Below are positions 1 through 64,000 of a stretch of 64,000 nucleotides of DNA, piece by piece. The translations under genes were made by a program, and so were the position numbers. Position 1 is the stretch's first letter. Every line of letters begins with the position of its first letter. Origin of the DNA: a virus (taxonomy: Duplodnaviria > Caudoviricetes); IMG/VR virus record IMGVR_UViG_3300031857_000156, positions 79 through 64,078 of that record; one strand, 5' to 3'. Below the pieces are notes generated by a model, which was given only the letters and a program-made list of their open reading frames with translations, did not search any database and was not told the origin of the DNA.

Positions 1-80
1 CCGGAGCGGGTGCAGGTGCTGGAGCCGGAGCGGGTGCAGGTGCTGGAGCGGGTGCAGGTGCTGGAGCCGGAGCGGGTGCA
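1..80. repeat. Pro-Ala coding tandem repeat (24-bp unit), shared with the window end
   Basis: Bases 1-39 are identical to 63962-64000; unit CCGGAGCGGGTGCAGGTGCTGGAG. Confidence 0.95.
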
Positions 81-2650
81 AACGGCCTAATTTCAGGAGC
101 TGGGGTTTCCGTTGGCGTTTTAACAGGCGGCGGAGTATAAGGCTCGATAATTGGGGCTGGAGCCGGCGGTTTAATTACAGGCTCGTTTTCAGGAGCAGGC
201 ACTTCTTCCGGCGGAATTACAGGTTCAGAGGGAGCGGGCACTAAATCTGGCTTTGGCTCATTTTCCGGTGCTGGTACATCTTGCGGCAAAATCACAGGCT
301 CGGCAGGAGCCGGTGTTGGCGCGGGTGCTGGAGCGGGTGCTGGAGCGGGTGCTGGAGCAGGCGCGGGCAAGCCAGCGGTGGGTGAAGAAACTATTTTTTG
401 AACATCTTGCGAATATCTATTTAATCTTGCAGTTTCAGCATCGGATTGGTTTGGAGTAAGTATGGGATTTACAACTGTTTCTCCCGACGAAGTTACAGTT
501 AAGGCAATCCCTGCGGAAGCAAGAAGCTGCTGCACGTATGGATTAGACGCAACAACCTGAGCAAATCTCGGATCGTTTGCTGCAAATCTAGCAATCTGTT
601 TTGCTACTTCTGGGGCCGCCCGAGCGGCAGTTTGTGTTGCTGCGCTTGCAGCAAGCGGTAACGCCAAAGCAGGAAGCGCGGCGGTTTGTTCGCCAGAGGT
701 TACATCCTCAAATACTTGACGTGCCATGGCTTCGCCAATGGCTCCAGCTTTTTCCTCATTAGAAAGAGGGCGATCTCCGACGGCAGCCTGAGCTATATTT
801 AATTCATTCTGATAATTTGGGTTTGCTTTTAATTCAGAATCAATTAGTTTATTTGAAACGGTTGCTTGTTTAGAAACATCAGAATTTATTTGAGAGACAG
901 CATTTGCTGCGTTAGCAGCGTCTTCTGGTGTTGCACCAGCACTAATTGCGGATTTGTAAGTTGAACTCCAGAGATTTTCTTCCCCAGTTTTTGTTTCAAA
1001 GCTAGAATTTGCTGCATCAACAATTGTTTTTGCAACTTCGGGGGTTTTTAATTTATCTGCCGCATCTAAAGTTCTTTGTAAACCGTTTGCAGCTGATATA
1101 GCACCCTGGATGTTTCCAGAAGAAATTGCCTCTACAACTCGAGCCGCAGCAGCTGCTGTTTGAAGATCCTGGCTTTTTGTTAATTGGCCTCCTATTTGAG
1201 CAACAGTTGTCCAATCATTTTTTGATACGGCATTTACCAAGTTAGCGGCTCTTGCAATATCTGAAATGTTAATGTTTCCAGAAACATTTATGCTTCCAAC
1301 GCTATTAGAAATTGTTGGGTTATTTATTAAAGAACTTACTACGCCAATTGGATCGTTGTTTTTAACTGCGTTAGCTACGTTTAAAGCGGTAGCTGTATTT
1401 GTGAACCCACCCACGCCGGCCAGTGACGCAAGGCCTCCCAAAACGTTTCCTTGTTTAATAGCTAAGGCCGCGCTTGCAACCTGAGCAAAAGGTTGAACAC
1501 CTGGTATAAAAGAAGCAGCAGCAAGCGCAGTTGATATTAATTGTCCTTGGCCCGTGTCCTCGCCGTAAGTACTAAATTGTACTTTTCCAGTTATAGGGTT
1601 TACAAACATATTGTAACCCGTCATGCCTGGACCGCTGTAAGTTTTACCGATGTCAATTCGATACGGCTCAGTCGCTTGTGTCCAACCCAAAGTTTGTGTT
1701 GGCGTTTTAACTATTTTTCCAACTGACACATCCGGTAAATAGTATTGAGTAAAAAAGTTTCCTTCTTCGTCTCGAATTTGGCGACTTTGAACTTGTTTTA
1801 ACTCTTCAGGAGTTAATTCACGACTAATGCTGCTTCCACCTTCATCACCATAAGGGTTGTACGCCGACACCATGTATTTTGGTGTTGTTGAACCTTCCTC
1901 AAATCTTTGGGACACCGAGCCTTCACGCAGAATATCTTCAAGTTTTAATTGATCAAGATTAGTAATACCTTTGCCAATTAAACCGCGGGCCATATCTAAA
2001 ACAACTTGTTCTCCGGCATTTGGATTTCGACCAAGCAATTTTGTTGCTTCATCATATCCAAAACCTACACTTTCTCCCGTTGTTCCAAAAATTCCTCCAC
2101 GCAACTCTCCAAGGTTTTGGACAATTTGTTGCGCCAATGGCAAAATTACAGTCTTGTCGTATATGTTTCCAGATCTGTCTACTGTTGCCTGTTCTGCAAC
2201 ATTCAATCCGGAATACTGCGGTGTCATGTTTTTTGCAATAAAATATGACGCTTGTTGCTGCGGTGTTAACCCTGTGGCTTTTTCAATGTCGCCAGCAGAT
2301 ACTTTAAATTGAGAAATTGCATTTGCAATTGCTGCAGGATCATTTTGATTTTGTTCAAGAAAATTTTTAATCTGCAGGTTTGTTAAAGGCGCTATTGGAG
2401 CCGGAGCTGGAGTTGGGGTCGGGGCTACGGTCGAAGGCAACCCAGAATAGGTCGGCGTGATGTTTGAGGTTTGAAAATAAGAAGCTTGTTGGGCAGGTGT
2501 GTAGCCCGTGGCCGCAGCAATATCAGACGCGGAAATGCCAAACTGCGCCGCAGCGTTTGAAATAGCTTGCGGGTCAGCTAGGTTTTGGGCGACAAAGTTG
2601 CTAATGTCAGCAGCTGAAAATTGCCCTTGATTTCCGAAAGTTTGGCTCAT
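1..2650 (-). CDS. N-terminal part of a giant putative internal virion/ejection protein, continuing at the other window end
   Basis: ATG at 2650 (MSQTFGNQGQFSAADISNFV...) just downstream of a late-type promoter motif. Absent from the ORF track, consistent with no stop before the edge; I spot-checked both ends only. Ends in PAPAPA repeats in frame with 63171..64000. Confidence 0.85.
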   Translation of the reverse strand, partial: MSQTFGNQGQFSAADISNFVAQNLADPQAISNAAAQFGISASDIAAATGYTPAQQASYFQTSNITPTYSGLPSTVAPTPTPAPAPIAPLTNLQIKNFLEQNQNDPAAIANAISQFKVSAGDIEKATGLTPQQQASYFIAKNMTPQYSGLNVAEQATVDRSGNIYDKTVILPLAQQIVQNLGELRGGIFGTTGESVGFGYDEATKLLGRNPNAGEQVVLDMARGLIGKGITNLDQLKLEDILREGSVSQRFEEGSTTPKYMVSAYNPYGDEGGSSISRELTPEELKQVQSRQIRDEEGNFFTQYYLPDVSVGKIVKTPTQTLGWTQATEPYRIDIGKTYSGPGMTGYNMFVNPITGKVQFSTYGEDTGQGQLISTALAAASFIPGVQPFAQVASAALAIKQGNVLGGLASLAGVGGFTNTATALNVANAVKNNDPIGVVSSLINNPTISNSVGSINVSGNINISDIARAANLVNAVSKNDWTTVAQIGGQLTKSQDLQTAAAAARVVEAISSGNIQGAISAANGLQRTLDAADKLKTPEVAKTIVDAANSSFETKTGEENLWSSTYKSAISAGATPEDAANAANAVSQINSDVSKQATVSNKLIDSELKANPNYQNELNIAQAAVGDRPLSNEEKAGAIGEAMARQVFEDVTSGEQTAALPALALPLAASAATQTAARAAPEVAKQIARFAANDPRFAQVVASNPYVQQLLASAGIALTVTSSGETVVNPILTPNQSDAETARLNRYSQDVQKIVSSPTAGLPAPAPAPAPAPAPAPAPTPAPAEPVILPQDVPAPENEPKPDLVPAPSEPVIPPEEVPAPENEPVIKPPAPAPIIEPYTPPPVKTPTETPAPEIRPFAPAPAPAPAPAPAPAPAPAPAPAPAP

Positions 2651-2662
2651 AGTTCTATATCT

Positions 2663-2673
2663 ACTTATACAAA
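2663..2673 (-). promoter_or_regulatory. Phage middle/late promoter core (TTTGTATAAGT)
   Basis: One of 11 copies of a TTTGYATWAGT-like motif, each just upstream of a gene or RNA in sense orientation. Confidence 0.7.
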
Positions 2674-2678
2674 AAACG

Positions 2679-2933
2679 CTATGATGTCGTCCCGTTAACT
2701 GAGCTTATTACAACCTTTGCCCAGTCTTGCCAAGTATCAAAAGTGTCTGGCCCCGGAAGAGCAAACACCGAAAACGTCGGAAGAGCCGCCATGCTATTGG
2801 CGAAATCTTTCCAGTTTGGCTCAGTGAGGTAAGGCAGCGGCTCCTCGCCAAAATAGTGGATCATGTTGCCGTTCCAGTTTTCCCACGTCATGTCATCGGT
2901 GAGAAATGGGATGCTTTGGTTTATAACGGACAT
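2679..2933 (-). CDS. Hypothetical virion-module protein
   Basis: 84 aa ORF translationally coupled to the upstream tail gene. Confidence 0.7.
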   Translation of the reverse strand: MSVINQSIPFLTDDMTWENWNGNMIHYFGEEPLPYLTEPNWKDFANSMAALPTFSVFALPGPDTFDTWQDWAKVVISSVNGTTS

Positions 2934-5107
2934 TACGGGCGCTCGTCGCCGTACTCGGCAGTAATTAAAACACGGCCCATTTCAAAGTTGCCGTTGACCG
3001 TATTAGAAGAAAACTTAATTTTTGATTCGCGGTTTTCGATTCGCAAATCAACTTTACCGTCATCTGGGCCAAACGTAAATATTGTTGAGTTAGACTGCTC
3101 GCCCCTAGCAAACTTTTTGCCAAGAATTTGCAAAGTCATGTCCCCGGTTTGCAAAAAGTCCGGTTCAATACGGCGAAGGTGAAGTCGCCGATTCACTCCT
3201 TTTGGTGCGTCTTGCGACGGGTCCCCGCCGACCCAGCTTATGTCGCAGGTGGTAATAGAAGCTGGTATAGCAAGCACGCCGTCATCGCTTTGGCTATTAA
3301 CGCTGTATTCTTGCTGCCATATTGTGTAACCATTTCTAACTGGATACACCGCGCTTCCTACAGCGGGCGGCGAAACAAACGCTGCGGTTGCCGTGATTAA
3401 GGTTGCGTTAACTGCTAAGATGTACTCCGCAGTGGCAACTGTGTAATAGTCATCTTGCGGGTTTGTATTAAACTGGAAGTTAGTGCCCGGCGGCAGATTT
3501 GATGTTGCGTCGCCATTTAAATAAAACTGATCGTTGCCCGGGGCTGGCTCTCCGCCAGGGGTTGCGATAATCGTGATTGGCTGGCCGAAGGTAGCAAAGT
3601 ACTCCCAGCCACACCAAATCGGTGTCGGAAACACCTCAGTCGTGTAACCACACGACCTACGCGCTCCGTCAGCCTGACCTGCATCGTACCAGAGCTTATC
3701 TTTAACGTTGTAGATGATCGCGTCCGTGCATTCTGTTGCCGTGCCGCGGGGATAAAAAAACCAAATCTCATTATATCTGGGCACTTTTGTAGCCCAAACT
3801 TTCTGGCGTTGCTCAAAGTTCAGATTGTCGTAGAACCAGTTTATGTTTTTATCGTTGGCTAACACCTGAACCGAGCCGTTGTATAGATAAAAACGGTCAA
3901 CGCCAGCCCAGTAATAAAGACCGTCCATTTCTACGACGGCATTTGATGATAGTATTGAGGTTTGGCTGGAAATGATGTCGTACTTCCAATACTGCTGTGG
4001 ATTGCCAGTAAAAGATACACGAATAAGGCTGTCCGTTGCCCAAAACAATCCTGACGGAGAGTTAGTTCCGCCGCGCACCGGCATGCCCTTTACTATCTTA
4101 CCCGCGGTCATGTTGACCCGGTTAGCCAGCGGACCATTCCAATCGTTAAAGTTTTGGTCCGCGTAGGTTGCTTCGACGTGGTTATTTGCTATAAAACCAT
4201 TTGATCCGTAAACAAAGATAAACGGATACAGCACGCACACGCCGCCGTCTACTTCGATTGGAGCATACGTTGGGTTTGTTCCATAGCTATCTGACAGCGC
4301 GGAAAAACTCCAAGTGTTTCCGGGTCCTGGTAAAATGTTTCCTGCGTACACCGGCGTTGGATTACCGTTGTCAATGTTTTCTAAATTTAATCCTGGATGA
4401 GCAAGGACCTGAAGCGCTCCGCCTTGCGGATTATATTGCATGTCAAATTGCCACAGTATTCTGTCGCTGCCAATTGGAAACGTGCTTGTAGCAATCCAAG
4501 CTGTTGACGGCGCCGATATTGGCATGGCCGGGCTGACTGTAACTGTAGTATAAATGTTAGCCGGAACAGCTACAATATTGTCACTATTCTCGGCATCAAT
4601 TATGTCGCCGGCTTCGCTTAACAAATACTGATTGGCAACATTGGCGTTTGAGGTAACTGCGGTTACCGTGTAAACTTGAGCGCCTGGAGTTTGACTAAAA
4701 ACAATTTTTGTGCCAACTGGAAACTTTGACACAAGATTACCCAGCACAGAAAAACTGCTGGCGTTTGAAAACATAATTGTAAAAGGGGAGTAGCCTACTT
4801 TAATTGTTGCCGGGTAAGGCCCGCTTCCCTGACCAAGTGTAGTGCCAGTAATAAAAGCGTCAACTGTGCTTTGATTACCCACAAACATGTAATTTAAACT
4901 GTTGTAGGCATTAATAATCATGCCTCGAGGAATGCCGCCCGGGTCGCGAAACATCTGCCGATAGCCGCCCATCTTCTTAGGCACGCCGCGCTGAAACCGA
5001 GTCCAAACACCGTCGGTAAACTCTCGCGACTCAAACGTAGTTCCGTCGCGTTTAATGCCAGGCTTTACACCCAGCGTGTAAATCAGCGCAAGGTTTTGGT
5101 CAGCCAT
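2933..5107 (-). CDS. Putative tail nozzle/stabilisation protein (P22 gp10/T7 gp12-like role)
   Basis: 724 aa, beta-rich, positioned between adaptor genes and internal-protein genes; role inferred from synteny. Confidence 0.6.
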   Translation of the reverse strand: MADQNLALIYTLGVKPGIKRDGTTFESREFTDGVWTRFQRGVPKKMGGYRQMFRDPGGIPRGMIINAYNSLNYMFVGNQSTVDAFITGTTLGQGSGPYPATIKVGYSPFTIMFSNASSFSVLGNLVSKFPVGTKIVFSQTPGAQVYTVTAVTSNANVANQYLLSEAGDIIDAENSDNIVAVPANIYTTVTVSPAMPISAPSTAWIATSTFPIGSDRILWQFDMQYNPQGGALQVLAHPGLNLENIDNGNPTPVYAGNILPGPGNTWSFSALSDSYGTNPTYAPIEVDGGVCVLYPFIFVYGSNGFIANNHVEATYADQNFNDWNGPLANRVNMTAGKIVKGMPVRGGTNSPSGLFWATDSLIRVSFTGNPQQYWKYDIISSQTSILSSNAVVEMDGLYYWAGVDRFYLYNGSVQVLANDKNINWFYDNLNFEQRQKVWATKVPRYNEIWFFYPRGTATECTDAIIYNVKDKLWYDAGQADGARRSCGYTTEVFPTPIWCGWEYFATFGQPITIIATPGGEPAPGNDQFYLNGDATSNLPPGTNFQFNTNPQDDYYTVATAEYILAVNATLITATAAFVSPPAVGSAVYPVRNGYTIWQQEYSVNSQSDDGVLAIPASITTCDISWVGGDPSQDAPKGVNRRLHLRRIEPDFLQTGDMTLQILGKKFARGEQSNSTIFTFGPDDGKVDLRIENRESKIKFSSNTVNGNFEMGRVLITAEYGDERP

Positions 5108-5109
5108 TT

Positions 5110-6378
5110 TTAAAACGTGCCGCCGGGAATTAAGCCTGCATTAAATGTTGCGGTGGTTGAGACTTGGGGCGACCCTGGGTTTGTGTTGTTAAAGCGCATC
5201 ATGTCAGCGCCGTTGGTTGCGACACGCATGTCGTTCGTGCCAGCCAAATACAAGCCGGTGTCGGTGTTGCTGGTAAACGTGAAGGACGGAGCAGACACGG
5301 AGCCGTTATCGGCGTAGTAAACGCCGGTCGTGGATTGTGTCAGGATGTACAGGTCCACCCCATCGCTTAACAGGATGGCCGTGACGCCGTTTGCAAAGGA
5401 CACCGGAGCTCCGAGGCCACCATCAATTTGGAAAGTGATTGAATACCCGCTTTGTCCTGTGGCGTTATTGACCACATAAATCTGCGTAATGGCCGGCAGA
5501 GTAACGGCTAGGTTTTGAGTTCGCGTTCCCGATGTCGCAACATAAGTCTGAATGGTCGGCGCAAAAGTAATAAGACTTAATGTGTTTCCAACAATATTAT
5601 CTACGTCGTAAACGGCGGAACTGTACGTAACAACAGACTGACTTGATAAACCTATTGTAAAAAAGTGCCCTGTGTTTTTATTAAGGCAAACAAGCGCAGA
5701 ATCGCCGGGATAAAAAGTAACTGTTGAAGTGCCGTTAATTGTGTTGGCACCTTGAGATGACACTGATAATGATCCAGTGCCTCCGTTGCGGATCATTATG
5801 TACCAGCCTGTGCTTACAGATGCCGCGGTTGGGAGGGTAAACACACCGGCGCCGCCAGTCCAAACATAAGAATAAGCACGAGTAGCTTCATTGAGTGTGG
5901 GGGCTACGGCCGTTTCAATAGTTATTGTGGAGGTTTGCAATAACCCGTTTAGGTTAATTAGCCCGTTGCCGACTAACGACGCAGCATCGGCAGACGACGT
6001 GCCCGTTCCGTAAGTAAAGTTACGATAAACGCCATCGGTTGTTGAATTGTTGGTTAGATAAAAATACCGAGCTTCGCCGGCCGGGATTGATACGGACGGT
6101 GAACCGGATTGCACTTGTACCGTAAAAGTGTTGCTACCAACGTTTCTAAACAGGATGTCTGTACCGACAGACTGCTGATTTCCTGGGGGCAGCGTGATGG
6201 TTAATCCGCCCGTAGTGGCGTTGCAATCCATGATCCGGGCCACTGCCACGGTCGTTCCGCCGGAGACCGTGTAGTCGGGCCAAGATAGCTCTTGGTTGGT
6301 GCCAAATGTTAGGGCACGGTAACTGACGTCTGTAGGCTGTACTACGTCGCCTGTGAATGGTGAAGTGTATGTAGTCAT
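5110..6378 (-). CDS. Tail structural/fibre-like protein
   Basis: 422 aa, T/G/S-rich; C-terminal GSVSAPSFTFTSNTDTGLY fibre-type motif. Confidence 0.6.
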   Translation of the reverse strand: MTTYTSPFTGDVVQPTDVSYRALTFGTNQELSWPDYTVSGGTTVAVARIMDCNATTGGLTITLPPGNQQSVGTDILFRNVGSNTFTVQVQSGSPSVSIPAGEARYFYLTNNSTTDGVYRNFTYGTGTSSADAASLVGNGLINLNGLLQTSTITIETAVAPTLNEATRAYSYVWTGGAGVFTLPTAASVSTGWYIMIRNGGTGSLSVSSQGANTINGTSTVTFYPGDSALVCLNKNTGHFFTIGLSSQSVVTYSSAVYDVDNIVGNTLSLITFAPTIQTYVATSGTRTQNLAVTLPAITQIYVVNNATGQSGYSITFQIDGGLGAPVSFANGVTAILLSDGVDLYILTQSTTGVYYADNGSVSAPSFTFTSNTDTGLYLAGTNDMRVATNGADMMRFNNTNPGSPQVSTTATFNAGLIPGGTF

Positions 6379-7001
6379 TACGGCTCCAACACGTTAGTGT
6401 TGCGGTCGATGTTACGGGAGGCATTTTCTGCCTTGAGCGCGGTCATAGTGGCATCATACATTTGTTTCCAAAGTTGCAACTTGTCCGGACTCTTAAGGTA
6501 AGTCTGAGCTTGCAACAGCGTACCAAACAAAAGTGCCTGCGGCGCTTCGCGTGTTATTAAATTTTCTTGGTTTGTCGAATCCAGTGGCTGGATTCTGCTG
6601 TAGTAAATAATCTCAACCGTGTAGGCCGCGTCCGGAACCGGGGCAAGCATCCAGTGGTTGTAATCATAGTCTGCGTAGTATTTAGGTTGCCCTTGTGCGG
6701 ATTCTCCTTGATACTGCGCCACGTACTCTTGGGAGCGATGCAATACCGGCTCGCCAGCAATCTTCATCGAAACAGTCTTTCTCCAGCGTGCCGGTTTAAC
6801 TAGCACCGAACCTGGATTACCAGACGTTGTGGTTGTAGTAACTACACTTAGTTCCCACAGTGTTTTTACTTGAGCCGCAATCTCTTGCTCGGCCATAGCA
6901 ATCAGACGCGGGATTTGCTCTACAAAAGAGTCATCATCCCGCTCTGAATACCTGATCACGTCTTGGACCAGGCTGTCGTAAGTCATCACATAAGCTGACA
7001 T
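6378..7001 (-). CDS. Putative head-tail adaptor (tail tubular protein A-like)
   Basis: 207 aa with GQPKYYA...LAPVPDAAYTVEIIY motif typical of podoviral adaptors. Confidence 0.65.
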   Translation of the reverse strand: MSAYVMTYDSLVQDVIRYSERDDDSFVEQIPRLIAMAEQEIAAQVKTLWELSVVTTTTTSGNPGSVLVKPARWRKTVSMKIAGEPVLHRSQEYVAQYQGESAQGQPKYYADYDYNHWMLAPVPDAAYTVEIIYYSRIQPLDSTNQENLITREAPQALLFGTLLQAQTYLKSPDKLQLWKQMYDATMTALKAENASRNIDRNTNVLEP

Positions 7002-7004
7002 AAT

Positions 7005-8060
7005 TTACCTGGTGTAGTAATGGATGCTAGGTTGATAGTAGATAGGCGACTTATCGCGCTCTTCGTCTGCCGCCATTTGATACCATTGATCGGCTTGCTT
7101 CTCCAGGTACGCAACTCGATTCATGTCCACGTTTGGTAACTGCAACGCAACTTGGTGTGAGAGCTGTTTTTGGACTGCGCCAATCCAGCGGTTGGGAATG
7201 TACAACTCATTTGTGAGTGTACCAACATCTTGCAGCTGCTTCTCAATGATTAATTGAAAGAGCTGGAAATCATTATTAGGAATCGGCCACAGATACATCT
7301 GCGGCGTGATCTGGCGGTCAAACCAAAACTGCAGCGAGCGCTGACTTTGAAACTGTTTGTTTGGGAGATTCCAATAATCGTCACGGTTTAGCCGCGACAG
7401 AGGAATGTCTTGTTGGGTGTAAGAAAAAGATAGCTGGCGCAACGAGAATGTTGACGCCACGGTTTCACGCAGCCGGTAGAAGTTTCTCAGCGGCGTCGGA
7501 TCGATTGGGAAGTAATACCACTCACGATCTGCCAACGTGATGGTTGGCAGTGTCTCCCGCACCGTCCAGGTAATGCCGTCTTCGCTTGTCTCAAATACAA
7601 AATTATACGTCGAAGCGCCGTAAGCATTAAACCCAATCTGATAAATCCGCTGGCCCTGGGTGTACCCAGCGCCAAAAAAGTTAGCCCCGATTGTAGATGT
7701 GGCAAACGTATCTAGCGAATTATCAAACAGATTACCCGCGTTGGGGTTACTCACCGGCAGCGCTTGGGAGATAGCCGGCGTGTCAATATAACGCCAGTTA
7801 GCCTCGCGCACATCAATGGTGCCCTCTGGCAGCGTGATGATGGTCTGGTCTTTTACAGTCCCAATCAGTTTATTTTCCAGCATCCACAGGTTGACCCCGC
7901 GGTTGGAAAGATTTTGGAGAATGTAAAAGAGCGCCTGTTTGCCGGCGTCAATATACTGAGAAGTTTGCTCTTCGGCAGGCTTGCCCGCCTCTCGAAAAGC
8001 ATACTCAATCAGTTGACCAACGTTTATTTTGGTCTGGTTGGTCGTGCCCGAGTAGGCCAT
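7005..8060 (-). CDS. Putative head-tail connector/adaptor protein
   Basis: 351 aa with adaptor-like YLWPIPN motif and an inserted beta domain; synteny. Confidence 0.55.
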   Translation of the reverse strand: MAYSGTTNQTKINVGQLIEYAFREAGKPAEEQTSQYIDAGKQALFYILQNLSNRGVNLWMLENKLIGTVKDQTIITLPEGTIDVREANWRYIDTPAISQALPVSNPNAGNLFDNSLDTFATSTIGANFFGAGYTQGQRIYQIGFNAYGASTYNFVFETSEDGITWTVRETLPTITLADREWYYFPIDPTPLRNFYRLRETVASTFSLRQLSFSYTQQDIPLSRLNRDDYWNLPNKQFQSQRSLQFWFDRQITPQMYLWPIPNNDFQLFQLIIEKQLQDVGTLTNELYIPNRWIGAVQKQLSHQVALQLPNVDMNRVAYLEKQADQWYQMAADEERDKSPIYYQPSIHYYTR

Positions 8061-8063
8061 GGA

Positions 8064-8243
8064 TTATCTCCCGCGGCCGGCTGCTCGCTTAGGGGCCTGG
8101 GATTTGACGCGCTCGGGAAGGTTCTTTTTGGCGGGGCCTGCTTTTACAAACTCTTTGCCAACTTTTTTGGGAATGCCAATATTGCTTTTACCCGCCGCTG
8201 CGGCGTACATAGCGCGCTGCTGTGCCTTTGATTCGATAGGCAT
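8064..8243 (-). CDS. Small basic protein ([16 protein letters not shown]...)
   Basis: 59 aa ORF read by eye, below the track cutoff; start overlaps the stop of 8243..8869. Confidence 0.7.
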
Positions 8244-8869
8244 TATATCCTCCCTCCCATTGCTCGACCAACCGCTGTAAGGCCTCGCATTAGGTCTTCT
8301 TCAGCACCCATAGGATAAGCGTTGCCCATGCCGCCTGTGGCAGTAGCCGCACCCATACCACCTTGCGAAGCTTCAACCGCCCTAGCGGCGTCTGAAAGCA
8401 GGTTGCTCATGTCGTCTTCTCTACCAGCACGCATCGTCCCGACAGAACTGCCTTCTGCGTACCCAATAGGCTCCTTGGATTTTTTGGCTGCTGCGGACGG
8501 AGCCGACGCCTTAGCAGCCTTTGTCTTTTTTACTTCAGCAACCTTTTTGCGATCTTCTTTGTCCATCTTCATGCTGATCGCGCCGCCGTCTTTCATGGGG
8601 TTGCACAAGCCACCGGTTTTGTATTTATTAACCACGCCGCCGGTCTTTTTGACGCGCCGGCCAGTCTTAAGCTTAAGCTCCGTTTTGCCCTCGCCTTTGT
8701 GCTTGGCGCCCTCGTGCTGGCCGACAGCCTTTTTGATCATCGACTTATCTTTGGCGATGTCCTTGGCCTCTTCCTTTTCCTCAGAGTGTTTTTTACGGGA
8801 GACATAGCCGCCTTCTTTATAACAGCTGATGTCAGACTTCATTTTGACATTTGGTTTAAATCCTTCCAC
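8243..8869 (-). CDS. Lys-rich putative internal head protein with repeated xxGG motifs
   Basis: 208 aa with YKEGG, KKTGG, YKTGG and MKDGG; AGGAG RBS and its own late-type promoter. Confidence 0.7.
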
Positions 8870-8906
8870 GGCAGTGCTCCTTTTAAAAGTTGTGGATTCT
8901 CTTACT

Positions 8907-8917
8907 ACTTATGCAAA
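8907..8917 (-). promoter_or_regulatory. Phage middle/late promoter core (TTTGCATAAGT)
   Basis: Consensus copy upstream of the ATG at 8869. Confidence 0.7.
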
Positions 8918-8935
8918 AAACGGGGCCAAAATAGC

Positions 8936-9412
8936 CTAGCTTAGGTATAGAGCTTTCTCGTCTTTGCGGCGTTTTACCAGGCCCGGCAGCTCCTTGCCGC
9001 CTGCCTTAGTCCACGCCATGAAAGACTCGGCTGCCTCATCAAACTCTCCGCGGTTGTGCTTCATGCGGATGGTTGACCTCTGCAGGTTACCTAGACCAGC
9101 GTTGAAAGCGAATGAAACGAGTGCACCAAAGCGACCAGGAGTAAGGCCATTAGGACATAATCTGAGTACCCCTGTTTCAAACCTTGCCAGATCTTGAGCA
9201 AGAATCTGGTTAACCTCGTCCATGCTGAGGGTTCGGTCCCAGCCGTCGGGGATGGGTAGATTTTTTCTATCCTCAAGCTTTACTCCAATGTGCCGCGGGT
9301 CAATTACATGGCCTACCGCAGTGGTCCAAAGTAGCGCCGGGCAGCGGTAAGGGCGTGTTCGCACGCCCTCGTGATGTTTTATCATCTCGATAACGCGCTG
9401 CTCTACTTTCAT
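8936..9412 (-). CDS. Endolysin, GH24 lysozyme
   Basis: HEGVRTRPYRCPALLWT catalytic region, ALVSFAFNAG and GLVKRRKDE motifs. Confidence 0.92.
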   Translation of the reverse strand: MKVEQRVIEMIKHHEGVRTRPYRCPALLWTTAVGHVIDPRHIGVKLEDRKNLPIPDGWDRTLSMDEVNQILAQDLARFETGVLRLCPNGLTPGRFGALVSFAFNAGLGNLQRSTIRMKHNRGEFDEAAESFMAWTKAGGKELPGLVKRRKDEKALYLS

Positions 9413-9891
9413 TTCTTAAACGACTGAGTGCCAAACCAAAATGCGATTACGGATGAGAATATGATGGCGCTGTCCTCGTCCCATAGCACCTCCATGGCCA
9501 TCTCAAACGGCACTCCCGTCTTCCATGCATAGAAGAACCCAAAAATGTTTACAAAGAGCAGCATCGAGAACATGCCGTAGGTAATTATTGGCCGCACGGA
9601 AGCTCTCAAATTTATCACCCATTGCGATGCGCCCTTGCCAATCTCAATGTCGTGCTTGTAGAGCGCCTCTCGCTCCTGCACCGCGGTCTGCATCGCCACC
9701 TGATCTGTGCGGATCTCCTCGATGCGGGCCTGGGCTACATACCCCGCAGCCAACATCTTTAACTCGCGCTCAGTTTGCATCTGGGCAAGCTCGAGCTCAT
9801 GCTTCTTATCTGAGCGGTCCTGGAAGAAGTCTAAGATCTTGGGCAGACCGCCCATCAGAAAAGATATGAGGGTAGAAAGTAGCGTGATCAT
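9409..9891 (-). CDS. Holin (3TM, gene-transfer-agent type)
   Basis: SVRPIITY and FWFG motifs, transmembrane segments, adjacent to the endolysin. Confidence 0.75.
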   Translation of the reverse strand: MITLLSTLISFLMGGLPKILDFFQDRSDKKHELELAQMQTERELKMLAAGYVAQARIEEIRTDQVAMQTAVQEREALYKHDIEIGKGASQWVINLRASVRPIITYGMFSMLLFVNIFGFFYAWKTGVPFEMAMEVLWDEDSAIIFSSVIAFWFGTQSFKK

Positions 9892-10232
9892 TTAGCGTCT
9901 CCCATGCTGACGGTGTCGTCACCCTTACGTACGGTCACCTTACCGTCCTCAACGTCCACACGCATTGGCGGCTCTTTCTGATCGAGTCTGGCGATTAGGT
10001 TTTGTATTACCTGAAACTCAGGCTTCTCTTCCTTATCCTTGGTGCCGGTAATGCCACCGATCATGGAGATCAGCGCCATGATGACGCCAGAGGCCATGCC
10101 CACGATTGGAGTCAGCGCCTCGGAAGATAGCTGCATGGCCGAGTAGATTACCATGCCAACCATCAGCACAATGGCCGGGATGCCTATGACCCCGATAACC
10201 TTACTTGCCAGTTCCTTTGCAGTCTTTTCCAT
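9888..10232 (-). CDS. Membrane protein of the lysis module
   Basis: Two hydrophobic helices; probable start MEKTAK at 10232, coupled to the upstream stop. Confidence 0.6.
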   Translation of the reverse strand: MEKTAKELASKVIGVIGIPAIVLMVGMVIYSAMQLSSEALTPIVGMASGVIMALISMIGGITGTKDKEEKPEFQVIQNLIARLDQKEPPMRVDVEDGKVTVRKGDDTVSMGDAK

Positions 10233-10690
10233 TACCAGACCTTTGTTATTTTTAGGATTGCGTAAATAATTAGAGCGCTTAGGCCGAGAATAAGCCACTC
10301 GTTTCTTGTGGCCCGCCTGTCTGAGTCGTACTCTTTTTGCAGCTCTTTTCTATCTTTTCTTATTCGATCTTCTAGCGCTTGGACTTCTTGGATGGCGCGC
10401 TTTCCAAACTCTTTTTCTATCTGCTTAAAGGCCTGCTCTTTTTGTCGCCTGATGTCAAAAAGGATTCGGTACTCGTTAATTGCGTCGATGTACATCATGT
10501 CGCCGCGTCGTTGTACCTCTTGCTGTCGGCGGCGCCAGGCGACGCGAGCGCGTGCTTCTTCATCAAGGAAGGTGTTAACCTCCTTGGCGGTCTCCTTTAT
10601 CTCTCGGCCGGCGGCTATTGCCTCCTTGATCCCACCCAAGGCCGATTTGACAACCTGCGACGGATCGCCGGGGTCCGGTAGTTGTGGCAA
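10232..10690 (-). CDS. Coiled-coil protein with C-terminal membrane anchor
   Basis: 152 aa, charged helical body and hydrophobic tail. Confidence 0.65.
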   Translation of the reverse strand: MPQLPDPGDPSQVVKSALGGIKEAIAAGREIKETAKEVNTFLDEEARARVAWRRRQQEVQRRGDMMYIDAINEYRILFDIRRQKEQAFKQIEKEFGKRAIQEVQALEDRIRKDRKELQKEYDSDRRATRNEWLILGLSALIIYAILKITKVW

Positions 10691-10711
10691 GGTGAAGCTC
10701 CATTGTTGTTA

Positions 10712-10933
10712 TTATTTGTCTACTTTGTCATCCAGGCGGTCAAAGATCCTGGTGAGCATGGCCTTAATCTCGTCTATGTCACGCTTGTAGTCGTCCTTTG
10801 TGACGTACAGGAGAGGCATCTCGGCAATCCGGTCCTCGATGCGGATGATGGATTTGGAGAGGCTGTTGACCACCCAGCCGCCAAAGAATCCCGCCAGGCC
10901 CACCGCGATGTTGATAATTGATTGGGTTTCCAT
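10712..10933 (-). CDS. Small membrane protein (holin-like)
   Basis: N-terminal TM helix plus YVTKDDY coiled coil, a common phage lysis-region architecture. Confidence 0.65.
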   Translation of the reverse strand: METQSIINIAVGLAGFFGGWVVNSLSKSIIRIEDRIAEMPLLYVTKDDYKRDIDEIKAMLTRIFDRLDDKVDK

Positions 10934-10955
10934 TATGGTTTCGAGTACTTAGCCT

Positions 10956-11072
10956 TTACTGCCAGACATGCGTCAATATACTCCCACCCTTTTTAAATAC
11001 GCCCTTGCCTTTGAGGACATCGGCTTGAGTTACCTTGCCGTCGCCGGTCAGATCGGGGAAGTCTTTAGCCAT
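10956..11072 (-). CDS. 38-aa peptide with an EF-hand/dockerin-like loop and FKKGG
   Basis: MAKDFPDLTGDGKVTQADVLKGKGVFKKGGSILTHVWQ, preceded by AGGAG. Confidence 0.6.
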   Translation of the reverse strand: MAKDFPDLTGDGKVTQADVLKGKGVFKKGGSILTHVWQ

Positions 11073-11081
11073 GATTTACTC

Positions 11082-11327
11082 CTATGGTTTCGGGTACTTG
11101 GCTTTAACGGCCAAGCAAGCATCTATGTACGCCTGAACCTGTGCCTGATCGCCCTTAACAATGCCATCAAGGTAATCTTTGAAGTTGGGGTATTCGGCAG
11201 CGCGCTGGGCTTTATATCCGTTAGCGGCCTGCTCTGCGGCCCATGCAGCCTCTTCAGCGTCTCGGACGGCTTCTTCTTCTGGTGTAAATGGAATTTTTAC
11301 ACCGTCAACCATGTGATGTCGTGCCAT
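11082..11327 (-). CDS. Tail-fibre chaperone-like protein
   Basis: 81 aa with QRAAEYP...VKAKYPKP motif, directly after a fibre gene. Confidence 0.7.
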   Translation of the reverse strand: MARHHMVDGVKIPFTPEEEAVRDAEEAAWAAEQAANGYKAQRAAEYPNFKDYLDGIVKGDQAQVQAYIDACLAVKAKYPKP

Positions 11328-11337
11328 GATTTATTCC

Positions 11338-12225
11338 TTAACTGTTTGCTACGCCGTAAAGACGAAATGTGCCAGATGTAATGTTTCCTGAACTCATCAA
11401 AAACCTAACTGCATCTACATCTGCTGCGGATAATCTTCTACCCAAACCTTGATCAACTACGAAAATTTGACCAGAATCATCTACACCATTTCCGCTGTAA
11501 CCCACTGAAAAATAAGTTGCATCCGATGGTTTCCACAAATAAATCCAACCATTAAACCCTAATTCATTTGATGCGTTTCCAAGTGAATAAGAAATTCTTA
11601 TGAACGAATCTGTTGAGCCTGTGTTTCCAGAAGCATAACTACCACTTGATAAAATTCCAATACTTTGAATATAGTCATAATCTGATGCACCTGCATCATA
11701 AGATGATCCATTATTAGTTGATGTTCTCATACGCAAAACTGCACCATCAGTAGCAGGCAATGCTTTTACTATTTGAATAGCATAAACATCGTAAGTTGAA
11801 CTAATTCCAGTAAAGTTAATCGTTGCGCTATTTGATGCAGTTTGTGTTGAAATATAAACAAGCGCACCCGATGCTGGCGTAGCAAAACTTAGCGTCCCAG
11901 AGCCGTTAGTCTGAAGCACCTGACCGCTTGTGCCGTCTACGCTAGGCAAGGTGAAGGTGACATTTGACGCAATACTATTTGCCGCTTTCAGCGCGACGTA
12001 GTTGCTGCCGTTGTCTGTGTCCTCTGGCAGGCGAAGTTCTGCGCCTGCGGTAGAGTTGCCTGTTACCGTGAGCGGGGAGGCGATGCCTCCGGAAATACTC
12101 ACGCCGCTCGAGGAGACGGTCAGTTTGGTAGATCCGTCAGCCTGCAGTTCTAACTGGCCGGAGGCGTCCCCGGTCGAGATCAGGCCACCAGATCCGGTAG
12201 ACGTTGCGTTAATAGTTGATGCCAT
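11338..12225 (-). CDS. Tail fibre/receptor-binding protein
   Basis: LPSVDGTSGQVLQTNGSGTLSF fibre motif; C-terminal GNITSGTFRLYGV. Confidence 0.75.
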   Translation of the reverse strand: MASTINATSTGSGGLISTGDASGQLELQADGSTKLTVSSSGVSISGGIASPLTVTGNSTAGAELRLPEDTDNGSNYVALKAANSIASNVTFTLPSVDGTSGQVLQTNGSGTLSFATPASGALVYISTQTASNSATINFTGISSTYDVYAIQIVKALPATDGAVLRMRTSTNNGSSYDAGASDYDYIQSIGILSSGSYASGNTGSTDSFIRISYSLGNASNELGFNGWIYLWKPSDATYFSVGYSGNGVDDSGQIFVVDQGLGRRLSAADVDAVRFLMSSGNITSGTFRLYGVANS

Positions 12226-12258
12226 AATTTACTCCACTAAAATCCAATAAGTTGTTGG

Positions 12259-12624
12259 TTACAACGGTTTTGCAATACCAGAATTTATTAAATTTAACCC
12301 ATTTGGAATTTGATCTGGCATTAGTATTTCTGACTCTTTGCTTTCTGCGTTACGCAAAGCATGTACACAGTAAGCAACGGTATTGTCTTCAAGAGCTTCA
12401 ATAAAGTGCCTTTTTCCGGCTTGGGTTAAAAATATATGAGGGGCTTTAAAAATTGTTTCATTTCCATCAACATTTACCTTTACGGAACCATTAGCTAATA
12501 AAGTTAAATGATCAAAATTGTGAATATGACCTTCGTTTTTATCTCCGGTTTTTGCAAAATACATTTGCCGAATCCATAAGTTTGCTGCAACCGTCATTTT
12601 TGTGTCCGGATAAGCCATTACCAT
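12259..12624 (-). CDS. Cupin-fold protein
   Basis: GHIHNFDHLTLLANGSV...RHFIEALED cupin metal motifs. Confidence 0.8.
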   Translation of the reverse strand: MVMAYPDTKMTVAANLWIRQMYFAKTGDKNEGHIHNFDHLTLLANGSVKVNVDGNETIFKAPHIFLTQAGKRHFIEALEDNTVAYCVHALRNAESKESEILMPDQIPNGLNLINSGIAKPL

Positions 12625-12797
12625 TTACCTTTTGGACATTTTGCTACTTGAAATTGAATTTTTGTTTTTATTGGGCAACCACAAGCTCTACATTGCATGA
12701 CTTTAACAATTGGCATCAGTCTTAATTGATCACATTCCATACAAGTTTTTAACCTTGTTGCTTGTAAATCTTTAACACTAATAATTTGTAAATTCAT
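12618..12797 (-). CDS. Small Cys-rich protein (CxxC...CxxCGC...CPxGKW)
   Basis: 59 aa ORF read by eye: MNLQIISVK...TCMECDQ...QCRACGC...KCPKGKW. Confidence 0.75.
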   Translation of the reverse strand: MNLQIISVKDLQATRLKTCMECDQLRLMPIVKVMQCRACGCPIKTKIQFQVAKCPKGKW

Positions 12798-12800
12798 AAT

Positions 12801-13214
12801 TTATAAATTAGCAATTGGAATTTCTATTGGGTTATTTTGAATAATTCCAAATTCTACTAATACATCTCCAATTTGTTTTTTAAATTGAATTTGTTCCCAC
12901 ATTTCAGAATTTGCTATTACTTCTGGATCAAGTTCTTGAAGTAGTGATTCAGAATTTATTAAAGATTTTCTTGTTGTTGTGTATTCGGTTCCAACAAGAG
13001 GCGAAATGTATGACAGGTCGGCATCTGGAGAGATTTGTGCCGCAATAGCCTCTACGGGAGAAGCAAATTGCTTGATGATATTTTCTAATTCTATTTGGTC
13101 TTTTGGTAATGGGTTAGTTAATTTTATTTGCGCCCAAGACCCATCATCAAAAGTGACATCTACAATTTTTAATTGATCATCAAACTTTGTAATTATATAT
13201 TTCAATTCATTCAT
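12801..13214 (-). CDS. Hypothetical protein in the AT-rich fibre cassette
   Basis: 137 aa ORF coupled to the Gly-rich adhesin gene. Confidence 0.65.
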   Translation of the reverse strand: MNELKYIITKFDDQLKIVDVTFDDGSWAQIKLTNPLPKDQIELENIIKQFASPVEAIAAQISPDADLSYISPLVGTEYTTTRKSLINSESLLQELDPEVIANSEMWEQIQFKKQIGDVLVEFGIIQNNPIEIPIANL

Positions 13215-14140
13215 GCTAATCCTCCGGCTACTGTGCCATTATTGTTTAAAGTTACGCTATTAGATCCTTTAACTAAATATCTGCCAGCGGTTCCAAATGT
13301 AGATCCAGAAGATCCAGCTACTCCACTTCCAGCATTTCCGTTTGCTCCGGTTGACCCAGTTGCTCCGGCGGTTCCCGAATTTCCAAATGTCCCGCCATTT
13401 CCACCTGTTCCACCTGTTCCACCTGTTCCTGCGTTTGTTCCTCCAGCGGCTCCAGCAGACCCACTCAATCCGTTAGATTGAGATTGGCTGTATCCTTGTC
13501 CGGCTCCACCGTTGCCCGCAGCGCCGCCTGCTCCTCCGGATGTGGTAGTTAAGTTGTAGCACCAACCACTAGCGCAGGCGACACCACTTTTTTGTGGAAG
13601 GCAATGTCCTGTCTCGCAAAACGAAAATCCGCCGTTATTACAACCTGCATTGCAGGTTGGCCCATCTGCGCCCGGGTTTCCGTAAGTTTTAGTTTGGCCT
13701 TGTCCTCCGGTTCCACCTGCTCCGCCCTTACCGCCACCGCCACCCCCGCCGCGAATGTTTGCGCCAGAATTGTTGTTGATTACAACAGTTTGGTTTGCAT
13801 AATTAGCGTTAATTGCATCGCCGCCATTACCACCAACTCCACTTGTTCCAGCAGCCCCACCAAAACCATCAATGTTTCCGCTATTGTTAATAGTGATTGT
13901 TGATCCAGTTGGAAATTGACCAACTGTAAGGGCTGTGCTACTTCCAGTTCCACCAACTGTTACGCCAGAGTTGATGTTTAAAATTACATTTTTTGCTTCT
14001 GTTGGCGATCCAGCAGCCGTGAACAAATTGTAATTTGTTGTTGTCGCTGAAAGCGTCAATGTAATTGTTGGAAGCCCATAAGAACCTCCAACAAATGCAC
14101 TAATAATTCCTGTCACGAAACATTCCCCGTAATTACACAA
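13211..14140 (-). CDS. Gly-rich adhesin (T-even gp38-like receptor-recognising protein)
   Basis: INNSGNIDGFGGAAG and IRGGGGGGG polyglycine motifs with a Cys-rich loop; real start probably near 14116. Confidence 0.7.
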   Translation of the reverse strand: MCNYGECFVTGIISAFVGGSYGLPTITLTLSATTTNYNLFTAAGSPTEAKNVILNINSGVTVGGTGSSTALTVGQFPTGSTITINNSGNIDGFGGAAGTSGVGGNGGDAINANYANQTVVINNNSGANIRGGGGGGGKGGAGGTGGQGQTKTYGNPGADGPTCNAGCNNGGFSFCETGHCLPQKSGVACASGWCYNLTTTSGGAGGAAGNGGAGQGYSQSQSNGLSGSAGAAGGTNAGTGGTGGTGGNGGTFGNSGTAGATGSTGANGNAGSGVAGSSGSTFGTAGRYLVKGSNSVTLNNNGTVAGGLA

Positions 14141-14601
14141 ACCGTACCGCTGATAAACAAGATATTAGCCACACCGCGAGTTGCTAAAGTTACCGTTGCT
14201 TTGTCCGCATCTGTTCCACCAATATAAGCGGTTGTAATCGTGCAGGTGATCGTAATGTTGCCTGTAGTGTTGTTAAAAATAACAATTGCATCACCTTCAG
14301 AAAAGGTAGCGTCAGGAATCGTAATCGACCCGCCGGTTCCGACCTGAACATACTTACCCACGTCCCCGGTTGCCAGGGTGTAGGAGCCGGTCTGAGTACC
14401 CACTGCTGGGACATTCAGAAAACCCAGCGTCGAGGTCGTGGTCGGCATCGTGACGGTCACGTTAGACGCAACCGATGCAGGCGCGGTCAGCTCGATGTAG
14501 TTGGTGCCGTTGTCGGTGTCCTCAAACAGCCGAACCCGGCCCTGTGTTGTAGAGGTTCCCTCTACTGAGACTAAACCGTTGCCGTCAATAATTGTGGACA
14601 T
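14113..14601 (-). CDS. Tail-fibre adaptor protein
   Basis: Shares the LxEDTDNGxNY..L.A..S.ASNVT motif with 11338..12225. Confidence 0.65.
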   Translation of the reverse strand: MSTIIDGNGLVSVEGTSTTQGRVRLFEDTDNGTNYIELTAPASVASNVTVTMPTTTSTLGFLNVPAVGTQTGSYTLATGDVGKYVQVGTGGSITIPDATFSEGDAIVIFNNTTGNITITCTITTAYIGGTDADKATVTLATRGVANILFISGTVCVITGNVS

Positions 14602-14604
14602 AAT

Positions 14605-15054
14605 TTACTCCGGTTTCGTGGGCCACGTTACGTTGTGGGGAAAGCCTGCCTGCGCCGGTACATCACGCAGGGCTTGGCAATAATCTTTCCATGCCTGGCT
14701 GGGTGTCATGTCGCTACGGAAGCGCCAGTCGGTATCAGACAGTCTGCGGTTGCGATCTGACCGCACCGATCCGGCCACCTCGACGTCCTTCGCGGCCTTA
14801 CCCTCGTCATCCAGCGTCTGGACGACATACTTGGTGTGCCACTTATTCCCAATCTGCTCGACGCCCTGCCGAGCGACATACTCATACGGGCCGGAGGTTG
14901 AGGGTTGTGGGCCTTCAAAGACCGGATCGACACCGATGGCCTCCATGACCTCGTCGGTCAGCCGGTCAAAGGACGGGCCGTTGTTGTCTTTTAGGTACTG
15001 GCGAAGTTCTGATTCGTACATCACTGCGCCGGTTTGTCTGAGTCTGATTTGCAT
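14605..15054 (-). CDS. Tail-fibre assembly chaperone
   Basis: RNRRLSDTDW...YCQALRDVPAQAGFPHNVTWPTKP motif. Confidence 0.85.
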   Translation of the reverse strand: MQIRLRQTGAVMYESELRQYLKDNNGPSFDRLTDEVMEAIGVDPVFEGPQPSTSGPYEYVARQGVEQIGNKWHTKYVVQTLDDEGKAAKDVEVAGSVRSDRNRRLSDTDWRFRSDMTPSQAWKDYCQALRDVPAQAGFPHNVTWPTKPE

Positions 15055-15062
15055 GATTGTTC

Positions 15063-17060
15063 CTATGCTATTGCAAAAAACAAGAATGTTCCGCCATTTG
15101 CATTTAATGCCGCCGGGGCCGCTGCGGTGACTTGGAACCCGACCGATGTTGTGTCTACATAGTTAGTATTAGTAACTTCAGCCGCAGTGGAATTCAAGAA
15201 CAGGTATGGATCGTTACCTGACGATATGCCTCTGGCTGAGTCGTACACATACCAGTCACCAGTTGAGTCGGTGCGCTTGATAAGCACAAATCTAGCCCCA
15301 CCGGTAAATCCGCAATTTACGGTTTGCAGTGCGCCGGTTCCTGTGTATGAACCTACTTTGCTGACGCCGGATACAGAGGCAAATAGGTATGCAACGTAAG
15401 TATATCCAGAGTTGTTTTGCGCTCCGGTTACAGATGAGTAGCCAGTTGTATTCCCAACATCAAATGTTGTTGAAGTTGCTGCACTTGGCAGACTACTACC
15501 ATTTAATTTTCCAGAGGTGCTATTTAATCTAATGTAAATATCTAATGAGGGTAAAAATACAGCCCAGTTATCTGCATTATTACGGCTCTTAAAAATTAAC
15601 ATTTCCGGTGTAGCGCCAAGATTATGGCTTACATTGTTTGTATTAGCACCATCTCCTGTATAGCAAACCTCATCAAAGAATCCGGGGGCGCGGCGGAATT
15701 GCCAATTGATATAACTATCTCCATTGCCGTTTACAGTACCAGCATCACCAAAAGATTCGCCTGTTTGATTAAATGAAGTAAGCGTTGTTGCGCCAGTTAA
15801 TTCTGCATCGGTCCCAGATGTAATTAAATACTTTGTAGCGCCCCTTAATTTGTCAAATACAACAGATTTGTCATTAAGGTTAGACGGACGATTGCGAGTG
15901 ATCACCAGATCAGGAGGAAACGCCAACCCAGAAATAGAGGCGGTTGCTCCTGTGCCTGTTCTTACAGTTCCTTCGTAAACACTCGTCCCACTCGTAGGAG
16001 TCTTCATCGGCCCACGGCGAATGGCGATGTAGATGTAGGTTGCTCCATTTATATTTGAATACCCGCCAAGCGGGTTAAAACCAGTAGCACTTAATTGACA
16101 AATACCATCAAGGTTTTCTGTCGCACTTGAGTTTGCTTCAAGAACAGCATCATTAGATGCAGCAGAATTTGATGTAACAATCCCGCGCATATTGTCAACC
16201 ATTACCCAAGCACCGTTAGTGGATGAATCACTTCTTTTAATTAATAACCACTGAGGTTCATAGCCGAGAGAAACAAATTTAGAACCGTCAGATGTTCCAT
16301 CGCCCGTGTAACTACCACAACTAACTACATTATCTGATCCAGTTAAGCCAAAGCCACCTGCGTCATGGGCGAATAGGTAGGCTACGTAGGTTGCCCCATT
16401 TATATTCATCGTCGCATTTTGGTTAGTAGCCAGCGTAAAGTTAGTGCTACTAACTGCGCTGATCATCGGGTTTGCCCCGCTATCAGCAGCATCCGTATAG
16501 TTTAGATAGATATTTTTATTGGCAATACTACGATGCCAGCACCACCAATCACCTGTACTGTCGGTGCGCTTGATAATGATAAAGCCGGGGCTGGAGTCAA
16601 GATTGTGGCTGATATTGCGAGGAGCAGAGCCATTACCAGTATAAGTAACTATGTCATAAAACTTTGGCTGCTCGCGGAATGTCCAAGAGACATAGTTTGT
16701 TCCACTTTTATTAACCGCCTCAGTAACAGTATCCGCACCTAGAGTAAATCCGCTTGTTGTAAATCCAGTAAGCGCAGTAGTTCTTGCAAATTGCTGTTGA
16801 GTTAAATTGGTACATATATCAAATGTTGCACCGCGAACGGTGTCATAAACTGATTTATTTGTTCCAACATTTCTTCCACCAAACCACACCATCCCACCTT
16901 TAGTGGACAAATCAATGTTGTTGGTAATGGTTTGTGTCGAACTATTGCCTGTATAAAGGTATGTGCTAAACACATCCTCGATGTATACCGGTGCTGCGGA
17001 CTGGGCAAACTCCCCAAATCCCTGCGCTGATGCTGCTCCTCTTGTGGCGATCAACGGCAT
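15063..17060 (-). CDS. Large tail fibre/receptor-binding protein with repeated YTGxG domains
   Basis: 665 aa, about six repeats of YTG[ND]G...IKRTDS.GDW...YVAYLFA. Confidence 0.8.
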   Translation of the reverse strand: MPLIATRGAASAQGFGEFAQSAAPVYIEDVFSTYLYTGNSSTQTITNNIDLSTKGGMVWFGGRNVGTNKSVYDTVRGATFDICTNLTQQQFARTTALTGFTTSGFTLGADTVTEAVNKSGTNYVSWTFREQPKFYDIVTYTGNGSAPRNISHNLDSSPGFIIIKRTDSTGDWWCWHRSIANKNIYLNYTDAADSGANPMISAVSSTNFTLATNQNATMNINGATYVAYLFAHDAGGFGLTGSDNVVSCGSYTGDGTSDGSKFVSLGYEPQWLLIKRSDSSTNGAWVMVDNMRGIVTSNSAASNDAVLEANSSATENLDGICQLSATGFNPLGGYSNINGATYIYIAIRRGPMKTPTSGTSVYEGTVRTGTGATASISGLAFPPDLVITRNRPSNLNDKSVVFDKLRGATKYLITSGTDAELTGATTLTSFNQTGESFGDAGTVNGNGDSYINWQFRRAPGFFDEVCYTGDGANTNNVSHNLGATPEMLIFKSRNNADNWAVFLPSLDIYIRLNSTSGKLNGSSLPSAATSTTFDVGNTTGYSSVTGAQNNSGYTYVAYLFASVSGVSKVGSYTGTGALQTVNCGFTGGARFVLIKRTDSTGDWYVYDSARGISSGNDPYLFLNSTAAEVTNTNYVDTTSVGFQVTAAAPAALNANGGTFLFFAIA

Positions 17061-17069
17061 CGTTATTCC

Positions 17070-17660
17070 TTAGGCAAACTTAGTCTGAGCGGCAAAGACC
17101 GTAAATGCGGCGTTGCCCGTTTTGATCAATGTATACGTGTAAGCGTCAATGCTGCTGGCGTTACCAGCCGACCACGCCGTCCCACCCTGATACTTGGGCG
17201 TAACACTCGATCCATCGACCTGCACCACATTGTTGTAGTAAGCCGTTGCACCCTGGGTCACAAAGAAGGCCACGGTCAGAGACTCGCCGGTTGCCATCAG
17301 GGTATTCAGGCTAGTGCCGCTTGATCCACGGAAGTTAACCGTCCAGTTGGCCGAGGCGTTTGATGTGTAATACAGCACCGCCTGGGTTGTTACATCGTAG
17401 TTGATCGTGCCGGTGGCTGCCGTAGCCGAGATTGTGGCGGTCTCCAAGACATCGGCAATCTTTGCTCCAGCTACGCTACTTGACCCAGTTAACGTAGCTT
17501 TACCAGAAATTGTTGCACTTCCAGCAAAAGTTGCCGATTGGTCTGTGCCTAATGTTAGTGCTGTAGTCGTTCCGTTGGTCTGTAGAACTAGCTGGCCAGT
17601 TGTATCGCCAGAGCTAACCAGCGCGGTGCCGGAGGTGAGTCCTGCTGCAATCGTACTCAT
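17070..17660 (-). CDS. Tail-fibre adaptor protein
   Basis: N-terminus similar to that of 11338..12225 (SxGDxxGQLxLQxxG). Confidence 0.65.
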   Translation of the reverse strand: MSTIAAGLTSGTALVSSGDTTGQLVLQTNGTTTALTLGTDQSATFAGSATISGKATLTGSSSVAGAKIADVLETATISATAATGTINYDVTTQAVLYYTSNASANWTVNFRGSSGTSLNTLMATGESLTVAFFVTQGATAYYNNVVQVDGSSVTPKYQGGTAWSAGNASSIDAYTYTLIKTGNAAFTVFAAQTKFA

Positions 17661-17670
17661 TCGTTACTCC

Positions 17671-17994
17671 TTAAATTACTACCCAGCGCTGGCCGCTGGA
17701 GACTGTTATCGTGATGCCCGAGCCGACCGTGATGGGCCCAACAGAAAATCCGTTTGTGCCGGCAGGAAATGTGTAGCTCTCTGTTGCCGTCGTTGTGTTT
17801 ACCACAATCGCGCCGCCGGCCTTGTTGCCACTTCCGCCAATTGCCACAACAGTACCGCTGCCGTTTTTTGTGTAAAGTAGTTTATCCGTGACGTTAACTG
17901 CAAGCTCACCCACCAGCAAATTTGCCGCAGACGGTTGCGCTCCAGTTGTCGTGGAGTGATAGGTTTGTATCGGGGTGTAGCCTGCTTGTGCCAT
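17671..17994 (-). CDS. Fibre anchoring protein (Mtd N-terminal-like domain)
   Basis: PSAANLLVGELAVNVTDKLLYTK motif. Confidence 0.6.
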   Translation of the reverse strand: MAQAGYTPIQTYHSTTTGAQPSAANLLVGELAVNVTDKLLYTKNGSGTVVAIGGSGNKAGGAIVVNTTTATESYTFPAGTNGFSVGPITVGSGITITVSSGQRWVVI

Positions 17995-17999
17995 GGTTG

Positions 18000-19046
18000 T
18001 TATGCCTCGTAAAACTTAAGGTTTGTTTTTAATCTTTCTATCTCGGGCGCCATAGCAACTGCTATTCGCCCGTGTTTAATTGCCTCATCTTTTAATTGCA
18101 AATTGTGAGCACTTAATGCCAACAAATCATGCGGTAAATACCCCCACGCTGCCGCGTTGTACGTGTGCTGCGCAAGGTTTTGGGTTATGCTAAGTGCGGT
18201 TTTGACTGCTCCGTAGCATTCTGGCCACAAATCTTTTTTATAGCACCCGTAGGCCAGCTCGTACCAATTTTCTCTGAGCGATGGTTCTTCCGCGCACGCT
18301 ATTCTCAACCACCGCATTCCATCTTGATGCAAATTCTCTAATGACCCGCCAATCATTCTCATGGCGTGGCTTCTTTCAAGAGGCCAAATAGCGCCTTTGA
18401 GTGTCAGATAGCGCTGCAACTCTGACGTAGCCTCTTCCCACATCGCTCTGTAAGTGTACTCACGGCCTAGATAGTACGACATGCGAGAACAGTTGGGGTC
18501 TTCTTGCACGCCGACCTTTAACATCTCTAAATACTGCCCACGAGACTTTGTTGGGTCGGGGTGATGTGACATAAGCACATCGTTTGTCTGCGCGTAAATG
18601 TCTTTGTGTCTTGAGTCTGGAGTAATGTACTCGTGGCACATATACTTCCAGTAATACCCAGACCGAGCATGAATCCTAGACGGATAGAATATTAATCCGT
18701 TGCCAGAATCAAACCCAAAACCCATCCTGGTGTGGCCGTCATTAAATATTTTCTCGACGTAATCTCGCCAGCCTGGTTTTAACACCTCATCCAAATCCAT
18801 CGACACGCACACGTCGACGTCTTTGGGCACTAAAGACAACGCGACATTTCTTGCCGCATCAAAGCGCCAGGGAGACACAAATATCTCGTAAACCTGAGCG
18901 CCGCACTCTTTTGCTACTTCAACGGTCCTATCTTCCGAACCGGTGTCCGCTATTAATATAAGATCTGCATCTTTGGCGGAATCACAAAATCTTTTTACGT
19001 GCTGTTCTTCGTTTTTACTAATTGCATATACAGCAATTTTCATCAA
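18000..19046 (-). CDS. GT2 glycosyltransferase with TPR repeats
   Basis: ISKNEE, DTGSED, FDAARN and DLDE motifs; helical TPR-like C-terminus. Confidence 0.88.
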   Translation of the reverse strand: MMKIAVYAISKNEEQHVKRFCDSAKDADLILIADTGSEDRTVEVAKECGAQVYEIFVSPWRFDAARNVALSLVPKDVDVCVSMDLDEVLKPGWRDYVEKIFNDGHTRMGFGFDSGNGLIFYPSRIHARSGYYWKYMCHEYITPDSRHKDIYAQTNDVLMSHHPDPTKSRGQYLEMLKVGVQEDPNCSRMSYYLGREYTYRAMWEEATSELQRYLTLKGAIWPLERSHAMRMIGGSLENLHQDGMRWLRIACAEEPSLRENWYELAYGCYKKDLWPECYGAVKTALSITQNLAQHTYNAAAWGYLPHDLLALSAHNLQLKDEAIKHGRIAVAMAPEIERLKTNLKFYEA

Positions 19047-19057
19047 ACGCCTCTCTG

Positions 19058-21452
<2,395 letters not shown>

Positions 21453-21453
21453 T

Positions 21454-21966
<513 letters not shown>

Positions 21967-21967
21967 G

Positions 21968-22270
21968 TTACTTTATGCCAGCTTGAATTACAGTCAGCGC
22001 ATCGCCAGACACACCAGCAGTAACCCGAATGGCAGTAAATGGTTGGCCCAAAAAGTCAGGGCCGTTAGGAGCAGCTGTGGGGGCAGTGACCCATGAAAAA
22101 GTCGGAGCAACAAAATTCCCGTTTACAACAGGGAACGGGTCCGTCATGGATACTTGGACAATCCCCGTCCCTGTTGCTGTATAAGACACCATAAACGGCG
22201 CGATGTACTTATCCAGAACTACAGGTTCTGTTGCGCCGCTCACCCCTGCTAATACAGTTGTTTGGCGCAT
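21968..22270 (-). CDS. Hypothetical head-module protein
   Basis: 100 aa, AAGGA RBS. Confidence 0.65.
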
Positions 22271-22282
22271 TTTAGATCCTTA

Positions 22283-22705
22283 TTAGAGCGGAGTTGCGAG
22301 GGTGTTGACAACAGCAACCCAAGGAGCAGCCTGGTTGCCGTTTCCTTTCCATTGCACTACGGAGCTTGGGGGCACTTCGACGCCGGTTACCGAGCCGTTA
22401 ATTGGCTGGCTGCCGTAGCCTTTGAGTGTGCCAGTAACAGCACCTTCGTTAAACACTGCGCCTTGTGCGCCGTCATAACGGGGGTCTGCGGGTTGGGAGG
22501 TTGTCGTAAATGTGCCGCTTTGAACTTGCGGCAGAGTCATCGTTACGGCTGCTGTGGGGCCGCCGTTAGCAGCAGACAGTAGAACGTAACTTCCAGTTGC
22601 ATCGAGATTGGCAGCAGTAACGCCAGCGCCAATGATGTAGGCGGTCGATGCGCCCATGAAGCCGCCAATAGACCGGACTGGGCCGGAGAACGTGGTCATA
22701 GCCAT
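22283..22705 (-). CDS. Putative capsid decoration protein
   Basis: MAMTTFSGPVRS N-terminus, directly downstream of the major capsid gene, with its own promoter. Confidence 0.6.
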   Translation of the reverse strand: MAMTTFSGPVRSIGGFMGASTAYIIGAGVTAANLDATGSYVLLSAANGGPTAAVTMTLPQVQSGTFTTTSQPADPRYDGAQGAVFNEGAVTGTLKGYGSQPINGSVTGVEVPPSSVVQWKGNGNQAAPWVAVVNTLATPL

Positions 22706-22720
22706 TATATTTTTCCTTAT

Positions 22721-22785
22721 CTTAGAGGATGCCCCAAGCCGTCTCTAAGTCGTCAGCTGGGAAGTAACAGCTGTCTGAATGGGGC
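22721..22785 (-). ncRNA. Candidate pseudoknotted 5'-UTR RNA
   Basis: Stem GCCCCA/TGGGGC, hairpin CAGCTG/CAGCTG and crossing stem CTTAGAG/CTCTAAG ending next to the RBS. Confidence 0.5.
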
Positions 22786-22803
22786 GATGATCTTCCTATT
22801 ACC

Positions 22804-22834
22804 ACTTATGCAAAAAAGGGCCTAAATAGGCCCT
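22804..22834 (-). promoter_or_regulatory. Bipartite phage promoter AGGGC-N18-GCATAAGT
   Basis: Exact 18-nt spacing, shared with four other copies. Confidence 0.75.
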
Positions 22835-22839
22835 AATGC

Positions 22840-22868
22840 AAAAAGGCCGGTCTTTCAACCGGCCTTTT
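22840..22868. terminator. Intrinsic terminator after the major capsid gene
   Basis: AAAAAGGCCGGT-loop-ACCGGCCTTTTT, T-tracts on both strands. Confidence 0.85.
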
Positions 22869-22891
22869 TGGTACTACACTTTTAACACCTT

Positions 22892-23809
22892 TTAGACACC
22901 GGCGGTGCCGAAGATGTTCCTTGCGTCATGCCAACCAGTAGCATAGCGCTCAGTTGCCTTGTAGCGCATGCTATCAGTTTCAAAGTCCCCCTCCATAGAT
23001 TTCTCAAGAGGACGACGCATGACCAGCATCAGACCGTTCTCTGCGTCGGTCTGGATCCACCAAGCTTTCGTGGAGCTCAGACGGGTCACAACGTGTGCGC
23101 CCTTCGGAAGCATACCAGTCGACTTGATCGGGTTCAGATCGTTGTCAGCAGTGCCGGAACGAAGAACAGACTTCAGAATAACTTCAGCCTGGAACTCAAG
23201 TGCCGGGGGAACGATAAGCTGCTCTGCCTTCAGACGGATACGCTTACCATTGTTGTCAATGGCTCCGCGAATCTGAATGAGCATCTGCTCAACAGAAGTC
23301 TGCGACAGGTTAGCTGCAGTGGCCAGTGTGTTGCTGTAGGTCAGACCGTTAGCAACGGGGTGATTAGCGTTCACCAGAGTGACGCCATCGCCGCCGACAT
23401 AGCCTGCGGTGAACGCGAAGTTCAGCAGGTTAGCACACAGGGTTTCCTTGGTTTCAATCATGGATTGAGCAAGGTGTTTGGCAAAAGTGCTGCCGATACG
23501 GATATGATCGCCGTCTTCCATCAGCACTTTGGTCAGGGCATAAGCCAGGCCATAGATTTGATAGATGAAGCGGGTGATATACAGCGTACCGCCTTGATCG
23601 TACGAAACCGGGGTTCCGTCGGGCATTGCGGGAGCTGCATTCATACCGAACAGCATTACTTCTTCGTGATAGTTGCGCGGAATGCCTTGGATTTGCTCAA
23701 CAAACCCTTTCCACTCGTCATCACGTTGTTCGTAAACACCATCAAAGACTTCGTTGATAATCGGCTCGACTACCGCACGAAAGTCTGTACTACGCATTGG
23801 GGCTGCCAT
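22892..23809 (-). CDS. Major capsid protein
   Basis: 305 aa; LIVPPAL and DFETDSMRYKATERYATGWHDAR motifs; follows the scaffold genes and precedes a strong terminator. Confidence 0.9.
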   Translation of the reverse strand: MAAPMRSTDFRAVVEPIINEVFDGVYEQRDDEWKGFVEQIQGIPRNYHEEVMLFGMNAAPAMPDGTPVSYDQGGTLYITRFIYQIYGLAYALTKVLMEDGDHIRIGSTFAKHLAQSMIETKETLCANLLNFAFTAGYVGGDGVTLVNANHPVANGLTYSNTLATAANLSQTSVEQMLIQIRGAIDNNGKRIRLKAEQLIVPPALEFQAEVILKSVLRSGTADNDLNPIKSTGMLPKGAHVVTRLSSTKAWWIQTDAENGLMLVMRRPLEKSMEGDFETDSMRYKATERYATGWHDARNIFGTAGV

Positions 23810-23833
23810 TTGCTAGTTTCCTTTCGTTGTTAA

Positions 23834-24502
23834 TTAAGCCTGTGAAGCCTTGGGGGCCACAAACGAGTTATTTGCAATCTTGACTTGCACGATTGTGTAG
23901 GTGTCACCCCACTGGTTTGTTTCACCAGGGGGATAAGCAACTTCACGACCAAGACCGACAACGCGGACTTGACCTTGCGAGCCAGAAGCAACCGGGGTTG
24001 CTGCCAGAGCCGTAGTCGAGAATCCAGCTCCACCATTTCCAATAGACGTGCCGCTTGCGGTTGTGTAACCGGCGGTTGCGCTAAAGTTGTACTGGCGGCC
24101 CAGATAGGCAGTAGTGGCCGAGCCCTCAACTTGAGCCTCGTACACAACTTCCGGATCGGTCCATACCCAGAAAATGATGTCGGTGGAAGCATCTAGCGTG
24201 GCTTTAGAAGCAAACTTAGCCACAGAGCGACGGCCCTGCGAATCAGTAAACTCTACGCCATCAAAGACGCCGAAGACTGGCGACGTGGCTGCTGCCGCAG
24301 CAGCAATCGTCAATTGGCCAGAAGCATTGAGACCTACAGGCTGATACTGATAAAAAGCAGTTGATACACTCAGCGAGTACGGTGCCGTATAAGTACCACT
24401 TCCGGGGCTGAAGGTGTTCGTGCCAACGAAGGCAGTCGCACGGTCCAGGCCACTGGGGTGGTAAATGGGCTTCAGACCAAAGGGTTTAAATGTTGTTGCC
24501 AT
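23834..24502 (-). CDS. Capsid-associated (cement/decoration) protein
   Basis: PFGLKP and VFGVFDGVEFTD motifs, directly upstream of the major capsid gene. Confidence 0.65.
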   Translation of the reverse strand: MATTFKPFGLKPIYHPSGLDRATAFVGTNTFSPGSGTYTAPYSLSVSTAFYQYQPVGLNASGQLTIAAAAAATSPVFGVFDGVEFTDSQGRRSVAKFASKATLDASTDIIFWVWTDPEVVYEAQVEGSATTAYLGRQYNFSATAGYTTASGTSIGNGGAGFSTTALAATPVASGSQGQVRVVGLGREVAYPPGETNQWGDTYTIVQVKIANNSFVAPKASQA

Positions 24503-24530
24503 TTATTTATCCTTTGTTTGTTGAAGAATG

Positions 24531-25082
24531 TTATTCAAAGCGAACGTTAGCATTCGCCCTTGCGATCTCTTTCTCCATTTCCAAAATTCCGCCTTCAAGA
24601 ATTGATCGCCCGCCTTTTCCTTCTTGCGAAGCGCTCCGAACTTGCGCAGTAATATTTTTCTGGTGTTCGAGCGGATCTTCCAGGTGCAGCATGCGCATCA
24701 CTTCTTGATAGATCTCTTCTGGTAATTTGAAAAGGACCATCTCGTTACAACTAACACAGCCTTCAAACTTGCCTGAACTCATCTTGCCTAGCGATTCAAA
24801 GCCCTTGCCTAACTCGGCGGCTTTCACTGGCTCATAGCCTAAAGCTAAACGTTTGTCGATACTGTCGTACTGGTTAGTAGTGCTCAACCAGCACAAATGA
24901 AACCCAGGAATTACATCCTTAGGTATTGTTGGCAGTGCGCTATTCTGCCACTTATCACGAAACGCTTCTAGGCGTTCCCTGCGCTTGACATCTTCTTCGT
25001 TCGCAGTGTTGCGAGTCTTAACCTCATTGACGCGCTCTTCTAGGCGGTCATCTAAGTCACGTTTAATTCTTGCGTTTGCCAT
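24531..25082 (-). CDS. Head morphogenesis protein
   Basis: 183 aa ORF between the scaffold and capsid genes. Confidence 0.6.
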   Translation of the reverse strand: MANARIKRDLDDRLEERVNEVKTRNTANEEDVKRRERLEAFRDKWQNSALPTIPKDVIPGFHLCWLSTTNQYDSIDKRLALGYEPVKAAELGKGFESLGKMSSGKFEGCVSCNEMVLFKLPEEIYQEVMRMLHLEDPLEHQKNITAQVRSASQEGKGGRSILEGGILEMEKEIARANANVRFE

Positions 25083-25084
25083 AA

Positions 25085-26080
25085 TTATCCTCGATTCTGT
25101 CTATCGTACGCGGCGTAAGCCTTAATCATCGCGTTGCGCTTGTTTTGGTCATCCCATGCGCCCGCGTCCTTAATTGCTTGGACACGCTCACGACTTAGCG
25201 TGATTGTGCTGGCGGACTTGGCTGACGGATTGGCTGTTCGACTTGATGCCGTTGGGCTAACCCGTTTAGCGCTTGTCCCCGTCCTTGCTGCGTACCTATG
25301 AGGCAAACGTACAGCCAATCGATTATCCAGTTCGTCCCAATATTCCGGATCCGCTGGGTCCCATCCATCAGCTGCTAAATCTTGGTCGATCACTTTGGCG
25401 ATGCGGCTGTCTGTGTCACGCGCCTGGGGGTCGTACCATTTATTCTTTTGCAACCAACCGGTTGCCAGCTCCTGTACCTCTGATCCCCTTGGAGTTGGCA
25501 CGTTTTGAGCCGGCTGTTTAACCTGCTCCAGTTGTTGCTTTTTATAGGCCTGCATATTGACAAGCCTATTTTTTGCTTCTTGCAACTGCTCCAGATATTC
25601 AACCTGTGCTGCTGCGTCGTTACTCTGTGCTGCCTGTAGCAGCTTCATCTTGGCGTATTCGACCCGAGTTGCCTCGTCCTCGATTGCCTTGTCTACTTGA
25701 GCAAATTGGTAAGATACTGCGGTGTTTTCTACCGCAGCAAGGCGTCTAGCAAGCTCCTCATTTTTACGCTCAAGCGCGCTGATTTTGTGCTTCGCCGACG
25801 CTTCTCTTTGTTTAGCGAGCTCTTTTTTAAGCCTACGCTCTTCCCGACGAGCCTCGCGAATTCTTTGTCGATCTTCGTCGGTCTCTTCATCGTCGTCAGA
25901 TCCGCTCTGAACATCCCCGGACTCTTCCAAATCAGCGTCGTCAGAGGCTTCAGCATCGTCTTCGGTCTCCTTCGCATCAACTTTCTTGTCTTCATCGAAA
26001 GGATCCTCTTCCATCTCCACAGCCGCCATTACTCGACCGTCTTCCAGTTCTTTGACTGGGATATTCTTTTCTTCTGCCAT
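25085..26080 (-). CDS. Putative scaffolding protein
   Basis: Acidic N-terminus, long coiled coil, synteny. Confidence 0.7.
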   Translation of the reverse strand: MAEEKNIPVKELEDGRVMAAVEMEEDPFDEDKKVDAKETEDDAEASDDADLEESGDVQSGSDDDEETDEDRQRIREARREERRLKKELAKQREASAKHKISALERKNEELARRLAAVENTAVSYQFAQVDKAIEDEATRVEYAKMKLLQAAQSNDAAAQVEYLEQLQEAKNRLVNMQAYKKQQLEQVKQPAQNVPTPRGSEVQELATGWLQKNKWYDPQARDTDSRIAKVIDQDLAADGWDPADPEYWDELDNRLAVRLPHRYAARTGTSAKRVSPTASSRTANPSAKSASTITLSRERVQAIKDAGAWDDQNKRNAMIKAYAAYDRQNRG

Positions 26081-26098
26081 ATCTCACCTTATACAAAG

Positions 26099-26539
26099 TT
26101 AATCTACAAAGGCTTTCATGCGCTGGGCATGCTCAAAGCTGCGAATCCGGCTGATTACTTCGCGCGCCTGGATGGTAATAAACACTACCGGAGCGCCCTC
26201 ATCTTCTGGATTCACAACAAACCGGTCGCCGCCATACTTGATGGTTCTTACCAGGTCGCCTACCTTGCACCACGGGCCCTCGGGCCAGGGTTCCAACGTA
26301 TCAGGGCTTTTATATGCCAGGGGACCAATCTGTTTGACTTTGGCAACCGTCTCGTTAAAGCGCAACGTTGCTCTGGTCTCGTCTACAAGAATGATCCCGC
26401 CTTTGCTTGCGGTTTTTTCCCGGCGTAGCTGCACAAGCACGCGGTCGCCGGCTACATCAATCCCAGGGTCTATCTCCGGGAAACACTCGAGCTCGGTTCG
26501 CAAGTCCGGCTCATCTTTTTGCACCAAATCAAATGCCAT
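26099..26539 (-). CDS. groES: Co-chaperonin GroES-like protein
   Basis: GDRVLVQ...TASKGGIIL...KVGDLV...KYGG Cpn10 motifs. Confidence 0.85.
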   Translation of the reverse strand: MAFDLVQKDEPDLRTELECFPEIDPGIDVAGDRVLVQLRREKTASKGGIILVDETRATLRFNETVAKVKQIGPLAYKSPDTLEPWPEGPWCKVGDLVRTIKYGGDRFVVNPEDEGAPVVFITIQAREVISRIRSFEHAQRMKAFVD

Positions 26540-26556
26540 ACGGCAGTCCTCCTAGG

Positions 26557-26748
26557 CTATTCAGCCTCGTCGTTCTCGGTTAAAATGTCATCTATGATGA
26601 CGAGGGCTTTGGTTAAACCCTCTGCTTGACCCACAAGCCTTTGATACTGGTCAAAGCTGTGGATATTCGCTCCAGACGCGATACCCGCGTCCAAAATAAT
26701 TTTTTGTTCTTTGACTCGGCGAATTATCTCGCCGACAATATCTCGCAT
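26557..26748 (-). CDS. Small protein upstream of GroES
   Basis: 63 aa, FDQYQRLVGQAEGL motif. Confidence 0.7.
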   Translation of the reverse strand: MRDIVGEIIRRVKEQKIILDAGIASGANIHSFDQYQRLVGQAEGLTKALVIIDDILTENDEAE

Positions 26749-26754
26749 AAAACA

Positions 26755-26785
26755 ACCTATGCAAGACTTTTTTAATTTACGCCCT
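26755..26785 (-). promoter_or_regulatory. Bipartite phage promoter AGGGC-N18-GCATAGGT
   Basis: Exact spacing; lies only a few nt upstream of the ATG at 26748. Confidence 0.7.
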
Positions 26786-26802
26786 AGACCTTAAAAATTA
26801 CT

Positions 26803-27024
26803 TTAATACTTCGGTCCAAACTGATCGCGGACGTTGCTGTACGGGCCAACCTTGCCGGCGTTTTTCATTTTGGCCTGGGCTGCGCCGCGCTTCCAGTTAT
26901 TGTCCCGGTGCGAGCCTGATGCGCCCGGATCGATGTCCGTTGCGCCGTTGCCGCCGCCATATCCGGGTTTGCCAGTCTCCTGATATGTCTGGCGGAAACC
27001 TTTGAGTTGCTGATCTGATGCCAT
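26803..27024 (-). CDS. Hypothetical protein
   Basis: 73 aa, coupled to the portal stop codon. Confidence 0.6.
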   Translation of the reverse strand: MASDQQLKGFRQTYQETGKPGYGGGNGATDIDPGASGSHRDNNWKRGAAQAKMKNAGKVGPYSNVRDQFGPKY

Positions 27025-29771
27025 TAAACTACTCCTTGTGGTGGTTGTTGTGCTTCTATTTGTTGTTGAACTGCCTGCGCCTGCTGACGAAAGGCCTCTT
27101 GCTCTACCGCGATACCATGCTTGCGGATGTCTGCATCGGCCGTGTTAATTGCGTCAATTGCCGACATGATTTGCTCATTCTCAAGCTGCCGCTGCATGCC
27201 GTCTAGCTGAGCGCCTGTCTGCATGGCCGCGATGCGCTCGCGCGATGCGTTGTTGATGTTAGCCGTGGCAATGTTGGTTGCGTTTTTCTGGCTATCAATT
27301 TGACTCTGGGTCTGGTATTTAGCCATGAGCTCTGTGACCCTCTGCTGCAGCTCGGCAACCTTGATTTCGTAGTCTTGCTTTTGCTGAGCCGCCTGCTGTT
27401 GCATCTTAATCATTGCTTCTTGTGCTTTGCGCTCAGTTTCTGCCATCTGCGTTTTCATCAGCACGTTTGCCGTTGGATCCATCGCCGCGGCCTGCTCCAT
27501 AGCAGCCTGCTTAGCCTGCTGTACCTTCTGCACCAGACCCATAATCGCAGGCTGCGCGCCCTGGAAAGTTGCCTCGGCGTCCTGACTTACCATTTCAGCT
27601 GCCAGAGCCAGTGCCTGCTGATCTTCTAACGTCAGCGGTTTTTCTTCGTGCAGACGGAGCGTGTCCTGTCCGCCGGCTGCCTCGGCCACGTATGCGCGCA
27701 TCGACTGCAGATAGTGCAGTGTCAGGTGCTGCTTGATGTGCTCCAAAGCGATAGGCGCAAATTGCGGCCCGATAAGGGGGCTGCCACCATAATTGGGGTC
27801 CTGAGCATACGCCAAGTGAACCTTGATGTGCGCTAAATGATCCTGATCCGGGTAGGCTGCCGCGGGGCGGCCCATGGACATTGCAACGTTCTCCAGGGCC
27901 GGGTTGGCCTCTTTTATTCCATCTGGATCGGGCAATATCTCGCTAATCGCAGGCACTTTTAGCTGCTTCAGAACGCGCCGGTGGGCAGCGCGAAGATCGT
28001 ACAATTGCGGCGCAGAATTAGCTATTTGCAAAATAGCTTGCGCCTGCGCCAGACGCTGTGTCTCTGAGAATATGTTTGGATCCGACACCGGACGGATGTC
28101 GTTATTTGACGCAAAGTCACGCACTTCAATTTCGGTGCCCGATTGGTTGTCCATCTCCTCCAAATACCAATGATTGATACGAGAAAGGATCTTGAACGAC
28201 TTAGCTTGCGAGCGGTGCAGCCGGGCATGGATGCTTGAGAACACCTTTGCACCTTGCTCAATCAGTGCTTGGGTGGTGCCCACTGGCGTGTTAGCGTTTG
28301 CGTCGCCAATCTTTTCCTCGGCGGTCGTCACCACGCCTTTTGCAGCAGTTGTTAACCATCCAAGGAGGTTGTATAAAACACTCGAGGGTTGGTTAAACGG
28401 CAACGGCATAGCCAACTTGCGGACATCGTCCACACCAGGGGCACCTTCGATCTCTAGAACCTGCGTCGGTTCAATCCGGTCACTTTGGCCAGAGATGCGT
28501 CCACCTTTAAGCTTAAGCATCGTCTGACTGTTGTTAATGTGTGCAGAATCCAACAGAGCGCGAAGAGCGCCAGTAAGGGCGGCAGACAGACCACCAATAA
28601 GATGAGGAAGCCCAATGGCGTACGCACCACGCCACGGGATAAACTTAAACTCAACGATCCAATCGAGCTTTGTAAGTTTTTCATCGCCGGATTCCCAGTT
28701 ACGATAAAGCGACAGCACCTTGTTGCTGCTGTCATCAATGGTCAGAATGTAAGGAGCGCGGCGGCCTTCTGTTTCAGGATCGTCTTCTAAGCGCAAAAAG
28801 CAAGTGATCTCATAAACACGACGGACGTTGTCGATGTTTTTCTGCGGGATTGACCGGCCTTCAATTTTGTTGTTTGCCATGGTTGAGCGCGTTTGTTCAT
28901 CTTGCTCAATACCAGCGGGCGGAATGCTGTCAATGTCACGATAAAGACCCTGATCCGTGCGCTGACGAAACACGTCTTCTGTGATGTCTTGTTGCTCAGT
29001 TACTCGAGGCGAGGTGTAAAAGTTTGTTGTTGAGTAAGGCAGGAAGATGTTGTCAATCGGAATCCACTCGCAAGTGGGCCGAAGCTGTTCATTATCCCAA
29101 CGCCATTTAAAGTACTGCGAGCCGCCAAGTGGAAGCTGCGTAAGGATCTGCTCCATCTCATCACGGTACTCCTCAACCTGCTCTGTAAGCTGCCAGTTAA
29201 GAAACTGTGATTTGCGCTCAGCAACATCTACACGCTTGCGGTCTGCCTCGCCTTTTATTTCCGACTTAACAATCCCTTCAGGCGGGAGTAGCTCTCTTGC
29301 GCTAGACGCCGCAAAGTCGACACAAGCTTCCGCCATAACTGGATGCACAACTTTGGAAGCTCCGTCAAACGTTGCGCCACCAGGCGCGTCTTTGCCAAGT
29401 CCTGTCCTTCGTAGTCCTTCTTCATACTGTTTGTCCCTTTCTTTGCGTGCTTCGCGATCAACAGTGATGTACTCTTGATATTCGTTAGCAAGCGCTTCTA
29501 AGACGCCCTGATCCATCGTTTCAGCCAAGTTTGCATAAAACTCTGGATTTTCGTTGGGGCCTTCTTTTGGTGTGTAATTAATGACCACCGAGCCATCATC
29601 AAGCTCAATGACCTCTTCATCGCTTTCGCCCGGGTCCAAGCCAAGAACTTCTTCAATGTTTTCTATCTCTTGCTCTTGCATCAAAGACTCTTGAAAGTCT
29701 TCGTCTTTTTGCAAGTCAAGAGAAGTTAACGAGGCTCCTTGCTGTATCGGCATTTGGGGCAGTTGCGGCAT
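27024..29771 (-). CDS. Portal protein
   Basis: 915 aa downstream of terL, with a Q/A-rich C-terminal helical barrel as in P22-like portals. Confidence 0.88.
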   Translation of the reverse strand: MPQLPQMPIQQGASLTSLDLQKDEDFQESLMQEQEIENIEEVLGLDPGESDEEVIELDDGSVVINYTPKEGPNENPEFYANLAETMDQGVLEALANEYQEYITVDREARKERDKQYEEGLRRTGLGKDAPGGATFDGASKVVHPVMAEACVDFAASSARELLPPEGIVKSEIKGEADRKRVDVAERKSQFLNWQLTEQVEEYRDEMEQILTQLPLGGSQYFKWRWDNEQLRPTCEWIPIDNIFLPYSTTNFYTSPRVTEQQDITEDVFRQRTDQGLYRDIDSIPPAGIEQDEQTRSTMANNKIEGRSIPQKNIDNVRRVYEITCFLRLEDDPETEGRRAPYILTIDDSSNKVLSLYRNWESGDEKLTKLDWIVEFKFIPWRGAYAIGLPHLIGGLSAALTGALRALLDSAHINNSQTMLKLKGGRISGQSDRIEPTQVLEIEGAPGVDDVRKLAMPLPFNQPSSVLYNLLGWLTTAAKGVVTTAEEKIGDANANTPVGTTQALIEQGAKVFSSIHARLHRSQAKSFKILSRINHWYLEEMDNQSGTEIEVRDFASNNDIRPVSDPNIFSETQRLAQAQAILQIANSAPQLYDLRAAHRRVLKQLKVPAISEILPDPDGIKEANPALENVAMSMGRPAAAYPDQDHLAHIKVHLAYAQDPNYGGSPLIGPQFAPIALEHIKQHLTLHYLQSMRAYVAEAAGGQDTLRLHEEKPLTLEDQQALALAAEMVSQDAEATFQGAQPAIMGLVQKVQQAKQAAMEQAAAMDPTANVLMKTQMAETERKAQEAMIKMQQQAAQQKQDYEIKVAELQQRVTELMAKYQTQSQIDSQKNATNIATANINNASRERIAAMQTGAQLDGMQRQLENEQIMSAIDAINTADADIRKHGIAVEQEAFRQQAQAVQQQIEAQQPPQGVV

Positions 29772-31051
29772 TATTTATAATCTTCCATTACGGATCTGTA
29801 ACCGCCAGATCCAATTGCTGAGGGAGCGGCAGCTAAACCCAAGCCGCCCGCTGCTTGCCGGCCCTTAGATGCTTGGCCGGCAGCACGAGCCATCCGACCA
29901 TACGGCAAAGCAAAAAGATAATTAAAAGGGTCACCTATCAAACTTGCTACGTTAACACCGGTTTGATAGCCACCTCTTTGTGTGTCAAGCTGCGGTATAA
30001 ATCGTCCTTGTGGCGCAGACATATACGTTTCTTCTGACTGCTTAGGCGTATACATGCCGGCCATCTCGCCAAGGTCCATGTAACCCTTAGCTGTTTGCAT
30101 AGGCGCATCACGCATGCCGGACATAAAATCTTTTGCTGCTTGTAGTGTCTGCTGGTACCCGCGCATCTTTTTGGGCGCACGGTTAGCCATCGCCAGCTCA
30201 GCTTCCATGTCGCGCACTGACCTGCCGTCTGCCTTCTTAGGCACTTCACCTTGCAGCAGCATCAATTCATCTTTCAAATACTGCGGGTACTCTGACGGCG
30301 GGCGCTCGAGGTAACGCTCCTCGATGCCTTCCGTTCTCGCGCGCTGCTTCCAGTCTGCCATGCCGCGCGCAGTGGCTGGACGCTCGCCAACAATTGCCTG
30401 TCCCAGCTCGCCGTACTGGTGGCGCGATGGATTAAACTCCGCGATGATCATGTCAAGCTCTTCGTCTGTCGGGAAGCGCTTGTGACGAGAGAAAAAATCT
30501 TGCTTTAATTTATCAATCAGCGGCGTTTTGCCGGCCGACAATTTTGCATTCTCAATTCCCTGCGCCATGCGCGCCATGTAATCCGCGCTTGGGGTGATTG
30601 ACGCTTGACCTTCTACAGGGATTGCTTCTAAGGTGCCAGCTTCTTGCGCCCGCTCGATGTTTTGCATTACGTTTGGGTCGTTGATGTCTTGAACCTTAGG
30701 CTTTAGGTATGTGCCTTTGACCGTGCGCCCAGTCATAGCTTTTGTCAGGAAAGGATCCGGACCCGCGGGGAACATTAGGTTCGGGTCAGTGGCCAACTCG
30801 TGAAATGCGCGCGCCTCTGCCTGCGGTCCAGTACGAAGTGTAGACGATGGCCTTGACAAAGACATGACGTGCTTCTTTAGCTCTTGCACATCAGCTTCAG
30901 GAGGTGCCTTGCCATAGGCTTTTTTGTATCTGGCAATAGCCTTAGCAACCTGCTCGAGCATATCCTTGCCGACAAGCCTTCCTGCGGCCATGGACGGAAT
31001 CCCTGCCATCTCCAGCATCATCTCACGTGGTGACTTAATTGGGTTCATTAT
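29771..31051 (-). CDS. Hypothetical protein between terL and portal (possible internal virion protein)
   Basis: Long ORF with its own promoter; start probably at or near MNPIKSP (about 31048-31051). Confidence 0.65.
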   Translation of the reverse strand: MMNPIKSPREMMLEMAGIPSMAAGRLVGKDMLEQVAKAIARYKKAYGKAPPEADVQELKKHVMSLSRPSSTLRTGPQAEARAFHELATDPNLMFPAGPDPFLTKAMTGRTVKGTYLKPKVQDINDPNVMQNIERAQEAGTLEAIPVEGQASITPSADYMARMAQGIENAKLSAGKTPLIDKLKQDFFSRHKRFPTDEELDMIIAEFNPSRHQYGELGQAIVGERPATARGMADWKQRARTEGIEERYLERPPSEYPQYLKDELMLLQGEVPKKADGRSVRDMEAELAMANRAPKKMRGYQQTLQAAKDFMSGMRDAPMQTAKGYMDLGEMAGMYTPKQSEETYMSAPQGRFIPQLDTQRGGYQTGVNVASLIGDPFNYLFALPYGRMARAAGQASKGRQAAGGLGLAAAPSAIGSGGYRSVMEDYK

Positions 31052-31072
31052 TTTTGGAGTCTCCCTAGCACC

Positions 31073-31103
31073 ACTTATGCACAATAGCCGCTAGGCGCGC
31101 CCT
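31073..31103 (-). promoter_or_regulatory. Bipartite phage promoter AGGGC-N18-GCATAAGT
   Basis: Exact spacing. Confidence 0.75.
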
Positions 31104-32541
31104 ACTGGGCGTACGGGTTGTACCGCTGCTTGCTTTTGTCATCCGCGTAGTCGTAGTCGCGCACCGGCAGGGGGTCCAGCTGTATCCAGCCCGAGTCGCG
31201 CAGCACACGCAAGGCCTGGGATAAGCTGTCCACGTAGTCATCGTGCCCACCAGACTCCGGGAACGCACACACCTGGCGCAGGAAACGCTTTGCCCAGTCA
31301 GCAAACTCCCCATGCTTTTTCACATCCTCCGGCACGTAGACCTTGCCCTTCGCTATAAGCGGAGCCACGATGTTGATACGCTGCACCTTGTCCGCTCGGC
31401 CAGGGTTGTACGCCCTGACCGGCACGCCGGCACCTTGCAGCTCCTGGATTAGCGAGATACCTGCCGACTTATCCTCCATGAGGATTAGGTCTGCCTTTCT
31501 GCCTTTTGCAAAGGTGTTGTCCGCGCCGTACACGACCTCCTTAAAGTCGTTGATTACCTTCTTGCGCAGCTCGGGATATGACAGGTGCGCATCCCACGCA
31601 TCCAGAAGGATGATGCACGTCCCCTTGTCCTGGTTCTCAAACACGCCCCAAACCTCGCAAGCCGTCGGGTCGTTGTGTGTCTTCTCACTCGTTGCCGGGT
31701 CGTATGAGGCGATCACATACTCCAGTGTCGGCGTCTCCTTTTTCATCGGCCACATCTTAAACCACTTGCGCTTCACAATGCCGGCGTCTTCTGGGTTTAG
31801 GATTTCACCATAGATCTCCTGTTTACCCAGGTCAGTGCCTTCGTAGGTCTCAAGCTGCTTGAAAAACGTCGCCGATAGGTTCTGCCTGTTGTCATAAGAC
31901 GAGGCATTTACCATGTACACGTCGCCGCCGACCTTACCCTCGGCCAGATCGACAATTAACTCCTTTGGCTTGGGTGTGGTGGTTATGATCTGCTGCACCC
32001 GGGCTATGCCTTGGTGCTTTAAGCGCAGCGTAAACTGCACCTGGTCGTACGCATCGTCGATGTACTCAAACGCACAGAGCTCATCGAACCAGGCGCCATG
32101 GAACTGCTTACCTCGATACCGCTCTGGCTCGGATCCTGGTATGCCCTGGATGATAGACCCGTTGATTAACGTGATTTCAAAGAGCGACTTGTTGTAATCC
32201 TTGATCAACGAGTGCGGAATGATGTTAAGTAACCCCGAGTCGCCCTCAAAACACGTCGCCCGAATGTCGTTTGACGTCGGCGCGGTCACTAACCAGCGTG
32301 TGTCGGGGTGTTTCCACGCCCGAATCCCAATCCAATGGCTCGCGGTGTGCGTTTTACCTGATCCCCGGCCGGCAAGCATGAGGAAGGTGTCATATTCGCT
32401 GTCCTCCGGCTCTCTTTGGTGTCCAAGCGCGCTTAATTCCCATCGAACCTGCCACAAAGCCGCGTCCAGCTGCGGTTTTGGCCAGTGTTTGTTGTTTTTT
32501 GCAAAATCCGCCAGGATTTTTTCTTGTTTTTTGCTCAACAT
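31102..32541 (-). CDS. terL: Terminase large subunit
   Basis: Walker A AGRGSGKT, Walker B AWFDE, coupling motif TTTP, nuclease YDPA and HDDYVDS. Confidence 0.95.
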   Translation of the reverse strand: MLSKKQEKILADFAKNNKHWPKPQLDAALWQVRWELSALGHQREPEDSEYDTFLMLAGRGSGKTHTASHWIGIRAWKHPDTRWLVTAPTSNDIRATCFEGDSGLLNIIPHSLIKDYNKSLFEITLINGSIIQGIPGSEPERYRGKQFHGAWFDELCAFEYIDDAYDQVQFTLRLKHQGIARVQQIITTTPKPKELIVDLAEGKVGGDVYMVNASSYDNRQNLSATFFKQLETYEGTDLGKQEIYGEILNPEDAGIVKRKWFKMWPMKKETPTLEYVIASYDPATSEKTHNDPTACEVWGVFENQDKGTCIILLDAWDAHLSYPELRKKVINDFKEVVYGADNTFAKGRKADLILMEDKSAGISLIQELQGAGVPVRAYNPGRADKVQRINIVAPLIAKGKVYVPEDVKKHGEFADWAKRFLRQVCAFPESGGHDDYVDSLSQALRVLRDSGWIQLDPLPVRDYDYADDKSKQRYNPYAQ

Positions 32542-33497
32542 ACTGAGATAAATCCCTCACTTGCCAAGAATGGTTTGTCAACAATGACATGAACGCACTG
32601 TTTCGGATCAATTTTCTTGATTTTTTGTATGTACCTGCGCTTTAGGCGCCCGTTTTTGTCTTCCAGCCTGAATGTCAGTCTATAATTCGGCCCAATCTCA
32701 GGCGTGTACAGCATGGTCTTACACCCCAGCGACTCAACCAGCGCCTGGTAGCGCCTAACTGTCGGGTAGTGGGGCTCGTAAATCGCGTATTTCTTCTCGT
32801 GGTTGTCCCACACCACATAAAAGCACGCGTCTATCAGACCCTCCAGCAGCTCCTCCCGTTGCTCGGGCGAGCTCTCCACGTAACTAAACGGCAGAGTCGT
32901 TGGGATGTCTGCGCCGGCAAACAAAAACGTGTCCTTGATCGATGGCCGGAACTCAAACTTAAAGCGGCCCACGTTAAACTGTTTCACCTTCATAAAAAAC
33001 CCGTGCCCGCGGCACCGCTTTCTCACCCGCTCCAGATCCATCTTGCCTACCATGTTCCTGCCTGACGGCCGCAACGACCCCAGCCAGATACCCATCACAT
33101 AGGGCGGCACCGGCAGATCCTTCCACGTGTACTGCAGCGGCTCGCACACTTGTATGGACCAAGTCTCTGGTTCTTTTTTAACCAGCTCGTCCATTGACAA
33201 GAGCTTGATCTTCGAGCGCAGTGGCTTAGAATACTTCTTGCCGCGGTTCTTAACCCACCGCGACAAGTTGTCTCTATACGTCTTATCTTGCAGCGGGAGC
33301 GCCATGTGAGAGTCGCCCTCTAGCCCCAGCCCATCATCAAACGACACCTGATAGCACGCGCTCGGTATGTACTGCTGCACCGATCTCACCGGCTGGGCGC
33401 AGCCCGCTTGGTCAAACACAAGATCTCCAGGGCGCAAGTCGATTGCCCGCCGCCAGCCACTAAGCGTGGGTATTGGCGTTGTCGCTGCTAGTCCCAT
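32535..33497 (-). CDS. Free-standing intein-like protein (HINT plus LAGLIDADG endonuclease)
   Basis: Block A-like GLAATTPIPTLSGW...DLRPGDLVFD; endonuclease blocks PYVMGIWLG and LLEGLIDA; C-terminal CVHVIVD...FLASEGFI; no exteins. Confidence 0.8.
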   Translation of the reverse strand: MGLAATTPIPTLSGWRRAIDLRPGDLVFDQAGCAQPVRSVQQYIPSACYQVSFDDGLGLEGDSHMALPLQDKTYRDNLSRWVKNRGKKYSKPLRSKIKLLSMDELVKKEPETWSIQVCEPLQYTWKDLPVPPYVMGIWLGSLRPSGRNMVGKMDLERVRKRCRGHGFFMKVKQFNVGRFKFEFRPSIKDTFLFAGADIPTTLPFSYVESSPEQREELLEGLIDACFYVVWDNHEKKYAIYEPHYPTVRRYQALVESLGCKTMLYTPEIGPNYRLTFRLEDKNGRLKRRYIQKIKKIDPKQCVHVIVDKPFLASEGFISVC

Positions 33498-33684
33498 GTC
33501 TCTTTGTCTTTTTCCTAGTCCGGTCGTTTAGTAGGGCGCGCTGTGATGCGCCAGGAGACAGCCAAATCTCCTTGAAGTAACCATCGAGCTTGCGCTTATT
33601 GGTGTACGCAAAGAAGATGTAGCCATCCATCCTAAGATCCCCTCTGCGGAATTGGCTGTTTGTTTGTGGGTTAATTCGCTTCAT
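33460..33684 (-). CDS. Small basic protein
   Basis: 74 aa with GGAGG RBS and a promoter motif at 33705-33715. Confidence 0.65.
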   Translation of the reverse strand: MKRINPQTNSQFRRGDLRMDGYIFFAYTNKRKLDGYFKEIWLSPGASQRALLNDRTRKKTKRHGTSSDNANTHA

Positions 33685-33730
33685 ACCAGTGCCTCCATAT
33701 ACCTACTTATACAAAAAATAAATGGGGACA

Positions 33731-33951
33731 GCTGTCAAGGGTTGCGGGGGTTGCGGGGGTCTAAACCAGGTCCCCCTCTCGGTTTATATTTTTTATTTTC
33801 AAAAAAAAAATAAAAGTGAAATAGACCCCCGCAACCCCCGCAACCCTTGACAGCAAAAAAATTTTACCAACAAAATCAATAACTTACAAAAGTGCGGCAT
33901 AGAGAAAAAAGGGCCTCAGACCCTTGACACGACCCCGGCAACCCTTGACAA
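33731..33951. repeat. Origin-like element, copy 1 (33-bp perfect inverted arms around an AT-rich core, extra iterons, IHF-like site)
   Basis: Arms at 33731-33763 and 33822-33854; AATCAATAACTTA at 33874-33886 fits WATCAAN4TTR. Confidence 0.8.
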
Positions 33952-33971
33952 CTTGTCCGCACAAGCAAAAG

Positions 33972-34002
33972 TTATCCAAAGTTATCCACAGAGTTATCCA
34001 CA
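33972..34002 (+). promoter_or_regulatory. Three tandem DnaA boxes
   Basis: TTATCCAAA at 33972, TTATCCACA at 33982 and 33994. Confidence 0.8.
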
Positions 34003-34155
34003 GGTTGCCTATTTTTAGGGTTGTCTCTATACCTGTCTCTATACGCAAAAAAATATAAAAAAAATTGCAAAAACTGTCGATTTGGGGTGGGGCCACCACC
34101 GCCCTCCCCGACAGGACCCGTTCAGGTGGTCCGTCCCTATTTTCGACCCCCGTTA

Positions 34156-34467
34156 TGTTGCAGCGCACCAATTTGCTGCATTGCAGCACCCCCAGTTAGT
34201 GCTCACTAACTTTGTGCAGTGCAACAAGTAAGTGAGCACTAACTAACCTGTATGCGGCAGTGCAACACCCCCAGCGAGCGCACACTAACTTATATGCTGC
34301 AGTGCACCACCCCCAGTGAGCGCTCACTAACATATTGCAGCGCGGCAATTAGGTTAGTGAGCGCACACTAACATGCAGGCAGGCACGCGTCTTGCCTTAG
34401 CAAGAATCATGCCAAGCTGGCCATGCAAGAATCGTGCCAGATTGCCGGCTAAGTTAGTGAGTGCTCG
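34156..34467. repeat. Array of two alternating operator-like motifs plus three sigma54-type sites
   Basis: Six TGnTGCAnnGCAnCA-like and six GTTAGTGAGCGCTCACTAAC-like motifs; GGCAY-N5-TTGC at 34381(+), 34398(-) and 34424(-). Confidence 0.8.
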
Positions 34468-34532
34468 CGAGCGCGAGCTAGACATCTGGGCATAAAGTAA
34501 CCACAACGACAGCAGGGAGAATCCAGCAGGCA

Positions 34533-34560
34533 AAAACCACCCTGAAAAAACCAGTATATT
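34533..34560 (+). promoter_or_regulatory. Early promoter repeat 1
   Basis: AAAACCACCCTGAAAAAACCAG-TATATT; one of five near-identical 28-mers. Confidence 0.8.
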
Positions 34561-34589
34561 GAGACCATTACATAACAGGAGATCTCACC

Positions 34590-34889
34590 ATGGCGGCATC
34601 CCCAGAATTTAAGCTTTACGACGCAGCAGGCACCTATCAGGCAGCCTGCAAACAGCCTGAGCAGGCAGCAGCCCTTGTTTCTTTTTTAGGCGACGGCGCC
34701 ACCATCCGCTACGGCCACACCAAAAAAGACATCGTGTGGACCGAGGGAGTGGACGGCGCAGCTTCCGACTCTTATGACCAAACAGCAAACAAGGTCGTTG
34801 ACCGGCTGTTTGCGCGCAGCGTTGAGCGCCAACGTCAAAGGGATTTTGACCGATGGGGCGGCGAGCGCCGGCTGTATCCCTTAGATTGA
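34590..34889 (+). CDS. Early hypothetical protein
   Basis: AGGAG RBS, first gene after the promoter. Confidence 0.75.
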   Translation: MAASPEFKLYDAAGTYQAACKQPEQAAALVSFLGDGATIRYGHTKKDIVWTEGVDGAASDSYDQTANKVVDRLFARSVERQRQRDFDRWGGERRLYPLD

Positions 34890-34893
34890 CCCA

Positions 34894-34945
34894 GCATCAC
34901 TGATGAGGCCTGAATGGCCGAAACCCCGGCGACGGGGTCTGATGC
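34894..34945 (+). ncRNA. Hammerhead ribozyme, type I (HH1)
   Basis: Stem I GCATCA/TGATGC, core CTGATGA, stem II GGCC/GGCC, GAAA, stem III CCCCG/CGGGG, GTC site; predicted cut after 34939. Confidence 0.93.
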
Positions 34946-34967
34946 AATCACAACAGGAGCACACACC

Positions 34968-35684
34968 ATGCATAAAACGTTACTCACCGTCGACACGAAT
35001 GCCAAGACGGTTAAGGGTCAAAAATACGGGTTCATTACAGGCATTCTGTATATGGCGCCGTCGGATCTGTCGGGCCAGCAATTCTGCCCCATGGCCAAGC
35101 TGGCCGGCTGCGAGGCAGCTTGTTTAAATACAGCCGGCCGCGGCGCCATGTCGTCAGTGCAGCGGGCCCGTCTGTCGAAAGCCCGGTTTTTCATCCAGCA
35201 GCGCGACGATTTCATGGACGTGCTCGCTGCTGACGTAGCCCGGCTGCAGCGCCGCGCTGCCAAGCTTGGCATGACGCCGCTGGTCCGTCTCAACGGCACG
35301 TCTGACATTCGTTGGGAGTCGATCCGCATGCGCGACGGCCGGACAATCTTCGAGGCATTTCCCGGCGTGCAGTTTTACGATTACACGAAGATTGCCAATC
35401 GACGCGACATTCCGGCCAATTACGATCTAACGTTTTCATGGTCCGGCGTCGCAGCATTCGCCGAGTACGGCCGGCGCGCCATCGATGCAGGCATGCGCGT
35501 CGCCGTCGTATTCCAAGACCGTCGCAGCATCCCGGCGTCGTATCTTGGCATGCAGTGCGTCGATGGCGACGACAGCGACATTCGCCACCTTGATCCGCGC
35601 GGCGTCGTCGTAGCGCTGTATGCCAAGGGTAAAGCAAAACGCGACACGTCCGGCTTCGTGATCCCGATCAAGCTTGTGGCGTAA
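34968..35684 (+). CDS. Gp88-like protein (radical-SAM-like Cys motif)
   Basis: CPMA...GCEAACL, RLNGTSDI, FYDYTK and NYDLTFS motifs; ATG at 34968 after AGGAG. Confidence 0.75.
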   Translation: MHKTLLTVDTNAKTVKGQKYGFITGILYMAPSDLSGQQFCPMAKLAGCEAACLNTAGRGAMSSVQRARLSKARFFIQQRDDFMDVLAADVARLQRRAAKLGMTPLVRLNGTSDIRWESIRMRDGRTIFEAFPGVQFYDYTKIANRRDIPANYDLTFSWSGVAAFAEYGRRAIDAGMRVAVVFQDRRSIPASYLGMQCVDGDDSDIRHLDPRGVVVALYAKGKAKRDTSGFVIPIKLVA

Positions 35685-35688
35685 TCCA

Positions 35689-35740
35689 GCATCACTGACG
35701 AGGCCTCGATGGCCGAAACCCCGGAGACGGGGTCTGATGC
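35689..35740 (+). ncRNA. Hammerhead ribozyme, type I (HH2)
   Basis: Same fold, core CTGACGA, differences confined to unpaired positions; predicted cut after 35734. Confidence 0.93.
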
Positions 35741-35762
35741 AATCACAACAGGAGAAAACACC

Positions 35763-35987
35763 ATGGACGACAATTTAGGAATGGCCGGAAAATACAACGT
35801 CTACCGTTGCGAAGATAACGCCGGGTTTTATTTCGAGCACGAGCAGTACGGTGACGAGCGCTCTGTCCGGGTCAACATTGACCCAGCGACCAAGCAGGCC
35901 TTTGACTACGAGGGCATGTACGAGGTCCCCGCGACGTGTTTGGAGTGGCTCCGCGCCAACGGCGTGAACGTCTCAGACGTCGAATAA
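35763..35987 (+). CDS. Early hypothetical protein
   Basis: AGGAG RBS; flanked by HH2 and HH3. Confidence 0.75.
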   Translation: MDDNLGMAGKYNVYRCEDNAGFYFEHEQYGDERSVRVNIDPATKQAFDYEGMYEVPATCLEWLRANGVNVSDVE

Positions 35988-35990
35988 TCA

Positions 35991-36043
35991 GCATCTCTGA
36001 CGATGGGGTGATTCCCCGAAACCCGCGAGAGCGGGTCAGATGC
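35991..36043 (+). ncRNA. Hammerhead ribozyme, type I (HH3)
   Basis: Stems GCATCT/AGATGC, GGGG/CCCC and CCCGC/GCGGG, core CTGACGA(T), GAAA, GTC; compensatory changes in all three stems; predicted cut after 36037. Confidence 0.9.
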
Positions 36044-36071
36044 AAAACCATCCTGAAAAAACCAGTACAAT
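36044..36071 (+). promoter_or_regulatory. Early promoter repeat 2
   Basis: 28-mer ending in TACAAT. Confidence 0.8.
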
Positions 36072-36099
36072 AGCAACACCACAACACGGAGAAAACACC

Positions 36100-36264
36100 A
36101 TGAGCACACCACAAACCCCAATCACTGTCAGCATGCTGTCCGAGTACATCGGCCAGCATTCGGCAGCGAGCTACTCAGCACTCGCGCTACTGGCTGAAAT
36201 TCTGAACGGCGAGATCGATCTAGAGCAGATCCGCCTCGACGTACTCGCGGAGACACAGCCATGA
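36100..36264 (+). CDS. Early hypothetical protein
   Basis: GGAG RBS with the shared ACACCATG leader. Confidence 0.65.
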   Translation: MSTPQTPITVSMLSEYIGQHSAASYSALALLAEILNGEIDLEQIRLDVLAETQP

Positions 36265-36461
36265 ACATCGACACCATCCCGCAGCAAGTAATCCGCCACA
36301 GCAAAGGGCCCGAGGGCTGGGCCCGCGCCACCATGGGCCCGATCGACGGCCGGCACTGGGACGCCACCGATCGGCAGTGGATCCAGTGGCTGCAGGACCA
36401 GGGGCAGGACGTCGTCACGATCGGCGACACCATGTATCAGATCGTCACGCCGCGGGAATAA
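36261..36461 (+). CDS. Early hypothetical protein
   Basis: ATGA-coupled to the upstream gene. Confidence 0.65.
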   Translation: MNIDTIPQQVIRHSKGPEGWARATMGPIDGRHWDATDRQWIQWLQDQGQDVVTIGDTMYQIVTPRE

Positions 36462-36487
36462 AACCACCCTGAAAAAACCAGTATAAT
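36460..36487 (+). promoter_or_regulatory. Early promoter repeat 3
   Basis: 28-mer ending in a perfect TATAAT. Confidence 0.82.
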
Positions 36488-36498
36488 GTAACGATCAC

Positions 36499-36605
36499 GG
36501 AGGCGGGAAAGTGTGGCTTATGACGGTCCGGACAGCGGCGCAGGCATCAGACCCTGCGTTGAAACCCCGGCCGAAGCTGTCGGGATTCACTGCCCGCCCG
36601 CCTCC
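36499..36605 (+). ncRNA. Candidate structured RNA directly after promoter 3
   Basis: Nested stems GGAGGCGGG/CCCGCCTCC, GACAGC/GCTGTC and GGCGCAGG/CCTGCGTT. Confidence 0.6.
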
Positions 36606-36633
36606 ACCATAACCACAACACGGAGCACACACC

Positions 36634-36912
36634 ATGCAAAAAACGTTCTATTTTTACACAGACCCCGGCCACGGCTGGGTCAAGGTGCCAGTCAATCTGC
36701 TGCACACCCTCGGCATCGCCGGCCAAATTTCGCTGTACTCGTATCAGCGCGGCGACTCGGCGTATCTCGAGGAAGACAGCGACGCCTCGCTGTTCCATCG
36801 CGCATTCTTTGATAAGTACGGCGAATTCCCAGTCTACCGGGAGCGCAACAGCGCGCACAATTATTCGCGCATTCGCAATTATGACAATTACAGGAGCAAT
36901 CACAATGGATAA
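36634..36912 (+). CDS. Early hypothetical protein (DPGHGW motif)
   Basis: GGAG RBS; FYTDPGHGW and YLEEDSD motifs. Confidence 0.75.
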   Translation: MQKTFYFYTDPGHGWVKVPVNLLHTLGIAGQISLYSYQRGDSAYLEEDSDASLFHRAFFDKYGEFPVYRERNSAHNYSRIRNYDNYRSNHNG

Positions 36913-37117
36913 GACAATCAACGACATCTTCGATCGATACTTCGCCGACTGCGAGGCCGGCTACATGGAGGCAGAGCGCCGGCGCCTCGAGCGCGCCCGG
37001 CGCCGCGCTGAGCACGACAATAATCTGCACAGCTGCGGATACCCTCCGCCGGCTGTTATCGATTTAGGCTACACCGACTACGCAAAAGACAGCGCAGCCA
37101 GCCTCAACACAGATTAA
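36905..37117 (+). CDS. Early hypothetical protein
   Basis: AGGAG RBS before the ATG at 36905. Confidence 0.6.
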   Translation: MDKTINDIFDRYFADCEAGYMEAERRRLERARRRAEHDNNLHSCGYPPPAVIDLGYTDYAKDSAASLNTD

Positions 37118-37132
37118 ATAGGGTCAGACACC

Positions 37133-37324
37133 ATGAACTTATATCAGCAAATCATCGCCAAGGCCACCGGCCTCACAGACATCGACAAGATCCGCATGGT
37201 GGAGGATTACATGCGACAGATCTACTTTCACTCAACCCTCAATTGGCAGACACAGTCCCAATTAAACCGCGCCGCGAAGGTCTCGGCCATCGAACTAGAG
37301 GCCTCCGGCTGGGATTTTAAATAG
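37133..37324 (+). CDS. Early hypothetical protein
   Basis: 63 aa, ACACCATG start context. Confidence 0.65.
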   Translation: MNLYQQIIAKATGLTDIDKIRMVEDYMRQIYFHSTLNWQTQSQLNRAAKVSAIELEASGWDFK

Positions 37325-37334
37325 GAGCAACACC

Positions 37335-37625
37335 ATGACAACGACACAACAACAGCCCAAGGTTCAGATGCTGGGCATCAAGATCAAGGCCAAGATCAAC
37401 CTTACCGCGGACGACTGGCAGCTGTACAGCGCCATGTCCGGCCGCGAGACGGCAGCCCGGCGCATGAACCGGGCCATTGAGCGCAAGCTGGCCAAGGGCG
37501 AGATCGGGTCCCTGCTGGACGTGCTGCAACCATACGCCAAGTGGGGGGCCATGGACAGCGAAAGCTACCACACGGTGTACGAGATCCTGCGCCGGCTGGG
37601 CCTGGACGACGACAAGTTTATTTAA
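37335..37625 (+). CDS. Early hypothetical protein
   Basis: AGGAG RBS. Confidence 0.7.
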   Translation: MTTTQQQPKVQMLGIKIKAKINLTADDWQLYSAMSGRETAARRMNRAIERKLAKGEIGSLLDVLQPYAKWGAMDSESYHTVYEILRRLGLDDDKFI

Positions 37626-37651
37626 AACCACCCTCAAAAAACCAGTAAGAT
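37624..37651 (+). promoter_or_regulatory. Early promoter repeat 4
   Basis: 28-mer ending in TAAGAT. Confidence 0.78.
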
Positions 37652-37675
37652 ACTAACCACAAAAGGAGCAACACC

Positions 37676-38482
37676 ATGAAACGCTACACACAATCACGCA
37701 ACGCCGACGGGTTTACGATGGACCAGCTACGGGCCGTCGCGCCGTCTATTTTCGCGGAGCAGCCGGCCGGTAAGGTCTCGGAGCGCTACGGGTTCGTGCC
37801 AACCGTCAGCGTCGTCGAGGAGCTACGCGATCGAGGCCTGCGCCCGGTATTCGCGGGTCAGACACTTTCGCGCGACGTTGACAATCGGCCGTTTGCCAAG
37901 CACCTGATCCGATTCCGCCCGACGTATGCGCCCACCATCGCCGAGCAGTCGCTGCCGGAAGTGGTCCTGATGAATTCGCACGACGGCACGAGCGGGTTTA
38001 GACTTTGGATGGGCATATTCAGGATGGTCTGCTGTAACGGCATCATCGTGTCCGACTCGGTCATGGGTCAGGTATCGGTGCCGCACCGTTCCAACGCCGC
38101 GCAAATTGTCGGCGATCGCTCGGTAGACTTTCTTGGCCGCGTCGATCACATCGAGGACCGTGTCCGCCGATTTATGGACCGCGTGCTGTCGCCGCTCGAG
38201 CAGGGCCAGCTTGCGGAGACCGCGGCGCAGCTTCGCTGGGGATCCAACCGGCCTGCGGGCCTGAAAAACGACGCGCTGCTACAGGCACGCCGTTACGAGG
38301 ACGCTGGAGCTTCGCTGTGGCTGACCTTGAACCGCATCCAGGAGAACATCGTGCAGGGCGGCATGTCGCTCGGACGCCAGCGCCGCAGGCATTCGTACAC
38401 CCGCGCGCTGGGATCGGTTAGCGAGAACGCGCGCATCAACGCGCAGCTTTGGGAGGCCGCCGATAAACTGGTGGCAGCGTAG
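37676..38482 (+). CDS. DUF932/DUF945-family protein
   Basis: APSIFA, SERYGFVPT, NSHDGTS, GIFRMVCCNG and NRIQEN motifs. Confidence 0.85.
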   Translation: MKRYTQSRNADGFTMDQLRAVAPSIFAEQPAGKVSERYGFVPTVSVVEELRDRGLRPVFAGQTLSRDVDNRPFAKHLIRFRPTYAPTIAEQSLPEVVLMNSHDGTSGFRLWMGIFRMVCCNGIIVSDSVMGQVSVPHRSNAAQIVGDRSVDFLGRVDHIEDRVRRFMDRVLSPLEQGQLAETAAQLRWGSNRPAGLKNDALLQARRYEDAGASLWLTLNRIQENIVQGGMSLGRQRRRHSYTRALGSVSENARINAQLWEAADKLVAA

Positions 38483-38497
38483 TGCAGGGGGTGGCCA

Positions 38498-38525
38498 AAA
38501 ACCACCCTCAAAAAACCAGTAAGAT
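38498..38525 (+). promoter_or_regulatory. Early promoter repeat 5
   Basis: Identical to repeat 4. Confidence 0.78.
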
Positions 38526-38550
38526 ACTAACCACAACAGGAGCACACACC

Positions 38551-38784
38551 ATGCAAGAAAAGAAACCAGATCCGTATATCCGCATGCTGGGCATGCCGGC
38601 CGAAGATCTGCGCAGGCAGATTGCCCGCCGACTGGACGAGGGCGAGGACCTGACGATGATGATCGCATCGATCCTGTCCGACGCGCAGGAACTTATCCAG
38701 GGCCGCGATCAAACGCGCGCGCTGCAGGCGATCAATCGCGCCAAGTGGATTTTATTCGAGCACCGAGAGGAGACACAGCTATGA
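38551..38784 (+). CDS. Early hypothetical protein
   Basis: AGGAG RBS, ATG at 38551. Confidence 0.7.
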   Translation: MQEKKPDPYIRMLGMPAEDLRRQIARRLDEGEDLTMMIASILSDAQELIQGRDQTRALQAINRAKWILFEHREETQL

Positions 38785-39149
38785 AAAGCTTTTGGAACAA
38801 CGACAGCGATCTGCAGGACGTTGCAGATCGATTGGCAGAGTTAGTGCCGGCCATGGGGGCCGTCGAGCAGCCACGCAAGAACAAGGCGCTCGAGCGATTC
38901 CGTCGCGCATCGAACTGCTATTATGACCTGTACAACAACGGCCTATGCAACCGCAGGCAGGAGTTTTATAGGATTTTCAAGGTCCGCGTGAGCAACTTCT
39001 ACAAGTATAGGTATAGCCACAGCCTGCGCGGCCGCTACCGCGACATTGACTTCGACAGAATCATGCCAGTCGTCGAGCCCATCATGCGCGAAATCGTGAT
39101 AATTGCGGCTAGCGAGCAAGGCATCGAGGTGAAAGAGGCCACAGCATGA
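38781..39149 (+). CDS. Early hypothetical protein (YYDLYNNG motif)
   Basis: ATGA-coupled, AGGAG RBS. Confidence 0.7.
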   Translation: MKSFWNNDSDLQDVADRLAELVPAMGAVEQPRKNKALERFRRASNCYYDLYNNGLCNRRQEFYRIFKVRVSNFYKYRYSHSLRGRYRDIDFDRIMPVVEPIMREIVIIAASEQGIEVKEATA

Positions 39150-39358
39150 CCAAAAAGACAGCCGGCATCCTCGAGGAAGAGCTGCAGCAGCTTTATTCGC
39201 GGCAGGAGGCCCTCGAGGCCTCGATTGACCCTTGGGACCACAAGGCCGCGGTAAAGTGGCAGCAGATCGAAAATAAGATTCAGCAAGTCACAATGCAGAT
39301 CAACATACTCCACATGAAAGAGGCGCAACATGAAAGTGATTCTAACCGTCTGCTATAA
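39146..39358 (+). CDS. Early hypothetical protein
   Basis: Coupled ORF. Confidence 0.6.
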   Translation: MTKKTAGILEEELQQLYSRQEALEASIDPWDHKAAVKWQQIENKIQQVTMQINILHMKEAQHESDSNRLL

Positions 39359-39503
39359 CCCCAACATCGAGCACGACAGCGATGAGGGCAAAAGCATAGT
39401 AGAATTTTATTACCCGCCACACGTAAGGGACGCGCTCATAGAGTTACTGGGCGCCACCAGCGTGCAGGCCGTATCTGTATCAAGCCAGGACGAGGAAGAG
39501 TAA
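39330..39503 (+). CDS. Early hypothetical protein
   Basis: 57 aa ORF read by eye, GAGG RBS. Confidence 0.5.
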   Translation: MKVILTVCYNPNIEHDSDEGKSIVEFYYPPHVRDALIELLGATSVQAVSVSSQDEEE

Positions 39504-39505
39504 CC

Positions 39506-39703
39506 ATGCCAGTGATTATTACAGTAGAGCAATCAGGCCACGATCTATGGGTCTTCGGAGACGAGGGATCAGAGCACAAGGACTACGAAGAGCAGATGTA
39601 CACGCTGCCGCGCTATGGGGAGGCTGTGCTTGCCCGCGACGCTGCGGACGAGTACGCCAACGCATGGGCCGCGGCAGTCGGCGGCACCGTTCAATACAAA
39701 TAA
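39506..39703 (+). CDS. Early hypothetical protein
   Basis: 65 aa, in tandem with neighbours. Confidence 0.6.
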   Translation: MPVIITVEQSGHDLWVFGDEGSEHKDYEEQMYTLPRYGEAVLARDAADEYANAWAAAVGGTVQYK

Positions 39704-39716
39704 AGGAGCAGCACAA

Positions 39717-39935
39717 ATGCACACAAATTCCATTCGCACCAAAAACGGATTTAGCATTTTTGTGACAGTCACGGACCGCGGCTCAGTGCTGTCTTTTTAC
39801 TCAGACGGCATGCACTCGAGCATCACTTTTGATAACGTTGACGCAAGGGCCCTGGCTGAGCGTATAATTAACGCGGTAGACAATCACCAATTAACCACAA
39901 TCAAGGAGCAAGACCATGCAGAACTTCGGAATTAA
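39717..39935 (+). CDS. Early hypothetical protein
   Basis: AAGGAG RBS before the ATG at 39717. Confidence 0.65.
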   Translation: MHTNSIRTKNGFSIFVTVTDRGSVLSFYSDGMHSSITFDNVDARALAERIINAVDNHQLTTIKEQDHAELRN

Positions 39936-40182
39936 AATTGACCCAGTGCAATCCCGCGCGCTGGCCAAGCGCCTCGAAGAGGCAACGGGTTTCGTCACCG
40001 TGACGTTCCTGAAAAAAGACGGCACCATCCGCAAGATGAATTGCCGCATGGGCGTCACAAAGTATCTCAAAGGCGGCGAGTCAAAGCTCAACGCCAACGA
40101 CTACGTGACGGTCTTCGACATGACTAAGAGCTCGTATCGCGCGATCAACCGCGAGACGATACTCGAGGTCAAAGGAATCTAA
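39916..40182 (+). CDS. SH3/WYL-like beta-barrel protein
   Basis: VTFLKKDGTIRKM...VFDM...YRAI motif. Confidence 0.65.
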   Translation: MQNFGIKIDPVQSRALAKRLEEATGFVTVTFLKKDGTIRKMNCRMGVTKYLKGGESKLNANDYVTVFDMTKSSYRAINRETILEVKGI

Positions 40183-40188
40183 TTCGCT

Positions 40189-40214
40189 GCCCCGTTTGCG
40201 AGACGGGGTTTCTT
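40189..40214 (+). terminator. Possible intrinsic terminator
   Basis: CCCCGTTT-GCGA-GACGGGG followed by TTTCTT. Confidence 0.45.
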
Positions 40215-40274
40215 ACGCGCCAGGGGCCTCGCGTGCGAGAATGGCCCCACCAATAACCACAAAGGGATAACACC

Positions 40275-40619
40275 ATGCGCTATTCAGTAACGACTCAGAA
40301 ATCCGAAAACGCCGTGTATGACCGCGACATCGACTGCTACTACATGAAGCAAAACGTCGTCGCGTTCACCGGCCTGTGCCAGGTCCGCGCAGAGCGGGAC
40401 GACTACTTCGGCGGCGAGGACAGTAAGCCGTTTCGATCAAAGGTCCTGCTGGACCCGACATGGCGGCAGCTCTTCGCCATCGCCAAGAAACAGCAGCAGG
40501 CCACAAGGGACGCCCACCACGACTTCTTCGAGGGCTTCTACGACACCGGCAAGGATGATCTGGCGGTGCACCCCAACAACCTGCCGGTGCGCATCATCGA
40601 GCTGGCGCTGGGGTCATAA
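40275..40619 (+). CDS. Hypothetical protein
   Basis: 114 aa with the shared ACCACAA...ACACCATG leader. Confidence 0.7.
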   Translation: MRYSVTTQKSENAVYDRDIDCYYMKQNVVAFTGLCQVRAERDDYFGGEDSKPFRSKVLLDPTWRQLFAIAKKQQQATRDAHHDFFEGFYDTGKDDLAVHPNNLPVRIIELALGS

Positions 40620-40812
40620 GATGCTAAACCTTGTCGAGTACATTCTTTACACATCCGTGACAATTGCAATTCTAATCGCAGCCGTTTCAACTATACTGGA
40701 GATGCTATGAAGATATTAGGTTTTTGCATGATGCTGTTTGGGTTCCTGCTAACCACGCAGGGGACATCGTGGAACGCGCTGATGTTGATGGCCGGCGGAT
40801 GCGCACTAATTT

Positions 40813-41400
40813 ATGGAGCATACCGACTTGAAAAGAGATAGGACAGCGCTGTCAGACTACATCCGGGTGCTGTACAGGCACCCGGTGCTGCCGGTGCAGG
40901 AAGAGGAAAGGCTGTCAGGCATGATACAGGCCGGAGACAACGCAGCGCTGGATAAACTGGTGCGGCACAATCTCCGGTTTGTTATTTCCGTGGTCAAGGA
41001 CATGCCGATTTGGCAGAATGGCTCGGTGCCTTTCGAGGACATTGTGGCCATCGGCAACGAGTCCCTGCTCAAGGCAGCCAGGAAGTGGGTGCCTCGTAAT
41101 GGCGCGAGGTTTGCAACGTACGCTAAGCCATTCATTGTCAAGGGTATCAGGAGGACCCTTGATAATGAATGGTCAATGATCCGCGTGCCGGTAAACATCC
41201 TCGAAGAGATACGCCGCATGAAGTATCTCGAGCGGGTTTTATCGCAAGAGCTCAGACGCGAGCCAACGCAGGCCGAGCTTGCCAATCGAATGAAAGTGCA
41301 CGAGAGCCGGATAGTCGAGCTGCAAAACTTACTGACTCTCGAGCCAGTATCGCTTGAGGCATACAATCAGGAGAAATTCCACGAGGAGAGCGAAGAATGA
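40813..41400 (+). CDS. Sigma70-family factor with regions 1.2, 2 and 3 only
   Basis: LSDYIR...EEERL (1.2), HNLRFV...RFATYA (2), IRVP...REPTQAELA...PVSLE (3); stops before region 4. Confidence 0.88.
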   Translation: MEHTDLKRDRTALSDYIRVLYRHPVLPVQEEERLSGMIQAGDNAALDKLVRHNLRFVISVVKDMPIWQNGSVPFEDIVAIGNESLLKAARKWVPRNGARFATYAKPFIVKGIRRTLDNEWSMIRVPVNILEEIRRMKYLERVLSQELRREPTQAELANRMKVHESRIVELQNLLTLEPVSLEAYNQEKFHEESEE

Positions 41401-41600
41401 CACCGATCCAAAAAGAGGTGTTCGATGAGCTGGGAAACCTAAAGCTTATCGAGGTGATCGACTCAGAGACCAGCCAACACATGGCTGACTTTCTGTGGGA
41501 TCCAAACGATGATCAGACCCCTGAGAATCGTAATAAGTTTAGAGACTGGGTTACTAACTGGGTGAATACCCGAATGAAAGGAAAGCAAAATGGAAACTAG
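41397..41600 (+). CDS. Hypothetical protein
   Basis: ATGA-coupled to the sigma gene. Confidence 0.65.
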   Translation: MTPIQKEVFDELGNLKLIEVIDSETSQHMADFLWDPNDDQTPENRNKFRDWVTNWVNTRMKGKQNGN

Positions 41601-41748
41601 GCAAGAACTAATCCTGAAATTTATGCTGGCTTTGGCCAGCTCAACCGAGGTCACGAGGATGTTTGCGCAGAATGACAGCTACCTCGTAGCCAATCGAGTG
41701 TACCTCAATGCGGCAAAACTTGCCGATCAGTACCTCGACCAAATCTAA
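41590..41748 (+). CDS. Hypothetical protein
   Basis: 52 aa ORF read by eye, AAGGA RBS. Confidence 0.55.
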   Translation: METRQELILKFMLALASSTEVTRMFAQNDSYLVANRVYLNAAKLADQYLDQI

Positions 41749-41752
41749 TGTA

Positions 41753-41771
41753 AATGAGAATCATTCGCATT
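41753..41771. promoter_or_regulatory. Fur-box-like site
   Basis: AATGAGAATCATTCGCATT resembles the Fur consensus. Confidence 0.55.
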
Positions 41772-41989
41772 TGTCAGGGGTTGCCGGGGTCGTGTCAGGG
41801 ATATGGACACGAGTTTCCATATACCACGCCCTCTGCAACCCATTGATTTAATTGATGAAAAAATTTGCTGTCAAGGGTTGCGGGGGTAGCGGGGGTCTAT
41901 TTCACTTTTATTTTTTATTTTTTAAAAAGAAAAATAAATTTAAGAGGGAAGTAGGTTTAGACCCCCGCAACCCCCGCAACCCTTGACAG
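41771..41989. repeat. Origin-like element, copy 2 (inverted relative to copy 1)
   Basis: Same palindromic arms at 41867-41899 and 41958-41989, AT-rich core, IHF-like site at 41836-41848; abuts the primase gene. Confidence 0.8.
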
Positions 41990-42029
41990 AGTTAAAGTAA
42001 AACTTTAAGTTTGTATTAGTAGAGGAACC

Positions 42030-44336
42030 ATGACCAGACCAACAGCACTACAAGTAAAATTCGACAACATACCCATGACCCTGAAGATGATTCCGCGGTG
42101 GGTTGTGTGGCAGTTTGTCGAGGTGGAAAATGGGGATGCCCGCAAATGGGCCAAAATTCCCCTACAAGCCGCTACTGGGCTTCGGGCTAGTAGCACCAAC
42201 CCCGACACCTGGGCGGACTTCCTAACAGCCCAAAAAGCCTATTTGACGGGCAAGTACGACGGCATCGGATTTGTCTTCATAAATTCTGACAATCTGATAG
42301 GCATCGACTTGGACGATTGTTTGGACGCAAATGGGCAAGTCACAACCGAAGACGCAGCCACGATGCTCGAGAATATCGACGGCTACGCTGAGAGGAGCCC
42401 ATCAGCGACGGGCGTGAAGATCTTCACCAGGACCGCGCTGCAGTCAGCGCACGTTGACCACGCCAAAGGCCTGGAGATCTACCCACACGCACGTTACTTC
42501 ACAGTGACGGGCCATCACATCCAGGGTGCCATACCCGAGCATGAAATTGATCTGTCCCCATTTATTCCACCCCGCACGATCCATAGATCGGGGGACGACT
42601 TTGCGGACTACACCCCGCCGGTGGACGACTATGACCTGGCGCGGGTGGAGCGGGAGATCCTCACCCACCTGCCGCCCGACTGCGGTTACACGGACTGGCT
42701 GACGGTGGGCATGGCGATGCATCACCAGTTCCAGGGCTCGGACGATGCGCTCGAGATGTGGGACAACTGGTCCTACCAAAATGGGGACTGTCCCTCGTAC
42801 TCGCCCAACGAGTGCCGGCGCAAGTGGGCGACGTTCTCCAAAAAGGGAGGGGCGACGCTGCGCTCGCTGATCTTCAAAATCAACCAGACAAAAAAGCAGG
42901 AGGCCCTAGCCCGCGGCGAGATCGTGCTAGATCAGGCCCCGCTGGACCACGCTCGCAACTTCTTGGAGGCTAACCACACAACCGAGGAGGGCGTGCGGCT
43001 GGTGCACTACGCGGAGGACTACTTCGTGCACAGGGCCACGCACTACGAGGAGGTGGAGGAGGCGACAATCCGTTCGCAGCTGTACAAGTTTTTGGACAAG
43101 TGCAAAAAGACGGACCGCAGGGGCAATCTCGTGCCGTTTATGCCGACGCCGGCGACTGTCACGGCCGCGCTCGATGCGACAAAGGCGCTCACGCACCTTG
43201 AGAACCACGCCAACACCAAGCCGCCGGTGTGGCTGGACGGCTACGCGCAGGGCAAGCCCGCGGCGTCAAAGCTCATCAGCGTCAAGAACGGCCTCTTCCA
43301 CCTGGAGGAGTCGGTGCTGCTGCCGCACAGTCTGGGGTTTTTTACGCAAAACAGTCTGCCGTTTGACTATGACCCGTACGCCAAATGTCCGACGTGGGAG
43401 ATGTTCCTCACGCAGATATGGGGCCACGATCAGGAGTCAATCGACACGCTGCAGGAGATCTTCGGCTACGTGCTGTCGGGAGACACGCGCCAGCAGAAAT
43501 TTTTTAACGTCATCGGTCCGCGCCGCTCAGGCAAGGGCACGATCAACAAGGTGCTGGTGGAGCTGCTCGGGCAGCACAACACCGTGGCGCCGGAATTAGG
43601 AGAACTTTGTGATACTTTCGGTCTTCAGCCTTGGCTGGGCAAGCTGCTCGCTAGTTTTACGGACGCAAGAGCACCGGAACGCAATCGAAGTGCTGTTGTC
43701 TCTCAGCTTTTACGGATTGTAGGGGGCGACACAGTCACGGTGAACCGCAAAAACAAAGAGGCCTGGAACGGCTATTTGCCAACGCGGATCATCGTGTACT
43801 CCAACGAGGTGTTGCAGCTGACAGAAAACAGCAACGCGCTGACTGGTCGCATGATCGTGCTCAAGATGACGCAGTCGTTTTACGGCAAAGAGGATACCGA
43901 GCTTGCATCTAAGCTGATGAAAGAGCTCTCGGGCATCTTTAATTGGAGCATGGTGGGCCTGCGCCGGCGGATGGAGCGCGGGGGCCATTTCCTGCAGCCA
44001 ACAAGTGGCGTGGACTTGCTCGAGATCATGGAGGATCTATCCAATCCGATCAATTTGTTTTACCGTGATGTCCTAATCGAGGACCCGGAGGGCACGGTGG
44101 ACAAAGACGATCTGTTTAAGGTCTTCAAAAAATGGTCACAGGAAAAGGGCATGCACCCCGGCACTGATCTGTCGTTCAAACGTAAATTCCTGGCAGCAAC
44201 GCAGGATAAGCCGATCTCAACCGCTGTCTCGAGGGTTGAGGGCCGACGGGAGAACGTGTACCGTGGCGTCAAGCTCACGGACAAGGCGCAGGGTTTCGTC
44301 AACAGTTTGAGTGAATTTAACGAAAGGATTTTCTGA
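42030..44336 (+). CDS. Primase-polymerase / PriCT-2 / D5-like SF3 helicase
   Basis: IGIDLDD and ERSPSATGVK (AEP), WLTVGMAMH...WDNWS (PriCT-2), Walker A GPRRSGKGT. Confidence 0.9.
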   Translation: MTRPTALQVKFDNIPMTLKMIPRWVVWQFVEVENGDARKWAKIPLQAATGLRASSTNPDTWADFLTAQKAYLTGKYDGIGFVFINSDNLIGIDLDDCLDANGQVTTEDAATMLENIDGYAERSPSATGVKIFTRTALQSAHVDHAKGLEIYPHARYFTVTGHHIQGAIPEHEIDLSPFIPPRTIHRSGDDFADYTPPVDDYDLARVEREILTHLPPDCGYTDWLTVGMAMHHQFQGSDDALEMWDNWSYQNGDCPSYSPNECRRKWATFSKKGGATLRSLIFKINQTKKQEALARGEIVLDQAPLDHARNFLEANHTTEEGVRLVHYAEDYFVHRATHYEEVEEATIRSQLYKFLDKCKKTDRRGNLVPFMPTPATVTAALDATKALTHLENHANTKPPVWLDGYAQGKPAASKLISVKNGLFHLEESVLLPHSLGFFTQNSLPFDYDPYAKCPTWEMFLTQIWGHDQESIDTLQEIFGYVLSGDTRQQKFFNVIGPRRSGKGTINKVLVELLGQHNTVAPELGELCDTFGLQPWLGKLLASFTDARAPERNRSAVVSQLLRIVGGDTVTVNRKNKEAWNGYLPTRIIVYSNEVLQLTENSNALTGRMIVLKMTQSFYGKEDTELASKLMKELSGIFNWSMVGLRRRMERGGHFLQPTSGVDLLEIMEDLSNPINLFYRDVLIEDPEGTVDKDDLFKVFKKWSQEKGMHPGTDLSFKRKFLAATQDKPISTAVSRVEGRRENVYRGVKLTDKAQGFVNSLSEFNERIF

Positions 44337-44560
44337 TGGAGACATGGGCAAAACCTGATCGGTGGGTCAAAATTGTTGCCACCAAAAAGCTGGGCTGCAT
44401 TCGTGCTGTTGATGAAAGAGGCCGACTGTCGATTGCAATCCCAAGCGAAAACGATTGGCCGTTTCCGACACGCGTATTTTGCGACATCGATAGCGTCGTG
44501 CCGGTAGGGGCTCCCAAAAAACCAAAGGTTGTGCATAACTTTGAGGAGGCGTTACTGTGA
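44336..44560 (+). CDS. Hypothetical protein
   Basis: Coupled ORF. Confidence 0.6.
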   Translation: METWAKPDRWVKIVATKKLGCIRAVDERGRLSIAIPSENDWPFPTRVFCDIDSVVPVGAPKKPKVVHNFEEALL

Positions 44561-45138
44561 ATGATTTTGACAAAGTGCTCGAGGACATCACACCGCGGTG
44601 TGTAGACATGCATCAGCATTTCCCCACGCTGCGTCGGCTGGCTAGCGAATGTGAGTCGTTCGTGGAGATGGGCGTGCGCGGGGCGTGCTCGGTGTGGGCG
44701 CTTGCTGCGGGGCTGGCTGAATCGCCGGCACCCAAAAAGTGGATGATCTACTTGGACATTGGTAACTGCAGGAGTCAGCTTCTCGAAGATACATGTGCAA
44801 AATACAACATCGACGCGCAGTGGATGCAGCACGACAGCCGCACCGTGTCTACGCCGCCAACAGACCTGTTGATGGTTGACACGCTGCACACTTACGGGCA
44901 GCTGGTGACCGAGCTTTTGCACCACCACCAGTGGGTAAACAAGTACATTGTCATGCACGACACCGAGGCGCCGTGGGGCATGCAAAACGAAGCCAACGAC
45001 GGATCGGCTAAGCAAGGTCTGCGTGCCGCGGTGCTGGATTTTTTGCTGATGTTCCCCAAAGAATGGGGCGTAAAAGAGCACCATTCTAATAGCCATGGAT
45101 TAACTATATTGGAGAGAAAAAATGCAAAAAGAACTTGA
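44557..45138 (+). CDS. Class I SAM-dependent methyltransferase (Methyltransf_24-like)
   Basis: VEMGVRGACS, DLLMVDTLHTY and IVMHDT motifs. Confidence 0.8.
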   Translation: MNDFDKVLEDITPRCVDMHQHFPTLRRLASECESFVEMGVRGACSVWALAAGLAESPAPKKWMIYLDIGNCRSQLLEDTCAKYNIDAQWMQHDSRTVSTPPTDLLMVDTLHTYGQLVTELLHHHQWVNKYIVMHDTEAPWGMQNEANDGSAKQGLRAAVLDFLLMFPKEWGVKEHHSNSHGLTILERKNAKRT

Positions 45139-45316
45139 ACAATTTAGACGGATTGTTAACAACGTGTGGGCGCGCTCGCTTGCAGCCATGATCGCTGTTG
45201 TAATCGGATTTGTATCGGGCATGCTGAGCGCGCAGTGGCGCATCATGGACGACTGCAAATTTATCAATAGCTTTCGGGTCGATAATCACGCATTCGCCTG
45301 CCAGCGCCGCATATGA
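45122..45316 (+). CDS. Small membrane protein
   Basis: TM helix and a Cys pair. Confidence 0.55.
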   Translation: MQKELEQFRRIVNNVWARSLAAMIAVVIGFVSGMLSAQWRIMDDCKFINSFRVDNHAFACQRRI

Positions 45317-45513
45317 AAAAGCCCCTACGGTTTGTAATTGAAACTGTGTTCTTGGCCGCTTTCTTGTTTGTTATGTTTGCATGGGGCATGCAACACGGCA
45401 AACGAGAAGCCCTGAAGACCGCGCTTTCGACTAACCCGGTGTCCGAAGAGCTCGAGATGGTTTGTCTCAGTATTTGGGCCACCGAACAAAACAAAAAGGT
45501 AAACCCAAAATGA
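45313..45513 (+). CDS. Small membrane protein
   Basis: TM helix, ATGA-coupled. Confidence 0.55.
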   Translation: MKKPLRFVIETVFLAAFLFVMFAWGMQHGKREALKTALSTNPVSEELEMVCLSIWATEQNKKVNPK

Positions 45514-45606
45514 CCGTCATCGTGTTACACGCCAAAAGTTTAGATCCGATATTCTTTGCGCTGTTTGCTATCGGGGTTGCAATGTTTGCTACATGGAGGA
45601 GCTACC

Positions 45607-45924
45607 GTGAAGATAAAAGTGAGTGGCGTTCCCTACGAGGTTGATAGTGAAAATTTAACGCAGGAGAGCAAAGTGAGCGACGGGGGCAAAGGCTCGGCGC
45701 CCAGGCCGATAGAAGATTGGGCGCGCTTTGAGAAGAACTGGGACGAGATATTTAAACCAGAAGTAAAGTCGCCATGCGTCGAGGTTTGCTTTTTAAACTT
45801 CGAGCAGGGCATGTGCATGGGCTGCAAACGCACACTGAATGAAATAGAAAACTGGTCTACGATGAACACAGAAGAAAAACGCGCGCTCATCGAGGCGTTG
45901 AAAACTAGGGAGCTTCATGGGTAA
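45607..45924 (+). CDS. Protein with a C-terminal DUF1289-like Cys domain
   Basis: SPCVEVC...CMGCKRTLNEIENW; GTG start after GGAGG. Confidence 0.7.
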   Translation: MKIKVSGVPYEVDSENLTQESKVSDGGKGSAPRPIEDWARFEKNWDEIFKPEVKSPCVEVCFLNFEQGMCMGCKRTLNEIENWSTMNTEEKRALIEALKTRELHG

Positions 45925-46498
45925 AAACTGGGGGTACTATCACGTCGACTGCGGCCACTTTCCGGCCGAGATAAAGCTGTGCTTTTCCAACGAGATGTTC
46001 CAGCGTGTGCTGCTCGATCACGGCATCACGGTCAAGGCCACCGCGCTGGATGAAGGCATAGCGGAGACGCACTATCTTACCGATGGCAAGATGGGCGTGA
46101 TTGTTATGGTGTTTGACTTAAAAGAATGCATCGACGAGGACCCGGCCTATCTAGCCGGAGTCATCGCGCACGAGGCCACACATTGCGTGTGCCGCGTGTT
46201 TGAGCACATTGGGGAAGAGCCAGACGAAATTGGCGAAGAGTCCCGCGCGTACCTCACCGAGCACATTGTGAAACAAATCACAACAGGCGTACGCATGGAG
46301 ATGGAAAAGAATGTTAGAAAAACAGATAGAGCAGTACCTGGGGAAAAAGGTAAAGGAAAACGGGGGGCTGAGCCTAAAGTGGATCAGCACAATAACGGGG
46401 GTGCCGGACCGAATAGTGTTCCTAAACCAAAAGATCCATCTGGTGGAGCTAAAAACAAGCGGCGGCGTATTGTCGGAAAGACAAAAGATAGTCTTTAA
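45917..46498 (+). CDS. HExxH (zincin-like) protein
   Basis: IAHEATH plus a downstream EESRAY; C-terminal tail overlaps the next gene. Confidence 0.6.
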   Translation: MGKNWGYYHVDCGHFPAEIKLCFSNEMFQRVLLDHGITVKATALDEGIAETHYLTDGKMGVIVMVFDLKECIDEDPAYLAGVIAHEATHCVCRVFEHIGEEPDEIGEESRAYLTEHIVKQITTGVRMEMEKNVRKTDRAVPGEKGKGKRGAEPKVDQHNNGGAGPNSVPKPKDPSGGAKNKRRRIVGKTKDSL

Positions 46499-46571
46499 AC
46501 AATTAGAACAACAGGGCTATCCAGTAACAATTTTGCGAAGCAAGGAGGAAGTTGATGGCTTTGTCACTTGA
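46311..46571 (+). CDS. VRR-NUC nuclease
   Basis: EKQIE...GVPDRI...VELK...LSERQ motifs. Confidence 0.88.
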   Translation: MLEKQIEQYLGKKVKENGGLSLKWISTITGVPDRIVFLNQKIHLVELKTSGGVLSERQKIVFKQLEQQGYPVTILRSKEEVDGFVT

Positions 46572-47007
46572 AAAACAATTGATGCGTAATTTTTTGTCTA
46601 ATGCAAAAAGAAGAGCAAAAAGAAAAAATTTACCATTTAATCTTGACAAAGACTATTTAAAATCCATCGTTCAGACACATTGCCCGGTATTTAAAACATC
46701 GTTTGTATGGGAGTGTTCTGGGCTTGGTAAAGGATTTACAAAGCCAAATTCCCCATCACTTGATCGAATTATTCCTGAGCTCGGTTATGTGAAGGGAAAT
46801 ATGGTTTTTATTTCGCACCTTGCCAATAAAATAAAACAAGATGCAACCGAAAAAGAATTGTATGCCGTAGCCGATTGGCTGCACGATAAACGCAAAGAGG
46901 TGTTAAATGCTTTTAAAGACAAATCTACATCCCTACCAGACTCGCCTGATACACCAGGCAGAAAAACTGCCGCACGTTGGCCTTTTCCTGGAGCCGGGCC
47001 TGGGTAA
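46552..47007 (+). CDS. HNH-like endonuclease
   Basis: CPVF...SPSLDRIIPELGYVKGN...ISHLANKIK; AT-rich. Confidence 0.75.
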   Translation: MMALSLEKQLMRNFLSNAKRRAKRKNLPFNLDKDYLKSIVQTHCPVFKTSFVWECSGLGKGFTKPNSPSLDRIIPELGYVKGNMVFISHLANKIKQDATEKELYAVADWLHDKRKEVLNAFKDKSTSLPDSPDTPGRKTAARWPFPGAGPG

Positions 47008-48241
47008 ATCGGTCACGGCATTAACTATTTTTACAGAAAGCAAACCAGGACGGACCCTGGTGGTTGCGCCTAAACGTGTTGCTGAATCTGTATGGGCGCA
47101 GGAATGTCAGAAGTGGGAGCATTTAAAAGATTTAAAAGTCACAAAGATCATGGGCACGCCGCGGGAGCGCCTGCTGGCATTGCACGGAAAATACGACATT
47201 TACATTATAAATGTCGACAATTTAGCGTGGCTTGTCGACAACTGGATACCAGGCAAATTTGATTATTTAATTATTGATGAAAGCTCTCGATTCAAAGACC
47301 CGAGCACAAAACGATTTAAAGCGCTTAAAACTGTGCTGAAGTCTTTCAAGCGCCGCATCATCACCACCGGCACGCCCACACCGCAAGGCCTTGGAGATCT
47401 GTGGTCTCAGGTGGCTATTCTTGATCTTGGTTCTAGGCTAGAAACAAGCCTTACAAAGTTTCGAGATAAATATATGCATGCCACCGAGCGCAATCGGCAC
47501 ACCAACGTGGTGTACAAATGGGAAGTGCGCCCCAATATGGACAAAGTAATTACAGACAAAATATCGGACATTTGTTTTAGTTTAAAAGCGGAAGATTATT
47601 TGACGCTACCCAAGCTGACAAATCTCTACCACAAAATAGAGCTTGAGTCGGACACAATGGAAAAGTATAAATATCTCAAAAAGGAGATGGTCAGTGAGAT
47701 CGATGGTCAGCAAATTACGGCGGTTACGGCGGCGGCGCTTGTCAATAAGCTTTTACAGTTTACCAGTGGCACCCTTTACACCGAAGACAACGGTCGTGCG
47801 TTCGCACACTCAGCCAAGATTGAATTTCTGGAGTCGCTTGTTGAAGAAAACAGCGCCCCGACTTTGGTCTTTTATCACTATAAATCGGCGTTAGAAAAGC
47901 TGCGGGAAACTTTTCCGGAGGCCGAGTTACTAACAGACGACAACATAGAAGGGTGGAGAGATGGCAAAATCAAGATGATGCTAGCGCATCCGCAGTCAGG
48001 AGGCATTGGATTAAACCTACAGTGCAACGTAGGCGATGTGGCGCAGTGTGTTTGGTACGACTTACCTTGGAGCTCAGAAAACTACATCCAGGCCAACGCG
48101 CGCATTTACCGGCAGGGACAAACAAAGCCGGTGATCATTCATCATCTGATGATTAAAAAGACAATCGACGAGCAAGTTATAAAAGTGCTGGAGGGTAAGA
48201 TCAGCCTGCAAGACGCGCTCATGGATTCATTAAAAATATGA
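46907..48241 (+). CDS. SNF2-family helicase
   Basis: PYQ, PGLGKS, IIDESS, TGTP, GIGLNLQ and QANARIYRQGQ motifs. Confidence 0.93.
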   Translation: MLLKTNLHPYQTRLIHQAEKLPHVGLFLEPGLGKSVTALTIFTESKPGRTLVVAPKRVAESVWAQECQKWEHLKDLKVTKIMGTPRERLLALHGKYDIYIINVDNLAWLVDNWIPGKFDYLIIDESSRFKDPSTKRFKALKTVLKSFKRRIITTGTPTPQGLGDLWSQVAILDLGSRLETSLTKFRDKYMHATERNRHTNVVYKWEVRPNMDKVITDKISDICFSLKAEDYLTLPKLTNLYHKIELESDTMEKYKYLKKEMVSEIDGQQITAVTAAALVNKLLQFTSGTLYTEDNGRAFAHSAKIEFLESLVEENSAPTLVFYHYKSALEKLRETFPEAELLTDDNIEGWRDGKIKMMLAHPQSGGIGLNLQCNVGDVAQCVWYDLPWSSENYIQANARIYRQGQTKPVIIHHLMIKKTIDEQVIKVLEGKISLQDALMDSLKI

Positions 48242-48546
48242 ATGTAATAAAATATAAAAAGAACGCAGCAGCCCCTCGTTTGTCCGACGAAGAGCCGGAT
48301 CTGATGGAGCAGGAGGATGTCGAGGGGATAACGATCACGCAGGGGGATGGATGGCTGCCGTGGACTCACGATGACTTAATTGATATACGTCGCGTCATAG
48401 ACGAACGTATGCCAATTAAGCAACGTGAAATCATGGAAGCTTTTCTGATGGGCAACACAGCCGCGGACTTGGGGGTGACAGAGAAGTACTGGCGCTATCA
48501 CTTCAAACGCGCGGTGGAGATTATTAAAAAGGAGCTGGGGGTATGA
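48238..48546 (+). CDS. Stand-alone sigma region 4-like HTH protein
   Basis: RMPIKQREIM...GNTAADLGVT...HFKRAVEIIKKELG resembles sigma70 region 4. Confidence 0.55.
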   Translation: MNVIKYKKNAAAPRLSDEEPDLMEQEDVEGITITQGDGWLPWTHDDLIDIRRVIDERMPIKQREIMEAFLMGNTAADLGVTEKYWRYHFKRAVEIIKKELGV

Positions 48547-48791
48547 AACATTACAGCAGGCTAACGGAATTGGAAACTGTTTTTATAGACTTGGATATGA
48601 TTGTCTCTACCATGCGCGCTATTTCCGGCGGCGTCGAGGAAATCAACATGCGCGACACGGTAAACACGATGTATTTTTTGACAGATCAAATTGAAAAAGT
48701 TTCTAATCAAGGGATGGATTGTTTCCAAATACTTTTTGAGGAAATAAAAAATGAAAAGCCAGAAAAAAAGCCCGTTCGCAAAGCCAAATAG
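48543..48791 (+). CDS. Hypothetical protein
   Basis: Coupled ORF. Confidence 0.6.
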   Translation: MKHYSRLTELETVFIDLDMIVSTMRAISGGVEEINMRDTVNTMYFLTDQIEKVSNQGMDCFQILFEEIKNEKPEKKPVRKAK

Positions 48792-49014
48792 GTTTGATTT
48801 AGAGCAGGCGCTTCTGGTTTTGTGGGGGTCTGCAGAAGACGTAATGTTGTTTTTCGAGCACTACTATGAGCATCACGAATCCATGTCCGCGGATGATGTG
48901 GCAAACACGCTGCTGGGGTTGCATCAGCTAATCCACATGCGCGGACAAAAAGCCTTTAACATTTTTGAAAGTCTTGTACATGAAAATCCCAAAAAATCTG
49001 TTGACACCATTTAA
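48751..49014 (+). CDS. Hypothetical protein (RFDLEQ motif)
   Basis: 87 aa, GAGG RBS. Confidence 0.65.
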   Translation: MKSQKKSPFAKPNRFDLEQALLVLWGSAEDVMLFFEHYYEHHESMSADDVANTLLGLHQLIHMRGQKAFNIFESLVHENPKKSVDTI

Positions 49015-49127
49015 AAACCCTTTTGTTGAAGCCAAGCGCCAGGAGCTGGCCATAGCAATGACAAAGAAAATGATTAACGAGGCCATAAAGGACGGCAAAG
49101 GTCTGGCCAAACAACGTGATGAAATGC

Positions 49128-49158
49128 AGGGCAAAAAGCCTAAAGATTCTGCATAAGT
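49128..49158 (+). promoter_or_regulatory. Bipartite phage promoter AGGGC-N18-GCATAAGT
   Basis: Exact spacing; upstream of the ncRNA region. Confidence 0.75.
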
Positions 49159-49249
49159 AGTAGTAAGCACGTCGGGAGACGCCCTACTACCCCGGACGCC
49201 TCTAATGGGTTGCGACTACGCGGCCGGGCGCACCACCGGGGACCCCTAT

Positions 49250-49330
49250 GGGGTTGGAATAGTTTCGACGTGGGCCAAGGCCTAAGCGGCAACCTTGCGG
49301 ACCTGGGTGCGATTCCCAGCAACTCCACCA
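49250..49330 (+). ncRNA. Mini-tmRNA (tRNA-like domain only)
   Basis: GGGGTTG/CAACTCC-A-CCA acceptor with G3:U70, stemless D-loop ending TTCGAC, GGAC linker, T arm CTGGG-TGCGATT-CCCAG; only about 30 nt between the halves. Confidence 0.85.
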
Positions 49331-49337
49331 AAACATT

Positions 49338-49440
49338 GCCGGGGAAACCGGGGAAACCGGTGACATTTTTGATCATTGTAAATTTGAAATCTTATTTTTT
49401 AGTAATGAAAAAATACCCCGGTTTTACCGGTTTGCCCGGC
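49338..49440. repeat. Third iteron-like palindrome around an AT-rich core
   Basis: CCGGGGAAACCGGGGAAACCGG ... CCGGTTTTACCGGTTTGCCCGG. Confidence 0.6.
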
Positions 49441-49457
49441 GCGTGAAAGGAAACACT

Positions 49458-49646
49458 ATGGAAGACTTCAAAACATTGCCCAAGATGGCAACCGGAGGCT
49501 CCGCAAAGCCTGGCCTGTACGCCAACATCCACGCCAAGCAAGAGCGCATCAAGCGCGGCTCTGGCGAGAAGATGCGTAAGCCCGGCTCCCCTGGCGCCCC
49601 GACAGCTAAGGCATTCAGAGAGTCTGCCAAAACCGCTAAGAAGTGA
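49458..49646 (+). CDS. Small basic protein with MATGG motif
   Basis: PGLYANIHAK...KMRKPGSPGAPT; AAGGA RBS. Confidence 0.7.
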   Translation: MEDFKTLPKMATGGSAKPGLYANIHAKQERIKRGSGEKMRKPGSPGAPTAKAFRESAKTAKK

Positions 49647-50311
49647 CGGCCATAGCAATAGCCAGCACCAGCGGCCAATGCCTGCCGGTGCTGCTAAAGT
49701 CTATTGAGTGTTATGTCCCTAACGATGTGGACGTGTACATCTCATCGGCTTTCGATGTGCAAATGCCAGACCGCCGTGTTGTGTGCATGCCCAACACAGC
49801 GACCAACTTTGGCGACGCGTACAACAAGGTAGTCAAAGTCGCGTTCATGGAGCACGACCTTTTGGTCGTGTCCAACGATGACGTGGTGCTAACGCCGACC
49901 AGCTACGACAAGCTGATGGCTGACTACCGGCTGCTGAGCGAGCAGCACAAGGTAGGCTGGGTAGCAGCAAAATGCGACTACGCCAGGCCAGCCCAAAACA
50001 TCCGGTCTTACAAACAACTAAACGGGCCGCGGTTTCAGGAAGAAGATTGGATTTATGAATGCCAGGTAGTGGCCCCGATCTTCGGTGTAATTAGCCGAGC
50101 CGCATGGCAGGACTATGATCCGATCAATTGGTTCAGTGATGATGTCCAGTGTTACGAGCTTGTTAAGCAAGGCTATAAAAATTTTGTTTCACGCTGTTAC
50201 GTGCACCACGTGGGCAGCCAAACAGTAGGCGAGGACTTTACGAAGTGCAGACAAGAGGCAGAGCCTTGGCTAAAGGCAAACAGGCCCGAATATCATAAAC
50301 TTTGGTACTAA
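49643..50311 (+). CDS. GT2-like glycosyltransferase
   Basis: NFGDAYN, SNDDV, FSDD and YVHHVGSQT motifs. Confidence 0.8.
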   Translation: MTAIAIASTSGQCLPVLLKSIECYVPNDVDVYISSAFDVQMPDRRVVCMPNTATNFGDAYNKVVKVAFMEHDLLVVSNDDVVLTPTSYDKLMADYRLLSEQHKVGWVAAKCDYARPAQNIRSYKQLNGPRFQEEDWIYECQVVAPIFGVISRAAWQDYDPINWFSDDVQCYELVKQGYKNFVSRCYVHHVGSQTVGEDFTKCRQEAEPWLKANRPEYHKLWY

Positions 50312-50313
50312 CC

Positions 50314-50703
50314 ATGGCAAAATCAAAACACGAATTTAAACCAGAGATGTGCGATACGCTCATCGAAATGGGCAAGACCGGGGCATCACAAAAGATGATG
50401 TGGTCCGCGCTCGGCATCTCCGCCGGCGTGGCAGAGACCTGGAAGAAAAAGTATCCTGACTTCGCCGACGCGCTCGGTGTTGCGCTCGTCCACAGCCAAG
50501 CATACTGGGAGCGCGAGATGTTGGCCAACGTGGGCAACAAGGCATTTAACTCCCGCATCGCGGAGATCGCGCTGCGCGGCCAGTTTCCGGCCGACTACAA
50601 AGAGACCCGGGACCAGAAGCTCGAGGTCAAGGCCGACGTGGTGGTGGACTTCTCCGGCGCTGTCAATGACCTGATCAAAAGTCTAAAGGCCGCAAAAGAG
50701 TAA
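50314..50703 (+). CDS. Putative terminase small subunit
   Basis: N-terminal HTH (LGIS...ETWKKKYPDFADA), helical core and beta tail. Confidence 0.6.
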   Translation: MAKSKHEFKPEMCDTLIEMGKTGASQKMMWSALGISAGVAETWKKKYPDFADALGVALVHSQAYWEREMLANVGNKAFNSRIAEIALRGQFPADYKETRDQKLEVKADVVVDFSGAVNDLIKSLKAAKE

Positions 50704-50729
50704 CCGGGAAAGTTACGGCTGTAACCAAA

Positions 50730-50760
50730 AGGGCACTTTTCAGTGCCCTTTTGCATTAGT
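50730..50760 (+). promoter_or_regulatory. Bipartite phage promoter AGGGC-N18-GCATTAGT, overlapping a terminator-like hairpin
   Basis: AAAAGGGCAC-TTTTCA-GTGCCCTTTT followed by GCATTAGT. Confidence 0.7.
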
Positions 50761-50797
50761 GGGAATACTACTAACCCGCCTTACCAGGAGAACCGCC

Positions 50798-51931
50798 TTG
50801 ACTGCGCACGCTATTCTTTCGGCATCTGCCTCCAAACGCTGGCTTACGTGCCAGCCCTCGGCCCGACTCGAGGCCAGCCTACCAGAACCCCCTCGCCGAT
50901 CCGGCGACTTCGACTACAGCCAAGAGGGCACCATGGCCCACACCCTGGCTGAGATAAAGCTTCGCCACCACTTTGGACAAATTGGGATTGAAGAATATGA
51001 ACGCGAATACGAAATCATCAAAAACACGCCGTACTACAACGAAGAGTTCGAGCACTACGTCGACGACTACGTCCTCTACGTTCGTAGCCAGATTGGCGAG
51101 GGCGATCAGCCATTCTTTGAGCAGCGTGTGGATTTTTCTGACTTCGTGCCTGACGGATTTGGTACTGCGGATGTCATTATTATTTCCAAGCACTCAATCC
51201 GAGTCATTGACCTCAAGTTCGGAAAAGGCATCTTCGTCGAAGCCAAAGACAACCCGCAGCTCAGGCTCTACGCGCTCGGCGCGTACTGCAAGTTCAAAGA
51301 CGACTACCCGGACCTCAAAGAAGTCCACTACACGATCCACCAGCCAAGGGTAGAGAACATTTCCACCGACGGCACAACCGTCACAAAGCTGCTGGATTGG
51401 GCGCAGTATTTTGTAAAGCCAAAAGCCAAGCGCGCATGGGCGGGCACCGGCGAGTTCATCCCCGGCGAGCACTGCCAGTTTTGCCGCGCCAAAAGTACAT
51501 GCAGGGCCCGCAGCGACTTTGTCAACGAGGTGGCTAAGCTCGAGTTTAGAGAGCCGGCGCTGCTGACTGATGAGGAGCTCGAGCTGGTGTTCTCCCGAGC
51601 AGGCGATCTGAAATCTTGGGTGAGCGATGTTGAAGGCTACTTCACCGAGCGCGCAATCAAAGACAACCTAGTGCCGGCCGGATATAAGTTAGTGAGTACT
51701 CGCACACATCGTAAGATCTCAGATCAGCCGCTTGCAGCCCAGGTTCTTTTGGAGAATAATTTTAAAGAGGACGACATCTGGGAGCCGCGGACTTTGAGAT
51801 CGATTGCACAGCTTGAAAAGCTGGCTAAAAAGGGCCATGTGGCCTCGCTACTGGGTGGGCTGATCGTCAGACCTGAAGGCGGCCAGAAGCTCGTCAAAGA
51901 CCAAAATTTAGCCGCCGAGGACTTTAAATGA
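50798..51931 (+). CDS. DUF2800 Cas4-like PD-(D/E)XK nuclease
   Basis: HAILSAS...W..C, GTMAH, FGTAD, IDLKFG, QLRLYALG and HCQFCRAK..C motifs; TTG start after AGGAG. Confidence 0.88.
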   Translation: MTAHAILSASASKRWLTCQPSARLEASLPEPPRRSGDFDYSQEGTMAHTLAEIKLRHHFGQIGIEEYEREYEIIKNTPYYNEEFEHYVDDYVLYVRSQIGEGDQPFFEQRVDFSDFVPDGFGTADVIIISKHSIRVIDLKFGKGIFVEAKDNPQLRLYALGAYCKFKDDYPDLKEVHYTIHQPRVENISTDGTTVTKLLDWAQYFVKPKAKRAWAGTGEFIPGEHCQFCRAKSTCRARSDFVNEVAKLEFREPALLTDEELELVFSRAGDLKSWVSDVEGYFTERAIKDNLVPAGYKLVSTRTHRKISDQPLAAQVLLENNFKEDDIWEPRTLRSIAQLEKLAKKGHVASLLGGLIVRPEGGQKLVKDQNLAAEDFK

Positions 51932-52060
51932 GCCCGCAGCTGTTTCTCAGCATGGTGGGGCTGATGTATATCGCCACCTGCTTGTCTTACTTTAAGATCC
52001 GTCGCATAGGCATGATGGTGGCTTTTATTGGTTATACTATCGGACAGATCGGTTTGATAA

Positions 52061-52342
52061 TTGATGCCTATGAGATGGGCGGCGATGATAGTAGTTGAGC
52101 AGGGCAAAAAGTTTGAAGTGCCTGATAACATGATTGAAAATTACAAGAGTGATTTTCAGGATATGAAAATTAAGCACGACAGAGAGACGCTGACATTTTT
52201 TAGAAACGCGGTAATAATTATGTTGGCAATGGCCAAACAAGACGCCGGACGCTTGAAAGACCCTGACTTTGTTGGGGATATTATTAGGGCCCTTGCGGTG
52301 CGCGAGGCTTTAAAGCAGACTAACATGCTGTACGATGCGTAA
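52061..52342 (+). CDS. Hypothetical protein
   Basis: ORF in operon orientation; start uncertain. Confidence 0.55.
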   Translation: MMPMRWAAMIVVEQGKKFEVPDNMIENYKSDFQDMKIKHDRETLTFFRNAVIIMLAMAKQDAGRLKDPDFVGDIIRALAVREALKQTNMLYDA

Positions 52343-52374
52343 TTCCATATCGTGCAACAAAAAAGTATGCAGTT

Positions 52375-52385
52375 TTTGCATAAGT
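52375..52385 (+). promoter_or_regulatory. Phage middle/late promoter core (TTTGCATAAGT)
   Basis: Consensus copy upstream of the SSB gene. Confidence 0.7.
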
Positions 52386-52448
52386 AGTAGTACGGGATTA
52401 AAGAGCTAACCCGATAAATCAGCTCAAACGTCTAACAAGGAAGCCAAG

Positions 52449-52961
52449 ATGGCAAAAGCAATCAAAGTAGTAACAGGCAAGGTTCGTTTCTCTTACGCTC
52501 ATGTGTTTCAGCCCCAGACTCCCAACGAGGGCGGCACACCAAAGTACTCCGTGTCTTTGATCATTCCAAAGAGCGACAAAGAAACCATCGAGAAGATCAA
52601 CAAGGCTGTTGAAGAGGCAAAGAAAGAGTACGCCACCATCTGGGGCGGCACTGTTCCTAAAGGCCTCAAAGGCGGTCTGCGCGATGGTGACGCTGAGAAA
52701 GACGATCCTGCTTATGAAAATTCGTACTTCATCAATGCAAACTCCACGCAAAAACCTGGAGTCGTTGACGCGGATCTAAATCCGATCATGGATGTGTCGG
52801 AGTTTTACTCCGGCTGCTTTGGTCGCGCTTCGATCAGTTTTTACGGCTACAACAGCAACGGCTCTAAAGGCGTTGGCTGCGGTTTGAATAACGTCCAGAA
52901 ACTCGAAGACGGTGAAAAGCTTGGTGGTGCTACAAGCGCAACCGTGGATTTTGCGATTTAA
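52449..52961 (+). CDS. DUF2815 single-stranded DNA-binding protein
   Basis: VRFSYA, KYSVSLIIPK, LRDGD, YSGC and GLNNVQK..DGEKLGG motifs. Confidence 0.9.
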   Translation: MAKAIKVVTGKVRFSYAHVFQPQTPNEGGTPKYSVSLIIPKSDKETIEKINKAVEEAKKEYATIWGGTVPKGLKGGLRDGDAEKDDPAYENSYFINANSTQKPGVVDADLNPIMDVSEFYSGCFGRASISFYGYNSNGSKGVGCGLNNVQKLEDGEKLGGATSATVDFAI

Positions 52962-53056
52962 AAGACTAACCCCTGCAATCCGCGCTGCCATTTTTCGTGG
53001 CGCGCGGCTCGCTTCTGTACAGGAGAAAAAATTGAAAGTTAAAAAGGCAGAAAAAA

Positions 53057-53391
53057 TGAGTTTTTATCGATTCTTCCCCAACAACCAAAACTTTGTAGTC
53101 GCTTCGGGCGAAGCTCGTAGTCCTACAGATTTTTGGATGTCACTGGACTTTGGTGATGGTTCAGAAAAAGCCTCATTTTCATTCGGTGATTGGAACAATA
53201 AGGCTTCCATGGAATTGCTCAAGAGCATGCAACGTGCTGTTGAGGAAGCGATGGAGTTCTATGAGAAAGCCCTTAACCTGCCCCCGGTTACCAAAAATCT
53301 CTCCAAAGATTATGATAGTATGCTAAGCAGCCTTAAGCCCGTGGCTCCCAAAAAGAGGCCCGCGGTCAAGAAAGCAAAAGCTAAGTCGTAA
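53057..53391 (+). CDS. Hypothetical protein
   Basis: Probable start at or near MSFYRF; exact start uncertain. Confidence 0.55.
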
Positions 53392-53407
53392 TTCTTTTCT
53401 GCAGTAA

Positions 53408-53478
53408 GCCGTCTTCGTCTAACAATTAAGTGTCCCGGGCTACCCGGGAAGATGTGGTGTGAGAATCCCACAGGCGGC
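53408..53478 (+). ncRNA. Degenerate tRNA-like element followed by a T tract
   Basis: GCCGTCT/AGGCGGC acceptor-like stem, TCCCG-GGCTACC-CGGGA arm, GTGG..TGAGAAT-CCCAC arm; no CCA. Confidence 0.45.
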
Positions 53479-53514
53479 TTTTTTTACTTCACCATTTACC
53501 AAAAAGAAAAATAC

Positions 53515-55380
53515 ATGGACCAGTATCAAGAATACATCGCAGCAAGCCGTTACGCCCGTTACATCGACGAAAAGGGAAGACGCGAGAATTGGAGCGAAAC
53601 GGTGTGGCGTTATGTTGACTACATCTTTTCACGCACGCCGGCAATTGCAGAAAACCAAGATTTAAAACACCGCGTTTACAGTTCGATCTATGAATTAAAA
53701 GTTATGCCGTCCATGCGTGCTGTGATGACGGCAGGAAAGAGTGCAGATCGTGACAATACCTGTGTCTATAATTGTTCATATCTCCCCGTCGACGATCCGA
53801 AGTCTTTCGACGAAGCTATGTTCATCCTGCTCTGCGGTACTGGTGTCGGGTTCAGTGTTGAATCCAAATATGTTACTCAGCTGCCCGAGGTGCCGGAAAA
53901 ACTTTTTAACAGCGACCACGTCATCTCGGTCCACGACTCAAAAGAAGGCTGGGCGAAAGCGCTAAGGTTGTTAATCGCTCACCTGTATGCCGGCGAGATC
54001 CCGAAGTGGGATGTCTCGAGCGTCAGGCCCGCGGGCGCCAGACTTAAAACATTTGGTGGCCGCGCATCGGGGCCCGAACCCCTGGTTGATTTGTTCCAGT
54101 TTGTTGTCAACACATTCAAGCACGCGACGGGCCGCAAGCTAAACTCGCTTGAGTGCCATGATGTTATGTGTAAAATTGGTGAGGTTGTAGTCGTTGGTGG
54201 CGTGCGTCGCTCCGCCATGATCTCTCTGTCTGATCTCGATGACGAAAGGATTCGCCATGCCAAAGCTGGTCCTTGGTGGGAAACTGCTCCCCATCGTGCA
54301 CTCGCCAACAATAGCGCGGTTTACAATGAGACTCCGACGGTTGGAAAGTTCATGGAAGAGTGGCTGTCCTTATACAACTCACATTCTGGCGAACGAGGAA
54401 TTTTTAATCGTGAGGCTGCGCGTAAGACCGTTGCAAAATATGGGCATCGCGATCCCGACCATGAGTTTGGAACAAACCCCTGCTCTGAAATTATTCTTCG
54501 ACCGTATCAGTTCTGTAATCTCACAGAGGTTGTCGTTCGTGCAGATGACACGATTGATACGCTTAAAGATAAAGTGGAGCTGGCTACGATTCTTGGCACA
54601 ATCCAGGCCACGTTTACAAAGTTCCCGTATCTCCGTAAAGTCTGGCAGCGCAACACCGAAGAAGAAAGATTGTTAGGTGTTTCGCTAACAGGCATCTATG
54701 ACAATGACATGATGGTGCAGGGCAAAGAGGATGTGTTGTCCGTCTTGCGCGAGCATGCCAGAAAGGTAAATGACGAATATGCCACGCTCCTCGGAATACC
54801 TAAATCTGCTGCTATCACTTGTGTTAAGCCATCAGGAACAGTATCACAGCTTGTCGATTCAGCTTCTGGAATACACCCAAGACACTCCAAATATTACATC
54901 CGAAGAGTACGAGGAGATAAAAAAGATCCTCTTACATCTTTCCTCGTCGGACAAGGAGTTCCATCAGAAGATTGCGTCTATAAGCCGACCCAGACTACGG
55001 TGTTTAGTTTTCCCCAAAAGGCCCCCGCTGGGGTTGTCAGATCAGATGTGACGCCGATCTCCCACCTGGAAAACTGGCTGCGCTATCAGCGGCACTGGTG
55101 TGAACACAAGCCGTCTGTTACAATCTCTGTCGAAGAGAAAGACTGGCCGACGGTTGGCGCGTGGGTCTGGGAACACTTTGATGAGATCTCCGGCGTATCG
55201 TTTTTGCCGTATGATGGTGGCACGTATCGTCAGGCACCCTATGAGGAGTGTACTGAAGAGGAATACAACCAGCTAAAAGCTAAGATGCCAACGCTGGATT
55301 GGAGTAAGTTTCGTGAAGAGACGGACAACGTCGAGGGAGCTCAAATGCTTGCCTGCGTTTCCGGAGTCTGCGAAATATAG
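53515..55380 (+). CDS. nrdJ: Class II (B12-dependent) ribonucleotide reductase
   Basis: MPSMR, YNC, GGVRRSA, TNPCSEI, FCNL, VKPSGT and C-terminal CVSGVC; no small subunit gene recognised. Confidence 0.93.
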   Translation: MDQYQEYIAASRYARYIDEKGRRENWSETVWRYVDYIFSRTPAIAENQDLKHRVYSSIYELKVMPSMRAVMTAGKSADRDNTCVYNCSYLPVDDPKSFDEAMFILLCGTGVGFSVESKYVTQLPEVPEKLFNSDHVISVHDSKEGWAKALRLLIAHLYAGEIPKWDVSSVRPAGARLKTFGGRASGPEPLVDLFQFVVNTFKHATGRKLNSLECHDVMCKIGEVVVVGGVRRSAMISLSDLDDERIRHAKAGPWWETAPHRALANNSAVYNETPTVGKFMEEWLSLYNSHSGERGIFNREAARKTVAKYGHRDPDHEFGTNPCSEIILRPYQFCNLTEVVVRADDTIDTLKDKVELATILGTIQATFTKFPYLRKVWQRNTEEERLLGVSLTGIYDNDMMVQGKEDVLSVLREHARKVNDEYATLLGIPKSAAITCVKPSGTVSQLVDSASGIHPRHSKYYIRRVRGDKKDPLTSFLVGQGVPSEDCVYKPTQTTVFSFPQKAPAGVVRSDVTPISHLENWLRYQRHWCEHKPSVTISVEEKDWPTVGAWVWEHFDEISGVSFLPYDGGTYRQAPYEECTEEEYNQLKAKMPTLDWSKFREETDNVEGAQMLACVSGVCEI

Positions 55381-55408
55381 TTTTGTGGTGCATGGTGAGT
55401 AGTACTTA

Positions 55409-55502
55409 TAGGGGGCGTCAGGCAGGCATCAGAGGATGTGGCAAGCGGAGTATTTTCCTGCCTTCATAACCGCAAGTAGTAGCCACCAAATCTGGCCCCC
55501 TA
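55409..55502 (+). ncRNA. Candidate pseudoknotted ncRNA between nrdJ and the polymerase gene
   Basis: Nested stems TAGGGGGC/GCCCCCTA, CAGA/TCTG, GTGGC/GCCAC, GCGG/CCGC; crossing AGGCAGG/CCTGCCT; followed by a T tract. Confidence 0.65.
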
Positions 55503-55545
55503 CTTTTTTAACCGCCGATACGTCGGCTTGCCTTAGGAGCACAGC

Positions 55546-57444
55546 ATGTCAATTACAGCATCAATCGACTTCGAGACCCGCAGCACTGTAGACCTACCAG
55601 ACTTTGGTTTGGATAAGTACTGCAAGGATCGCACTACCGAAGTCATCTGCATGGCGTATTCGATTGACGGAAACGCCGTCCGCATTTGGACACCGGACCA
55701 AATGCCTCCCGAGTGGCTCTTTGACCCCGAGACAAAATTCACCGCATGGAATGCGGCGTTCGAGGCCAACATCATGCGCCACGTTCTCAAGATCCCCGTC
55801 GCTTGGAGTCAATTCATAGACAGCATGGCCCTAGCCGCGGCCAACAATCTTCCACAATCATTGGAAGAGTGTGCGCTCGTGCTAAAAGTGACCGATCAAA
55901 AAGATCCCACCGGCAAGCGGCTCATTCAAAAACTCTCCAAACCAAAACGCAACGGGGAGTTTGAAAAGGATTCTCTCTTGCTCGCGCAGATGTATGAGTA
56001 CTGTAAGCAGGACGTGCGCACCGAGATGGCCGTGGCACGCGAGCTACGCGCGCTGACGGATAGAGAGCAGCGTGTGTGGGAGATAACGCAGATGATTAAC
56101 GACCGCGGCGTGCCAGTCGATCCTGCCGAGCTTAATCATGCGATTGCCGCCGTGACAATTAACAAGGCGCAAATTAACTCGGAGATCACTGCGCTGACCG
56201 GCGGCATCACGGCCAATCAGCCGGCGAAGTTAGCTGAGATCCTCCGGGCCTCTGGGGTCGCCGTCGATGACCTTACCGCTGAGACGGTCAGCAAACTCCT
56301 TGCTAGTTCCGATACACCAAAGCAGGTCCGGCGGATTTTGGAGCTGCGGCGGCTCGGTTCGCTCACCAGCGTAGCCAAGTATGAAAAGATGCTCGAGGTT
56401 CAAGTCGGCGGCCGTATCCGCAACACGCTCGTCTACCACGGCGCCAGCACCGGCCGCTTCGCTTCCAGGGGCGGGCTTAATCTTCAAAACCTGGCCAGGC
56501 CAACATTGGACGATAAGGCCATAGAGGAGGCCGTAGAGCGGATCTTAGTGCTGGGTAGAGGCGGCACCATGGACGAGCTATCCAGCCTCGTACGGAGCGC
56601 CATAAAGGCTCCTAGCGGGTATGTTTTTGTGGACGCTGATTTCTCAAGTATAGAGAACAGGGTCGCGTCCTGGATTGCCGGCCAGAATGACAAGGTGGAG
56701 CTTTTCCGTCAGGGCTTAGATGAATACAAGACGTTTGCCGCTAATAGCCTGTATGGGGTGCCGTACGAGGAAGTTACCAAAGAGATGCGGCAGGTGTCTA
56801 AGTCGGCCGTTCTCGGGTGCATGTTTGGGCAGGGTTCCCGCGGGCTGGTTGAGTATGCTGAGGGGATGGGTGTCACACTAAGCGAAGCCCAGAGCGAGAG
56901 GGCTGTTAAAGCTTACCGCCAGGAGTACCACATGGTTAAGTCCACTTGGTACGATTACGAAACTTGTGCGGTACAAGCTATACAGAATCCTGGCGAGGGC
57001 GTTAAGTCAGGCAGAGTGGCGTTTAAGGTTGCCAAGCACGCACTGTGGATGCAGCTACCCAGCGGGCGGCTTATCTGCTGGCGGGATCCAAAGGTCGAGG
57101 ACCAGCTGACTCCCTGGGGCGAAATGAGGCCCGGGGTCACTGTTTTCAACCAAAACACTTTTACTAGGAAGTGGGGTCGAAACAAGCTTATTGGATCGAG
57201 TATATTTCAGAGTGCTGTGCAGGCTACTGCCAGGGATATGCTTACCGAGGCTATGCTTGCGCTTGACGAAAAAGGATTTGAAGTGGTCAACAGCGTTCAC
57301 GATGAGGTTCTCCTGTTGGTTAAGCAGGCAGATGCAGAGTCCGCCTTGGGACGGGCGATCGATTTAATGACCACTCCTCCCAAATGGGCTCCTGATTTTC
57401 CTCTAGCCGCTGAGGGCTGGCACGGCAAGCGCTACCGCAAGTAG
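55546..57444 (+). CDS. polA: Family A DNA polymerase
   Basis: Exonuclease IDFET, WNAAFE and YCKQDV; TGRFAS; motif A DFSSIENR; motif B RQVSK; motif C VHDE. Confidence 0.93.
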   Translation: MSITASIDFETRSTVDLPDFGLDKYCKDRTTEVICMAYSIDGNAVRIWTPDQMPPEWLFDPETKFTAWNAAFEANIMRHVLKIPVAWSQFIDSMALAAANNLPQSLEECALVLKVTDQKDPTGKRLIQKLSKPKRNGEFEKDSLLLAQMYEYCKQDVRTEMAVARELRALTDREQRVWEITQMINDRGVPVDPAELNHAIAAVTINKAQINSEITALTGGITANQPAKLAEILRASGVAVDDLTAETVSKLLASSDTPKQVRRILELRRLGSLTSVAKYEKMLEVQVGGRIRNTLVYHGASTGRFASRGGLNLQNLARPTLDDKAIEEAVERILVLGRGGTMDELSSLVRSAIKAPSGYVFVDADFSSIENRVASWIAGQNDKVELFRQGLDEYKTFAANSLYGVPYEEVTKEMRQVSKSAVLGCMFGQGSRGLVEYAEGMGVTLSEAQSERAVKAYRQEYHMVKSTWYDYETCAVQAIQNPGEGVKSGRVAFKVAKHALWMQLPSGRLICWRDPKVEDQLTPWGEMRPGVTVFNQNTFTRKWGRNKLIGSSIFQSAVQATARDMLTEAMLALDEKGFEVVNSVHDEVLLLVKQADAESALGRAIDLMTTPPKWAPDFPLAAEGWHGKRYRK

Positions 57445-57445
57445 G

Positions 57446-58627
57446 CTAACAGTTCCAGGCCCGCAGCGATTTGTTAATGCGGCTATCGGGATCGTTAGCC
57501 GTTTTGGCAGACGTAAGTTTCTTCTTCATGCCCGTCATCCGGGCACAGAATGACTTCTTGCGCGGGCCTCCCTCCGGCTGGGGACGCTTCAATGTGCCGC
57601 CGGTCTCTGCCTTATAAGATGCCCGTCCCTTGGCGTTTAGCCCGCCCTCTGGGTTCTTGCCCTCTTTGCGCTGCCATGCAGGCGTCTTGCCGCCTTCTTT
57701 GCGCTCAATTATCTGAGAGGACACAACATCGAGCGGGCTTAGCTCGCGCGCCTGCGTGGTGACATACTCGCGATTAAGCTGATCAATTGGCAGTGAGTGG
57801 CCATACCTGCGGCCGGCAAACGGATCCACCAGGACGGTCTCTAGGCCGGGCCTCTGACCCGTCTGCGCTGCCCGCTTGTCGGCGTAGTACTCAGCCACCC
57901 GACGCTGCGGTGACACAAAGACGCGCTCTTTATCTGGCGCGCCAGCAAAGCCGCGGTACATTTGCTGCAGCATTTTGGCAGTGTGCCCACCGCCGGCCAT
58001 CTCTTCTACCTCGCCGCCTTCTGCCTTCTTGCGGATCATGGCGCCAGCCGGGCCCAAGCCCAGTCGCTCGATGTCATAACCCTGGCCTAGCATATAACGG
58101 AGGTACTCCTGCAGCTCTGCCGGCGTGAAGCCTTTTTGGTAGGTGTCGCGCGATGTGATGATGGATGTCGGCTCGGGACCAGGGCGGCCCGTGGCTTTCA
58201 TAACATCACCGCCGCGGGTTGTAATTATGCCAAGACCACCCGGCTCCATGACCCGGCCGATATCTCTCACAATCTCGTCTCTAGCCTCTCTGGGAACCAC
58301 GTTCAAAACATTGAGGTTTGTAAGCCGATTGTAGGCGTCTGAAGGGATTTCACTGGCCTGCGAATAGGTAGGCGACCACCCACGCGCAAACGGCTCATAG
58401 GTCTCGTATTGACCTGGCATAGCCTGCGCGCCTTTTCCAAGGCCTGCACCATAGTCAAGCCCGCGACCCATGGCACCGCGCTGGGCAAAAACGTCCGCTG
58501 CCTTTTGGTAGGTAGGCAACGTGCCGGGGATCTGGGTGCGAGCTGCGTTGGCAGCGGGCGGAAGTTCCGCTTGTTTTCCTTGCGCAACAAGCTTAATTAA
58601 AGCATCTAATCCGCTTTTTGTTTTCAT
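57446..58627 (-). CDS. Polyvalent protein: methyltransferase, ART-like domain and basic DUF6321-like domain
   Basis: LDYGAGLG...NVLNVV; YRG...FVSP...AEYYA; TPAWQRKEGKNPEGGLN...SFCARM. Confidence 0.7.
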   Translation of the reverse strand: MKTKSGLDALIKLVAQGKQAELPPAANAARTQIPGTLPTYQKAADVFAQRGAMGRGLDYGAGLGKGAQAMPGQYETYEPFARGWSPTYSQASEIPSDAYNRLTNLNVLNVVPREARDEIVRDIGRVMEPGGLGIITTRGGDVMKATGRPGPEPTSIITSRDTYQKGFTPAELQEYLRYMLGQGYDIERLGLGPAGAMIRKKAEGGEVEEMAGGGHTAKMLQQMYRGFAGAPDKERVFVSPQRRVAEYYADKRAAQTGQRPGLETVLVDPFAGRRYGHSLPIDQLNREYVTTQARELSPLDVVSSQIIERKEGGKTPAWQRKEGKNPEGGLNAKGRASYKAETGGTLKRPQPEGGPRKKSFCARMTGMKKKLTSAKTANDPDSRINKSLRAWNC

Positions 58628-60453
58628 ATATGCGCCAATCCACCGGATTTATAACCAGCATCTTCTAATTTTCTTAATAGCTCTTGGCTAAGAAATGCGT
58701 TTGGTTTTCCATGACCGCCTTTTACGCCCCTCATAAATTCCATGTACCCTGGTTGGCGGCCAGTAAAATCTTTCACTTGCTCGATCCAGTTACCTAACAT
58801 CAATTCTTTAGGAACCGGACTAAAAGCAACACCTTTATCTTCCCCTTTTAGAATATAGGGAAAAGCTGAGTGAAGATCTGGTCTGTAATCCGTATCGCCA
58901 GTTAAAGAAAAAAGTCGAGTACCAACAGAATGAGTTGGTTGCCCTAATGCCATTGGATCAGTCATTTCTTTCATAATACCAGGGTAATCAAATATCTGAC
59001 CTTTACGACCACCAACGCCTTCTCCGCCAATAACTTCACTAATTGCTGCTCTACGATCAAAAGTATTGCCCATCTGTTTTAACATTTCCGGATTTGCAAC
59101 ATCCAAACCAGAAAGTTTTAAAGCAGAGTATTTTTTGTAATCTGAAAGCCTTTTGTTCATGGCCTCTCTTAGCTCTGGGGGCAACTTTCCCATAGCTGCT
59201 TGACGAGAAAATTCATCTGTCAACATGTCGTAAACATGTTGATTAGATCTGTGTTGCGCTTCTGAACCAATAAAGGGAGACCAAATAATTTTATCTTCTG
59301 GGAATCGTTTGTTTATATTTGTTATTGAAGTGGCTTTTGGTTTTGACGCAACACCCCAAGCGGCTTTTGCTTCTGCATACCGTGGATCTTCTAATTGAAA
59401 TTTAGAAAAACCCGGGCCTCCTAAATCGCCGCCCGTGGATCGCATGCGATCTGATTCCGTTACGTATAGATACTTATCTGCGTGTGGCCCCAAAGCCTCA
59501 CTTGCTTTTACGACTTTTGTTTGCTTTGGGGCGAAAAACTTTTTTGCAGAATCTAAACCTCCAACTACGGCTTTTCCTCTAGCATAGCCCACTGGGCCGC
59601 CCATGGCCATGGGGTTATTCACGCCGCCGGTTTCTTCTTTTTTATCTTCCATCATATTAAGCAACAGCGGTGCGCCAGCAGCCAAGGCTGTGCCCCCGAT
59701 GCGGGTGATTGGGTGTGGGATGAAGGATAAAACGGAACCTAACGCGCCAAGCCCGCTAATGACCCCGCCGCTTACATCACCCTCACGCAGCCGGTTTATA
59801 GCATCAGTAGCCTGAAAGCCGGTGCTTGCGCCGGCAACTCCCCGGGCCGCCCAAGCCGGGAATTTACTTGCCGCGCCCTCAACTGCTCGCACAGCCGCCT
59901 GGCCCGCGGGAGGCAGCTTTTGTGAGAGCGGTGCATTCTTTGCCCGCATGCGAGCTTCCATTTCCTCGCGAGCTTTTTGCTCTTGGTAATCGGCAATTGT
60001 TAGCGGTTTGTCTTTGGTAATGGTTTTTGAAATCTTACCTTCACCAATTGGTTTACGCTGCTCTTTAAACTCTTCAACAACTTCGCGAACAGTTTCTCCT
60101 GGCCCTGCGCCGTACCCAGTTTTAGCTATGTACTTCTGACCGGGTGCTCGAGGGTCTACCGCCGCAGCTCCGGGCGAACCGCCAGGGATTTGCAAAGCTC
60201 TGCGGCCGGCCTCAGTGACCATGGGGCCTAAAGTTAAACCACCCACCGCGCCAACGCCGCCCCACAGCAAAGGATCTTGCGCAGACAGACCAAGCTTGTC
60301 AGCCATTTGGCTAATAAAAGGTTGCGAAGACATCTGCGCGGCAATACTTTCTACCGTTTTTTGTTGCTGGTCTGGAGGCAGATTGGCAAAGCTGTCATCT
60401 ACTTCGACAATGCGGCCGTTAATTTCTAATTTCATTATGGCACCACCCTCCAC
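58624..60453 (-). CDS. Putative internal virion protein with an appended lower-GC C-terminal domain
   Basis: 609 aa; start probably MKLEING; hydrophobic G/A-rich segments. Confidence 0.65.
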   Translation of the reverse strand: MEGGAIMKLEINGRIVEVDDSFANLPPDQQQKTVESIAAQMSSQPFISQMADKLGLSAQDPLLWGGVGAVGGLTLGPMVTEAGRRALQIPGGSPGAAAVDPRAPGQKYIAKTGYGAGPGETVREVVEEFKEQRKPIGEGKISKTITKDKPLTIADYQEQKAREEMEARMRAKNAPLSQKLPPAGQAAVRAVEGAASKFPAWAARGVAGASTGFQATDAINRLREGDVSGGVISGLGALGSVLSFIPHPITRIGGTALAAGAPLLLNMMEDKKEETGGVNNPMAMGGPVGYARGKAVVGGLDSAKKFFAPKQTKVVKASEALGPHADKYLYVTESDRMRSTGGDLGGPGFSKFQLEDPRYAEAKAAWGVASKPKATSITNINKRFPEDKIIWSPFIGSEAQHRSNQHVYDMLTDEFSRQAAMGKLPPELREAMNKRLSDYKKYSALKLSGLDVANPEMLKQMGNTFDRRAAISEVIGGEGVGGRKGQIFDYPGIMKEMTDPMALGQPTHSVGTRLFSLTGDTDYRPDLHSAFPYILKGEDKGVAFSPVPKELMLGNWIEQVKDFTGRQPGYMEFMRGVKGGHGKPNAFLSQELLRKLEDAGYKSGGLAHI

Positions 60454-62339
60454 TTTAACCCGCCGGGGGTTGTTCCCGATTTCGGCGCGCCGGCTGGCGG
60501 CTGTGCGGGAAAGGTAACTTTCTCTCGCTGGATTTGACGAAGCCGATCTTCGTAAGCTTTGACAGCATTCTTATACTGGTCTGTTGCTTTAAACTGCGAG
60601 TAAGTCATGCTTTCTGGTTTACTTCTATACATCTCTCCAAGCTTTTGATCCAGCTCGGCTCTAGCCAGCAAACTTTGTTGGATCTTAACAATGTTTGCTG
60701 GTGTTGAACGAATTGAGCCGGCAACCTGTTGCAAGAGCGTACGTTCAAACTCAGTAACCTGGCCCTGGCCTTTAATAATTGTAGACAGGTGAAAAGCGGT
60801 CTTTTCAAGCAGCGTTTTTAGACGGTCACGAGCTTCAATATCCTCTGGACTGGTGCCTGGCCTTGCTCTGAAGATTGCCTCGTCAAGGTCCTTCATGCCA
60901 ATAGAATGACCACCGCTGATTGACATTCCTGATTGCAATAGTACTGAAAGCGCACTGGCCACACCTTGGTTTTGCAAGATGCCAACCACTTGCGGCCGCC
61001 GTGTTGTAATGTCAATAACTTCTCTAGCTGTTTCTGCACGATCAATAGCGACAGGGGCTTCAGTGGCTGTTAAGAAAGATTCAAATTGCTTTGTTTCTTT
61101 TTCAGCCATTCCTTTAAGCTGTTCTTTTTGTGCTTCCATACGAGCTCGAGCTTCTGGCAGTGTCGGTCTTGTTGGGGGTTCTGTAGGAGCCTGTGCAACC
61201 TGGATGGGTTCTTGCGGCGCTGCGGGGGCCTGCCCAGAAACAGGAACCATACCCTCGTTTGCTGCGGTAAATGCTCTTTGCCGGACATTTAATGGATAGC
61301 TATTAAATCTCTCCGCGATGTCTGCCCTGCGTAATGTGTCGCGCGGGTCTACACCCATAGACTTCATCTGATTTTCTAAACCGGCAATCTGCTGCTCAGT
61401 TAGATTTTCAAATTTAAACTGATCCGCTGTTGTGGTTTCGGGCCGAGGTAAAGGCGGGAGAGCAGCAGGACCAGCAGCCGGAGTTGGGGCGGCACCCGCA
61501 GCCGGAACAGGGGCAGGACCAGCAGCGGGCATAGGACCCGCAGCCGGAACAGGGGCAGGACCAGCAGCGGGCATAGGACCCGCAGCCGGAACAGGGGCAG
61601 GACCAGCAGCCGGAGTTGGGGCCGGGGTTGCAGTTCTAGCCGGGCCTGCTGCAGGAGGAACAATAACTCCTTGACCGCTCTCTGCCATACGTCGAGCAGT
61701 TAGTGGATCAACAATTTCAATTCTGCCATCGGGCAACACAACCTCAATGTTGCGTGCATACGTTGCAGGATTGGTTGTAAACTTAAGTTCTTCACCAATT
61801 TTTGTTTTACGGTAGTTATCTAAAATGGCTTGGGCGCCGGCAATGTCGCCCATGCCCATTTTTTCATTTATGGCTTGTAAAACTTCGGCCGGCAGTTGAC
61901 CGACACCGGGAACTGCTACAGCGCCGGGAGCGCCGGGAGCGCCGGGACGGCCCAACCCCTGCAAAAATTCTGCTTGTTTGGCAAGCTGCTGTTGCTGTGC
62001 TTTGGCCGAGGCAATTTGAGAGCGCATTTGGAATAGCTCTGCTGCGCGATCTTCTTTTTCTTGCGCGCGTCGACGCACTGTCTCAAGCGTAGTGCCGGGT
62101 TGGCTCGTGCCTCCCCATGCCAAGACATCTTTGATGTACTCTTGAAACGGGCTCTGAGCGGCTATGCGCTGTTGATAAATGCGCTCCATATCTTCCAAAA
62201 TGGAAGCTGGCAAAACACCAGTGGTTGGAGCCACAGGCAAGGTGTACCGCGCGCCTTTTGCTGGCGCCACAGGTTTACCTTGAATTATCGGTTGCTGCTC
62301 AGGCTCTTGTGGGAGGCCGCCCGTAATTTGATCAGCCAT
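60435..62339 (-). CDS. Putative internal virion/ejection protein
   Basis: 634 aa, Q/A/P-rich, PAAG repeats at about 61466-61625; synteny. Confidence 0.65.
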   Translation of the reverse strand: MADQITGGLPQEPEQQPIIQGKPVAPAKGARYTLPVAPTTGVLPASILEDMERIYQQRIAAQSPFQEYIKDVLAWGGTSQPGTTLETVRRRAQEKEDRAAELFQMRSQIASAKAQQQQLAKQAEFLQGLGRPGAPGAPGAVAVPGVGQLPAEVLQAINEKMGMGDIAGAQAILDNYRKTKIGEELKFTTNPATYARNIEVVLPDGRIEIVDPLTARRMAESGQGVIVPPAAGPARTATPAPTPAAGPAPVPAAGPMPAAGPAPVPAAGPMPAAGPAPVPAAGAAPTPAAGPAALPPLPRPETTTADQFKFENLTEQQIAGLENQMKSMGVDPRDTLRRADIAERFNSYPLNVRQRAFTAANEGMVPVSGQAPAAPQEPIQVAQAPTEPPTRPTLPEARARMEAQKEQLKGMAEKETKQFESFLTATEAPVAIDRAETAREVIDITTRRPQVVGILQNQGVASALSVLLQSGMSISGGHSIGMKDLDEAIFRARPGTSPEDIEARDRLKTLLEKTAFHLSTIIKGQGQVTEFERTLLQQVAGSIRSTPANIVKIQQSLLARAELDQKLGEMYRSKPESMTYSQFKATDQYKNAVKAYEDRLRQIQREKVTFPAQPPAGAPKSGTTPGGLKWRVVP

Positions 62340-63170
62340 TATTCTCCCTCGCTTGTCCCATAAACTGGCGGGTAGGAACTGCCGCCTGAGCTGCCTGAGC
62401 TACCAGAACCAAGGCTTTTTACCCAATCATACACACCGGATAAACCTCCTTTGATGTTGCTCAATTGTGTTGGTAGACCCCCAATAAGCGTGCCCAAGCC
62501 CCCTAATTGCCCAAGCAAACTAAGTTCTTTTGTTTGCTCAGTTGTTTTACCGGTGTAAGGACCAAGTCGACCAAAAATATTAGCTAAATTGACCAGGTTT
62601 GTATAGGGATAACCTTGCTCAAACGTGCCGGTTTCAAGCGCACCTTTAGCTATTTGAGATCCAAGCGTCCCAAGACCTTGACCAGCCTGAACGCCCGTTT
62701 GTTGCGCTTGCAACGCCGCGGACATTTGTTTTTGAAATAAGTCAGATGCAGCAGCAGCGCGAGCGCGCTGTAGCGCAGATAAATTCATGCTGCTACCAAA
62801 ACCGCCGCCAGCGATAGATTTTGCTGTTTCCGCCGCACCAATTTCTGGCAAAATTTGGTTTAAGTAATCTTGTTGTGCACCAAATAGACCGCCAAGAGGA
62901 GTAGAAACATTTGGACGCACCGTCGTTTTGCCGGCAGCATCAGTGCTTGTAATCCAAGGATTAGCAGCTCCTGACCCAATTGCCTGCAGCGTGCTTTGAG
63001 CAGAAGAAAACGGCCCCTGAGCACCAAACACATCAATGGCTTTTTGTGCCGTGGTTTGGCCAATAGCGGGGGTTTTTGCCTCCTGTGCGCTCTTTACTAG
63101 GCTTTCTTGAGCACCAGTGAACCAAGAAGGCATTGTCTCCTTGGTTAGCGCTTTGTCAGTTAAAAATTCA

Positions 63171-63184
<14 letters not shown>
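62339..63184 (-). CDS. Putative DNA pilot/ejection protein
   Basis: G/A/Q-rich with GGGFGSS motif and a C-terminal SLLGQLGGLG. Confidence 0.65.

Positions 63185-64000
<816 letters not shown>

What the first reader, a model, noticed from the sequence alone, without database searches (positions are those of the whole stretch)
49250..49330. 81-nt tmRNA lacking the entire mRNA-like domain
Seen: tmRNA-type 5' end (GGGGTTG-GAATAGTTTCGAC) and 3' end (GGAC-CTGGG-TGCGATT-CCCAG-CAACTCC-ACCA) in unpermuted order, with G3:U70 and discriminator A, joined by about 30 nt with no room for pseudoknots or a tag frame. Established: the tRNA-like domain suffices for alanylation and SmpB binding, and tag-less tmRNAs occur in some mitochondria. 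Inference: a phage SmpB decoy that blocks trans-translation, or an RNA that enters stalled ribosomes without tagging proteins for degradation.
Basis: partly seen in the sequence, partly recalled or inferred. Interest (0 to 1): 0.85.

Follow-up and report, generated by a model that had tools for sequence, protein, structure and literature searches.

The report
Phage tag-less mini-tmRNA gene
A lake phage carries a real 81-base gene for only the alanine-accepting, tRNA-like end of the bacterial ribosome-rescue RNA (tmRNA); this kind is already known from mycobacteriophage DS6A and probably interferes with the host's rescue-and-tagging system.

Summary
Window 49250-49330 (+) matches Rfam tmRNA end to end (53.3 bits, cut-off 47), with 312 model positions replaced by 19 nt.

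It is a discrete, selected RNA gene:
- Identity is 96-100% in relatives whose flanking genes are 71-91% identical, and conservation starts at G1 and stops at CCA.
- A model built without this clade recovers it (57.8 bits).
- Across 68 distinct phage sequences the four helices covary, while G1-C72, G2-C71, G3.U70 and discriminator A never change.

It is not an attP site, since four recombinase families give no hit in the complete genome. It is not a tRNA, since there is no anticodon arm.

The kind is already known: a TLD-only tmRNA in mycobacteriophage DS6A, with a similar molecule reported to inhibit tmRNA in E. coli. This scan also noted the kind on other DNA. So this is a new member of a known kind.

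The local twist is that its T-loop and acceptor features match Caulobacterales tmRNA, which is two-piece and permuted, whereas the phage RNA is one-piece.

The mechanism is inferred, not shown: an alanine-charged mimic that competes for host SmpB and stalled ribosomes.

The parts
49128..49158 (+). Putative phage promoter, bipartite motif AGGGC-N18-GCATAAGT. It overlaps the stop codon of the upstream small ORF.
   Evidence: The motif occurs 5 times in the window against 0.08 expected, always on the strand of the local genes (related 16-mer). The core TCTGCATAAGTAG is invariant in the four aligned relatives. The phage encodes a sigma-70 family protein at 40813-41400. Promoter activity is inferred, not shown.
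49157..49190 (+). Conserved leader hairpin: GTAGTAG...CTACTAC around CGTC-GGGA-GACG.
   Evidence: It is seen in the sequence and predicted by folding. It is conserved in relatives with and without the mini-tmRNA. In relatives lacking the RNA it lies directly before the o67 gene, sometimes followed by a T-run. Its role (leader, processing site or terminator of the upstream unit) is unknown.
49250..49330 (+). TLD-only (CDS-less) one-piece tmRNA gene, 81 nt. Acceptor 5' strand 49250-49256; D-loop analogue 49257-49269; P2 5' strand 49270-49274; apical loop 49275-49293; P2 3' strand 49294-49298; GGAC 49299-49302; T-arm 49303-49319; acceptor 3' strand 49320-49326; ACCA 49327-49330.
   Evidence: RF00023 53.3 bits. 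Custom model R1 57.8 bits. Covariation over 68 distinct sequences. Identity of 96-100% in relatives whose flanks are 71-91% identical. Conservation is bounded exactly by G1 and CCA.
49347..49371 (+). Terminator-like hairpin ACCGGGGAAACCGGT followed by a T-run, 17 nt after the CCA end.
   Evidence: Found by the consensus scan, which found 2 such sites in the 1.5-kb region against 2.4 expected from shuffles, so this is weak on its own. It is not conserved in relatives: the trailer has no detectable similarity.
48965..49156 (+). Upstream neighbour o63, a small ORF of unknown function.
   Evidence: ORF list. No PHROG or Pfam hit. Syntenic in relatives. It is context only.
49443..49646 (+). Downstream neighbour o67, a small basic protein (phrog_16028).
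   Evidence: E 6.6e-27. It is present in relatives with and without the mini-tmRNA, so it is not tied to the RNA.

Best explanation
The element is a genuine gene for a tag-less mini-tmRNA: the tRNA-like domain (TLD) of tmRNA plus a short P2 helix capped by a 19-nt loop. It has no pseudoknots, no resume codon and no tag reading frame. It is probably transcribed from a phage-specific promoter about 90 nt upstream and trimmed to G1 and CCA like a tRNA. The host alanyl-tRNA synthetase would charge it with alanine (G3.U70, A73), and host SmpB would bind it (UUCGAC/GGAC elbow). The phage has no smpB of its own. The most likely role is competition with the host tmRNA for SmpB and for stalled ribosomes, which would shut down or divert trans-translation and proteolysis tagging during infection. 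Shown here: the RNA's identity, boundaries, conservation, covariation and genomic setting. Inferred: expression, processing, charging, SmpB binding and the inhibitory effect.
For: Identity. RF00023 matches end to end at 53.3 bits. R1, built without this clade, gives 57.8 bits, and gives 54.9 bits for the published DS6A element.

Selection. The element is 100, 97.5 and 96.3% identical in relatives whose flanking genes are 83-91, 71-81 and 73-77% identical. Conservation starts at G1 and ends at CCA. Within the clade there are compensatory changes in the acceptor stem, T-stem and P2.

Class-wide structure. 95.0% of cells are paired against 41-53% when partners are slid. 410 cells have changes on both sides against 63-84. 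G1-C72, G2-C71 and G3.U70 are invariant in 68 of 68 distinct sequences while acceptor pairs 4-7 covary. The discriminator is A in 68 of 68. Invariance of the alanine identity set argues that charging matters.

SmpB contacts. The nucleotides reported to contact SmpB (U17, C18, G19, A334; passages read in PMC8363625) correspond to the retained UUCGAC and GGAC. Mapping the E. coli numbers onto this RNA is my own, made through the Rfam consensus.

Precedent. A similar TLD-only molecule, chargeable or not, strongly inhibits tmRNA in E. coli, perhaps by titrating SmpB (PMC4131195 and PMC11915505 citing Mao et al. 2009). A truncated TLD-only tmRNA with SmpB and EF-Tu binds the ribosome, and peptidyl transfer to a TLD-only tmRNA occurs.

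Setting. There is no phage smpB. The T-loop and acceptor features match Caulobacterales-type tmRNA, as expected for a mimic of the host molecule. A recurring promoter motif lies upstream.
Against: There is no evidence of expression: no RNA run was found to hold the phage. Nothing here tests charging, SmpB binding or any effect on tagging.

As cited, inhibition in E. coli did not require chargeability. The strict conservation of the alanine identity set is therefore not explained by pure SmpB titration, and it fits the tag-free rescue rival at least as well.

The element is dispensable. At least 30 related loci span the same interval without it, 26 of 30 related loci searched with R1 have no match, and the nearest cultured phages lack it (0 of 3).

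Folding energy is no better than shuffles (z -0.31). The alignment used for covariation was fitted to the model, and the DNA pattern that collected the class fixed TTCGAC, GGAC and the GGG/CCC of the T-stem, so those positions say nothing. Mao et al. 2009 could not be read.
Confidence: 0.55

Rival explanations
1. Tag-free ribosome rescue. The alanyl-mini-tmRNA, with SmpB and EF-Tu, enters ribosomes stalled on broken mRNAs, which are abundant when host or phage nucleases cut messages. It accepts the nascent chain and lets the ribosome be recycled without a degradation tag, through drop-off and peptidyl-tRNA hydrolase or another release route. This would add rescue capacity for the phage rather than block it.
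For: The alanine identity set G1-C72, G2-C71, G3.U70 and A73 is invariant in 68 of 68 distinct sequences while neighbouring pairs covary, so charging is under selection. Inhibition by titration reportedly does not need charging. Peptidyl transfer to a TLD-only tmRNA occurs in vitro. CDS-less tmRNAs of mitochondria and some plastids are thought to help with incomplete mRNAs. In Streptomyces phages the homologue sits inside a tRNA array next to an RNA ligase gene, which is a translation-support context.
Against: Without a resume codon and stop codon there is no known way to release the peptidyl-RNA. The one experimental report cited for this kind of molecule found inhibition, not rescue. No release factor or hydrolase gene was noticed beside the element.
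Confidence: 0.27
2. Decoy or partner for some other factor that recognises tmRNA or tRNA-like shapes. Examples are a host defence nuclease, RNase R, or a phage protein that uses t(m)RNA fragments. In this reading the ribosome is not the target.
For: A phage anti-CRISPR protein, AcrIIIA1, co-purifies with tRNA and tmRNA fragments that include the TLD, and these bind RNase R. tRNA-like decoys are a plausible counter-defence. The element is accessory within its phage clade, as counter-defence genes often are.
Against: There is no AcrIIIA1-like or other candidate partner next to the element; the neighbours have no informative family. The strict retention of SmpB-contact nucleotides and the AlaRS identity set points to the trans-translation machinery itself.
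Confidence: 0.1
3. Integration site (attP) or a decaying remnant of a captured host tmRNA gene, with no function as an RNA.
For: tmRNA genes are frequent integration sites, and phages carry their 3' ends. The 32-nt 3' end of the diverged phage version (L017) is identical to that of 6 of 80 bacterial loci.
Against: PF00589, PF00239, PF07508 and PF00665 give no hit in a complete, terminally repeated genome. Both halves of the TLD are present. Double-sided compensatory changes keep all helices paired. The element is far better conserved than its flanks.
Confidence: 0.03
4. An unusual alanine tRNA, for example one without a D-stem, that decodes alanine codons.
For: It has G3.U70, A73 and a tRNA-like acceptor and T-arm. 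An earlier scan note (e1-6042632) reports a look-alike that proved to be a D-stem-less tRNA-Ala.
Against: There is no anticodon arm. No 5-bp stem with a 7-nt loop carrying U33 and R37 exists in positions 21-50; the best candidate has 4 of 5 pairs, no U33 and 'anticodon' GCA. ARAGORN calls no tRNA. Rfam's clan competition keeps tmRNA. The tmRNA-specific UUCGAC and GGAC are present.
Confidence: 0.02

Closest known systems
TLD-only (CDS-less) tmRNA of Mycobacterium phage DS6A (JN698994.1, 28478-28560; listed as 'TLD only' in Hudson et al. 2014, PMC4131195; Nawrocki et al. 2025, PMC11915505; Mao et al. 2009, which I could not read)
   Same: Same architecture and size: 83 against 81 nt, one-piece standard order, acceptor stem with G3.U70 and discriminator A, D-loop analogue, short P2 closed by a small loop, T-arm, and no tag frame. 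Both are found by one model, R1: 54.9 and 57.8 bits. Both lie in phage genomes without smpB context.
   Different: DS6A is a temperate actinophage with a tyrosine integrase. This phage shows none of the four recombinase families tested and probably infects an alphaproteobacterium. The DS6A element scores below the Rfam cut-off (43.2 bits) and does not encode CCA. This one scores above it and encodes CCA. This one carries an alphaproteobacterial-type T-loop (UGCGAUU).
Two-piece, circularly permuted tmRNA of Alphaproteobacteria (Rfam RF01849), as in Caulobacter, Brevundimonas, Phenylobacterium and Asticcacaulis
   Same: It shares the lineage-typical T-loop with G at its second position. In the diverged phage version (L017) the acceptor stem GGGGCCG/CGGCUCC, the T-stem and the whole 32-nt 3' end are also the same. 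The UAAGCGG stretch of the phage loop also occurs just 5' of the P2 strand in the bacterial acceptor piece.
   Different: The bacterial gene is permuted (acceptor piece, then loop, then coding piece), is about 360 nt long and encodes a tag. The phage gene is in standard order, one piece, 81 nt, with no tag. The window's own acceptor stem (GGGGUUG/CAACUCC) was not found among the 80 bacterial loci returned.
CDS-less tmRNAs of jakobid and oomycete mitochondria and of Mallomonadaceae plastids (Nawrocki et al. 2025; Jacob et al. 2004 as cited there)
   Same: They are tmRNA reduced to little more than the TLD, with no tag frame. The plastid forms are about 65 bp, and Jakoba libera has a 're-permuted' standard order.
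   Different: These are organellar genes that co-occur with a dedicated SmpB and are thought to serve rescue. This one is a phage accessory gene acting alongside an intact host tmRNA.
Full-length phage tmRNAs (cluster C mycobacteriophages such as Bxz1, Bacillus phage G, and marine myophages such as Melnitz with two-piece tmRNA)
   Same: They are phage-encoded members of the tmRNA family.
   Different: Those keep the mRNA-like domain and tag. This one has none.

Membership tests
tmRNA, CDS-less 'TLD-only' standard form | 7-bp acceptor stem with G3.U70, discriminator A73 and a 3' CCA | tested here: met
   GGGGUUG/CAACUCC-ACCA. G3.U70 is invariant in 68 of 68 distinct class members and the discriminator is A in 68 of 68.
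tmRNA, CDS-less 'TLD-only' standard form | tmRNA-type elbow: unpaired D-loop analogue ending UUCGAC and the GGAC linker before the T-arm (SmpB contact region) | tested here: met
   Aligned to the RF00023 consensus with posterior probabilities marked '*'. The contact nucleotides are described in PMC8363625.
tmRNA, CDS-less 'TLD-only' standard form | T-arm with a 5-bp stem and a 7-nt loop | tested here: met
   CUGGG-UGCGAUU-CCCAG. The helix is 100% paired with 3 covarying pairs across the class. The loop has G in place of the usual second U, as in alphaproteobacterial tmRNA.
tmRNA, CDS-less 'TLD-only' standard form | P2 helix adjoining the TLD | tested here: met
   GUGGG/CUUGC, 5 bp including 3 G.U pairs. 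All 6 modelled P2 pairs change on both sides across the class, with 92.8% paired.
tmRNA, CDS-less 'TLD-only' standard form | Absence of the mRNA-like domain, tag frame and pseudoknots | tested here: met
   312 model positions are replaced by 19 nt. The whole RNA is 81 nt.
Canonical tmRNA (functional trans-translation RNA) | Resume codon, tag reading frame with a stop codon, and a pseudoknot ring | tested here: not met
   Only a 19-nt loop lies between the P2 strands. ARAGORN finds no tmRNA or tag peptide.
tmRNA (any form) | Alanylation by AlaRS and binding by SmpB | not testable with these tools
   Only the sequence determinants are present.
tmRNA (any form) | Expressed as a stable, processed RNA | tested here: inconclusive
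   No RNA holder was listed for this phage. The promoter-like motif and terminator-like hairpin are only predictions.
tRNA-Ala | Anticodon arm with a 7-nt loop (U33, R37) and an alanine anticodon | tested here: not met
   No such arm exists in positions 21-50. ARAGORN finds no tRNA.
Phage attP at a tmRNA gene | An integrase or recombinase in the genome, and only the 3' part of the target gene carried | tested here: not met
   PF00589, PF00239, PF07508 and PF00665 give no hit in the complete genome. Both halves of the TLD are present.

The most novel reading that the evidence does not exclude
The mini-tmRNA is not merely an SmpB sponge but an alanine-charged molecule that acts on the ribosome. 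Two roles are possible. It could be a tag-free rescue device that frees ribosomes stalled on cleaved mRNAs during infection while sparing truncated phage proteins from tagging. Or it could be a poison that parks peptidyl-mini-tmRNA on stalled host ribosomes. On this reading, phages of hosts with two-piece tmRNA have rebuilt a one-piece version of the host's tRNA-like domain for the purpose. The invariant AlaRS identity set across 68 distinct sequences, which titration alone does not require, is what keeps this reading open.
Probability: 0.3. Interest if true: 0.7.

Novelty: new member of a known kind. Interest (0 to 1): 0.42.

Why it matters
Trans-translation is the main bacterial ribosome-rescue and quality-control pathway. 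A phage RNA that mimics only the entry module of tmRNA is a natural inhibitor or modulator of it, and the pathway is an antibiotic target of current interest.

The kind itself is published for one phage, DS6A. This case adds three things:
- a conserved example in uncultured lake phages of probable Caulobacterales hosts, whose own tmRNA is two-piece;
- clean gene boundaries and a plausible transcription unit;
- together with the IMG/VR scan, evidence that the kind is widespread, strongly covarying and invisible to ARAGORN.

The strict conservation of the alanine identity set poses a testable question: is charging needed for the natural function?

Tried and rejected
Folding energy as evidence. 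The MFE is no better than shuffles, so I dropped it as an argument.

ARAGORN found nothing in the window or in the 68 related loci, apart from one ordinary tRNA-Thr in L035. It cannot see this class.

Expression. The look-up of sequencing runs listed no RNA holder. Three lake metatranscriptome runs of the same study hold next to none of the words. I therefore did not use read laying, and this says nothing about expression.

A T7-like RNA polymerase as reader of the recurring motif. PF00940 gave no hit, but the control genomes were silent too, so the result is uninformative. A sigma-70 family ORF is the better candidate.

The inner hairpin motif CGTCGGGAGACG as a genome-wide repeat. It gave 6 loose matches against 3.3 expected, so it is not repeated.

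MAFFT alignments A1 and A2 misaligned the 5' acceptor strand for sequences with a longer D-loop analogue. I did not use them for pair counts. I used a gapless 10-sequence seed (A3) and Infernal realignment instead.

My simple acceptor-pairing script rejected 5 of 80 IMG/VR loci. The covariance model later matched all 80, so those 5 were parsing failures (different D-loop length, or one indel), not counter-examples.

Cultured relatives as a test system. Caulobacter phages GB2A and RW and the Manatee Spring phage have no RF00023 match (0 of 3).

Literature. Mao et al. 2009 is not held, so its content is known to me only through two citing papers. Searches for TLD-only, mini-tmRNA, tmRNA-like and similar terms and for phage-encoded with tmRNA, SmpB and trans-translation found no further description of this phage class. 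Supplementary tables of PMC11915505 could list more CDS-less phage entries and were not seen.

I did not use complex prediction, structure prediction or the large protein searches. No protein claim depends on them.

Full report
THE WINDOW. The window is almost all of a complete 64,078-bp IMG/VR virus with direct terminal repeats. It encodes a T4-type large terminase, a portal, collagen-like fibre proteins, a family A DNA polymerase, a primase, an SNF2-type helicase, a Cas4-like exonuclease, an Enc34-type ssDNA-binding protein, a class II ribonucleotide reductase and a sigma-70 family protein. Searches with PF00589, PF00239, PF07508 and PF00665 found no integrase, resolvase, large serine recombinase or rve transposase. 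There is no smpB. The nearest cultured phages by TerL infect Caulobacter vibrioides, at 44% identity. The only runs listed for this DNA are labelled lake water metagenome.

THE OBSERVATION. Rfam's tmRNA model RF00023 matches end to end at 53.3 bits (gathering score 47, E 3.8e-18). Both ends of the 374-position model align, and 312 internal positions are replaced by 19 nt. This is the only Rfam hit at gathering score in the window. ARAGORN sees nothing. The RNA has these parts:
- a 7-bp acceptor stem with G3.U70, discriminator A and an encoded CCA;
- the tmRNA-type unpaired D-loop analogue ending UUUCGAC;
- a 5-bp P2 helix closing a 19-nt loop;
- the GGAC linker;
- a T-arm.
The core holds no anticodon arm. 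Predicted stability is not better than shuffled sequence (z -0.31), so the case rests on homology and comparison.

IT IS A DISCRETE, SELECTED GENE. The neighbouring helicase retrieved 68 related IMG/VR loci. Gene order there is conserved: helicase, o102, o87, (o63), [element], o67, (o222), o133, exonuclease. RF00023 finds an 80-81-nt end-to-end match in 11 of the 67 related records that could be searched, and never a full-length tmRNA.

Nucleotide identity to the window:

| Relative | Element | Flanking genes |
|---|---|---|
| L004 | 100% | 83-91% |
| L010 | 97.5% | 71-81% |
| L006 | 96.3% | 73-77% |
| L018 | 78% | 70-81% |

The trailer after the element has no detectable similarity in any of them. 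In the alignment of the whole intergenic region, conservation begins at G1 and ends at CCA. Two relatives even have a small ORF inserted upstream. The few differences within the clade are compensatory. In the acceptor stem U-A becomes C-G at one or two pairs; in the T-stem U-A becomes C-G; in P2 G.U becomes G-C or C-G.

The element is accessory. 41 loci have both flanking genes and 30 of these lack it (my count). In them the same upstream motif and hairpin lie directly before o67. The specific model R1 found no match in 26 of the 30 related loci it searched.

THE KIND IS KNOWN. [quoted passage not shown] 2009. [quoted passage not shown] That paper counts 9 'Standard, no CDS' sequences and 79 bacteriophage sequences in a database of 97,179. 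It also describes CDS-less mitochondrial and plastid forms. Mao et al. 2009 itself is not held. I located the DS6A element at 28478-28560 of JN698994.1 (43.2 bits, below the Rfam cut-off). BLAST and Rfam also found unannotated 81-nt homologues inside the tRNA arrays of Streptomyces phages LuckySocke and pSt2308, at 57.1 and 61 bits.

THE CLASS IS LARGE. An IMG/VR scan used a pattern that forces TTCGAC and the GGAC/T-arm to lie 25-45 nt apart. A simple script found a 7-nt acceptor pairing of at least 6 of 7 with G3.U70 in 75 of the 80, giving 59 distinct sequences of 73-94 nt counted through the discriminator. The pattern did not require any of these acceptor features.

I built a covariance model (R1) from a gapless seed of 10 sequences, none from the window's clade. 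Its hand-drawn structure has a 7-bp acceptor stem, a 6-bp P2, a 3-bp apical hairpin and a 5-bp T-arm. R1 scores the window's element 57.8 bits and DS6A's 54.9 bits. It matches all 87 of 87 sources searched at E of 1e-5 or better, including all 80 pattern loci.

Pair counts on the resulting alignment of 68 distinct rows:

| Measure | Proposed structure | Controls |
|---|---|---|
| Cells paired | 95.0% | 40.7-53.3% with partners slid; 66.8% in shuffles |
| Cells changed on both sides | 410 | 63-84 slid |
| Covariation score | 0.653 | at most 0.103 slid |
| Pairs with double-sided change | 16 of 21 | - |

G1-C72, G2-C71 and G3.U70 never vary (68 of 68) while acceptor pairs 4-7 covary. The discriminator is A in 68 of 68. 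Three caveats apply. The alignment was fitted to the model. The pattern fixed the TTCGAC, GGAC and GGG/CCC positions. The scan was truncated.

HOST SIGNATURE. The window's clade has an odd T-loop, UGCGAWU, with G where U55 normally stands. Of the 80, 52 carry the acceptor strand CGGCTCC. Of these, 44 share one 32-nt 3' end, and 6 share a 32-nt 3' end identical to the diverged phage version in L017. By my count about 47 of the 80 titles name Caulobacter, Brevundimonas, Phenylobacterium, Asticcacaulis, Caulobacteraceae, Hyphomonadaceae or Maricaulaceae-type genera. That these belong to one order is recalled, not tested. The rest include Patescibacteria, Acidobacteria, Elusimicrobia and Firmicutes with standard-order genes.

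Five of five representative loci tested are two-piece, circularly permuted alpha_tmRNA genes (RF01849, 231-243 bits), and G at that T-loop position is the family consensus. With the TerL link to Caulobacter phages and the lake-water label, a Caulobacterales host is likely, perhaps 0.5-0.6. The exact acceptor stem of the window's own version was not among the returned bacterial loci.

So the phage carries a one-piece, standard-order copy of a tRNA-like domain that its probable hosts build from two RNAs. That resembles the 're-permuted' mitochondrial gene of Jakoba libera mentioned. It may have arisen from a host gene, or from another phage's mini-tmRNA later adapted to the host; this is open. 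The loop shares UAAGCGG with the bacterial acceptor piece. It also resembles the CCGCACGCGG loop of the actinophage forms.

TRANSCRIPTION UNIT (INFERRED). A bipartite motif AGGGC-N18-GCATAAGT occurs 5 times in the window against 0.08 expected, each time on the strand of the local genes. One copy at 49128-49158 ends about 90 nt upstream of G1. The phage's sigma-70 family protein (regions 2 and 3) is a candidate reader. A conserved hairpin at 49157-49190 follows the motif in all relatives. A terminator-like hairpin with a T-run lies 17 nt after the CCA, but such sites are no more frequent than chance in that region, and it is not conserved. No RNA data were available.

MECHANISM. Three things are shown here: a selected RNA with the AlaRS identity set, the SmpB-contact nucleotides, and no message. 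Three things are established elsewhere. SmpB contacts the TLD elbow, including C18/G19 and A334 (passages of PMC8363625). A truncated tmRNA with SmpB and EF-Tu binds the ribosome (same passages). Peptidyl transfer to a TLD-only tmRNA occurs and is kirromycin-sensitive (discussion passage of PMC3895274 citing Shimizu and Ueda 2006).

From this I infer that the phage RNA is charged, binds host SmpB, and competes with host tmRNA for SmpB and for stalled ribosomes, so that tagging and normal rescue are blocked (confidence about 0.55). The main rival is tag-free rescue or another ribosome-level action that needs charging (about 0.27). It is favoured by the invariant alanine identity set, which titration alone reportedly does not need. 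A decoy for another TLD-binding factor is possible (about 0.1; compare AcrIIIA1 and t(m)RNA fragments). The attP or remnant reading and the tRNA reading are effectively excluded.

VERDICT. The functional readings are plausible and match print but remain untested. The kind is already published (DS6A), and follow-up agents of this scan reported it repeatedly on other DNA. This is a new member of a known kind. Its modest added value is the alphaproteobacterial, one-piece-versus-two-piece setting and the clean comparative evidence.

Noticed in passing
window 22804-22834(-), 26755-26785(-), 31073-31103(-), 49128-49158(+), 50730-50760(+); related 16-mer also at 8900-8915(-) and 52377-52392(+): A bipartite motif AGGGC-N18-GCATAAGT recurs upstream of genes on the coding strand: 5 sites against 0.08 expected. 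It often follows a terminator-like hairpin. It is probably a phage-specific promoter, perhaps read by the phage's sigma-70 family protein at 40813-41400.
   Followed up: partly
window 49157-49190 and the homologous sites in L008, L013, L014, L016, L019, L021, L024, L025, L030: A hairpin around CGTC-GGGA-GACG directly follows the promoter-like motif. It is conserved across the whole phage group, with or without the mini-tmRNA. In several relatives a T-run follows it. Its role (leader, processing site or terminator) is unknown.
   Followed up: partly
window 49192-49212 and 49236-49256: A 21-nt imperfect direct repeat (71% identity). Its second copy overlaps the first 7 nt of the mini-tmRNA. The first copy reads like a collapsed 5' end (GGGTTG-CGAC). 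It may be a scar of insertion or duplication. Unexplained.
   Followed up: no
window 49338-49440: A long imperfect inverted repeat (45-nt arms, 73% complementary) fills the space between the mini-tmRNA and o67. It contains the tandem CCGGGGAAA repeat. It has no counterpart in L010, L006 or L018.
   Followed up: no
L010 about 5900-6075 and L018 about 3480-3630: In two relatives a small ORF lies between the promoter motif and the mini-tmRNA. It has a signal-peptide-like N-terminus and a Lys/Ala/Glu-rich tail (MKK...AADKKADAKVEKKAEKKAEKKK).
   Followed up: no
window 49443-49646 (+): The small basic protein o67 (phrog_16028) is conserved at nucleotide level with Synechococcus podophages S-CBP1/3/4, a roseophage and a Limnohabitans phage. 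It is a widely shared phage gene of unknown function.
   Followed up: no
W01 (OR725497.1) 12707-12782 and W02 (PV588686.1) 28249-28324: Each Streptomyces phage has a second, weaker end-to-end RF00023 match of 76 nt (29.9 and 26.2 bits; R1 gives 31 and 29 bits). It could be a tRNA-Ala or a second TLD-like RNA. I did not resolve it.
   Followed up: no
L103, L149, L173 (IMG/VR): Three mini-tmRNAs of 93-94 nt carry a longer apical insert with repeated GTCAC motifs. They are a longer variant of the class.
   Followed up: no
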